Source of the DNA: Escherichia coli
GTDB taxonomy: Bacteria > Pseudomonadota > Gammaproteobacteria > Enterobacterales > Enterobacteriaceae
Length of the DNA: 64,000 bases
Assembly (NCBI RefSeq): GCF_011045215.1
Contig: NZ_CP049202.1
Reading direction: 5' to 3' (one strand)
Numbering within the stretch: the stretch's first letter is position 1; every line of letters begins with the position of its first letter. Positions 1-64,000 of this stretch are shown piece by piece. The notes below the pieces were generated by a model. It saw only the letters and a list, made by a program, of their open reading frames with translations, was not told the DNA's origin and ran no database searches. Both the position numbers and the translations under genes were made by a program.

Positions 1-423
1 GAAAAAATACGGCAGTGGCGACAACGGTACTCCCGGCCGATAGTTAATGACCTGTTTGCCTGGCTTGAAGAGCAGGAGCCGTGCTGTCCGCCCGACGGGC
101 CATTAAATAAGGCGATTAACTATATCCTGAACCGACGCGATGAACTGAGCTGCTTCTTGGGTGACGGAGCCGTGCCCCTGGACAACAATATCTGCGAGCG
201 AGCTATCCGCCCGGTGGTCATGGGGCGGAAAGCGTGGCTGTTCGCCGGATCACTGATGGCCGGAAACCGCGCGGCACAGATAATGAGTCTTCTGGAAACA
301 GCAAAACGTAATGGTCTGGAGCCACATGCTTGGCTGGCAGACGTCCTGACGCGTCTGCCGGAGTGGCCAGAGGAGCGACTGGCAGAGTTATTGCCTCTTG
401 AGGGATTTACCTTCACCGGGTGA
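1..423 (+). CDS. IS66-family transposase TnpC, C-terminal fragment (5' end lies outside window)
   Basis: Frame open from base 1; translation ends ...NNICERAIRPVVMGRKAWLFAGS...LPEWPEERLAELLPLEGFTFTG, the conserved C-terminus of IS66 TnpC; compare the two intact TnpC copies at 3058-4650 and 6210-7781. Confidence 0.8.
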   Translation, partial: EKIRQWRQRYSRPIVNDLFAWLEEQEPCCPPDGPLNKAINYILNRRDELSCFLGDGAVPLDNNICERAIRPVVMGRKAWLFAGSLMAGNRAAQIMSLLETAKRNGLEPHAWLADVLTRLPEWPEERLAELLPLEGFTFTG

Positions 424-1282
424 GTGATACCTGCCGTCAGGTGTTCGTGCATCGGGCCATAACCTGCAGTCGGGAGTTGAACACCTGACGACAGGAAATG
501 AGCCAGGCCAGCAACCACGCGGGCTGACAGAGAATCAGAACCTGAATCAGCCCGGAGTTATTCCCGTGTCAGTACTTCACGACCTGACGCAATTACCCGA
601 CTCAGTACTTCAGAGCCCACCGCCGGTACCTGCCCGGCGATCCCCCCTGTACAACCCCATCGTCAGACGGCGCTCATTCGTATGCGCTGCCAGTGACTCG
701 CCTGAAAAATGCGTCAATATGAGTTCGCCGGAACGATACGAGAAACACAAAAAAGCGGCGTCAGAAATCAACTTTAAGCTCGCGTTCCAGTTTATCGCGA
801 CAGAAATAATCCGGCGGGGACTATCCCGAAACGACTGGAGCATCTGCGGGGTGCTCTGGAAGCTGTGTTCATAACAAAACGCCCTCAACCATCAAGGTCG
901 AGGGCAGTTAAGATATCAAAAACCCGTTATCCGGTGAAACGCAGTACCACTCCGCTTAAGTGAACAGCATTACCCCAATGGAGGTTTTTATTGGATGAAT
1001 TAACTTGTATGACAAGGGGTACAGCAGTAGTAACATCCATTGATTTTATGCTCTGGCCAGCGGCTTTTTGCACTCAATACTGCACCATGACAGGATGAGT
1101 GATGGCCCAGAGGAATTTGGTTCTCTGACGCTGGCATGTAAGAGCAGCCATTGGTCGCATCATGTACTTCATGATCACCATTTAATTGTGGATTCTTGTT
1201 AATTATATAATTAGGCATTTACATATCCATTGTTAGCAATTGCAAATTAGACTGCTTATTTTCCTTTTAAAATAAATGGTTA

Positions 1283-1453
1283 TCAAGCGTGTTGGATTAA
1301 TTTCCAGGTTACGCCTTTTCCATTGTATGGAGGCATTATATTGCCTTTAGCAATCGGTGCTGTAGTTGAAGGGGTTCCGACCACTTTCCAAATCCCACTT
1401 TCAGGGCATTTTTGTCCGGTAGATGCAGTTGTTCCAATTGGTACTTTAGACAT
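1283..1453 (-). CDS. small hypothetical protein (56 aa) in AT-rich segment
   Basis: ATG at 1453 preceded by AGGA-type Shine-Dalgarno; no family recognised. Confidence 0.3.
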   Translation of the reverse strand: MSKVPIGTTASTGQKCPESGIWKVVGTPSTTAPIAKGNIMPPYNGKGVTWKLIQHA

Positions 1454-2104
1454 CCTGATTCCTCTTTTGTGTTTTATCCGTATTGTTTTTGTGTAGCAAT
1501 ACAAATGTCTATATTTAGGAATCTGTTTTCAAGAGAACGTTGAGGACATTTTTTACGGCAGTGATCGCTATCACACTTTTACTTAAAATTGGGACGACAA
1601 ACGATAGGCATACTGAGAAACTGAAATTTTTGTACGCATCGCTCGTTCAGCGATGGAGTCTCCCTGCGCTGCAATAACGCAATTGTACAATATTGTACGG
1701 TTGCCAAACGTGGCTCAGATACAATGTGCCGTCAGCCAGTCTTATGGTTATATGTTTGTAGTCTATCTTATAATCAGTTTTTGATGGTGTTCAGTGACGG
1801 AACCATCTGGAGCAGAATCCCCGTTTTTCAGAACGATTCAGTATTGTTCATGATAGCCAGAAAATGGTTTTCGAAACATAGATGAATCCAGAAGTTAGCT
1901 AAGCAGGTTCACTCGATGGTACAACCTGGAACACAAGCACACCTGTATTGCAGGCTTACAACCGCCAAGATATTGACACCACTTTTGTTGCTTGTGCAGT
2001 ATTGTTTTTCATGCTCTCCACCTGGTCCAGAATATCTTGAGGCCCGCCAAGACAACGGAACCGATGGTCACTTCTGTTTTCCTGGCGGTGTTAGCAGAGA
2101 CAAA

Positions 2105-2395
2105 TCAATAGACTGCGTGAATATCGATGGTTGCACCACATGCCTGAGCATATCTTGTCAAAGTTTTCATACTGGCTCCTAAAGGATTACTTTCCAGCCG
2201 GCTGATGGCTGACGGGCGTACCCCCATTCGTTCGGCCAGCGCTGACTTTGTTAACCCCGCTTTTTCTCTCATTTCGTACAACATTTCTACCATCTCCAGT
2301 TCTTTATCGGCATCTTCATAGCCTTTGACAGCTTCCGGAGTATTAAGCAGTTTTTGCTTTACCTGGCTGAACGGAACACCTTTTACTTTCATCAT
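2105..2395 (-). CDS. higA: HigA-like antitoxin, XRE-family helix-turn-helix
   Basis: 96 aa with C-terminal HTH (LTKSALAERMGVRPSAISRLE); 4-bp overlap with the upstream toxin gene. Confidence 0.7.
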   Translation of the reverse strand: MMKVKGVPFSQVKQKLLNTPEAVKGYEDADKELEMVEMLYEMREKAGLTKSALAERMGVRPSAISRLESNPLGASMKTLTRYAQACGATIDIHAVY

Positions 2396-2703
2396 TTCAT
2401 CTCCTTCAGGCGCATCCTGGCGATTTCAATAGCTTTTGTTGGTGTCTTTTGCGTCTTTTTCACAAATGCATGCAGCAGATAGATTTCATTACCCGTTGCA
2501 TAAGCGTACAGTGTCCTTGCGACATTTTTATCCCCGACTCTCAGTTCAAAAAGTCCTCCACCAATTACACGGCTGTGAGGCATTTTCATTTTATTGCCTT
2601 CCTGTTCCAGCCGTTCAATCAATCTGGCCATGCGACCACGTAGATTATCTGGTAATTCAATCAACTCATTCAGTGCGGCCGGGTGAGTAATCACATTAAA
2701 CAT
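2392..2703 (-). CDS. higB: HigB-like toxin (RelE/ParE superfamily), toxin-first operon
   Basis: Start at internal ATG 2703 with GGAGG Shine-Dalgarno; about 103 aa; toxin-upstream/antitoxin-downstream order typical of higBA. Confidence 0.65.
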   Translation of the reverse strand: MFNVITHPAALNELIELPDNLRGRMARLIERLEQEGNKMKMPHSRVIGGGLFELRVGDKNVARTLYAYATGNEIYLLHAFVKKTQKTPTKAIEIARMRLKEMK

Positions 2704-2800
2704 ATTATAGCCTCCGAAAGGATAAAATACATCAGAACAGGAAAATTGCACAAATATAAAATTTCACTGATAAGTGAAACACATGTTAAGTACAGTTTTG

Positions 2801-2913
2801 ATGCCGCGTCAGCGGCATGGAAGGCGGCACTCCGTTGTAGCATATGGCGCAGGAGTAAAACCGCCGAAGCCCGGCGTAAGCCGATACTGATTGATAGATT
2901 TCACCTTACCCAT
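2801..2913. repeat. conserved ~115-bp structured element, copy A (second copy at 34460-34582)
   Basis: 38-bp and about 57-bp blocks nearly identical to copy B, separated by an 18-bp variable segment; begins with hairpin TGCCGC-GTCA-GCGGCA. Confidence 0.6.
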
Positions 2914-3057
2914 CCCCGGCCCTTGTATGTAATAGGACTCGATGGCTAGCTACCATCATATGAAGCAGAGTGAGCTTGTCCCAGCCCTGAACAGTCAGAC
3001 TTTGATTAGCAGCAAAAGCCCTCTGCTGTAAGCGTCAACGGAGCACCGTATTGACGC

Positions 3058-4650
3058 TTATTTATTGGTGAGAACCACGTTCCATGGCAGGAGTTCGTCA
3101 ACACGGTTGGAGGGCCATTCCGGCAGTACGCTCAGAATATGGCGCAGATACGCTTCCGGATCGATACCGTTCAGACGGCAGGTGCCGATCAGCCCGTATA
3201 GCAGTGCACCACGCTCGCCGCCGTGATCGCTACCGAAGAACACGTAATTTTTCTTTCCAAGACAGACTGCACGAAGCGCTCTTTCCGCTGTGTTATTGTC
3301 CGTCTCCGCCAGTCCGTCATCACTGTAATAACAGAGGGCGTCCCACTGATTCAGTACATAGCTGAACGCTTCGCCCAGTCTGGATTTTTTCGACAGCGTG
3401 CCATTCTTCTCCACCATCCATTCATGCAGCGACGTCAGTAACGCTTTGCTTCGCTGCTGTCTGACTGCAAGACGCTCTGACTCTGGTAATCCCCGTATCT
3501 CATCCTCGATGGCGTACAGTTCACTGATTCGCTTCAGGGCTTCTTCTGCCGTCGCACTTTTGCTGCTGATGTATACATCGTGGATTTTTCTCCGGGCATG
3601 GGCCCAGCACGCAACTTCTGTCAGCGCACCACCTTCACGTTCTGCACTGAACAGCCTGTCATAACCTGTGAACGCATCCGCCTGCAGGATACCCCGGAAG
3701 GGGCGGAGGTGTTGCTCCGGGTGTTTCCCCTGCCGGTTCGGTGAGTACGCGAACCAGACCGCCGGAGGAGATGACGAACCCGCATTGCGATCATCCCGGA
3801 CATACGTCCAGATGCGCCCTGTTTTCGTCTTTTTCAGGCCCGGTGCCAGTACCTTTACCGGTGTGTCGTCAGTGTGAAGCTTGCGGGTATTCATCACATA
3901 ACGGTACAGGGCATCATTCAGCGGTGTCATTAACTGGCAGCACGCGTCAACCCAGTTGGAGAGTAATGCACGGCTCAGTTCGACACCCTGTCGGGCAAAG
4001 ATTTCACTCTGACGATACAGTGGCAGGTGTTCGCAGTATTTTCCCGTTAACACGCGGGCAAGTAATCCGGGGCCCGCGATACCACGCTCTATCGGGCGGG
4101 ACGGCGCCGGTGCTTCAACGATGCAGTCACATTTTATACAGGCTTTTTTTACCCGTTCTGTGCGGATCACTTTCAGGGCGCTGCTCACCAGTTCCAGTTG
4201 TTCTGCACTGACTTCCCCCAGATAATCCAGCTCACCGCCACACTCCGGGCAACAGCTTTCTTCAGACTCCAGACGCTGTATTTCACGGGGAAGGTGTGCC
4301 GGTAACGGACGACGATGGCGCGACTGTCGCAACTGGCGGGGAACCTGTGGATCGTCTTCCCGCCCACTGTAACGATCGCTGTCCTGTTCGCGTTGTTTCA
4401 GCAGGGCCTCAGCCTGTTCAACTTCACGACGCAGTTTTTCAGAACGGGTACCGAACAGCATCCGGCGCAGTTTTTCTATCTGAGCCCGCAGATGTTCTAT
4501 TTCCCGTTCATCTTCTTCGATCTTTTCTTCGGCACGTGCCAGTGCAGAGCGCAGGAAGGCCTCCGTCTCTTCAACCAGACTCAGTTGCTGGTCTTTCTGG
4601 CGGAGCTGGCTTTCCAGTTCTGCAATGCGAATGAGGTATTTCTGACTCAT
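3058..4650 (-). CDS. tnpC: IS66-family transposase TnpC
   Basis: 530 aa; leucine-zipper N-terminus, CxxC zinc motifs, KYxEHLPLYRQ motif, DDE region, C-terminal LPWN. Confidence 0.9.
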   Translation of the reverse strand: MSQKYLIRIAELESQLRQKDQQLSLVEETEAFLRSALARAEEKIEEDEREIEHLRAQIEKLRRMLFGTRSEKLRREVEQAEALLKQREQDSDRYSGREDDPQVPRQLRQSRHRRPLPAHLPREIQRLESEESCCPECGGELDYLGEVSAEQLELVSSALKVIRTERVKKACIKCDCIVEAPAPSRPIERGIAGPGLLARVLTGKYCEHLPLYRQSEIFARQGVELSRALLSNWVDACCQLMTPLNDALYRYVMNTRKLHTDDTPVKVLAPGLKKTKTGRIWTYVRDDRNAGSSSPPAVWFAYSPNRQGKHPEQHLRPFRGILQADAFTGYDRLFSAEREGGALTEVACWAHARRKIHDVYISSKSATAEEALKRISELYAIEDEIRGLPESERLAVRQQRSKALLTSLHEWMVEKNGTLSKKSRLGEAFSYVLNQWDALCYYSDDGLAETDNNTAERALRAVCLGKKNYVFFGSDHGGERGALLYGLIGTCRLNGIDPEAYLRHILSVLPEWPSNRVDELLPWNVVLTNK

Positions 4651-4680
4651 GGCCGTTTTTATAATGCGGTCAGGAGTTTT

Positions 4681-5031
4681 TTACAACATTGTCAGTGAGT
4701 TAAGGCGGGATGTTTTTGGCTGACGCCAGTCCAGCTTATCGAGGAGCATTGCCAGTTGCGAACGGGTAATGGATACCTTGCCGTCACGTACCGCAGGCCA
4801 GATAAACTGGCCTTCCTCCAGGCGTTTGGTGAACAGGCACAGACCATCAGCATCAGCCCAAAGAATTTTAACGGTGTCACCCCGTCGGCCACGGAAGATA
4901 AACAGGTGACCGGAGAAGGGATTAACATTTAACACATGCTGTACCTGTTCACCCAGCCCGTTGAAAGACTTACGCATATCGGTTATCCCGGCAACGAGCC
5001 AGATACGGGTACCGGATGGGAGTGAGATCAT
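4681..5031 (-). CDS. tnpB: IS66-family TnpB (Orf2)
   Basis: 116 aa, conserved IS66 Orf2 sequence (WLVAGITDMR...LFIFRGRRGD). Confidence 0.9.
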   Translation of the reverse strand: MISLPSGTRIWLVAGITDMRKSFNGLGEQVQHVLNVNPFSGHLFIFRGRRGDTVKILWADADGLCLFTKRLEEGQFIWPAVRDGKVSITRSQLAMLLDKLDWRQPKTSRLNSLTML

Positions 5032-5447
5032 CTTCCCCTCCCGGTCAGTTCACGAATCAATACAGTGAGCAGCTCTGGTGAAGGATTTTCCAGTGTCATG
5101 TTACCGTGACGGAACTCCACCTTGCAGGAGCTGGCACTGACAGTAGTCTGAGTGGATAAGGGCGGAGTAAGAGCAGCCATCGGTTCTTTCGGCTCATCAG
5201 GCGTTATCTCTACAGGTAATAATTCAAGGCCTGCGTCAGAAGTGGTTGTCACCGGAAGACGCCGTGATATACGCCCTTCGTTTTGCCAGAGTCTGAGCCA
5301 TTTGAAAATAACATTATCATTGACGCCATTTTCTCGTGCAATCTGAGCCACACAAGCACCGGGTTGTGATGCCAGTTCAACCATACGAAGTTTGAATTCA
5401 TTCGAATACTTTTTACGAGGTTCTTTTCGCCAGTCCTGTAATTCCAT
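5028..5447 (-). CDS. tnpA: IS66-family TnpA (Orf1), HTH protein
   Basis: 139 aa; 4-bp overlap with tnpB; motif GACVAQIARENGVNDN. Confidence 0.85.
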   Translation of the reverse strand: MELQDWRKEPRKKYSNEFKLRMVELASQPGACVAQIARENGVNDNVIFKWLRLWQNEGRISRRLPVTTTSDAGLELLPVEITPDEPKEPMAALTPPLSTQTTVSASSCKVEFRHGNMTLENPSPELLTVLIRELTGRGR

Positions 5448-5532
5448 ACTTAGATGTCCGTCTGTGTCAGATGGGCGTCTAAGTTACCAATTCTTGTCTA
5501 ATGGCTACATACGGCGGTCGGTTTACGCTTAC

Positions 5533-6179
5533 GTATTTTTTCCACAGGACGTTCACGGATGAACTTCTCAATGCGATAAAGACCCGCGATTTTTCTCAGC
5601 GCCATGGCTGCACGGGGCTCCCTGCTGGCCTTATACAGACTGGCGAAGCCGCGTCTTGCGTGGCTCCAGCAACAGGCGGATGTGATACCGGGGTGATTAT
5701 CCGCCAGAGATTTGTACACGCTGTATCCGTCACTCACCAGCGTGCCACCACGCCAGCCCTGCAGGCAGGCCTCAGGATATCTGAGGGCCCGTCCGGTCTG
5801 CGAGTCAAGACAGACGACCGGCGGGCCGCTTCTTTCTCCGCTGACGTAAGCCCACAGCCAGCCGGAGCAGGATTTACCGCCTTTCCGGGTATCAAGGAGC
5901 CTCAGGGACGTTTCATCTGCATGAATAACATCCCGTGTCAGAAGCTCGTGGCGTAACAATTTTGCCAGCGGGGCCAGTGCAGCGCCAGCAACACCGACCA
6001 TATCCGCCATTGTACTGACGGGGAGCTCCACACCCATTCGGGAGAAAATGTGCTGCTGGCGATACAGGGGCAGATGGTCGGTATATTTGCTGATGACAAC
6101 CTGTGCGATGACCGATGGCTCAACAGCACTTTTCGGAAGGATATGTGCCGGCATTTTTCCGCTGAACACTTTCTCACAG
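5533..6179 (-). pseudogene. IS66-family transposase TnpC fragment (central region) of a third, disrupted IS66-family element
   Basis: Translation ...[22 protein letters not shown]...ACCWSHARR... aligns to residues about 190-400 of TnpC; bounded by IS66 copy 2 target duplication on one side and the IS66 copy 1 terminus on the other. Confidence 0.7.
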
Positions 6180-6209
6180 GTAAGCGACTCGTCAGAACCG
6201 TATTGATAT

Positions 6210-7781
6210 TTACTGAGAGCTCAGATCAACTTTCCAGGGCAACAGATCGCGTACCCGGTTTGCCGGCCAGTCCTGGATATGTTCAATGACGTAACGCAGC
6301 CACTTTTCTGGCTCCACATTGTTCAGACGGCATGTGCCGATCAGCGAGTACAACACCGCCGCATGTTCACCACCGCTGTCGGAACCCGCGAACATCCAGT
6401 TTTTCCGGCCTACGGCCACTCCCCGTAAGGCGTTCTCTGCGATGTTGTTGTCGATTTCCACCCAGCCATTACTGCAGTACACGTTCAGTGCATCCCACTG
6501 TTTCAGCAGGTATGCGAACGCTTTTGCCGTATCTGAGTGACGCGACAGTGTTTTCATCTGTTGCTGTATCCAGTCATACAGTGACTGCATCAGTGGCGCG
6601 GCTCTGGCTTTTCTTGCCGCCAGACGCTGTTCTGCTGAACAGCCCCGGACCTCTGCCTCGATGGCATACAGTTCACCGATACGCTGCAGGGCTTCCGTGG
6701 TGATGTAGGTGGGCGCTCTTGCATGCACATCGTGGATTTTTCTCCGGGCATGAGCCATACACGCGGCTTCCGTTATTCTGCCGGATTCGTATAACGCCCG
6801 GTAACCACCGTAAGCATCGGCCTGAAGCACACCGCTGTAACCGGCCAGGTGATTTTGTGGATGGATACCTTTCCGGTCCGGACTGTACGCGAACCAGACC
6901 GCCGGGGGCATCTGTGAACCGGCGTTACGGTCATCACGGACGTAGACCCACAGCCGGGCTGTCCGGGTTTTACCGCTGCCCGGCTCCTGGACCGGGACGG
7001 GGATATCATCGGCATGGAATTTACCGGGCATCAGCACATACTGGCGCAGTACGTCATACAGCGGCTCCAGCAGTTCAGCAACAGCACCTGTCCAGCGCCC
7101 CAGTGTGGCACGGCTCAGCTCCACTCCCTGACGACGGTATATTTCTGACTGGCGGTATAACGGCAGATGGTCTGCATATTTCCCGGTGACAACATGGGCC
7201 AGAAGCCCCGCTCCGGCATAACTGCGTGCAATGGGTTTTGAAGGTACTGGTGCCTGCACGATATGGTCGCACCGGCAACAGGCCTGTTTCGGACGTTGTG
7301 TTTCGATAACCTTAAAGGCGCTGCTGATAAGCTCCAGTTGCTCTGACACATCACATCCCAGAGAACTGAGTTCACCACCACAGGCAGGACAGCATTCCTC
7401 TTCCGGCCGGATAACCCGGGTTTCACGGGGAAGTGAGGCCGGTAACGGTTTACGGGCTGAAGACTGGCGCAGGGCGGATGGCAGTACCGGGTCATATTGC
7501 TCACCCAGCGTTTCCGCCATTTCTTCCTGAAGTGCGCTGATTCGCTCCTGTGCTTCCTGTATCTGCCGTTCGGTTTTTGCACGAAGTTTTTCTGAGCTTT
7601 TACCGAACTGCATACGTTGCAGTTTCGCAACCAGCGCCTTCAGCCGGTTGATTTCGGAAGCATAAGCCGCCACCCGCTGTGAGAGCAGGCGGTTGTATTC
7701 AGCCATCTGGCGGATGGTGTCCTGTTGCGTCTGCAACAGTGCCCGCAGGCGGGCGTTCTCATGAGCAAGTGAGGTGTCCAT
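6210..7781 (-). CDS. tnpC: IS66-family transposase TnpC
   Basis: 523 aa, colinear with the copy 1 TnpC ([12 protein letters not shown]-terminal LPWK). Confidence 0.9.
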
Positions 7782-7800
7782 ATCCTCACTTTACAACGGG

Positions 7801-8148
7801 TTATATGCGGATTCCAGCGCGTTCCGTTCGTTTCGGGTGCTTCCAGTTGATACCTTCAAGAAGCATGGATAACTGAGCCGGAGTAAGGTGCACCTTGCCG
7901 TCACGGGTGACTGGCCAGACGAAGCGGCCCCGCTCCAGGCGTTTGGTGAAGAGGCACAGTCCGTCACTGTCAGCCCACAACACTTTTATCTGGTCACCCC
8001 GGCGTCCGCGGAAGATGAACAGGTGTCCGGAGAACGGGGCATCCTTCAGGACGTTCTGAACTTTTGATGCCAGGCCGTTAAAGCCATTTCGCATATCGGT
8101 GATACCTGCAACCAGCCAGATACGCGAACCTGCAGGGAGAGATATCAT
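7801..8148 (-). CDS. tnpB: IS66-family TnpB (Orf2)
   Basis: 115 aa, WLVAGITDMR...LFIFRGRRGD. Confidence 0.9.
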   Translation of the reverse strand: MISLPAGSRIWLVAGITDMRNGFNGLASKVQNVLKDAPFSGHLFIFRGRRGDQIKVLWADSDGLCLFTKRLERGRFVWPVTRDGKVHLTPAQLSMLLEGINWKHPKRTERAGIRI

Positions 8149-8825
8149 CAGTGGCTGCTCCCTTTTATTTCGCGGATAAGTGTCTGTAATAACGCCGGCG
8201 TCAGTTTACCTTTAAGCCTGAGAGTTCCGGCCGGCAGAACCAGCTCACAACACAGACTGTCGGACGGTGTATTTATCTGCTCTGGTTCCTGTGCGGGGGC
8301 CGGGATTTTATTATCCGGCTCCGGCGTTAACGTCACGGGAAGCAGTGCCGGCATATTTTTTCCGGAAGGCAGCAGGCCACCTTTCCGGTATTGATGGCGC
8401 CAGTTGAAGAGCAGGTTATCGTTGATTCCGTTTTCCCGGGCGATCTGCGCCACACAGGCTCCGGGCTGCAGTGACTGCTCCACTAAGGCGATTTTAAACT
8501 CATAAGGGAAGTTGGGCCGCCGGGGACGTTTTTTTACCACGGGGGCTTCGGATATAACGGTGCTTTCAGGACGTACGACTGGTACCGTGGAAAATTGTCC
8601 GTAAAGGCAGGCATCAAGTTCCTGCTCCGACATGCCTGCGGGCAAAGGCCACGAAAGGCCAGCTCTCCGAAAGCGCACGAACATACTACAAACTGTTGAT
8701 TTTGGTACACCCAGGCGACGCCCGGCCACAACCCGGGGTAAATGTTCTTCAAAGTGAAGACGTAAAGCTTCAGTGATCCAGGTCCGGTGTTTCATACGAT
8801 AGTGTCCATTAAAAATGATGGACAT
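8148..8825 (-). CDS. tnpA: IS66-family TnpA (Orf1); true start probably internal
   Basis: C-terminal half matches IS66 Orf1 (GACVAQIARENGINDN); ORF-track N-terminal extension of about 80 aa is uncertain. Confidence 0.65.
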   Translation of the reverse strand: MSIIFNGHYRMKHRTWITEALRLHFEEHLPRVVAGRRLGVPKSTVCSMFVRFRRAGLSWPLPAGMSEQELDACLYGQFSTVPVVRPESTVISEAPVVKKRPRRPNFPYEFKIALVEQSLQPGACVAQIARENGINDNLLFNWRHQYRKGGLLPSGKNMPALLPVTLTPEPDNKIPAPAQEPEQINTPSDSLCCELVLPAGTLRLKGKLTPALLQTLIREIKGSSH

Positions 8826-8878
8826 TATTTTTGTAGAGCCGGAGGAAACAGACCAGACGGTTTAAATGAGCCGGTTAC

Positions 8879-9332
8879 TCTCACAGCAGGGACAGCTGTA
8901 CTGCGGACGGACATAGCGGTGGACCACAACCTGTGCGGGGATATATTCCATTTTCCCGCTGACTTCATCGCGAATGAAGTGCAGGGGGGCATCACAGTCA
9001 GGACAACGTTCCTCAGCTGGCGGGATAACCTTTTCAGCACGGGGAAGATGTGAAGGCAAGGGCTTACGAACAGGACGTGTTGTTGTTTTTTCTTCGTCCC
9101 CGGTCTGAGGAAGCAGTTTGTCCAGATACGCCGAGATTTCTGCGATATCCGCGTCAACATCCTCTTCGAACAGGGAACACTGCATCCCGGCCAGCGATTC
9201 GCATTTTTTACCAAAACGCTGCTGGCGTGCGAGCTTCATCTGCTCTATATGAACGCATCCCGTTTGCAAGGCTTTCGTAGTTTTGACATTGACGGTAGGT
9301 TGCAGCTCTATATCCGGCCTTGTTGCAGCCAT
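8879..9332 (-). pseudogene. IS66-family transposase TnpC N-terminal fragment (same disrupted element as 5533-6179)
   Basis: ...KLARQQRFGKKCESL...KPLPSHLPR...CPDCDAPL...YSCPCC matches the TnpC N-terminal region; interrupted by IS66 copy 2. Confidence 0.7.
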
Positions 9333-9517
9333 GAAGCTGCGGGCCCCTATGTAATACGCTGACTCGCGCCTTATTCTCCCAGCGAGCTTTAATCTCCAGA
9401 GCAGATTCAGGTTTAGCGAGTCCCGGTCTTACCTGTCGTTGTCATCACTACGGCTGCCCACGCAACCTTTCAGCATTCACCCTTTTGTAAAGAGTTTATG
9501 TTTATCGGTATCAGCGA

Positions 9518-10504
9518 TTAATAAGGCCTGATACTGACATGATTTTTGTCGTATTTACGTCCGTGAGCGGCTATTGCCCACACCGTTCGCGCCAGCTTGT
9601 TTGCCATTGCGACGATTGCCACGCTGGCCGGACGACGTTTTTTCAGTTCGGTTATCCACGGCCCAGGTTCTTTGGTCAGTAATGCTGCCGCCCTTGCACC
9701 ATGAATAAACAGGGTTCGCAGATATTTATCACCACGTTTGCTTATTCCCAGCAGGCGGATTTTTCCTCCTGAGCCTGTCTGTCTGGGCACCAGACCAACA
9801 TAAGCCGCGAACTCTCGCCCTGATTTAAACACTGATGCTTTCCCCATGATGGCCAACGCTGCCGTTGCAATAAGTGGACCAACGCCAGGAATATCCAGCA
9901 ACCGTCTACAGGTTTCATTCTGTCTCGCCACACTGGTAAGCTGTTTTTCTATATCATCTATCAGTGAGTCCAGTTCATTCAGCCTGTTGTACTGATTTTC
10001 CAGCACTGTAATGAGATACAGTGGCAGTCTCTCTTTCATCCGCTCCAGTGCTTCAGGGAACTCCCGTTCCATCGCTGCCCGACCTTTGTGGATGGTTTCA
10101 CCAAACTCCAGTAACGTCCCGTGCAGGGCATTAATTTGCGCGGTCCGGAACTTCACCAGTTGTCTGCGGGAACGGTGCAGAACCAGTATTGACTGTTGTT
10201 CTTCTGTTTTGACGGCGATTTCTTTACCTGGCTGCTGTACCGCCATCCAGATAGCTCGCGCATCCATCACGTCATTCTTATTGCCCATGACGAATGCTTT
10301 AACGAAGCGAGCCTGCAACAACCGGACTTTGTGTCCCTGCTTTGTTAATTCACGCGCCCAGTGCCGGGAGCCTCCACAAGCTTCCATGCCAATCAGGCAG
10401 GGTTCGCGGTTACTGAAATACGCCAGAAAATCCTGACGACGAACCTGCTTATCCACCACTTCCCCTGTGTGCTCATTGATGAAGTGAACCTGAATGACAT
10501 GTTT
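9518..10504 (-). pseudogene. IS110-family transposase, 3' part (codons about 13-340), separated from its 5' end by IS21 insertion
   Basis: ...LIGMEACGGSRHWARE... and C-terminal motifs of IS110/IS1111-type transposases; the ORF-track N-terminal 18 codons derive from the IS21 terminus. Confidence 0.75.
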
Positions 10505-10605
10505 TGTCAGCGCCAGTGATATAAGACGGTAATTCACCATTTGGATTGTCCGCTCCACCCAACATGTTGTTTCCTTAAGGTTCTCACACCAGAAAGGACA
10601 TCAAC

Positions 10606-12575
<1,970 letters not shown>

Positions 12576-12639
12576 CGAAAGTATCTTAGCGGGCATGAAA
12601 ATGGCAAATAACGGTCAAACATCGTGGCGTTGACAGTTT

Positions 12640-33031: not shown

Positions 33032-33769
33032 TTAAGAAACTCTGCTTCTTTGATAAAGCTGGCTGATTATACTTACAACAGCTATACTTTTAGTTTTCTC
33101 CAAAAACTCTTCAGGCACAAATTTTTCTGAACTAAGTTCATTTTGGAGTAATGTAACAATCCTTGCTGTTTTATCTGCATATTTTTGCCATTCATTTTTT
33201 AATTCCTTAACACTCTCCTTACGCAATTCAATATCTGCATTAAGTTCGTTAACTGTCATTTTCAAAATTGATATGCTTCTCTCCAGTTGCTCATACTCAG
33301 ATTTAAGCAAAGCAGTATTAAGTTTTTCACGTTTTGCTATCTCTTCCTGCATCACCAGTTTTGTATCCTGGACAGATTGAGCTAACTTCTCAGCATTTAT
33401 CGCTTCCACTTTTTTATCTGCCGTTTCCTTCTGCATCTCATATTCAGCTATCAATGACTTTTTAAATCCTTCACGCTCCTTTGCTTCTAAATATCGTTTT
33501 GTCCATGCAATCCCATAATTTAAATATGGTGATATGACGGACAGAAAAATGCCTACTGTGACAGGAGCTACTAAATACAACCAATAGAACTTTTCAGCAC
33601 TTGTGATTTGCTCTATACGGGTAGTCACTGATGATTTACTCATAAACAGGATAGCCAGGTTTTGCCAGTTAAAGCCACACCATGAAAGGGTTATGTATCC
33701 CCATAATGGCTTTTTCAGACGCTCCTTAACAACGTCGTTTACAGAATCTGTGATTGACTCATTATTCAT
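33032..33769 (-). CDS. hypothetical membrane protein: two N-terminal transmembrane helices plus long coiled-coil
   Basis: ATG 33769 with GGGGGA Shine-Dalgarno; hydrophobic segments near residues 22-45 and 60-82; E/K/L-rich heptad region; about 33 percent GC. Confidence 0.6.
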   Translation of the reverse strand: MNNESITDSVNDVVKERLKKPLWGYITLSWCGFNWQNLAILFMSKSSVTTRIEQITSAEKFYWLYLVAPVTVGIFLSVISPYLNYGIAWTKRYLEAKEREGFKKSLIAEYEMQKETADKKVEAINAEKLAQSVQDTKLVMQEEIAKREKLNTALLKSEYEQLERSISILKMTVNELNADIELRKESVKELKNEWQKYADKTARIVTLLQNELSSEKFVPEEFLEKTKSIAVVSIISQLYQRSRVS

Positions 33770-33846
33770 TTAGAAATCCCCCTTTAACTTTGTCTCTATC
33801 ACTTACAGGAAAAGAGCCGTCGGAAAGAAAACTGCTGATTGAGATA

Positions 33847-34140
33847 TTATTTCATTCGCTCACTGGCAATATTATAAACGTTACACCGCTCTCGTTTCCC
33901 TACAGCAATCACCCATATAACAATTTCTTCATCAATGACCTTATAAATAAGCCTAAACCCAGATGCTCTCAGTTTTATTTTAAAACATCCAGCTAGATCA
34001 CCATGAAGCCTGGCAGCACCAGTGTAAGGATTATGCTGTAGTTTTCTGAGTTTCTTTTTAAACTGGTCACGTATTGTCTTGTCCAGCTTATTCCACTCTT
34101 TAAGGGCCCTTTCGTCAAAGTCGATATTAAAGGTCATCAA
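33847..34140 (-). CDS. relE: RelE-family toxin
   Basis: 97 aa; ...FDERALKEWNKLDKTIRDQFKKKL...CFKIKLRASGFRLIYKVIDEEIVIWVIAVGKRER close to E. coli RelE as recalled. Confidence 0.8.
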   Translation of the reverse strand: MMTFNIDFDERALKEWNKLDKTIRDQFKKKLRKLQHNPYTGAARLHGDLAGCFKIKLRASGFRLIYKVIDEEIVIWVIAVGKRERCNVYNIASERMK

Positions 34141-34381
34141 TATTCACCCTGATGCGTCTGGCAGGATTTTTCAGTCGTTCTCTGACAATATTCAGAATAT
34201 CTTCGTCCTCATCATTATCACTGACAACAACAGACACTTCATTGAAAGGGAGTTTTTCATTTTCAGCGACATAACGGAGAAAAAGGCGGAGAGCTTCTGA
34301 AGGTGAAAGATTGAGCTTTTCGAAGACCTGCCAGGCATTTTTCTTCAGTTCTTCATCGACACGAATTTGAACAGTACTCAT
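34127..34381 (-). CDS. relB: RelB-family antitoxin
   Basis: Start ATG 34381 with GGAG Shine-Dalgarno; MSTVQIRVDEELKKNAWQVFEKLNLSPSEALRLFL...; overlaps relE start. Confidence 0.75.
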   Translation of the reverse strand: MSTVQIRVDEELKKNAWQVFEKLNLSPSEALRLFLRYVAENEKLPFNEVSVVVSDNDEDEDILNIVRERLKNPARRIRVNIDDL

Positions 34382-34459
34382 GATAATACTCCGGTAATAA
34401 AGTATGCAGGCAGTATATACGTGAACAGATGTAATGACAAATGTATTGACATGTGACCT

Positions 34460-34582
34460 ATGCCGCGTCAGCGGCATGGAAGGCGGCACTCCGTTGTTTC
34501 ATGTGATACTGGTGTAAAACCGCCGAAGCCCGGCGTAAGCCGGTACTGATTGACAGATTTCACCTTACCCATCCCCAGCCCT
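34460..34582. repeat. conserved ~115-bp structured element, copy B (copy A at 2801-2913)
   Basis: See copy A; lies 79 bp upstream of the relB start. Confidence 0.6.
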
Positions 34583-34779
34583 GCCAGACTATACCCGCTT
34601 TCAGCTATGAGAGAGCTTCTGTGCGCGGTCGGAGTGGTCCCGACGAGGGTTTACCCGAAGTCGGGGCGTATCTCCGCGTTAGCGGGCCGTCAGGGCCGCT
34701 TACGAGCGTGTACACGATACGTCCAGCCAGAAGACTGACAGCGATGATGATGTAGTTACAACATTCATAATTAAAAGCG

Positions 34780-35258
34780 ACTCTGTTCCGGCCCTTTGGG
34801 CCGGGGCGGGGCCGCTTTTCAGTTATGAGGGATGGGCACGGTGTTTCAGAACTGTGTCTGTCGGGGCCCGCCGCTTGCGGTGGGAGGTGCTTTTAAATTC
34901 TGAGCGGCGCGGCTTTGGCCGCTGCAAGCGAAGGCCTTTTTGTATTTGTTCATAGACGTTTCAGAGATAAAGACTTTCCCTGCGGTGGAACAACGCAGGG
35001 GATTAAATGAAGGGGGTAAGACTATATTGCAGGTTTGCTGTTTCAGGTTTGCAGCTTCTTAAAGTTCTTTGTTTGCGGATTTATGTGGATAACTGAAACG
35101 ACGTGGCCACGTTCTGACGACCGGTGAGAGATTTTATGGCCGTGTATGGACGGATGTGGGGATTTCAGGTGGTTACGGGGGATTTCTGGCCGGACAGAAC
35201 CTGCGCCAAAAGCCCCGAAGGGGCTGGCGATGATTCAGTGCTGAAGGAATGGTGTTGT
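34780..35258 (-). other. oriR: IncFII-type vegetative origin region (oriR-like), immediately downstream of repA
   Basis: Position downstream of repA as in R100/R1; GC-rich dyads and DnaA box present. Confidence 0.45.
35084..35092 (-). promoter_or_regulatory. DnaA box (TTATCCACA on minus strand)
   Basis: Exact consensus 9-mer, 167 bp downstream of the repA stop. Confidence 0.5.
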
Positions 35259-36281
35259 CTAGTGCGGTGGCGGGGCAGCCAGCGTCAGTTCAAGCTGACG
35301 CAACTCCCTGATGGCCAGTCGCTTCAGATGGTCATCGGAACAAAAATAGGCTTCATCCGGCGGCAGACGCTTCCTGAGATACTCTGCCATCTCATGAATC
35401 TGCTGGTCGGCAGGCAGTTTCTTCAGGCGATTAGCACGCTTACAGGCTGCAGCTTTCGCCCGACGGTGTTTCAGCGCATCCTGGCTGCGCTGCAGATACC
35501 AGCGTTTTCTGGCCGCATGTACGGAGATATCTTCATCCTCACGCAGTACACCTTCCCGGATGAGCTGCTGGCGGATTTCACTTTCACGCAGCCGCTTCTG
35601 CTGCTGTTCGTGAAGTTTAACCATATCGACGCCCAGCATCTGCCACCCTGCCGGTGTTATCCAGACATAGCGCGGCAGACGCTGGCGGGTTTCACGGTCC
35701 CACATCGTTTCTTCCGACACACCCAGCACACCAAAACGTACCTGTTCGGTCAGCAGACGGGAAAGCCGGGAGACCGTCACTTCCAGTTCCGGAATAACCT
35801 TCCCCTTGCTGTCTTTCGGGCTGATTTCTCTGGCCAGACGGGAAACACTCATGCCTACGGTATGTGTGCCCGCATCACTGAAGCTGACCAGAACCGGCCA
35901 GATGGCATCGAGGAGGCGTTGTTTTTCCGGACGGAAAGCATATTTGCGACCGGCGAACGTCCGTTTCTGCACGTAAAAAGGATGCAGAGACATGTGCATG
36001 CGCAGGCTCTGTTCGCCAGTCACCGGGTCCTTTTTCACCAGGCGGTGATAAGCGTGCCCAAGCTGCCCGCTCAGCGCCTTATAGCGCGCAGGACGATACC
36101 AGGTCGGATTTTCGCATTTGGGTTTAGTGGAGTGCTCACCACGACGACGCTTTGTGCGCTTCCTTTCCGGTTCAACCAGGAAAGTGGTCGCCCTTCCCGC
36201 TTCATAATCTTCCCAGAAACGGATTTGCTCTTCGGGAGGCAACTGAGCCCAGTGGCCTGGACGGGTATTTTTAATCACCAT
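35259..36281 (-). CDS. repA: replication initiator RepA (IncFII RepA superfamily), about 340 aa
   Basis: ATG 36281; internal blocks align with R100 RepA1 ([13 protein letters not shown] / [25 protein letters not shown] / ITRATRALTFLSE); basic C-terminus; oriR and DnaA box downstream. Confidence 0.7.
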
Positions 36282-36804
36282 ACCCACTCCGTAAGACAGC
36301 CAGACGTGCTTCAGTCAGCGCCAACGGAAATATCCCTAAAAACTCAAAAAAACGAGGCGTCAGCGTTATTGTGCAGCGCTTATTGTAAAAATCTGATGAC
36401 GGGGAACAGACTATAAACCCAAAATCTTCTTCCAGTGATTTAATTGCTCTGACAGCTCGCTCAATGGCTAAATGACCATGAGCATTTTTTCTGGCTAATC
36501 CGCAATCAAGTGCAAGTTCGGTTATAGAACGATGCACTTGATTTGAAACAGGATCGTAGTAGAAGCACATGCCTTGCAACAGTGCATCAATAGCTCTGCG
36601 ACGAAGAACGGAAGGCTTGCGTTTACGTTTACCATTAGCGCGCGCGCACGCAGAAGCTATATCGAATGCAAATGTTTCGGTAAACCCCACCGCTTTGCCC
36701 ATTAGCTTCTCACAGAACGGCAGCGTCCTGGCACCTTCACGGGGTGTGAATACCGGATTAGGGTTCTTTACCTGACGGTAATACGTTTGTTGAAGATCAG
36801 TCAC
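36271..36804 (-). CDS. RepA1 N-terminal-domain homologue (about 177 aa), truncated; status (pseudogene versus coupled leader ORF) unresolved
   Basis: [42 protein letters not shown]...[20 protein letters not shown]... closely matches the R100 RepA1 N-terminus as recalled; stop TAA overlaps the repA ATG (ATGGTGATTAA). Confidence 0.5.
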
Positions 36805-36853
36805 ACCATCCTGCACTTACAATGCACAGAAGGAGTGAGCACAGAAAGAAGTC

Positions 36854-36882
36854 TTGAACTTTTCCGGGCATATAACTATACT
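36854..36882 (+). promoter_or_regulatory. sigma70 promoter for copA antisense RNA (-35 TTGAAC, 17-bp spacer, -10 TATACT)
   Basis: Near-consensus hexamers at 36854-36859 and 36877-36882, facing opposite to repA. Confidence 0.5.
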
Positions 36883-36888
36883 CCCCGC

Positions 36889-36981
36889 ATAGCTGAATTG
36901 TTGGCTATACGGTTTTTAGATGGCCCCGGTAATCTTTCTAGCTCGCCAAAGTTAAAGAAGATTATCGGGGTTTTCACTTTT
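36889..36981 (+). ncRNA. copA: CopA-like antisense RNA (replication copy-number control)
   Basis: About 92 nt between the promoter and a U-tract; 13-bp stem CCCCGGUAAUCUU/AAGAUUAUCGGGG with a loop containing CGCCAAA; position between repA2 and repA1 as in IncFII. Confidence 0.55.
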
Positions 36982-37104
36982 CTGGCCCCTGTAAATCCAC
37001 ATCAGAACCAGTTCCCTGCCACCTTATGGTGTGGCCAGCCATAAAATTCCTTAAACGATCAGCAATCTATCACTCACGCCTGAGATAAGCAATAATGTGA
37101 ATAT

Positions 37105-37362
37105 TCACGAAATCGCTCTGCGTTTCAGCTCTGATTCAATCAGTTTTTCAAGCATCTGCGCCTGGGTAATACCTTCCTCATCCGCCAGTTCACTCAGCCT
37201 GTCTTTTAACCGGGCCTGGATAACCGCATGAAAAGCCTTATGAGTGTTGCTTCTGCGAGCCAGAGAAGCTCTTTGTCTCTCTCTGGCCGGAACAGGGTTA
37301 CCTTTCCGGTATGCACGCTTAGTGCCTGATGAGGAAGTCACTGCATTTTCTGTCTGCGGCAT
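37105..37362 (-). CDS. repA2: RepA2/CopB transcriptional repressor of repA
   Basis: 85 aa; [11 protein letters not shown]...[19 protein letters not shown] parallels R100 RepA2; position upstream of copA and repA1. Confidence 0.8.
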
Positions 37363-37432
37363 CTCGCCTCCTCAATACTCAAACAGGGATCGTTTCGCAG
37401 AGGATACTACAGTTTTTTTTAATCAGCGACTT

Positions 37433-37563
37433 GAAAGTTGTGACGATGACATGTGTTGGCGCACAAATCATGTCTGATTACGACCGTTTAATGTGATTTT
37501 GATAATGAAATGACTGAAAAGCAGGAAATGCCTTAACCTGTGTGCCCCCGGGCGGGGCTGGCG
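37433..37563. repeat. about 130-bp direct repeat, copy 1 (repA2 upstream region)
   Basis: About 90 percent identical to 38553-38676; the two copies bracket the GNAT/RHH toxin-antitoxin module. Confidence 0.7.
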
Positions 37564-37669
37564 GCATCAGAGATATGGAAGATAACCTGAGAGGTTATCA
37601 ATTAAAACTTATTAGTGCCCAAGTGTTACATATCATAAAGAAATGATGCCGCAATAAAATTGCTCAGTC

Positions 37670-38152
37670 TCAGACTTTATAAAATAAGGTGTCAGGTGCC
37701 ACAACTGACTGGACAAAACCAAAACGCTCATAAAACGCTCTGGCGTCATCATCAATTGCATGCACCATAACCGCCTTAACGCCAACCTGTTCAGCCACAT
37801 TTACAACCCGGTGAATAGCATCACTCAGCAGCCATTTACCGAAACCATGCCCCTGGGTACAAACATCAACAGCCAGACGCCCTAACAGAACAACAGGAAC
37901 AGGATTAGGCATGTTATGCCGCAAACTGCGCCCAAGCTCGGCATGTGTGACGGAACCCGTAGCTAATGAGTAGAACCCCACAACACGTAAAGTCCCCTCC
38001 AGGCAAATAACGAACGTGCGGGAAGCATTGAGCATCTGGTTTTTCATAGCCCGACCACGTAACCAGTTACTTAGCACCTCATTTCCACAGTCAAATGGCT
38101 GAAGTATATGCTCATCCGTCAGCAATGCCGGCGCGGTGACATTTATTTCCAT
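37670..38152 (-). CDS. GNAT-family acetyltransferase toxin (TacT/KacT/AtaT-like)
   Basis: 160 aa GNAT fold motifs (...LGRLAVDVCTQGHGFGKWLL...); overlaps the upstream RHH antitoxin gene by 10 bp. Confidence 0.75.
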   Translation of the reverse strand: MEINVTAPALLTDEHILQPFDCGNEVLSNWLRGRAMKNQMLNASRTFVICLEGTLRVVGFYSLATGSVTHAELGRSLRHNMPNPVPVVLLGRLAVDVCTQGHGFGKWLLSDAIHRVVNVAEQVGVKAVMVHAIDDDARAFYERFGFVQSVVAPDTLFYKV

Positions 38153-38433
38153 TCAGGCTTTACCGCCATCAGACGTTCACGCCCTTCTGCATTCTGCACA
38201 GGAGCTTCCAGTTGCGTAATAAACGAATCATAACGTTCGTTATCCAGCACAAATAAGCGTTGATCCAGGATAATGTTTTTAGCTTCCTGGTAAGCCAGTT
38301 CAATGATGAAATCAGTACGGTTCTTATTGACCAGGCTCGCAGCATAATCAATAACGGCTCGTTCCTCATCAGTTGCCCGGATGTTAATCTGGTTTTCTCG
38401 CGGTGTTTTACGGACGCTTGCAGCTGTAGACAT
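38143..38433 (-). CDS. DUF1778-type RHH antitoxin (TacA/KacA-like)
   Basis: ATG 38433 with GAGG Shine-Dalgarno; about 96 aa; ...INIRATDEERAVIDYAASL... Confidence 0.7.
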   Translation of the reverse strand: MSTAASVRKTPRENQINIRATDEERAVIDYAASLVNKNRTDFIIELAYQEAKNIILDQRLFVLDNERYDSFITQLEAPVQNAEGRERLMAVKPEWK

Positions 38434-38552
38434 AAAAACCTCAATTGGTAACAATTTGCTATACAATTAATGTTATCGCAAATGGTAACAAAACGCTATA
38501 CAAAATCACTTACGGGAAAAGTGATCACTGATAAAAACAATGACAGAGGCCT

Positions 38553-38676
38553 GAAAATTGTGACGATGATATATGCTGGCGCACAAATCATGTCTGATTA
38601 CGACCGTTTAATGTGATTTCGATAATGAAATAACTGAAAAGCAGGAAATGCCTTAACCTGTGTGCCGGCCCCGGGC
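38553..38676. repeat. about 130-bp direct repeat, copy 2 (upstream of the toxin-antitoxin module)
   Basis: See 37433-37563. Confidence 0.7.
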
Positions 38677-38765
38677 GGGACCGGCTGTTTCCGGCATGTC
38701 GGGTGTCTGCCCCTGAAATACCTCACACTTCCGGAAAGCGGGGACTTCCGTCTCCGCCCGGCAGC

Positions 38766-38915
38766 TTACTTCCGTGCTTCGTAGGCCAGAGTTATCTGCA
38801 CCACTGTATTTCTCCTGTGAATATTCAGCTCACACAACCGTTCCCTGAATATCAGTGAAAAACACAACAACGTGGCGCACACAGCGAGCAACCCTATAAG
38901 GGCATATTTCGTCAT
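38766..38915 (-). CDS. srnB: Hok/Gef/SrnB-family type I toxin (49 aa)
   Basis: MTKYALIGLLAVCATLLCFSLIFRERLCELNIHRRNTVVQITLAYEARK: one transmembrane helix plus conserved LCEL; GAGAGG Shine-Dalgarno; in-frame upstream extension from 38972 resembles a mok/srnB-prime reading frame. Confidence 0.75.
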   Translation of the reverse strand: MTKYALIGLLAVCATLLCFSLIFRERLCELNIHRRNTVVQITLAYEARK

Positions 38916-39260
38916 AAACTTTGACCTCTCTGCAAGGAAGAGGCTACAATCAGTAGTGTTAAGGTACTTCATGCAGACCTCACGAGTTAATGGATTAACG
39001 AGTGGGGTCTTCGCATTTCTGGTACCTGCGTCTTGCCTGAACCAGAAAGGCTCAGACACCCGCAGCGATAATACCACATTCCCGTTTGCCGGCCATGTAC
39101 CTGCATTTTCCGGTTATTATTATAAAAACGCCGGGGACGGGGAAAATTTGCTTTTTCCCGTTTCCGGGGTTGGACAACTGAGCAACGCGAAGGCGTCAGT
39201 TATTTCTGTTTATTACATTCTTCTGTATATTTTCTTTTTACAATTCGACACTGCCTTATC

Positions 39261-39470
39261 TCACCTGACATATGCCCAGACCTCTTTGGGAACTCTGTCA
39301 TATAACCTGTTCATCGTTAATTCAGCAAGACGGTGGTCTGCTGCTGAATTGAAGGCCTCACGCTCACTGTCCGGTAAATCATAGGTGTTCTTACAGATAA
39401 TCTTTTCCAGTGTATTCACCGATGAACACCGCCGTAACTGATATAACCATTCCTGTTTTGTTTTCGCCAT
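39261..39470 (-). CDS. hypothetical protein (69 aa)
   Basis: ORF between the hok-like gene and finO; no family recognised. Confidence 0.3.
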   Translation of the reverse strand: MAKTKQEWLYQLRRCSSVNTLEKIICKNTYDLPDSEREAFNSAADHRLAELTMNRLYDRVPKEVWAYVR

Positions 39471-40009
39471 ATTTATTTCCAGTCAGCATGATAATTATAT
39501 GTATTAAAATTCAACGATACAGTCTTTCATTTAATGACTACACCGCTGTCTTTCGCTACAGTTCCCCCTGCAGCGCCGCTGGCAATGCTCTGCTCTTTGC
39601 AGGGCAGACTGTTGCCACTCTGCCCGGGAAGCCATCTGTGCGGCCCGACGCCACGCTCCGGCAGCCTCTCTCCATCGCCCCCTGACCTCCAGTCTGACCG
39701 CCTGACTCCCGGCTTGCTGATAATTCTGGCTCTGCGCATTTCGTGAACTTCGTCTGAGTCCATTCATTTTTCCTGTCCCCTTTTACCTTTCCCGATACCA
39801 GCGGAATTCAGGATAAACGTTACTTTCTGATTATTTTTTATCTCTTTGTGTCAAAAGTCATTTCGGATATCCAGGATAATACCCCTCATTTAACTTAAGA
39901 ATAAACATGTGTTACTATATCGCTGCGTAACTTTGTTTGAAGTTCATAATAAAAAATCAGGGGTGAACAGGATTTCCTCCATCACGCGATGGAGGATTTT
40001 TTTACTGCT

Positions 40010-40570
40010 CTATTTTTCTTCAAGTACAGCCCTGAGCTCTGCTTTTATCCGGTTCTGGCAACGGATTTTCTCCAGACGCGCTGCCGCATACGCTTCCTCC
40101 TCCTGAGAAATATGCTCCGTCACATACCCTTCCGTGTCATACCGGCAGGCACCGGCTTTCATCGCGCCAAGATAGCTTTCTGAACGGGTGATGGCCTTCA
40201 GCGCCCTGCGCAGTTTTTTATGCGAGAGCGGGATATTCCGCTGCGCCACGTCTTCCAGTAACACGTCCCGGATACCGCAGGCCAGAAGCCGGGGTGTGTC
40301 ACCGTCAAATAATCCCGGCCACCAGGGCTTCAGGGTGTTCACAGCCTCATCCAGTGTGGGCAGGTTCAGATAAATGGACAGCGCCTGTCTGGCCTGCGCT
40401 TTTTTTGCCGCCAGCTCTGCTTCCCGGGCCGCTTTCTCGGCCAGTTTCTGCTTTTTCACCTTCCATTTTGGTGGCGTGGTGACATTGATGATGGTTTTCC
40501 GGCTGCGGACAGGCGTCTCTCCTTCTGTTTTCCGCTTCAGTGTCAGTACCGGTCGTTTCTGCTCTGTCAT
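40010..40570 (-). CDS. finO: fertility inhibition protein FinO (RNA chaperone)
   Basis: Start at internal ATG 40570: [25 protein letters not shown]...; 186 aa; position after traX. Confidence 0.85.
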
Positions 40571-40624
40571 GCTGTGTTCTGCCTCTGACGAATCATCCTG
40601 TTGCGGCCAAAGATACCACACCCT

Positions 40625-41371
40625 TTACAGCGCCAGAACGCCCAGTACAACCAGATGACCAGCGTAGAATACCGGGAAAAAATCCCCGGGCCAGAAACGG
40701 GGTAATGATTTCCCTGCACAGGACACCAGACCAACGGTCAGTACCGTCATCACAAGGCCGGCTACAGCCGCCGCATCACTGGCAGCAAGGTTCAGTGCCG
40801 GAATAACAACCAGCAGACATGCGACCAGCGCCAAGCGTTCCGCCCTGTCTTCCGCCCGGTACAATCGGTGACTGACCGCCAGCATCAGCAGCCCGGTAAT
40901 ACCGTAACTGGTGCCGGACAAAAGCAACCACACTGCCAGCAGCAACATGATTCCCACGGAACGCCACCCACTGCGTATTTCACACCATGTCAGCACCTGT
41001 GCCGCAACTGCAAAGGCAAACAGGATATTCCCCTCATACCAGGGAAAGCCGGCCAGATAATATGCGAACTGGGCAATCACCGCCCATCCCCACAGCCGGT
41101 TAATGGTCACCTGCCGGATATGCGCATGACGGGACAGATTCAGCCCCCACACCAGGGCAAAAAGCGGAAAGGCTCCTCGACCGGCCAGAAACATCCACGT
41201 CTTATCCAGATGCAGAATGCGGTTTGCATGGTCCAGAACCATCAGCACCAGTGCCACCGTTTTGATGATATCCCGCTGTCCGGGTGACCAGACCAGCAAC
41301 GACTGCAACCAGGTATCGGTCCGGGCAGCCAGTGAATCATTACGTGTTGTGTTCGTGTTATCCGTTGTCAT
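40625..41371 (-). CDS. traX: TraX, F-pilin N-acetylase
   Basis: 248 aa polytopic membrane protein directly downstream of traI. Confidence 0.85.
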   Translation of the reverse strand: MTTDNTNTTRNDSLAARTDTWLQSLLVWSPGQRDIIKTVALVLMVLDHANRILHLDKTWMFLAGRGAFPLFALVWGLNLSRHAHIRQVTINRLWGWAVIAQFAYYLAGFPWYEGNILFAFAVAAQVLTWCEIRSGWRSVGIMLLLAVWLLLSGTSYGITGLLMLAVSHRLYRAEDRAERLALVACLLVVIPALNLAASDAAAVAGLVMTVLTVGLVSCAGKSLPRFWPGDFFPVFYAGHLVVLGVLAL

Positions 41372-41390
41372 CAGCGTTTATCTTCCTGTG

Positions 41391-44300
41391 TCAGTCTCCG
41401 CCCAGGGTTTTCTCTTTCTGCAGGTCACGAACCATATCCCGCTCCATCTGCTGCAGTCGCTCCTGCAGCAGATTTTCCCGGGCAACCTCCCGGACCGCTT
41501 CCCGCACCCGTTGTGGTTCACGCAGTACACTCTCCGGCAGCGCGGCTTCCCGTTCAGTTATGGCAGCCCGGTCACGCTCCTGCCCGGCAATCTCCCTGAC
41601 AGCCTGCTCTGTTTTGCCATCCGGCAGGTCAGGTTTGTTCTCTGCCATTTTACGGACAATTTCATCTGCGCGACGTTCCGTTTCACGGCGGATGGCCTCT
41701 TCAGCCTGCCGCTGTGCCAGTACCTCTGCCGTGACCGGTTCGCCATTTCCGGCCCCCGGCTGGACGCTGTTGTCCGGAATATCTCCCCACACGCGACCAC
41801 CGGTGATGGCACCGGGATTCCACGGGCGACCTTCACCGGCAATTCTCACCACCACACCGCTGTCAGGATTATCACGAGCAATCCGGACGCCATCCTGCAT
41901 GTTATCAGCCAGCAGACTCTCTCCGTTACGGCTGCCCTGCAGGGCCACGAACTGCGCATCTCCGCTGCCTTTCACCCGGCCTTCACCGCTGAATCCCCGC
42001 AGCCCGTTTCCGTCATCCGTAGTCAGTGGGTTCAGCCAGATACCGGCGGACTTGCCGTTACGGTCAAAAGCCGGCAGTGCCACATACGGCTGCGGATATT
42101 TGCGCCCCGGTGCAATAAACCGTGCAGGACTGTCTCCCCCGGCAAGTCCCGCCTGACGGAGAACGGCACGCCCTGCCGCCACGTCCCGCAGTTCCCGTGC
42201 CGTACTGAACAGTCGCTCTGCATTCATGACCTCCCGGTCAGCTTTCGGCTCCAGCACATCGTGGGCAGTCCCTTTCTGTACGGCATTGTTGATGGCATCC
42301 GTCCAGCCCTGACGGTCATCAGTGTACACCTGCACATGCTGCTTCATACGCGACAGGGCAACGTAGGCTGACTCAAAGCCGGCCATCTGTTTCCGGCCAC
42401 CTTCCGTGCCTTCAAGCGCGATGGCAAAGGTTTCACTCGCCCCCTGTGCACCGTGGGCAGTGATGGCATAGGCCAGGTCAATATGTTGTTCTGCCTGCTC
42501 CTGACCGGGGCGAATCACCCGGGTCTGCAGTCCGTCAGAAAGCGTGACACTGTCACCGGAAACCGCCGTCACCGTCCAGACGCTGTTGGCCACATAGCCG
42601 CGCTCCCGGTCACTCTTCGTGAAGCGCATCCGGTCACCGGTCCCCACCCGGATGGTGTCCGGGGTGTACAGTGTGACACCTTCAGCCACCGCCTCCCGGG
42701 GCGAAATCAGCCGCGTGTTACCTTCCGCATCCTGCAGGGTTATCAGCCCGTCACCCTTACTGATACCGGCAATCCGGTGATACACATTATCCACCAGGAC
42801 AAGTGCGTCCCGATGTGTCTCCCAGGTGGAGAGACGACGCAACTCCCCGTCGCGTATATTCGCTGTGTTCAGGACAGGCACCATGACCTGCTCTTTTCCC
42901 AGCTCACCGGCCTTTTCCCGTGCATCATGAATCATGCTGTTCAGTACGCGCCGGTCCTCATTCAGATGCGTGACAATCAGCGTCTGCTCCCGTGCTTCCG
43001 GCGTCCTGCCGGTATAATCGCGGACAATGGCTTCATACAGTGTCATGGGAATATCCGGAAAAGCCTCACCTTTCAGCATCGCCTTCTGCTGCGCTTCTGC
43101 CAGTTTCGCTTCCTGGCTGTGACTGAACTCCGTCACGGAGTGCTCCGGTACCCATGCGCCCTCCTGACGTGGCACCTGAGACGGTTTCACACTCTCAAGC
43201 CCGGACAGTGCCCTTTCCACATCCCGGTTAATCAGGCTGTATACCGCCTCCCGCAGCTCCGGCGTCTGACGCACAATCTCCTTCATGATGGCCACATCGG
43301 CAGCACTGCGCGTCTGCTGGAGACGGAAAGGCTGACCGGGCGCGATGGCCTGCAGCTGGTCCGTGTCACCACTGGCCACGGCACGACCACCACCGGCCGC
43401 AATCAGGGCGTATGCCCGTGCCATGTCGGTATTGCCCACCATTGAGCTCTCATCGAGCAGGAACAGCGTGTTGCTGAAATCCGGCGTTTCTCCGCTGCGC
43501 TGCTGCAGCTGCGTGTCATGCAGAAAGGACGCCAGTGTCTGTGCATCCACGCCAGCGCTGCGCATCTCCCCGACCGCACGGTGCGTGGGCCCCAGCCCCA
43601 CGACACGGGGACGCTCACTCTCCGGCAGCATGTTCACGGCTGACATCACCGCCCGGAACTGTGTGGTCTTACCCACACCGGCATAACCCTGCACCACCGT
43701 GAAGCGGTCAGAGGTTTCCAGTATCATGCGGGTGGCGGCACGTTGCCCCGACGTCAGTTTCTCCATAAGTTCGCCAGGTACTCTCTCCATCAGCGGCGTG
43801 ACAGCCTCCTTACCTTCGAGAATATGGCGAATAATGCTTTTTTCAGCCTCATATGACGCACGGGAAACCAGCAGGTCTGTGCCATAACCTTTTGCCACAT
43901 CCACATGCAGTAAATCACCGCGTTTTATCTGTGCATCGATTTCCCGCCCCAGGTCAGCAAAACTGGTTCCTTCTGCAGCAAACGACTTTGCCTCTGTCAG
44001 CAGGTCCACATGGCTGAAGGCCAGGTTTTTACTTTCCACCACCGGAAGGGCCAGATGAATGGCCTGCTGTGCCGGCGTGTGAAGTGCGGACTTCTGATGA
44101 CTGATAGCGGTTTCCAGCGATGTCTCACCGGCCCGCGCCTTTATCTGCTCAGAAACCACCGTAAAGGAGGGATGGCGGGCAAGTTTTTCCGCAGTACGGG
44201 TTTCATCCAGTGAGGAATACAGCCGGACATCACGACCGCTGCGGGCCAGACCGTTCAGGGTGGCGTTGTCCATTGCCATCTGTGTGACGGAGGCAAAAAC

Positions 44301-46661
44301 CTTCGCACTGTCGCTGACGGAATGCCCGGGCGTTTCCACCCAGCCGTTCTCCAGCTTCAGTGCCGTGAACGGTGAATCAGCCACAGGCAGGGTGGCCGGT
44401 TCAGCCCGCCCCGGCACAACAACCGTCATCGCATCTTCACTGACGGATGCCACCTGCAGGCGGTCACCGCCGGAGACGCGGAGTCCGGGGATTTGTCCCG
44501 TCACCCTCAGACGCTCGCCGTCTGCCACCGGCATTTTTTCCGGCCGGAACAGCGACCAGCTGCTGTCCAGAGAAGAAATACGCACCACCTGCGTTTCACC
44601 CTGCGCATCCCGCAGGGTCAGGCTGTGACTCTGCGCCGTCACCCGGTCTATCACATAGCGGTCATGACTGCGTGTCTCCGGGTTCCACTGCTCCATCACC
44701 ATCCCCGGGCGGTACATATCCCGCAGATAACGGCTCCGGCTGTCCAGCCAGACCGGTGACAGGGCGGTCATGGTTACTTCCGGGTGTCCGAGCACGCCCT
44801 GTGTTTTCAGCTCACTGCGAATGGCCTGTGTCAGTATGGCCTGTTCCCGTACCCCGCTGACCTGTGCCACGCTCTCTTCTCCGGCTTTCACGCTGGCCGC
44901 AAAATCTCCTGCCAGCCGGGCATAGCGGACATTACGGTCCGGTTCACTGATGATGGTGGCCGGTCGCTGTTCTCCCCCCAGCCAGCGATATGTGTTCACC
45001 CCGGCATCCTTCATGGCCATCAGCGCACTGCCTGTACCGGTTCGCTGCCCGCTGTCGGTTATCAGGACCTGTACGTTATGACGTGCGGCACCGTCCAGCA
45101 GGGTTAACGTCTCTTTCAGGGAGAGTTTTTCGCCCTGGTCAACGATAACAGTACTGCCCGGCGTGAAGGCCATGCCTTCCAGCAACTGACGACGTCCGGT
45201 TATCAGCTCACCGGACAGCCGTTCATCCTGCTTCAGGTTCATCTGCGAGCGACGGTCAGCAGCGATAATCTGCACTTCCCGCCCCTGCTCCCGGGCCATC
45301 ATGACCAGTTCAGCCACCCGCTCACGCTGCCCGGCTGCACCGCCCTGCCCGGACACAATGGCCAGCGACGGACGGTCCTGTGCCAGAACACTGACCGCAT
45401 CGCTGTAACCAGCCGTCCGGGGGACACTTTTCTCCGGATGTACGGTCACCCGGTTCTGTTTCATGATGTCACGACTGAGTGCCCGGACGGACAGCTCATC
45501 GAGCACATGAATTCCTGATGTGAACAGCCCCTTCTCACGGTCGAGGGGGATGAGTTGCTCACGACTGATGGCCTCATCGATACCGGCGCGTGCCCGTTCA
45601 ATCACACCATTTTCCGGCGGCAGTATACCGACCGTTCTGGCCAGCACGTCCGTATACGTGAACTGCACTTTTCGTTCACTTAATCCGGCAATGGCCTGTG
45701 TCACCGCCTGCTGCACATCCGGCCCCTCCAGTGAAACAGCCCCGGGCGCCTGCGTGCGGGTCTCTGCCCGTTGCTCCGCCGCGTCACGATACGCCCGGAT
45801 ATCGAACCCGGTTTCCTTCAGTGTCTGCATCCACTCGGTCATTTTGATTTCAGGATCGACGTGCTGTTTGGATTTTCGCGTATCCAGTGCTGCCACATCC
45901 CGGGATTTCAGCGAGGCGTCTTCCCCGACGGCCTCCCTGATAGCCTGCGAACGACTGGAAAAGGCCTCCACCGGTACGCCCGGCATCTCCCACATCCCGT
46001 GCTTACCGACCACTTCGGTTTCATAGCCCAGCGCCTCAACCTGCTCTTTCAGCTTTTCCCGGTAGAGTCTGCCAAAGGCAATCTGATTAGCGTACACATT
46101 CTCAATGAACCCTGTTTTTCCCACTTTGTCACTGCTCAGTGTCTTCCACTCGCCGTTATGCTGTGTAACATTGGCCACCACCGCATGCGTGTGTAACTGT
46201 GGTTCCTGATCGCGACTGGTGTCGTGATTAAAAAGCGCCATCACCAGATTACCGGTCAGCACCGTTTCTGACTGTCCGTCCGTCATAACCCGTGTGGAGG
46301 CCAGCGCCTCCACCTGACGGACAGCAAAATCCACGGCCTGGTTATGTGCATCAATAAGACGTTTATCACCGCCTAACATGGCCATCACGGAGACACTTTT
46401 GGGGGCGGAGAAGGTCAGGTCGTAGCCGGGACGATGCTTATTACTGCCATCCTGCATGCGGCTTAAATCCGCTCCGTCCGGCAGCCTGCCCTCCAGAAGA
46501 CGGGTAAAAACATCCTTATCGACACTGCCCTGCAGCCCCAGCTGTTCAGCCCCCCTGCCGGCCCAGCGTTCTCCCATGCTGCCCAGCACATAGTAATTAT
46601 CCTTGTCGGTATAATAGTTACCGGCACTTCCGGCCGATCTGACCTGCGCGATACTCATCAT
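41391..46661 (-). CDS. traI: TraI relaxase-helicase
   Basis: 1756 aa; N-terminal relaxase domain, two helicase Walker A motifs (GYAGVGKT), F-type length. Confidence 0.95.
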   Translation of the reverse strand: MMSIAQVRSAGSAGNYYTDKDNYYVLGSMGERWAGRGAEQLGLQGSVDKDVFTRLLEGRLPDGADLSRMQDGSNKHRPGYDLTFSAPKSVSVMAMLGGDKRLIDAHNQAVDFAVRQVEALASTRVMTDGQSETVLTGNLVMALFNHDTSRDQEPQLHTHAVVANVTQHNGEWKTLSSDKVGKTGFIENVYANQIAFGRLYREKLKEQVEALGYETEVVGKHGMWEMPGVPVEAFSSRSQAIREAVGEDASLKSRDVAALDTRKSKQHVDPEIKMTEWMQTLKETGFDIRAYRDAAEQRAETRTQAPGAVSLEGPDVQQAVTQAIAGLSERKVQFTYTDVLARTVGILPPENGVIERARAGIDEAISREQLIPLDREKGLFTSGIHVLDELSVRALSRDIMKQNRVTVHPEKSVPRTAGYSDAVSVLAQDRPSLAIVSGQGGAAGQRERVAELVMMAREQGREVQIIAADRRSQMNLKQDERLSGELITGRRQLLEGMAFTPGSTVIVDQGEKLSLKETLTLLDGAARHNVQVLITDSGQRTGTGSALMAMKDAGVNTYRWLGGEQRPATIISEPDRNVRYARLAGDFAASVKAGEESVAQVSGVREQAILTQAIRSELKTQGVLGHPEVTMTALSPVWLDSRSRYLRDMYRPGMVMEQWNPETRSHDRYVIDRVTAQSHSLTLRDAQGETQVVRISSLDSSWSLFRPEKMPVADGERLRVTGQIPGLRVSGGDRLQVASVSEDAMTVVVPGRAEPATLPVADSPFTALKLENGWVETPGHSVSDSAKVFASVTQMAMDNATLNGLARSGRDVRLYSSLDETRTAEKLARHPSFTVVSEQIKARAGETSLETAISHQKSALHTPAQQAIHLALPVVESKNLAFSHVDLLTEAKSFAAEGTSFADLGREIDAQIKRGDLLHVDVAKGYGTDLLVSRASYEAEKSIIRHILEGKEAVTPLMERVPGELMEKLTSGQRAATRMILETSDRFTVVQGYAGVGKTTQFRAVMSAVNMLPESERPRVVGLGPTHRAVGEMRSAGVDAQTLASFLHDTQLQQRSGETPDFSNTLFLLDESSMVGNTDMARAYALIAAGGGRAVASGDTDQLQAIAPGQPFRLQQTRSAADVAIMKEIVRQTPELREAVYSLINRDVERALSGLESVKPSQVPRQEGAWVPEHSVTEFSHSQEAKLAEAQQKAMLKGEAFPDIPMTLYEAIVRDYTGRTPEAREQTLIVTHLNEDRRVLNSMIHDAREKAGELGKEQVMVPVLNTANIRDGELRRLSTWETHRDALVLVDNVYHRIAGISKGDGLITLQDAEGNTRLISPREAVAEGVTLYTPDTIRVGTGDRMRFTKSDRERGYVANSVWTVTAVSGDSVTLSDGLQTRVIRPGQEQAEQHIDLAYAITAHGAQGASETFAIALEGTEGGRKQMAGFESAYVALSRMKQHVQVYTDDRQGWTDAINNAVQKGTAHDVLEPKADREVMNAERLFSTARELRDVAAGRAVLRQAGLAGGDSPARFIAPGRKYPQPYVALPAFDRNGKSAGIWLNPLTTDDGNGLRGFSGEGRVKGSGDAQFVALQGSRNGESLLADNMQDGVRIARDNPDSGVVVRIAGEGRPWNPGAITGGRVWGDIPDNSVQPGAGNGEPVTAEVLAQRQAEEAIRRETERRADEIVRKMAENKPDLPDGKTEQAVREIAGQERDRAAITEREAALPESVLREPQRVREAVREVARENLLQERLQQMERDMVRDLQKEKTLGGD

Positions 46662-48814
46662 CAGAAATCATCTCCCGGCTCAACATCCTCCCCGCGCTCC
46701 CGGTGCACATTAATGTTCACCTCTTCACGACGCTGCATCTGCTGCTGGATGTCCGGATGATTTTCCTGTTGCCATGCCTCATAAGCGGCCATATCCACTA
46801 CTTCACCGGATTCACTGATCCCGGGTGGCAGTTGCTGTTCCATCTCTTCTTCCGGTTTCATTTTCAGCTCCTGCTCGATCCCCCCTGCCGGAACATTCAC
46901 ACCTGCATCTGACTTCTTATCATTGATGACAGAAGACACTGGCTGTTGTGGCTGTTCAGCCTGAACCACGTCTTCTCCGGAAACAACCTCCGGGACATCC
47001 GGTTCGAAGAGGCTGGCCATCTGGCGACCTTCTGCTTCTCTTGCGGCAAGCACGGCACTCAGGCGATTCTCCATTTCCGGATTGATTTCACGCGGAATAA
47101 ACTCCGGAGCAACCTTCGGACGTTCCTGATATTTCAGTGAGAGTTTTACTGCCGGATACGGTCCGGGCAGGGTGACATAACAGGTCAGATCCGGCAGAGA
47201 CTGAATGTCGGAATAACTGACCAGCGTCTGGCGCTCCATATCCTTACCGGTCGATACCCCGTCACGCACGGGATCAGCACCGTAGGAATACTGCTCGCTG
47301 GCTTTCAGGTGCTCTTTCTCACCAATTTCACCGGCAGCGAACTCTGCAATCTTATGGCTGGGAGAACGGAAAAAGGCACGGGTGTTCATGACGTCAAACA
47401 GCGTGGCAGCCGCTTTCTCACCGTAGATATCTTCCAGCTGGGCATAGGACTGGATACCAAATACATAGCAGCCACCAAACTTACGGGCTTCCGGCAGGAT
47501 CTCCACCAGGTCCGGCAGTTTGTGTAACGTGGGTAACTCATCACAGAAAAACCACACACGACGGCTACGGTTTTCTCCCATTGCCAGCAGACCACGAATG
47601 GCAATGGACAGCCACATGGAGATCACCGGCTTCAGGGAGGCATGGGTGTCGGCGTTCGACGAGATAAACAGCCAGCCGTTTTTCTGATCTTCCCGGACAC
47701 CACGCATCCAGTCACGGATGGTGAAGGGCTCACCGTTATGCTCAATCCCCTGCAGGTAACGGATGGCTTTCACGTAGTTGGTCAGCACAGCACGGATGGA
47801 AATCGCCGTTTTCTCGATTTTCTCTTCCACCAGGTTGGCCGCCGGTGAATTACGCAGGAAGGTACGCAGTTTTTCGATTTTGATGGAAAGCAGTGTGTCC
47901 ACCAGTTTGCTGTAACTGCGGTTGGGGTCATTACGCATCAGGTACGCCGCTTCCGCAAAAATGGTACGTCCTGAACCCTGCCAGAACGGGTCCTCTTTTG
48001 TGCCCATCGGGATCAGCGTGTTCGCGGTATTATCAAAATCCGGCTGTGTCAGGCACTCCTTCCACAAATCCCAGGCGGCACAGCGGGCATCCAGCGGATT
48101 CAGGATTTTATCGATGGAGGGATCATAGTAACTTTTAACAAATTCCCCTGAACGGTCATAAATCACCACCATATCTCCACGCTGACGGGCGTAGTTGGCC
48201 AGACGACGGATAACTTCCGACTTACCGGCCCCGACCGTGCCGTGCAGACAGAAGTTCTGGATTTCGGAATCCCGGATAATCGGCAGGTCGCCAATCCGTA
48301 TATCGGAGTCCTTGCCGTCTTTTTTCAGCATCCGGGCAACGTCTTTCGGGTTCTCCGTCAGCTGACGACCACCTGTGACTTCATTTTCGCTCTGTTGTTT
48401 ACCCTGACGCCCCAGAATCCAGGAGACAACAAAGAAGGTAATCAGGCAAATAACCAGTGCCACAACTGTGGCCAGAACGAATGCGGACCATAGCTGCTCT
48501 CCGCACCAGATCATATATTTATCATGCAGTACCTGAGCAGCATTCATCCGGAAGGTTTTGCCGTAATACTGGATCTCATATACCGGCTGGGACCTGATTA
48601 AATCCCGCATGCCTTCCAGCGTGGTACACCACCAGTAAATACAGCCGTTCACAAACGTCTGCCAGCTTATTTTTACCCATAAAACCAGACCAACGAGTAT
48701 CCAGAAAAAAATAAACAGGCAGTAAAGCATGATATTGGCGATCTGGCTGAACATGCGGATACGCATGGACGCAATCTGACCGCCCTGGGTCATATCCTTT
48801 GCGTTAAAACTCAT
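46661..48814 (-). CDS. traD: TraD type IV coupling protein
   Basis: 717 aa; N-terminal transmembrane helices, Walker A GTVGAGKS, Gln/Pro-rich C-terminal tail. Confidence 0.95.
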
Positions 48815-48864
48815 GATGAAACTCCGGGAAAATCTGGAACAGAGCAGAAAAGGATGATGTGGGA

Positions 48865-49602
48865 TTAATTCACAGAAACAGACCAGGTGTACCCTGTATG
48901 CCGGTGGTGATAACCGCCTGCAGTCCTGCCGGAAGAGACCTTCTTTGTAACAATGTCAGTCAGGCGCAATACTTCAGACCAGTCACTCCCATGCGGAAAC
49001 TGGATCTGAATAAAAAGGCGTACCCGTTCACGATGATCCAGAACTGTGTCCGGTTCATAAAGCAGACCACTATCAGGAGAAACACGGGACGTTTTATTGA
49101 TGAGTTCGTATTTATCGGCATGAGACAGTGATGAAAGCGCCCAGGTAATATTTTCGCCCTGATGACCATCAATACGACTGTTCCCCGGCGTCCAGGCAAT
49201 TTCCTGCGCATTCGCCACGATGATCTGTCTCGATACTTCTGCCAGCTTTTTTGAAGTACAGAATACCGGTGCCAGCACACACAGGGACAAAAAATTGCAG
49301 CTGACCGCTTCCGGTTTAACCGGACTGCTCCCGGATTTTTCAGGAAAAGATATTTTTGTCAGTATTTCAGTTAATTCCTTATGCCTGAGAGAGTTAATAA
49401 AGTGCATGACAAGCATCATGAGAAACAATATAACAATAAGCCCTCCGATAACCACTAAAAGGTCAGTATCAATATTATTGTTGTACAGATAGTCTTTAGT
49501 GGTCGCTGTATTATCCTGTATCACCGGGGGGTATTCAGTTACAGGCTTCTCAGTAAATTGATTATTCTCACCAACATATTCAGCGATATTGTCTGATGTC
49601 AT
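48865..49602 (-). CDS. hypothetical membrane-anchored protein inserted between traT and traD
   Basis: ATG 49602 with GGAG Shine-Dalgarno; 245 aa; single transmembrane helix ([21 protein letters not shown]) then a roughly 170-aa domain; no family recognised. Confidence 0.5.
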
Positions 49603-49804
49603 AATGACTTTCTCCGGAAGCTTCCGGCTTCGCCGGCAACACTTCACGGTCGCACAAAGAATTTGCACAACCGCTCAGTGTTTTCATATTTATTTCGGAA
49701 ACGCCGGGGAGAAATAAAATTTATTTTATTTCTTTCCGGGGTTGGACAACGAGCAAAGCGAGGCGTCAGTCAGGAGGCCGGTCAGACCAGCCTCCTGAAG
49801 ATAA

Positions 49805-50536
49805 TCAGAGAATATTTGCGATTGATTTGGCCAGCTGGTCTTCGAGAACAGGCTTCGCCTCTTCAAATTTCAGGTTAACCTTGTTCGCACTGGAGACCAC
49901 ACGGGTCTGGTATTTATGCTGGTTACCTGTTTCAGTACTGGTCTGAATTTTCGCACCTGATGTGCCCTGACGCAGGGCGGCAACATTATCCGTTGTCACC
50001 GTTGCCTTAGTACGCTCTGCAATCTGCACATCCGTGATCATGGTATAGTTCACATCTTCCACCATCGCATCTGCAGCCATACCCACCAGACCGGCAGCAA
50101 GGCCCACACCGAGTGTGGCACCGGCAGAACTGGAATTATATCCGGTGATACCGGCACCTAACGCTGCACCAACTGCTGCGCCTTCATAACCACGGTTCAG
50201 CCATCCCTGAGACTCCCGCAGATCCATCTTATCGGCCTTCAGCACATTCGCCTGAATCCAGTAGTAGGCTTTATCCGGAGAAGTCACCACCTGATATCCT
50301 TTTGCTTTCACAGCATCAGCAATTTTGCCCTGCAGCCCACTCATGTCTTTATCAGACGTGTTTTTGATCTGCAGAAATACCGTGCGTTCGCTGGCGGGTT
50401 CAAGCCAGATGGTCTCACTCATCTGAGTCTTCACCTCAAGGTTACGCTTCTTGATTGCTGTGCTCATCGCACCACACCCTGAAAGGGCCAGAGTGGAACT
50501 GACCAGTGCAACCATCATTAGTTTTTTTGTTTTCAT
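49805..50536 (-). CDS. traT: TraT surface-exclusion outer-membrane lipoprotein
   Basis: 243 aa; lipobox LALSGC; colinear with F TraT. Confidence 0.9.
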
Positions 50537-50549
50537 CCAAAATATCCTT

Positions 50550-51059
50550 TTAACTAACAGATTCTTTTTTGAACAGACCTATTACTGAGACTATTGCAGA
50601 GAGATTATAACGATTTATATCTATAGTATAAATAAAGGAAAAAATTACAAACAGAGTTATCGATAAAAAACCAAATAAGAACGTATGGGCGAAGGAAACT
50701 ATTGAAAAAACAATCACAAACAACAAGATATAAGTTTTGTTCTTATCATACATAAAAGATATAACTTTCGACTCATCTCTGAATTTTTTAGGGATAGCAA
50801 GATACAACATCATTCCATTAGTAATGGCAACAAAAAGGATAAACCCCATTACGCCACTAAAACATATATCAAATCCGGCATCTCGGATATCAACTTTATC
50901 TGCCAGCAAACGGAGAAATGTCGGCCATAATAAAATCCATAAAAATACATACCCCCCTGGCTTTATGACTTGTAATAATGGCGGAATATTAACACCCTCT
51001 ACAGAGAGTACATCCTTTAGTTTCTGTGTCTCCGTTTTTATATCATAGTGAGTAATCAT
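50550..51059 (-). CDS. traS: TraS entry-exclusion inner-membrane protein
   Basis: 169 aa, very hydrophobic, AT-rich; position between traG and traT. Confidence 0.6.
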
Positions 51060-53902
51060 AATGGTCCCTTCAGTTGATTCTTTTTCTCATCAATCATTTT
51101 TTTCACAGTCTCTTCTGATGGCTCAGGTATTATCTTTTGACTTTCTCGCTCTTCATTATATTTATTATTCTGAGATAATGCTTCTGTTTTATGGTGATTT
51201 TGTAGTTCAGAATACTGTTTTCTTACAATATTTTCCTCGCCTCGGATGCTGTTCTGAGTATCTCCGATATTACCTCGATATTCTGTGACCATATTATCAA
51301 CCTGATGTTTTACATCATCACGGATATTACTGTCCTGCGTTCTTTGATCAATAATGGCCTGATGCCCCTGATGGTCAGCAATAATATCCTGGCTGCCACC
51401 ACCCGAAGGTACGCTCTCCATTCCTTTACCAATATCGCCACGGGATTCACGCCAGGCATTATCAACACCAGGCTGTATCTGTTCCTGCACAAAAGACCAG
51501 GCCATCGCCCGACGGCGTTCTGCAATCTCCGGCGAACTGGTATTTGTCAGAATAGCTTCGGCATCCTGCGGTGCGTGTTTCATCACATACTGTGCAAACT
51601 GTTGCGACAAATCTTCACTCATCTGCCCACTCATGCTTTCAGTACGGGATGCCATTTCAGCATATTCATGGCTGCGGGTCATATTCGTCGTGTACTGGTC
51701 GTAACTCTGTTTCGCTGAGTTCAGGGCTGCAGACAGCTGGTCCACACGGGAATCGGCATTATTGTCAGTATGGCTGCCGGACTCACTGACTTTGCGACTG
51801 GTAAAGTAATCGCTGGCCTCTTTAAAGTCCTTACTGGCTTTAGCATCGATATCATGTCGAGCATCATGGGTAGCCCTGCTGCCACTACTTGCAGAATGTG
51901 AATCATCATCCGTTCGATCAAGACTTCCCTTAAATCCGCCTCTGACACCAACTCCACCACCAACCCCAAGAATTTTAGGTTTAATCCCCCATTCAGCATG
52001 AGCATCTGCATATCCGCCATACGAGAACTTAGAACCTGTTGATGCCAGTTCCTGAGTCGCCTGCTCATTACTGATATTATGCGCTTTCGCATAGCTTTCC
52101 ACTGCACTGCGCATACGGCTGGCCATCATGGAGTCCTGTGCGCTCATCGTGCTGTCAGCGCCACCGGTGACAGAATCACTGCTCCCCCGGTTAGAACCAA
52201 ACTGACTGAGCGTATTCCAGGCACTGGCAATACTGCTGCTGAACCCATGCAGGGCGCTTTCTGCTCTGTTCGATGCCTCCCGGGCCATTTCCTGTTGTGC
52301 CGCCGCAATCTGACGCGTTGCATTGATACCGACCGGTAAACGGGACATCGCTCCGCTTGCATCCATAACCATATTACCGTCACGGGTCTGTGTGGCGGTT
52401 GCGCCACTGCCGGTCTGGTACATCATCTGACCAAACGACGTGGTGCTGTTGGTGCTCCAGCTGAAGCCGTTCACGTTTTCCGTCTGCATGTTGCCGTAGG
52501 AGTAATTACCGTCAACCACACTGCCTGCTGCACTGGCCGTCGGACTGATAGATGAAGAGGCGAAGTGGCTGTACACACTGGAAAAACCTGCGCCAAGGCC
52601 TTTTACCATCATCCATGACAACGGGGGTATCATGACAGATATATATCCGGCAGTGGACGCCAGGTCGGAGTATTTCAGCTGTATCTGAGAGAGTTCAGAG
52701 AGCACGACCGGTGCACCATTCTGCTTTGCATAGAATGTCATGGCACTGTTCAGAATGGCATACAGCAACGGCCAGGTCTGGAACCACATCAGGGCAAACA
52801 CATAGCCCTTCAGTACAGACAGCGTTAACCTGTTGAAGACCGCCGCCAGTACCAGGAGCGGGAAGATACCAATGGTAATGCCCACCAGAATGGTCTGCAC
52901 CATCGGCAGGTTTCGCATCAGCACATGACCAATGGAGACATGTGCCAGACGCTGTTTCTCCATCGACGAGGTCGTGGCCAGACTGACCAGGCTGGCGGTA
53001 TCACCGTTACGGGCTGCATTACTGGTGATACCCTCTTTCAGGGCATTCATGGTGACGTTCTGGCGCATAATATGGCTGGCAGACTGGCTGGAGCCGTAGA
53101 AATAACTGTAACTGTCACTCACCAGTTGCCTGAATAACAGGTCCGGGTCCGGTCTGCCGCCAAATATCTGCTGGACATAATAATGCCAGGTCTTGCCTCC
53201 GGTATTCGTATCAAAATTCAGCTTATCCTTCAGTCCGACGGATGCGTCCTTACAGGACACAAACGGCTCTGAACTGTGCAGAAAACTGTAATTATTATTC
53301 GGCACCTGACGTAAAGGGCTGGGCTGAGAAAAGATTATGGTGTACGGGTCAGAGGAGGCCATCAGGTCTTCCAGCGTGTATTTGTGATTCAGGTAAATAT
53401 CACCCAGCACGCAGTTCTGGACGTAGTCCTGAAACAGATTGATGATTTCCGGATTCCGGGACAGAAAATCGGTGCTTTTCACAATCAGGTTCGCCCCGAA
53501 CAGCATGCCTGTCTTGCTGTAGGTGGCGCTGTCAGGCTGAGCGAACACCATCTCATAGCCGGCCACCATTGCATGCCCGATACGGGTCGTCAGTGAAAGT
53601 GGCATCGCCAGTCCGACCGGCACATTATCCACCCGATGGACTTTGACCAGGTCACTGTTATCAATAATCTGCACCGACGTGCGGACATTAACCAGCAGGC
53701 TGATAAGCACAAACACGGCCACCCAGCCCAGCAAATCCATCACGTTGTGCCGCTGTACCCATATCACGGCCACCGCGAGAACAGACAATGTGAGCGCAAT
53801 TTTTTCAATGGAATCCCACGTCCTGGTTCCCATAAAGGCGGCAATGGCGTTCAGGTTATTCCGCAACCATTCACCACCGGCAATCACATAAACTTCATTC
53901 AC
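51056..53902 (-). CDS. traG: TraG mating-pair stabilisation / pilus assembly protein
   Basis: 948 aa; MNEVYVIAGGEWLRN... N-terminus; F-type position and length. Confidence 0.9.
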   Translation of the reverse strand: MNEVYVIAGGEWLRNNLNAIAAFMGTRTWDSIEKIALTLSVLAVAVIWVQRHNVMDLLGWVAVFVLISLLVNVRTSVQIIDNSDLVKVHRVDNVPVGLAMPLSLTTRIGHAMVAGYEMVFAQPDSATYSKTGMLFGANLIVKSTDFLSRNPEIINLFQDYVQNCVLGDIYLNHKYTLEDLMASSDPYTIIFSQPSPLRQVPNNNYSFLHSSEPFVSCKDASVGLKDKLNFDTNTGGKTWHYYVQQIFGGRPDPDLLFRQLVSDSYSYFYGSSQSASHIMRQNVTMNALKEGITSNAARNGDTASLVSLATTSSMEKQRLAHVSIGHVLMRNLPMVQTILVGITIGIFPLLVLAAVFNRLTLSVLKGYVFALMWFQTWPLLYAILNSAMTFYAKQNGAPVVLSELSQIQLKYSDLASTAGYISVMIPPLSWMMVKGLGAGFSSVYSHFASSSISPTASAAGSVVDGNYSYGNMQTENVNGFSWSTNSTTSFGQMMYQTGSGATATQTRDGNMVMDASGAMSRLPVGINATRQIAAAQQEMAREASNRAESALHGFSSSIASAWNTLSQFGSNRGSSDSVTGGADSTMSAQDSMMASRMRSAVESYAKAHNISNEQATQELASTGSKFSYGGYADAHAEWGIKPKILGVGGGVGVRGGFKGSLDRTDDDSHSASSGSRATHDARHDIDAKASKDFKEASDYFTSRKVSESGSHTDNNADSRVDQLSAALNSAKQSYDQYTTNMTRSHEYAEMASRTESMSGQMSEDLSQQFAQYVMKHAPQDAEAILTNTSSPEIAERRRAMAWSFVQEQIQPGVDNAWRESRGDIGKGMESVPSGGGSQDIIADHQGHQAIIDQRTQDSNIRDDVKHQVDNMVTEYRGNIGDTQNSIRGEENIVRKQYSELQNHHKTEALSQNNKYNEERESQKIIPEPSEETVKKMIDEKKNQLKGPL

Positions 53903-55275
53903 AGCGTGCTCCCTCCGAAGTGATAGTTGTTCTGGTAACGACTGAGCATGCGGGCGGAAAGCTGCTGACGCATATAGCTCATCTGACGATCGACAACCAG
54001 CAGCGCATCCTGCTGTACCTGCACCTGTGACTGAAACGCCGCAATCTGCCGGGTGGCATCATTCATGTTGTCGTTAATATGCTCGATAACCGCTTCGTCA
54101 TAATTTCCCGTGGCCACCATCGCCCGGGCCTGCTGTATCAGCTCCTGAATGTACTGCAGCAGGATGTCGTAACCGATATAGTCCGTCAGCTGGTAAATCA
54201 TGCTGTTGGAAACACCGAGCATCTGCGGGTCAACCAGGTATTTGAAGACGGGGATGGTGGTACTGGAAATAAAGCCTTTTTCCTTGTCATCCAGAGGTGT
54301 GTCACTGACCGCCTTGTTCTGAATGCTGGCCAGAAGTTTAGTAATCTGAGACTTCAGTGCATTATCCCGGCTGATGGTCACCGGTGTGTCAGCCACCACT
54401 TTCAGGCATTTATCAGAATCGTTGCAGTGATAAATTTTTGCTGTGCCGCCTTCCATCATGGCCCGGATAATTGAGCGGTCAGTGGTTCTGGCCGACAGCG
54501 GTGTGATTTCGCCGTTGGGACCAAACACCAGTGAGCCGGTCAGCGTCATCACAAACTCTTTCAGCTCTTTGTTGCCGTCAAACATTCTGTTTTTGGAAAG
54601 CGCATTCCACATGATGTTGATGTTTTTGGTCACCCGCTCCTTATCCTTGTCGCCGGCTTTATCCCTGACGCTGTCAGATTTCCCGCCAACGGTACATCCC
54701 TGCCGGGAAGCCGCCCAGTCAGCAAAAATATTGCTCTCACCGGCAATGTCCTGACAGACTTTCTGCTGGGACACCTGCGTCCGGGGGAAAAGCCCGCCGA
54801 TAATCCCCTGTGCAGCCTGGCAGGAACTGAGGTTCATACTGTTAATGTCGCTTGCCATTTTCTGCAGGAAGTCTTTTGCAGTTTTGATTTCCGGCACCGT
54901 TGTCTGCAGGGCAAGGTCAAAAAAGTAACCGGCAGCATTGCTCATAATCTGCTTAACAAAACGCTGCAACTGCTCACCATTGATGTAACTGAACGAACCG
55001 AGATAGGCGTCAATGCCGCCACATCCGGCATTGATATCCGGCAGCGTCATGGAAATCAGCTGAACATTTTTGACCTGAGTACGGGCATACAGGGAGCCAC
55101 CGTAAGCATAGCCGGCGGCCTGCCCCTGCCAGACGCCCGGCTGTGTGGTATTGGAAGCAAACCCCAGCTTGTTAAAGAACTGATTCATGTCGCTGTTCAC
55201 ATCCGCTGACGCTGCGGGTGTGACCGTCAGTAAAGCGGCACAAAGAACCAGAAGAGGTTTAATGCGTGGCATCAT
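53899..55275 (-). CDS. traH: TraH pilus assembly protein
   Basis: 458 aa with signal peptide; position upstream of traG. Confidence 0.9.
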   Translation of the reverse strand: MMPRIKPLLVLCAALLTVTPAASADVNSDMNQFFNKLGFASNTTQPGVWQGQAAGYAYGGSLYARTQVKNVQLISMTLPDINAGCGGIDAYLGSFSYINGEQLQRFVKQIMSNAAGYFFDLALQTTVPEIKTAKDFLQKMASDINSMNLSSCQAAQGIIGGLFPRTQVSQQKVCQDIAGESNIFADWAASRQGCTVGGKSDSVRDKAGDKDKERVTKNINIMWNALSKNRMFDGNKELKEFVMTLTGSLVFGPNGEITPLSARTTDRSIIRAMMEGGTAKIYHCNDSDKCLKVVADTPVTISRDNALKSQITKLLASIQNKAVSDTPLDDKEKGFISSTTIPVFKYLVDPQMLGVSNSMIYQLTDYIGYDILLQYIQELIQQARAMVATGNYDEAVIEHINDNMNDATRQIAAFQSQVQVQQDALLVVDRQMSYMRQQLSARMLSRYQNNYHFGGSTL

Positions 55276-55684
55276 TCTCGCCCTCCCTTAATTTGTTCTC
55301 CCGGCGCATACGGCGTTTCAGCAGGAATATCCGGACACCCCCGAATATTATTTCGCACAACGGCAACAGAGAAGCCGCAGCAAGAAAACCAGCTGCAAGC
55401 GCATATAACATAATCGGAATGACATACATCAGGATGTTCCACATATAACGAAAATTATTTAATTCCGGGTCAGCTTTCCACGAATCAATACCGGCACTGA
55501 AAAAATCATGCATAACGTTCCTTACAATCAATCCGGCAACAAAGAAAACCACAAAAAGCCAGAAATATTTTTTTGCATTATCACAGCTGCGCTCAATACC
55601 CCGCTTAATTTTTCTGATTTTGAATTCCTGATTCTTTTTGTTTTCTTTCATTATAAGTTTCCTCTGATATTTCTGATAATTCAT
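55259..55684 (-). CDS. trbF: TrbF (start codon uncertain)
   Basis: Small membrane protein at the F trbF position. Confidence 0.55.
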   Translation of the reverse strand: MNYQKYQRKLIMKENKKNQEFKIRKIKRGIERSCDNAKKYFWLFVVFFVAGLIVRNVMHDFFSAGIDSWKADPELNNFRYMWNILMYVIPIMLYALAAGFLAAASLLPLCEIIFGGVRIFLLKRRMRRENKLREGENDATH

Positions 55685-55901
55685 TCAGACCGGTCATGCG
55701 GCTGTAATATATTTCAGACACCGAAATCCATCCCACAATTGCCCCCACAAAAAACACAACAGAAACAGAAAAGGTAAGACACAGCGAAACGACAATTTCT
55801 ACAGGGCTGGCGGGATAAAAAAGCCCCTGACGGATAAAGGGGATATTCAGGCTGACGATTATTCCTGTCGCGATGCCGGATATTCCGGCAATGAGTAACA
55901 T
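55605..55901 (-). CDS. trbJ: TrbJ (start codon uncertain)
   Basis: About 98-aa membrane protein between trbB and trbF, assigned by synteny. Confidence 0.45.
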   Translation of the reverse strand: MLLIAGISGIATGIIVSLNIPFIRQGLFYPASPVEIVVSLCLTFSVSVVFFVGAIVGWISVSEIYYSRMTGLNELSEISEETYNERKQKESGIQNQKN

Positions 55902-55908
55902 CACCTGC

Positions 55909-56454
55909 TTATTTCGCACCTTTTTTCCCTCCGTACATCTGCAGAACGGTATCCATCCGCGCCATAAAACCAGCGGCATCCGTTGCCCCCTGTAAAAGCG
56001 GTAATGCCTCAAGCGTGTTGACGTTGACCAGGAAGGTGGTCGGTGTGGCCACCGGGATATTCGGGAAGAAGGTCTGCATTACGTCAGGTGGTGCCGGTAA
56101 TGCCTCCGGAAAAGCCGAATCCCCCTGACCATCCAGGGTGTAGGGAAAAACGGAAAAACCGTACTGTTGTGCCAGCTGTTTCAGCACCGGGTCAAACTGG
56201 TGACAGTAAGGGCAATGTCCCTGCATAAACAGCACCACCTTCCAGTCGGCCAGGTTAACCTGCCTGCCGTTGCTGAGGCGGAACCAGCGGGGAGCCGTTT
56301 TTTCTGTTCTGGCTGACGTACCTGCTGCTGGTTGTGCTGGCTGCGCGGCCATACCCTGCGGATTCCAGAGTCGTTCAATTTCATCCCGGGTGGAGGCCCG
56401 CACACCTGTGGCCATTATCAACAGAATGACCGGCAGTAATTTAGTGAGAGACAT
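55909..56454 (-). CDS. trbB: TrbB periplasmic thioredoxin-like disulfide isomerase
   Basis: 181 aa, signal peptide, CPYC active-site motif. Confidence 0.8.
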   Translation of the reverse strand: MSLTKLLPVILLIMATGVRASTRDEIERLWNPQGMAAQPAQPAAGTSARTEKTAPRWFRLSNGRQVNLADWKVVLFMQGHCPYCHQFDPVLKQLAQQYGFSVFPYTLDGQGDSAFPEALPAPPDVMQTFFPNIPVATPTTFLVNVNTLEALPLLQGATDAAGFMARMDTVLQMYGGKKGAK

Positions 56455-56725
56455 GTCCGCCCTCCTGCTGCCCTTCCATCATGGCCTGTTGCCTGGCTTC
56501 CAGTGCCTCACGCTCTTCCCGGCTGACACGTGCAATCCATGCATCCAGCACCTGGTATGCGCCGAACAACACAAGGATGGCCGCAATCAACTCCGCCAGA
56601 AAAAAAGCCATCCAGGGTTTGCTGTAAACAAGACGGGCGACGATATGAAACCAGACACCCAGGGAAAATACCCACATTCCCGTAATATCAAGCCGGGGTA
56701 AAGAGAATCTGCGTTTACCTATCAT
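56441..56725 (-). CDS. traQ: TraQ pilin chaperone
   Basis: 94 aa membrane protein at the F traQ position. Confidence 0.7.
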   Translation of the reverse strand: MIGKRRFSLPRLDITGMWVFSLGVWFHIVARLVYSKPWMAFFLAELIAAILVLFGAYQVLDAWIARVSREEREALEARQQAMMEGQQEGGHVSH

Positions 56726-56805
56726 GTTAAACTCCGGTTATTATTTACATGAGAGTATTTATGTCTGTAATATTCGCGTTTGTGTGATATTAATCAGAGG
56801 TACAA

Positions 56806-57120
56806 ATGGAAAAGCGATCTTTTAAAGAAAAACTGGAAATAATCAGAAACATAATAAGAGAGTCGTTACTGGGAAATGCGGCAATTATTGCGCTGATATA
56901 TGCAGCATCACATTCATTACCGGTCAATGCCTTCCCTGACTATCTTGTAATAAGTTTATTAAGTATCGCAGCAGGCATCGTTGTATTATGGTTATTTTCA
57001 ATTATCTATATTTATTTTTGTGAGCTATTCAGAAGCCACTGGATTGCGGTATGGTTTATCATATGGTCTTCAGTAATCAACCTCATTATTTTGTATGGTT
57101 TTTATGACCGTTTTATATGA
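56806..57120 (+). CDS. artA: ArtA, antisense-strand membrane protein inside the tra operon
   Basis: 104 aa hydrophobic ORF on the opposite strand between traQ and trbA, as in F. Confidence 0.55.
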   Translation: MEKRSFKEKLEIIRNIIRESLLGNAAIIALIYAASHSLPVNAFPDYLVISLLSIAAGIVVLWLFSIIYIYFCELFRSHWIAVWFIIWSSVINLIILYGFYDRFI

Positions 57121-57121
57121 C

Positions 57122-57469
57122 TTAGCCTGTCATAAGCCCCCTTATAAAAAACCACATCACTCCGGACCATACCGATGACAACATAATACAGATAAATATT
57201 CTTCTGAACCTGTCGAAGCTCGTAACGTCCGGTAATGCGGCCGCAACTATTGAAACAACCATTGCTGCGCCCTGATTCATAATTGCACCACACAGAAACC
57301 AGAGACTGGCGGTAAGCACATATAAACACGCAATATTAATAACAAGGAAAACCAGTGAGCTCAGGAGAAACATTTTCCTGTCATTACGCTCAGAAAAGAA
57401 ATAACCGGCAATAATGACAAATATTAACAGAACAACACCTGTAAACATTTTCAAATAATCTTCACTCAT
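57122..57469 (-). CDS. trbA: TrbA
   Basis: 115 aa membrane protein at the F trbA position. Confidence 0.6.
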   Translation of the reverse strand: MSEDYLKMFTGVVLLIFVIIAGYFFSERNDRKMFLLSSLVFLVINIACLYVLTASLWFLCGAIMNQGAAMVVSIVAAALPDVTSFDRFRRIFICIMLSSVWSGVMWFFIRGLMTG

Positions 57470-57484
57470 AAATCAAATCCGCGA

Positions 57485-58228
57485 TTAAAAATTGGGTTTA
57501 AAATCTTCAGAAACGTTCAGGAACTGTTTTGCCAGGTCGTCCTGCGAAATAAAGCCGTATGATAACGGGCGAACACTGCCCTGTTTCGGGTCAACCAGCA
57601 TCATGGCCGGGAAATATTTCACGCCGAGGCGCTGCGCCTGCCCCTGGTCAGTCCGGGAATCCGGCAACAGCGGATTAATCACGCCATCCACGGAAACGGG
57701 AATAACACTCAGACCATACGTATCCCGGAAGCCATTAATGACCTGCGCCAGCTGCCCGTCGATAGGGTCCTGACCCCGGTAAAAAAACATGATGCCGTAA
57801 TGCTCTGCCAGTCTGGCAATAGCCTGTCGCTGCTGCGCCTGGTCTGCCGCCAGCTGGTTCCGGACCGTGCCGTTGTAATGGCTGTACTGCAGGTTATAGT
57901 CCAGTTCGGGATGCGCCAGCATGGCCTTTCTGGCGCTCATGGTGAAAAGCCCGGCCTGCTGAGTCCAGTAATTCTGCAGCCGGAAATATTTCACAAAATT
58001 ATCCACGCCGGGATACAGAATGGCTTCGTACAGCGCCCGCTTTGTTGCCGTCTGCAGCGCGGCCAGTTTCTGCATAATATCCGGCTCCTGACGGGGGGCT
58101 GCAGGTACAGGTTTATTTTCTTTTTCCTTTGGACTTATTTTCTCGTTATACCACTGCCAGCCTGCATCTTTCCCTGACGCCGGAAAAATAAAGCAGCAGA
58201 GTAACAGTGGCAGTAATGCTTTATTCAT
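57485..58228 (-). CDS. traF: TraF pilus assembly protein (thioredoxin-like fold)
   Basis: Start at internal ATG giving 247 aa with signal peptide (MNKALLPLLLCCFIFPASG). Confidence 0.85.
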   Translation of the reverse strand: MNKALLPLLLCCFIFPASGKDAGWQWYNEKISPKEKENKPVPAAPRQEPDIMQKLAALQTATKRALYEAILYPGVDNFVKYFRLQNYWTQQAGLFTMSARKAMLAHPELDYNLQYSHYNGTVRNQLAADQAQQRQAIARLAEHYGIMFFYRGQDPIDGQLAQVINGFRDTYGLSVIPVSVDGVINPLLPDSRTDQGQAQRLGVKYFPAMMLVDPKQGSVRPLSYGFISQDDLAKQFLNVSEDFKPNF

Positions 58229-58481
58229 CTTCATTCCTTTCATCATTTTTTCTTTCATCAGCTTTCTGCAGGCCAGTCAGGGCAGAAAAACAAAAATACA
58301 GAATAAACAGGAGCACACCGGAGTAAAGGATAACGAAAGCAGCGGCAAGCATCCCGTCTGCCGTGGTTTCTTTTACCGTATCCCACGACCAGATAATTAC
58401 CGGGGAAATGACAATCGCTGTAATCAAAAGCCGGATAAGAAAATCAATAAAACGGTTCGACGTGAATATGACTTTCATCAT
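58221..58481 (-). CDS. trbE: TrbE
   Basis: 86 aa membrane protein between traN and traF. Confidence 0.6.
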   Translation of the reverse strand: MMKVIFTSNRFIDFLIRLLITAIVISPVIIWSWDTVKETTADGMLAAAFVILYSGVLLFILYFCFSALTGLQKADERKNDERNEDE

Positions 58482-58504
58482 TTTCCCCGGTTATTTTCCA
58501 TACC

Positions 58505-60379
58505 TTACAGTCCTGCCTGTTTCAGCTGGTCAGCAATCTGCTCTTTCACTTTCTGCGTCAGAACACCACTGTCCGGGATTTTCTGGTTATTCATCAGGTC
58601 TTCGTAGAAGTTAGTGAAATCCAGTCTGTCGAACTGAATTTTCTGCAGCTCATCAACCGTAATCCCCCGACAGTCAGGATGCTTCGCACTGCCAAAACTG
58701 ATACGCAACTGACCGTTGCGCCCCTGCTGCTGGACTATCTGCGCCAGCTTCGAATCAAACTGACAGTAGCTGCGTTTTTTCTCCAGACAGACGCCCAGCA
58801 CTTTCTTCGAACAGAACTCCCCGACGCTGACGGTCAGTTTGTTTGATTTTTCTTTAGCCAGGGCTTTTTCATCACTGCTGCATTTGGCCAGCCCGATATC
58901 CTGTCCCCAGCCGCTGTCCTTACAGCAGTTGCTGTATCCGGCTGCTGCCTTCTTACAAAATTTCGCCTGACCGGTGAAAGCACGGACATCCACCCCGTTC
59001 AGCGCCGCAATATCCTTACCTGCAGCGGCCAGTGCCGCCAGCTGAGAAACAGCTTCGGCAAAATCATTACTCTGCCCGCTCTGAGCCTTATCGCATTCGC
59101 CATCGAGACAGAAGACGTCTCCCCCACAGAGCATCACTTTCCCGGATGTTTTTGACTCACAGGAGTACGTGGCATATTCATGCAGACAGGCACCTTCTTC
59201 GGAGTAAAAGGCGCACTGGTGTGACACCAGGGTACAGGCTGGATTGTCGGTGTAGGTCTGACAGGTTCCCTTGTCTGCTGACTGTGTGACATACGTGTCC
59301 CGGTATGCCCAGCAGCTCTGGTACATGCTGTATGACTGACCGTCTTTCACCAGCGTCCTGTTCCCGCCAGCCTCCGTACATTCTGTTTTTGTCAGTTTCC
59401 CCAGCTCCTTGCTGAACGGGCAGCTTTCAGACCAGACAACATACGGGGTGTACGAGGCTTTTTTTACCCTGACAACCAGACGCAGCTTCATTGCCGTATG
59501 ACGTTTGAATTTTGTATTCCCGACCCGGACGGGGTGAGATGACGTAAAAGCCACACCGGCAGTCAGTGTTTTCTGTACTGGTGTAAATGAGGCATCTGCT
59601 GAGTATTTGGCATTCCAGCTCAGTGGGGTTCCCAGTACTGTAATTGTCATAGGTACACTCTTCTGCAGGTAAGTACGACTCCAGCTGTAATGCGCATCGA
59701 CAATTTCACCGGTAACGGGAGAGGTAATGGAGACAACATACTGACCATTCACTTCACGTGCAGGTAGCTGACTCATTTCATACTCCAGCGTCCGGGTTTC
59801 CCATGTGGTACTCCCCTGCAGCTCCATACGGGCAGTTCGTGTGCAGTACTGCTCCACCTGTAAATCCCTCTCACAGGTATAATTCGTGTATTCACTCCGG
59901 CTAATCTCCTGCGCACTGCACTGCTGCCCGGTGTTTCCCACAATGCTGTCAGCCCGGTTCACCACATCCCTGTCGGTCTGGATAAACGGTGCATCCGGTG
60001 AAAGAATGTCTTTCGGCTTGTTCATGAATGACTCTGTGATGGTTTTTCCGGTTTCACCGGTCGCCCATTCCGTGGTGCCGTCATTTTTCAGGCCGCCATC
60101 CCCGCCGGCAGTCACGCCACCGTAATATTTTGTCTCGTCCGGATTCGCGTTATAGCCGGGGATACTCTCCTGTGGCTTAAAGCCCTGAATACTGCTGCTT
60201 CCCTGTCCTTTGATCTGGTGAGCAAAATCAGAGCCGGCCCGGTAATCACTGTTGCTGTCAGCAAACACAGAAAAGCTCAGGAAAAAAACAATTGCACAAA
60301 GATTGCACGGCTTTACGGAATAATTAAAATTCAGAGATCTGAAAAAGGTATTTATCTTTTCTTTCATAACCTGAACCAT
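58505..60379 (-). CDS. traN: TraN outer-membrane mating-pair stabilisation protein
   Basis: 624 aa, signal peptide, Cys-rich C-terminal half. Confidence 0.85.
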   Translation of the reverse strand: MVQVMKEKINTFFRSLNFNYSVKPCNLCAIVFFLSFSVFADSNSDYRAGSDFAHQIKGQGSSSIQGFKPQESIPGYNANPDETKYYGGVTAGGDGGLKNDGTTEWATGETGKTITESFMNKPKDILSPDAPFIQTDRDVVNRADSIVGNTGQQCSAQEISRSEYTNYTCERDLQVEQYCTRTARMELQGSTTWETRTLEYEMSQLPAREVNGQYVVSITSPVTGEIVDAHYSWSRTYLQKSVPMTITVLGTPLSWNAKYSADASFTPVQKTLTAGVAFTSSHPVRVGNTKFKRHTAMKLRLVVRVKKASYTPYVVWSESCPFSKELGKLTKTECTEAGGNRTLVKDGQSYSMYQSCWAYRDTYVTQSADKGTCQTYTDNPACTLVSHQCAFYSEEGACLHEYATYSCESKTSGKVMLCGGDVFCLDGECDKAQSGQSNDFAEAVSQLAALAAAGKDIAALNGVDVRAFTGQAKFCKKAAAGYSNCCKDSGWGQDIGLAKCSSDEKALAKEKSNKLTVSVGEFCSKKVLGVCLEKKRSYCQFDSKLAQIVQQQGRNGQLRISFGSAKHPDCRGITVDELQKIQFDRLDFTNFYEDLMNNQKIPDSGVLTQKVKEQIADQLKQAGL

Positions 60380-60395
60380 ACTGGAGAATGAAGTG

Positions 60396-60614
60396 ATGTC
60401 ATCTCAACTTCAGAACTGTGTTGATTGTGGTAAAGCATTAAGTCGAACAGCCACAACGTGCGGGAATTGCAGCTCAACGGACCCTTTTGGAAAAAAACGG
60501 CGCAGTGATCGCTTTTACCAGTGGTTTGTAGGGCTGTTTATTACGGCTATTATTATTGCTGGCGGATTATGGTACATGGGGCTTCTTGACGTACCGGGAT
60601 TACTACTCAGATAA
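60396..60614 (+). CDS. hypothetical zinc-ribbon membrane protein on the strand opposite to the tra operon
   Basis: ATG 60396 with GGAG Shine-Dalgarno; CVDCGK...CGNC zinc-ribbon pair then one transmembrane helix. Confidence 0.4.
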   Translation: MSSQLQNCVDCGKALSRTATTCGNCSSTDPFGKKRRSDRFYQWFVGLFITAIIIAGGLWYMGLLDVPGLLLR

Positions 60615-60983
60615 CGACTTCAGTAACGATATCAGTGTTCTGAAATCGGCACATAACGAGTGACGACAATACCGGTTATACCAGTAATGAGGGGTGTCGG
60701 GCTGAAGCCTGAAACAGAGCTGAAACTCACTGTTAAAAGCCCCCTTCACCGACCATCCCCATGCCAGACGTGGTATTGCTGATTCAGCATCCTGCCGCAG
60801 TCGCTGCTCAAGAAGGGCAGCCATTTTTACCGGACAGGCAAAGGCAATATAAGGAGGCAGCTTTGTAACAGGGAAACCATGTCCCTGACAGGAAGCATAT
60901 GTGCGGAAGCCGTGAATGTTCATCGCGGCCACCAGGGCACGGATCTCCGGATCAATCTGATAATACCCGGCAGGTAAAGTCAT
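60603..60983 (-). CDS. hypothetical protein between trbC and traN
   Basis: 126 aa ORF with overlapping stop/start couplings to trbC and traN; no family recognised. Confidence 0.4.
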   Translation of the reverse strand: MTLPAGYYQIDPEIRALVAAMNIHGFRTYASCQGHGFPVTKLPPYIAFACPVKMAALLEQRLRQDAESAIPRLAWGWSVKGAFNSEFQLCFRLQPDTPHYWYNRYCRHSLCADFRTLISLLKSLSE

Positions 60984-61618
60984 TTTTGTTTATCTCCCGG
61001 GTTATTCAGCAACGCCCGAGCCACCTGCCGGCAGTCCCCCGTGGCGGCCACTTTCTCCAGCGCCTGGCCGACCCGCAGGTTCCCCCGGATAATGTCGTAT
61101 CCCTGACTGCAGAACACCACCAGTGCCGGTACACTGCGAATGCCGTACTGTGAAAACAGCGTCGGGTCGATCTGAACACCATCAGTCGCGCCGTCTTTCA
61201 CCAGGGACAGCACGGCTTCAGCGGTGGTCTTCAGGTCATTGTTCACCATGCCCCGCAGTGTGGCGGGTATACCGTAGTGCCGGGTTTCGCCCAGCATCCG
61301 TTTCAGCCCCTCTTCGGGAATGGAAAACGACACAAAATACAGGGCACCCTGCCGGGGTTTCCCGTCCTGCGAAGCCTGCTGTTTACGAACCAGCTCATCC
61401 AGAAAATGGTTATCTGAACGCTGAAGGGGGTTTTCCAGCACCAGTTTCTCCGCCCAGGCCTTCAGCTGATGGTCAGGTTTTTCACGCAGTTGTCTGCTTA
61501 AATTTTCCTGCTGCTTCAGGAACTGGCGGTTTTCAGGAGTGTTCACATTTTCTGAGGCATGAACAGTGATATGCATCCCTGCAGTCAGGGCAAAAAGCGC
61601 AAATATTTTCCAGTTCAT
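60980..61618 (-). CDS. trbC: TrbC periplasmic pilus assembly protein
   Basis: Start at internal ATG giving 212 aa with signal peptide (MNWKIFALFALTAGMHITVHA). Confidence 0.85.
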   Translation of the reverse strand: MNWKIFALFALTAGMHITVHASENVNTPENRQFLKQQENLSRQLREKPDHQLKAWAEKLVLENPLQRSDNHFLDELVRKQQASQDGKPRQGALYFVSFSIPEEGLKRMLGETRHYGIPATLRGMVNNDLKTTAEAVLSLVKDGATDGVQIDPTLFSQYGIRSVPALVVFCSQGYDIIRGNLRVGQALEKVAATGDCRQVARALLNNPGDKQK

Positions 61619-61645
61619 GATATATCCTGATGGCATTATTACAAT

Positions 61646-64000: not shown

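Follow-up and report, generated by a model that had tools for sequence, protein, structure and literature searches.

The srnB-srnC system is a classical plasmid homologue of hok/sok, with which it has in common the control by an antisense RNA and the ability to cause post-segregational killing (PMC4147584; PMC3874152). The SrnB toxin lyses and kills E. coli, and the antisense RNA SrnC, which is transcribed from a promoter of its own, delays this killing; in plasmid F, the endogenous and constitutive promoter on the antisense strand (PsrnC) has been put to experimental use (PMC12390103). For the hok mRNA, a switch between alternative pairings of the elements tac, fbi, ucb and dcb has been described, and in hok/sok of plasmid R1 the upstream reading frame mok begins 19 codons before hok, and its translation is required no further than the initiation region of hok (PMC9841398). 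Among Hok peptides, seven residues are kept in over 80% of the sequences, namely M1, C16, T18, L30-C31-E32 and E41 (numbering of R1 Hok and of the corresponding logo), and single alanine substitutions at these seven positions did not abolish toxicity. In the older naming of the F system, the toxin is presumably srnB', the leader frame srnB and the antisense RNA srnC.

Here, we analysed a locus of this kind within a stretch of 64,000 nucleotides of Escherichia coli DNA, referred to as the window, in which a sequence-only reading had pointed out a hok/srnB-type toxin at 38766-38972. Positions are those of the window unless a plasmid accession is given, and up to nine sampled loci, including the one in the window, were compared.

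Identity and setting of the locus

The minus strand of the window contains a reading frame, which runs from the ATG at 38972 to the TAA at 38768-38766 and encodes 68 amino acids (MKYLNTTDCSLFLAERSKF followed by MTKYALIGLLAVCATLLCFSLIFRERLCELNIHRRNTVVQITLAYEARK). That a hok/srnB-type toxin is encoded at this place was borne out by protein, RNA and plasmid comparisons. The Pfam family HOK_GEF (PF01848) matched the 49-aa form with 28.8 bits and the 68-aa form with 27.6 bits (cut-off 22). The Rfam model RF01794 ('sok') matched the minus strand from 39061 to 38905 with 94.3 bits (gathering score 59), which takes in the full model length of 1-157 and represents the single gathering-level Rfam match in the srnB region. 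The comparison with srnB of plasmid F, which the earlier reading had proposed, revealed the same locus: The transcribed region (~38633-39061) is 97.0% identical to its F counterpart (448 of 462 positions), and in F (NC_002483) the same gene is found at 2926-3075, adjoining repA2. The exact sequence of the 68-aa product of F is deposited in the protein collection as 'Protein SrnB' (SRNB_ECOLI), and on the grounds of this name together with the identity to F we assign the window locus to srnB. It is thus very probably the srnB/srnC locus of F-like (IncF) plasmids, i.e. a type I toxin-antitoxin (post-segregational killing) module of the hok/sok family. The system is already described, and the allele is known though uncommon; the locus is an ordinary feature.

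A search with the 561-bp locus (megablast) returned 2890 plasmid records, nearly all of them from Escherichia, Klebsiella, Shigella and Salmonella. Small ORFs of such a size are common (38000-39800 is overlapped by 34 with a length of 20 aa or more), and one of them could lie by chance and without function in the spacer between hha/finO and the replicon. However, the Pfam and Rfam matches are both above the curated thresholds, the locus is 97% identical to an experimentally characterised one and it is conserved in about 2900 plasmids, so that the probability of a mere chance ORF is negligible and this explanation can be considered refuted.

Two further ORFs were rejected as mechanical ORFs. 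One encodes 103 aa and begins with the GTG at 39077, which is located upstream of the predicted 5' end of the mRNA (39061) and is therefore irrelevant as a start; the other encodes 170 aa on the plus strand (38872-39384). Neither of them is annotated in the relatives examined. In the annotated relatives, a 'Hok/Gef family protein' CDS is the only feature displayed at the locus.

The residues M1, C13, T15 and L27-C28-E29 of the 49-aa form match conserved residues of Hok in a manual alignment anchored on the LCE motif. The position equivalent to E41 of Hok is occupied by Val in the window toxin as well as in SrnB of F, a departure which is found throughout the srnB subfamily.

On the minus strand, the order of genes around the locus is traI, traX, finO, a hypothetical gene, hha, srnB, TacA/GNAT, repA2 (copB), CopA, tap and repA1. 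The earlier reading had counted five addiction modules in the window, three of them around the replicon, and both statements hold: Pfam confirmed the four other toxin-antitoxin pairs, and the ParE/RelE-superfamily/RelB pair, the TacA/GNAT pair and srnB flank the CopA/RepA replicon. With one type I and four type II modules, the description of the maintenance set of the IncF plasmid in the window is now complete. The features of the locus and its surroundings are compiled in Table 1.

Table 1 Positions of the srnB/srnC elements, of the other toxin-antitoxin modules in the window and of the F reference locus.
Feature	Position	Strand	Remarks
Leader (upstream) reading frame, mok analogue	38766..38972	minus	in frame with the toxin; gives the 68-aa 'SrnB' of UniProt
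Toxin gene, 49-aa Hok/Gef membrane peptide	38766..38915	minus	Pfam PF01848
Toxin Shine-Dalgarno (SD) sequence, GAGAGG	38925..38930	minus	9-nt spacer to ATG 38915; overlaps -35 of antisense promoter
Leader SD, GAGG	38978..38981	minus	5 nt 5' of ATG 38972; invariant (8 loci)
Putative weak mRNA promoter, extended -10 TGgTATTAT with poor -35	39068..39076	minus	inferred
Predicted full-length srnB mRNA, ~430 nt, 5' end GGGUGUCUGAGCC	38633..39061	minus	3' end approximate
tac, mRNA 5' end, GGGUGUCUG	39053..39061	minus	fold pairing; invariant in 8 loci
ucb/anti-SD, GACCCCAC, mRNA 53-60	39002..39009	minus	fold pairing
fbi, CAGACACCC, 3' UTR, mRNA 353-361	38701..38709	minus	pairs with tac
3'-terminal hairpins beyond fbi, with a GC-rich stem GCCGGUCCC/GGGGCCGGC	38645..38700	minus	
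Antisense promoter PsrnC, TTGACC-18 nt-TACAAT	38921..38950	plus	
Predicted SrnC antisense RNA (antitoxin), ~65-70 nt	~38957..39025	plus	ends approximate
Gp49/HigB-like + HTH	2108-2703		Pfam
ParE + ParD	25973-26541		Pfam
ParE/RelE-superfamily + RelB	33850-34384		Pfam
GNAT + TacA	37673-38430		Pfam
CopA	36889-36979		
srnB/srnC locus of plasmid F	NC_002483 ~2780-3208		UniProt SRNB_ECOLI

Reading frame of the leader

The 49-aa ORF had been noted to possess its own ribosome-binding site and to stay open for 19 codons upstream, an arrangement that was thought to be reminiscent of mok/srnB' coupling. Indeed, the ORF is preceded by its own SD sequence at a suitable spacing (Table 1), and the frame is open and in frame up to the ATG at 38972, but this in-frame state is not conserved among the relatives. 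In all nine sampled loci the leader ATG is located 19 codons before the toxin ATG, and start, SD and length are kept. The in-frame 68-aa form is present in five of them (the window, NZ_CP010123, F, pFEMG and CP057046). The remaining four carry a deletion of 1 nt after codon 3, which results in a leader of 19 aa, e.g. MKYLALLIVASSLQRGQSL, the TGA of which overlaps the toxin ATG as ATGA. The sequence of the leader peptide is wholly different between the two forms. Three of the out-of-frame loci have a full-length toxin ORF; in two of them (L004 and L005) the toxin is identical to that of F, and in the third (L003) it shows one change, L10I.

Both forms are widespread on plasmids. Queries specific for each variant (44/45-mers, for which the 28-nt megablast seed must span the indel) retrieved the in-frame sequence from at least 1207 plasmid records, of which 1117 belong to Escherichia, and the out-of-frame sequence from at least 731, with Klebsiella accounting for 531; as the two queries miss other leader variants, among them L003, L005 and L008, both numbers are minimum values. 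A tblastn search with the 68-aa query and a coverage of at least 80% fails to separate in-frame from frameshifted loci. Coverage does not discriminate here, since the toxin frame is open upstream even in frameshifted loci, where the alignments start at residue 4-6.

Since the frame is not conserved, while the start, the SD and the distance of 19 codons are, the extension is best regarded as a coupling leader and not as something that the toxin requires. The comparison of frames thus supports, at the level of sequence, a translational coupling similar to that of mok, as had been suggested before, rather than a required fusion protein, and it indicates that the translation of the leader would matter and not the leader peptide.

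As an alternative, the functional toxin of this allele could be the 68-aa in-frame protein, which SrnC would control directly by covering its SD and AUG; no coupling to an internal start would be needed, and the locus would be a simple type I module with one ORF. In favour of this, the open frame continues in phase from the upstream ATG into the toxin, the GAGG in front of this ATG is a good SD and is part of the antisense target, and the 68-aa form bears the name SrnB or Hok family toxin in UniProt and in some GenBank entries; moreover, in the in-frame allele ribosomes that initiate at the leader must also make a 68-aa chain. On the other hand, in the 68-aa form the Pfam domain does not begin before residue 23, and the long form scores slightly lower than the 49-aa one. 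An intact 49-aa ORF, complete with an SD and ATG of its own, is retained in at least 731 plasmids with an out-of-frame leader, from which it follows that the 19 N-terminal residues are dispensable in nature. In addition, it is the 49-aa form that PGAP annotates in F and in the best-match plasmid (as 'Hok/Gef family protein'), and in R1 translation of mok is required only up to the start of hok. Taken together, we consider it unlikely that the 68-aa form is the toxin proper, and we retain the 49-aa peptide with a coupling leader as the preferred reading.

The frame dimorphism could be of some interest beyond the window. In the accessible literature we found no statement of a widespread dimorphism of the leader frame, which makes it a mildly new point, and a 2026 preprint on the diversity of Hok explicitly excluded Mok, which was deemed hard to annotate. 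We attach only a low probability to the idea that the split between in-frame and out-of-frame srnB represents an undescribed natural experiment on mok-type coupling. If true, the 68-aa SrnB of the in-frame alleles could differ in membrane insertion, toxicity or the timing of killing. For hok-family loci, the comparison provides modest but clean evidence from related loci for selection on the translation of the leader and on the RNA sequence, and not on the leader peptide.

RNA elements and condition of the window allele

Position 1 of the mRNA was set at 39061, which corresponds to position 1 of the RF01794 model and at which the conservation with F begins. The block GGGAATGTGGTATTATC just upstream of this predicted start is identical in eight of the nine loci and marks the beginning of the homology to F. 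The putative mRNA promoter was not reported by a simple scanner because it has no match to a -35 element. A canonical intrinsic terminator was not found by the scanner for either of the two RNAs, and the 3' ends are therefore only approximate; the 3'-terminal hairpins downstream of fbi (helices 15 and 16 of the predicted fold) are probably the end of the transcript and the region of 3' processing.

The predicted fold of the full-length mRNA has a free energy of -179.9 kcal/mol (z = -7.2 compared to shuffled sequences). In both the minimum free energy (MFE) and the centroid structure, tac is paired with fbi by nine contiguous base pairs (mRNA 1-9 with 353-361) and additionally by 12-14 with 348-350, and all nine pairs are kept in seven of eight loci. 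In this fold ucb pairs with the region of the leader SD (mRNA 79-86), which is thereby sequestered. When the mRNA was truncated to 1-345, the MFE structure contained the tac:ucb pairing and the leader SD was open. After truncation to 340, 335, 330 or 320 nt, tac paired instead with mRNA 19-28 (39034-39043) in a hairpin of the metastable type, and the SD stayed closed. The open fold was thus the thermodynamic prediction at one of the five truncation lengths tried. According to these models, all three alternative partners of tac that are described for the hok mRNA appear to be available in this locus, and in silico the open form of the mRNA would have no more than a marginal advantage. In every fold, the toxin SD is engaged in a pairing with mRNA 277-281, which lie within the coding region, and this fits the need for ribosomes translating the leader to open it.

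Only three columns vary among eight loci in the first 94 nt of the mRNA, fewer than in the coding region. This low variation is expected, since the segment is constrained by the folds of the mRNA and by the antisense gene on the opposite strand. Compared to F, mRNA 1-146, comprising the leader and the antisense region, differs by one base. Covariation is uninformative because the relatives are too similar: Among eight loci with 94-99% identity a single compensatory pair was detected, and 60 of 500 shuffles did equally well.

The sequence-only reading had not located the antisense RNA and had suggested a search of Rfam between 38900 and 39080. An antisense RNA can now be predicted, overlapping this interval (Table 1). 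The Rfam search itself succeeded in part: RF01794 matched the minus strand, whereas nothing was detected on the plus strand of 38600-39200 in E-value mode and no separate SrnC/Sok antisense model matched. As the match to 'sok' lies on the strand of the toxin mRNA, the model recognises the mRNA leader, and the antisense RNA is the complement of a part of it. For annotation, this calls for caution, since an Rfam 'sok' match marks the strand of the toxin-mRNA leader rather than the antisense RNA.

Between 38500 and 39300, no site other than PsrnC matched the sigma-70 consensus; PsrnC agrees with it at 10 of 12 positions. The promoter scan alone is at chance level, as one site was found and 1.3 +/- 1.1 were expected. 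We accept the promoter because of its position, its conservation and its identity in F, and not because of the scan: PsrnC is located within the leader ORF, where the antisense promoter of the family is expected; its -10 element is identical in all nine loci and its -35 element in eight, the ninth having TTGACA; and the sequence in F is the same.

The predicted SrnC starts about 7 nt downstream of the promoter and would fold into a long hairpin preceded by a short unpaired 5' tail, with -25.5 kcal/mol (z = -4.9), a stability reached by none of 200 shuffled sequences. It is complementary to mRNA ~37-105, a stretch that comprises ucb, the SD and AUG (38970-38972) of the leader and its first five codons, and within the SrnC region one position (alignment column 62) is different in F. 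The toxin SD (38925-38930) and ATG (38913-38915) are located outside the predicted SrnC, upstream of the PsrnC -35 on the plus strand, so that control of the toxin would be only indirect, via the upstream ORF, as known from mok of R1. An antisense promoter and a stable hairpin are hence both in place, and the toxin ORF is intact in eight of the nine sampled loci, which is not the picture of a degenerate reading frame devoid of an antisense RNA.

A mechanism for the locus can be outlined according to the hok paradigm, with the anatomy of the locus checked in the sequence. The weak extended -10 promoter at 39068-39076 would give rise to a stable mRNA of about 430 nt on the minus strand, reaching from 39061 to ~38633. 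The fresh mRNA would be inert, with tac paired to fbi and ucb masking the SD of the leader ORF that starts at 38972. Slow trimming from the 3' end would take off fbi, whereupon tac would pair anew with ucb and the leader SD would open. Ribosomes translating the leader could then enter the otherwise base-paired initiation region of the toxin (SD 38925-38930, ATG 38915), which would result in synthesis of the 49-aa toxin; in the in-frame allele, ribosomes initiating at the leader would also yield the extended 68-aa form. At the same time, the strong and constitutive plus-strand promoter within the leader ORF would produce the short and unstable SrnC (~38957-39025), which is proposed to bind the processed mRNA at the SD and AUG of the leader and to block translation of the leader and hence of the toxin, the SrnC:mRNA duplex being marked for RNase III. 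Upon loss of the plasmid, SrnC would disappear first and the long-lived mRNA would kill the cell. For the window allele, we infer toxicity, 3' processing, cleavage by RNase III, the transcript ends and plasmid stabilisation by analogy.

The window allele differs from F SrnB in the toxin by V16L, G35R and V41I, and in addition by a few changes in the 3' UTR. Its exact 49-aa sequence (WP_164476303.1) and 68-aa sequence are both already public and were found on 3 and 12 contigs, respectively, compared to at least 1000 for the F forms. Among the 2890 plasmid records, NZ_CP010123 (E. coli C5, cow) alone reaches an identity of 99% or more across the locus, and it has Gly at position 35. G35R and V41I each change a predicted U-G pair of the mRNA to U-A and are therefore both compatible with the structure of the mRNA.

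The rarity of this allele would fit a decaying, non-functional remnant with an inactive G35R toxin, the maintenance of the plasmid being left to the four nearby type II modules. A glycine at the position equivalent to G35 is common to Hok, SrnB and PndA, and a decayed relative does exist among the sampled loci: L008 is devoid of the promoter and the tac region, and a 3' deletion cuts its toxin to 44 aa. However, the ORF in the window is without stops or frameshifts, and all regulatory elements are intact and essentially identical to those of F. Gly38, as G35 is numbered in Hok, is not one of the seven strongly conserved positions (more than 80% of the peptides), at which single changes to alanine still leave the peptide toxic, and the structural compatibility of G35R and V41I likewise argues against decay. 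The text of the mutational scan published in NAR in 2022 makes no mention of the G38 equivalent of Hok, and G35R as an inactivating change found neither support nor refutation in these sources. We therefore regard a non-functional remnant as highly unlikely. The window copy shows no sign of decay. We give only a low probability to the idea that G35R, a rare change, has tuned or attenuated the toxin.

The significance of these results lies chiefly in annotation, and they imply no new biology. What they supply is the gene of the antisense antitoxin, which automatic annotation leaves out.

Comparison with known systems

The locus belongs to the same Hok/Gef type I family of membrane toxins under antisense RNA control as pndA/pndB (R483/R16), flmA/B (F) and the chromosomal hokA-E, which form sequence clusters of the family other than srnB; the chromosomal hok copies were reported not to mediate post-segregational killing. 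No locus of the pndA/B, flmA/B or chromosomal hok type was found in the 64-kb window, where RF01794 matched once only, and consequently the window contains no second hok-family locus.

In hok/sok (parB) of R1 with mok, which also belongs to the Hok/Gef family, the distance from the leader start to the toxin ATG is likewise 19 codons, and it is the leader SD and AUG, not the start of the toxin, at which the antisense RNA is directed; the model of a tac/fbi/ucb refolding switch with 3' processing may hold for both. In contrast, R1 Hok has diverged from the window toxin (Hok-like matches in tblastn are below 60% identity), mok is out of frame and overlaps all of hok (70 aa) while the window leader is in frame, and the tac and fbi sequences of R1 differ from those of the window.

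The srnB loci of IncFII/Klebsiella plasmids (e.g. pKPC2_020120, NZ_CP043358) have a transcript that is ~96% identical to that of the window. Loci of the pKPC2_020120 type encode the F toxin (WP_001312851.1) and have the same tac, ucb, SD, antisense promoter and fbi as the window, but unlike the window they carry the 1-nt deletion and thus the out-of-frame leader of 19 aa.

srnB/srnC of F shows the same in-frame arrangement of a 68-aa and a 49-aa form as the window, an identical antisense promoter and an antisense target that differs by one base. A difference concerns the immediate neighbourhood: In F, srnB abuts repA2, whereas in the window a 1.1-kb TacA/GNAT segment, which is flanked by a 123-nt direct repeat, parts srnB from repA2/copB. 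The locus occupies the same place in both, between finO and the RepFIIA/FIC replicon.

Two forms of the leader and apparently decayed copies of the locus

The leader ORF of srnB, the mok analogue, occurs in two forms in close relatives, which differ by a single-nucleotide indel. The in-frame form of 68 aa, as found in the window, is present in at least 1207 plasmid records, for the most part from Escherichia, and the form with the 1-nt deletion in at least 731 plasmid records, for the most part from Klebsiella. The deletion, which is carried by four of the nine loci compared (L003, L004, L005 and L008), results in an out-of-frame leader of 19 aa, whose TGA overlaps the toxin ATG as ATGA. Three bases downstream, the two forms also differ by A vs G (AAC vs AGC), a change that accompanies the indel.

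In some relatives, i.e. L008 (NZ_CP093070, 175-720) and the megablast matches H20-H23, the match begins only at query position 127, and these copies are without the srnB mRNA promoter, the tac element at the mRNA 5' end and the first hairpin. A further deletion in L008 takes the last toxin codons and leaves 44 aa. L008 and H20-H23 thus look like srnB loci in decay.

Toxin codons and the Rfam match

The Gly35Arg exchange (GGA to AGA, codon 35 of the 49-aa toxin) is found exclusively in the window among the nine loci, and the exact 49-aa toxin was seen on no more than three public contigs. In the predicted mRNA fold, G35R and V41I each convert one U-G pair into a U-A pair. The toxin codons Tyr45-Glu46 (UAC-GAA) form a TACG motif, which a preprint on Hok diversity ties to A-to-I editing by TadA (Tyr-to-Cys recoding) at position 48 of Hok, the equivalent position.

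The match to RF01794 ('sok antitoxin') lies on the strand of the toxin mRNA, not on the antisense strand; it begins at the 5' end of this mRNA and extends as far as the start codon of the toxin. Read literally, it would annotate an antitoxin RNA of 157 nt on the wrong strand.

Features in and around the srnB locus and further RNA matches in the window
Feature	Position	Strand	Remark
69-aa ORF	39261-39470	-	directly upstream of the srnB promoter
GC-rich hairpin	~39137-39159		between 69-aa ORF and srnB promoter
RF01794 match	38905-39061	-	
Leader indel site	38963-38964	-	
Gly35Arg codon	38811-38813	-	
TACG motif	38780-38783	-	
AS-traG (antisense to traG)	53077-53162	+	Rfam gathering-level, 108.7 bits
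CopA	36889-36979	+	Rfam gathering-level, 97.5 bits
123-nt direct repeat	37424-37546 and 38544-38666		copies 93% identical, 1120 bp apart

Plasmid surroundings of srnB

The counterpart of the upstream 69-aa ORF is annotated as 'hemolysin expression modulator Hha' in a near-identical record; the hairpin that follows it reads CGGGGAAAATTTGCTTTTTCCCG. The AS-traG and CopA matches are consistent with an IncF backbone.

Plasmid A of E. coli C5 (NZ_CP010123) is collinear with the window over positions 34860-62402 (95-99.6%), and the strain's other plasmid (NZ_CP010124) matches it at 99.6% over 2796-23126 and 25743-29466. Judged from these alignments, the window is a mosaic, with 1-34000 on one side and 34860-62402 on the other. 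This points to a cointegrate of two co-resident plasmids, or to a recombinant between them.

The TacA/GNAT pair lies between the two copies of the direct repeat, and the upstream copy and the srnB transcript overlap at the transcript's 3' end. In plasmid F, by comparison, the repeat sequence is present as a single copy that directly links srnB and repA2; the TacA/GNAT module therefore resembles an insertion accompanied by a duplication at its flanks.

Follow-up and report, generated by a model that had tools for sequence, protein, structure and literature searches.

YhfA of F-like plasmids: a predicted membrane-anchored protein encoded between traT and traD, with a possible accessory role in conjugation

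The stretch of Escherichia coli DNA analysed here (GCF_011045215.1, NZ_CP049202.1), referred to as the window, is 64,000 nucleotides long. An R100-type open reading frame of 245 codons followed by TAA occupies positions 48865–49602 on the minus strand, in the interval between traT and traD, and shares its strand with the whole tra operon. The upstream neighbour is traT (49805–50536, minus strand), which encodes the surface exclusion lipoprotein, and the downstream neighbour is traD (46661–48814, minus strand), which encodes the coupling protein; both were assigned from the ORF list and annotated homologues. Further upstream are traS, traG and traH, and further downstream traI, traX and finO. 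The entry exclusion gene traS (50550–51059, minus strand) is an F-type allele, which matches the NCBIfam model NF010304 with 257.6 bits for a cut-off of 173.

According to the six-frame list of ORFs and the raw sequence, the start codon ATG is at 49600–49602 and the stop codon TAA at 48865–48867. A Shine-Dalgarno sequence, GGAG, is read at 49612–49615 on the minus strand, 9 nt 5′ of the ATG. The 245-residue ORF with a good ribosome-binding site that the first-pass annotation had pointed out was thus recovered at exactly these coordinates. Initiation at an alternative GTG at 49668 would yield a protein of 267 residues. This form is unlikely and the ATG is the likely start, since the start of every homologue corresponds to the ATG (MTSDN, MMSDN, MSEN etc.).

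Elsewhere in the window, a dense cluster of insertion sequences (3058–12575 and 23138–32635) comprises two IS66-family, two IS110-family, IS21, IS2 and ISKra4-family elements, and a fragment that matches the ISL3 family. Positions 17971–22353 contain a fimbrial operon of the chaperone-usher class, PefC/AfrB type, with the usher gene at 19231–21657 and a PefA-like subunit gene at 21805–22353. An AraC-family regulator is encoded at 27396–28241. Four putative ORFs have no NCBIfam match, at 16952–17797 (minus strand, 281 residues), 33032–33769 (minus strand, 245 residues), 35124–36416 (plus strand, 430 residues) and 37670–38152 (minus strand, 160 residues).

The protein encoded between traT and traD is 90.6% identical to WP_000199905.1 of R100 over 245 of 245 residues, with about 94.7% identity at the DNA level. 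The R100 gene, yhfA (NC_002134, 75462–76199), also lies in the traT–traD interval, and entries for the same protein in the AlphaFold database bear the title "YhfA". The length of 245 residues, the start context and the motifs are the same in both. Identity, traT–traD position, and architecture with its motifs all place the window protein in the YhfA family. On these grounds, the ORF is the orthologue of R100 yhfA, a gene already catalogued, named and annotated "hypothetical protein", so that its finding here is a rediscovery; this identity and the coding status taken together are as good as certain. The window allele is a rare one, with no more than a handful of database records above 95% identity to it. 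R100 YhfA (L005:2463-3200) has a cysteine at position 173, where every other representative of clades 1 and 2 (see below) has an arginine; the number and position of the cysteines of the C-terminal domain are not conserved between clades. The protein has been described as "found in R100 and not in F" (Ochi et al. 2009, PMC2762410). No paper characterising yhfA was found in the literature, where it is otherwise merely named, among backbone genes or as a hypothetical protein.

The gene is widespread. A megablast search of PLSDB with the traT–traD interval matched 4,033 records, 1,770 of which span the whole query. A tblastn search with the window protein retrieved 1,933 PLSDB records, 1,795 of which align over 80% or more of the query. 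Nearly all carriers are plasmids of Escherichia, Klebsiella, Shigella and Salmonella with a conjugative MPF_F system, and 1,913 of the 1,933 records are typed conjugative. Among complete E. coli genomes in RefSeq, 1,209 of 5,426 (22%) contain yhfA, with 1,398 of 1,402 copies on plasmids. The initial view of a gene foreign to the canonical F map therefore stands in that nothing equivalent exists in F, but the gene is a named and very common R100 ORF, not an unusual insertion.

The sequence between traT and yhfA (49603–49804, minus strand) has the potential to form three strong RNA hairpins, with a folding energy of −89.3 kcal/mol (z = −7.8 versus shuffled sequences). This spacer is also found in plasmids that lack yhfA, and therefore belongs to the end of traT and not to yhfA. 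Homology of this spacer extends from E. coli to Klebsiella, where it is partly conserved, and it presumably constitutes a terminator or a processing region of traT. On the other side, the stop codon of yhfA is separated from the ATG of traD by 50 nt without a terminator-like site. The Shine-Dalgarno sequence of traD (GGAG, 48822–48825, minus strand), 7 nt 5′ of its ATG, is inside the yhfA-bearing segment defined below. From the short gap and the location of this site, co-transcription of yhfA with traD is likely. A consensus scan for a promoter or terminator of yhfA gave results at chance level (three promoter-like sites versus 2.9 expected), and there was no match to Rfam around the gene.

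The protein can be divided into four parts, all encoded on the minus strand. An acidic N-terminal tail with a net charge of −7 (codons 1–46, 49465–49602), predicted from charge counts to be periplasmic, precedes a single transmembrane helix (codons 47–69, 49396–49464), which is indicated by both the Kyte-Doolittle profile and AlphaFold2. A basic juxtamembrane linker follows (codons 70–100, 49303–49395), which is the most variable part, with a dN of 0.13 among close alleles. The remainder is a conserved α/β domain (codons 101–245, 48868–49302), delineated from alignments and the AlphaFold2 model and predicted to be cytoplasmic. The only strong hydrophobic segment comprises residues 48–66, with a Kyte-Doolittle score of 3.2, and the AlphaFold2 helix extends over residues 46–85, in agreement with the single transmembrane helix proposed at the outset. 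Residues 99–117 were considered as a second membrane span and rejected: the Kyte-Doolittle score, 1.7 in clade 1, falls to 0.8 in Klebsiella, and the segment is modelled as a β-strand of the core. A C-terminal domain of roughly 170 residues had also been proposed. The helix is indeed followed by 176 residues, but about 30 of these form the linker and the conserved domain itself is about 145 residues long.

The N-terminal tail has a net negative charge, −3 to −7, in 8 of 8 representatives drawn from three clades. In the same 8 representatives, there are two to five Lys or Arg in the 15 residues that follow the helix, versus none or one in the 15 residues that precede it. By the positive-inside rule, this charge distribution points to an N-out/C-in orientation, and YhfA is predicted to be a bitopic inner-membrane protein with a periplasmic tail of about 46 residues and a cytoplasmic conserved domain.

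In the AlphaFold2 models, the core of the C-terminal domain consists of a strand, a helix, a strand, a helix, and a final two-stranded hairpin. The pTM for the domain alone is 0.67. The models are moderately confident, with pLDDT values of 58 and 67, and the most conserved loop is their least confident part. This central stretch contains the most conserved motif, W-x-P-G-x-S-R-x-D-G-x-Q-x-x-N-x-T-W. The domain also contains the motifs L-x-L-x-V-x-A-P, R-L-x-x-Q-I-Q, A-G-G, and G-Y-T-W.

Selection was estimated by the Nei-Gojobori method, by comparing the yhfA allele of the window with eight other alleles from public records. The dN/dS of yhfA is 0.22–0.33, while that of traT is 0.02–0.08 and that of traD 0.07–0.11 at the same loci. 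Compared with these neighbours, the dN/dS is about three to four times higher and dN alone is four to five times theirs. Each region of the protein has a dN/dS clearly below 1 (0.22–0.38). The excess of synonymous changes was significant in five close allele pairs (binomial P from 2e-5 to 1e-10). Purifying selection therefore acts on the gene, but is about three to four times more relaxed than on its neighbours. The signal is frame-specific, with pN/pS at 0.31 in the annotated frame, the alternative frames giving 1.24 and 1.10. Both the ribosome-binding site and the coding potential, on which the first-pass annotation could have foundered, hold up. The synonymous excess, the frame-specific pN/pS, and the existence of homologues with 20–31% identity and the same architecture and position all argue against yhfA being open by chance. 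With the single strong transmembrane segment and the shared layout of diverged homologues, a genuine and uncharacterised gene for a membrane-anchored protein is confirmed.

An alternative frame of 106 open codons exists within yhfA (48960–49280, minus strand). Many 213-residue "variants" of the protein in databases are frameshifted copies that read this alternative frame and end in ...TGLKYCA. They are mostly singletons from automated assemblies, and may be sequencing errors or real pseudogenes.

Neither HMM nor structure-based searches connected YhfA to a characterised family or to an informative fold. Pfam gave no match, either with the single protein or with every member of two alignments. 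The same was true of NCBIfam, including the TraS model NF010304, and of PHROGs, for YhfA of any clade. In PADLOC, four of five further representatives were without match, and the sole match, with E = 0.02, covers the transmembrane segment. The PDB contained no match by sequence or profile. A phmmer search of 1.84 billion representative proteins retrieved close relatives only, plus one spurious match to a repeat protein. When the single protein, the clade-2 protein, and the domain profile were run in a word-indexed search against 5.8 billion proteins, nothing but the family itself was retrieved, and tblastn found no copy in phages. With the full-length and domain models, Foldseek returned from AFDB50 the family and weak matches to uncharacterised enterobacterial proteins. 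These matches were set aside as unusable for function, since the confidence of the models is low and α/β matches are generic. The C-terminal domain is without detectable relative outside F-like plasmids of Enterobacteriaceae.

Within these plasmids, the family extends beyond the R100-type proteins, which form clade 1. A second clade was found by tblastn in IncFIA/FIC-type E. coli plasmids, where a protein of 230 residues (UTU32611.1) with 31% identity is encoded directly after traT. Used as a query, this protein reached 3,539 plasmids, including those of a third clade. The latter consists of proteins of 229 residues, such as WP_014343485.1 and WP_004198206.1, that are encoded in the traT–traD slot of Klebsiella IncFII(K)/FIB(K) plasmids, with about 20–24% identity. 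These ORFs share with yhfA the slot, the strand and the architecture. They differ from it by their length of 229–230 residues, by identities of only about 20% (Klebsiella) and 31% (FIA/FIC), and by N-terminal tails that are unrelated in sequence. No previous annotation or paper linking the Klebsiella and FIA/FIC ORFs to yhfA was found. In all clades, the C-terminal domain retains P139-G140, R143, D145, W154, P176, G179, P184, Q201, G229-G230, and G237-Y238. Between the window and L002, dN is 0.78 for yhfA and 0.56 for traD, which is a divergence of the same order between clades.

All the homologues examined (L001, L002, L005-L013) are on the tra strand, between traT and traD or, where traT is missing, immediately 5′ of traD. 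Where one neighbour is absent (traD in L001, traT in L010), the gene keeps its place beside the other. L010 (GCA_014465515.1; L010:1-4494 and 6001-8614) has a context similar to that of the Shigella virulence plasmid, with intact yhfA and traD. Its upstream genes encode a polysaccharide deacetylase, a glycosyltransferase, a lipid A acyltransferase, and a DUF535 protein. The gene therefore survives in a degraded tra region. It is single-copy in every match listed by the searches with the clade-2 and Klebsiella proteins, and very few second copies are present in clade-1 records. The idea of an unusual insertion between traT and traD was abandoned on the basis of this comparative map, with about 1,800 PLSDB plasmids carrying the gene and diverged homologues in the same slot.

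Insertions do occur nearby. In the FIA/FIC-type plasmids CP100030.1 (L002:5571-6570) and CP057785.1 (L003:5435-6578), a DUF2726 gene and vapBC separate the yhfA-like gene from traD; the yhfA-like copy of L003 is unannotated, matches 33% of the query only, and is probably degraded. In a Salmonella contig (ABRRAA010000014.1; L011:9029-9654), genes for a PIN-domain protein and a MazE-like antitoxin lie on the opposite strand right after traD. This pair occupies the position where traI normally starts, and is a further instance of cargo inserted into the distal part of the tra operon.

F-type plasmids lack the gene. Alignment with pECAZ146_1 showed that about 63 unrelated bp replace 48820–49621 of the window, with flanks that are about 99% identical. 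The segment that is present or absent (minus strand), also apparent in the coverage pattern in PLSDB, includes yhfA with its own ribosome-binding site and the ribosome-binding site of traD. About 2,000 further PLSDB plasmids match the flanks only, with a coverage of 47% in two pieces spanning about 762 bp, and these F-type plasmids with an empty site are typed conjugative. The observation that F carries no gene at this place was therefore correct. The filler was considered as a remnant of yhfA and discarded, as its similarity to the gene is no greater than that of shuffled sequences. By itself, the filler sequence consequently gives no direction for the event in F-type plasmids.

Loss has also occurred in the Klebsiella clade, where the gene is full-length in 1,671 plasmids while about 650 others retain its first 38 codons only. 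In the latter (NZ_CP098346.1, L014:3501-3614), a clean deletion of 647 bp has left these 38 codons with the ribosome-binding site and start codon, so that a short peptide could still be made. In clade 1, many database entries are truncated, frameshifted or interrupted by insertion sequences, and large clusters hold truncated forms. The occupation of the same slot by deeply diverged homologues in Klebsiella plasmids indicates that presence is probably ancestral and the F map derived. On the simplest reading, yhfA is probably a long-standing constituent of the tra operon in this branch of F-like plasmids, and has been lost repeatedly, including in the F lineage. The empty F-type sites, the Klebsiella deletions and the large clusters of truncated forms argue for its being dispensable. 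An essential Tra or T4SS component would be present in all transfer-proficient F-like plasmids; yhfA is not.

The flanks of yhfA in the window are closer to those of plasmids without the gene than to those of most plasmids that carry it. The 3′ part of traT and the 5′ part of traD are 99% identical to yhfA-less plasmids, while yhfA itself shares only about 95% identity with the common allele. An F-type traS (50550–51059) is paired with an R100-type yhfA (48865–49602). The combination of flanks resembling those of yhfA-less plasmids, a rare yhfA allele, and an F-type traS shows that the region from the exclusion genes to traD is mosaic, and is evidence of recombination.

Recombination has also acted within the gene. 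Compared with the window, the N-terminal tail, helix and linker of L007, which stands for a cluster of 59 sequences, are essentially unrelated (dN of 0.6–1.5), while the C-terminal domain is almost identical (dN of 0.037) and traD has a dN of 0.018. This contrast shows that the N-terminal module has been exchanged at the domain boundary. The GC content is 38% for codons 1–100 and 49% for the C-terminal domain, giving 44% for the whole gene, to be compared with 32% for traS and 52% for traD. The co-variation of YhfA, TraS, TraT and TraD was compared in nine loci, a sample too small for statistics. The same type of N-terminal module is found with at least two unrelated types of TraS, the F type in the window and the R100 type in R100, and different modules are found alongside near-identical TraD and TraT. 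In this small sample, the N-terminal module does not go with a particular allele of any neighbour. The neighbourhood is indeed variable. The opposite possibility, a common conserved hypothetical gene of F-like plasmids without variation, is right as to the first two attributes but not the last, given the presence/absence polymorphism, the module exchange, and the dN four to five times that of the neighbours.

The favoured explanation is that the ORF is the orthologue of yhfA, encoding a bitopic protein that is an old and dispensable member of the tra operon and would act as a modulator near TraD or TraC. A probability of about 0.4 is assigned to this explanation as a whole. A role as accessory factor is suggested by the strict synteny over deep divergence, the exclusive association with MPF_F, the purifying selection, and the position directly upstream of traD. 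Through its membrane anchor, YhfA would hold its conserved cytoplasmic domain next to the transfer machinery, on the inner face of the membrane, where the partner could be the coupling protein TraD or the ATPase TraC. YhfA would modulate transfer without being required for it. This mechanism is proposed tentatively, with the odds leaning against it. A co-selection scan paired variation in traC with a partial overlap on yhfA, which is a weak hint in the same direction. If TraD is the partner, the N-terminal module would not set specificity, as that of L007 differs, with a dN of 0.7–1.5, while TraD is near-identical. The strong hairpins between traT and yhfA imply that transcription into the gene is not guaranteed. 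Its repeated loss in successful conjugative plasmids implies that it contributes to transfer only slightly or under certain conditions, if at all. Counting against an accessory factor are the absence of homology or fold match to a characterised protein, the lack of co-variation with TraD, and the repeated losses.

Alternatively, YhfA could be a barrier on the recipient side, a third member of the traS–traT exclusion group that blocks or aborts incoming related plasmids, with specificity residing in the periplasm-facing N-terminal module. The gene immediately follows traS and traT, and the predicted inner-membrane location is that of TraS. The N-terminal module, which is AT-rich like traS and unlike traD (38, 32 and 52% GC), has been swapped as a unit between alleles with almost identical C-terminal domains. 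Exclusion by SXT/R391 elements, which is determined by cytoplasmic residues of small Eex proteins in the inner membrane, also lends credit to this possibility. It is nevertheless unlikely. YhfA has no sequence relation to TraS or to any exclusion family, and one type of N-terminal module occurs with two unrelated TraS types and is therefore unmatched to the TraS–TraG pair. Strong hairpins separate yhfA from traT, and it is the C-terminal domain and not the N-terminal tail that is conserved across clades. Exclusion in F-like plasmids is classically assigned in full to traS and traT.

It was also considered that yhfA is cargo, a gene for defence, anti-defence or addiction that benefits the plasmid from a permissive intergenic slot. 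In clade 2, the traT–traD interval also holds the DUF2726 gene and vapBC, L011 has the PIN/antitoxin pair between traD and traI, so that cargo is accepted in such intervals, and yhfA is polymorphic in presence between plasmids with 99% identical flanks. However, yhfA has never been seen outside the traT–traD slot; its three clades have diverged alongside the tra operon without moving between backbones. There is also no PADLOC or PHROG match in any clade and no phage copy, which makes this a poor candidate. That yhfA is a decaying relic devoid of current function, as the frequent truncated, frameshifted and IS-disrupted copies, the loss of the whole gene from F-type and many Klebsiella plasmids, and the dN/dS three to four times that of the neighbouring genes might suggest, is very improbable in view of the dN/dS of 0.22–0.38 in every region with a frame-specific signal, the length and architecture kept across clades of about 20% identity, and the coverage of at least 80% of the query by 1,795 of the 1,933 PLSDB copies.

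A modulator acting near the coupling protein or TraC remains the preferred reading. In E. coli and Klebsiella, resistance and virulence genes are carried mainly by F-like plasmids, whose tra operon is deemed essentially fully mapped from F. The F map omits yhfA, which most non-F-type members carry directly before the gene of the coupling protein, and members of the YhfA family are present on over 3,400 plasmids sequenced from clinical and environmental sources. What is added here to the known hypothetical gene is its connection with the Klebsiella and FIA/FIC clades, the probable ancestral status with subsequent losses, the predicted topology, the exchange of the N-terminal module, and the absence of a characterised relative. 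Should YhfA modulate transfer or exclusion, it would help to explain the differences between transfer of the F type and of the R100 and Klebsiella types, and would add a component to a textbook system. A more ambitious view, rather doubtful at present, is that YhfA is an overlooked part of F-like conjugation. With a C-terminal domain that has no characterised relative, it might be a membrane-tethered gate of the coupling protein or of the T4SS ATPases, or a third determinant of exclusion or compatibility, with an independent specificity conferred by the exchangeable N-terminal module.

Among known systems, TraS has much in common with YhfA. It is encoded by a neighbouring gene and resides in the inner membrane; its gene is AT-rich and highly variable, with alleles that are replaced by recombination. 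TraS differs in being small and very hydrophobic without a soluble domain, and bears no similarity to YhfA. A second comparison is with the trb/art-class ORFs of F (trbH, trbJ, trbE, artA), which encode small, often membrane-associated proteins that are dispensable in the laboratory and variably present. Like yhfA, these ORFs are inside the tra operon; no homology to YhfA was detected, and tblastn of plasmids containing trb/art genes found relatives of YhfA in the traT–traD slot only. Finally, relaxosome accessory proteins such as TrwA of R388 are encoded just 5′ of the gene of the coupling protein (PMC5102898). Proteins of the TrwA type are soluble ribbon-helix-helix DNA-binding proteins, whereas YhfA matches no DNA-binding or other Pfam family and is membrane-anchored. 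What they have in common with YhfA is the position of their genes, immediately upstream of that of the coupling protein.
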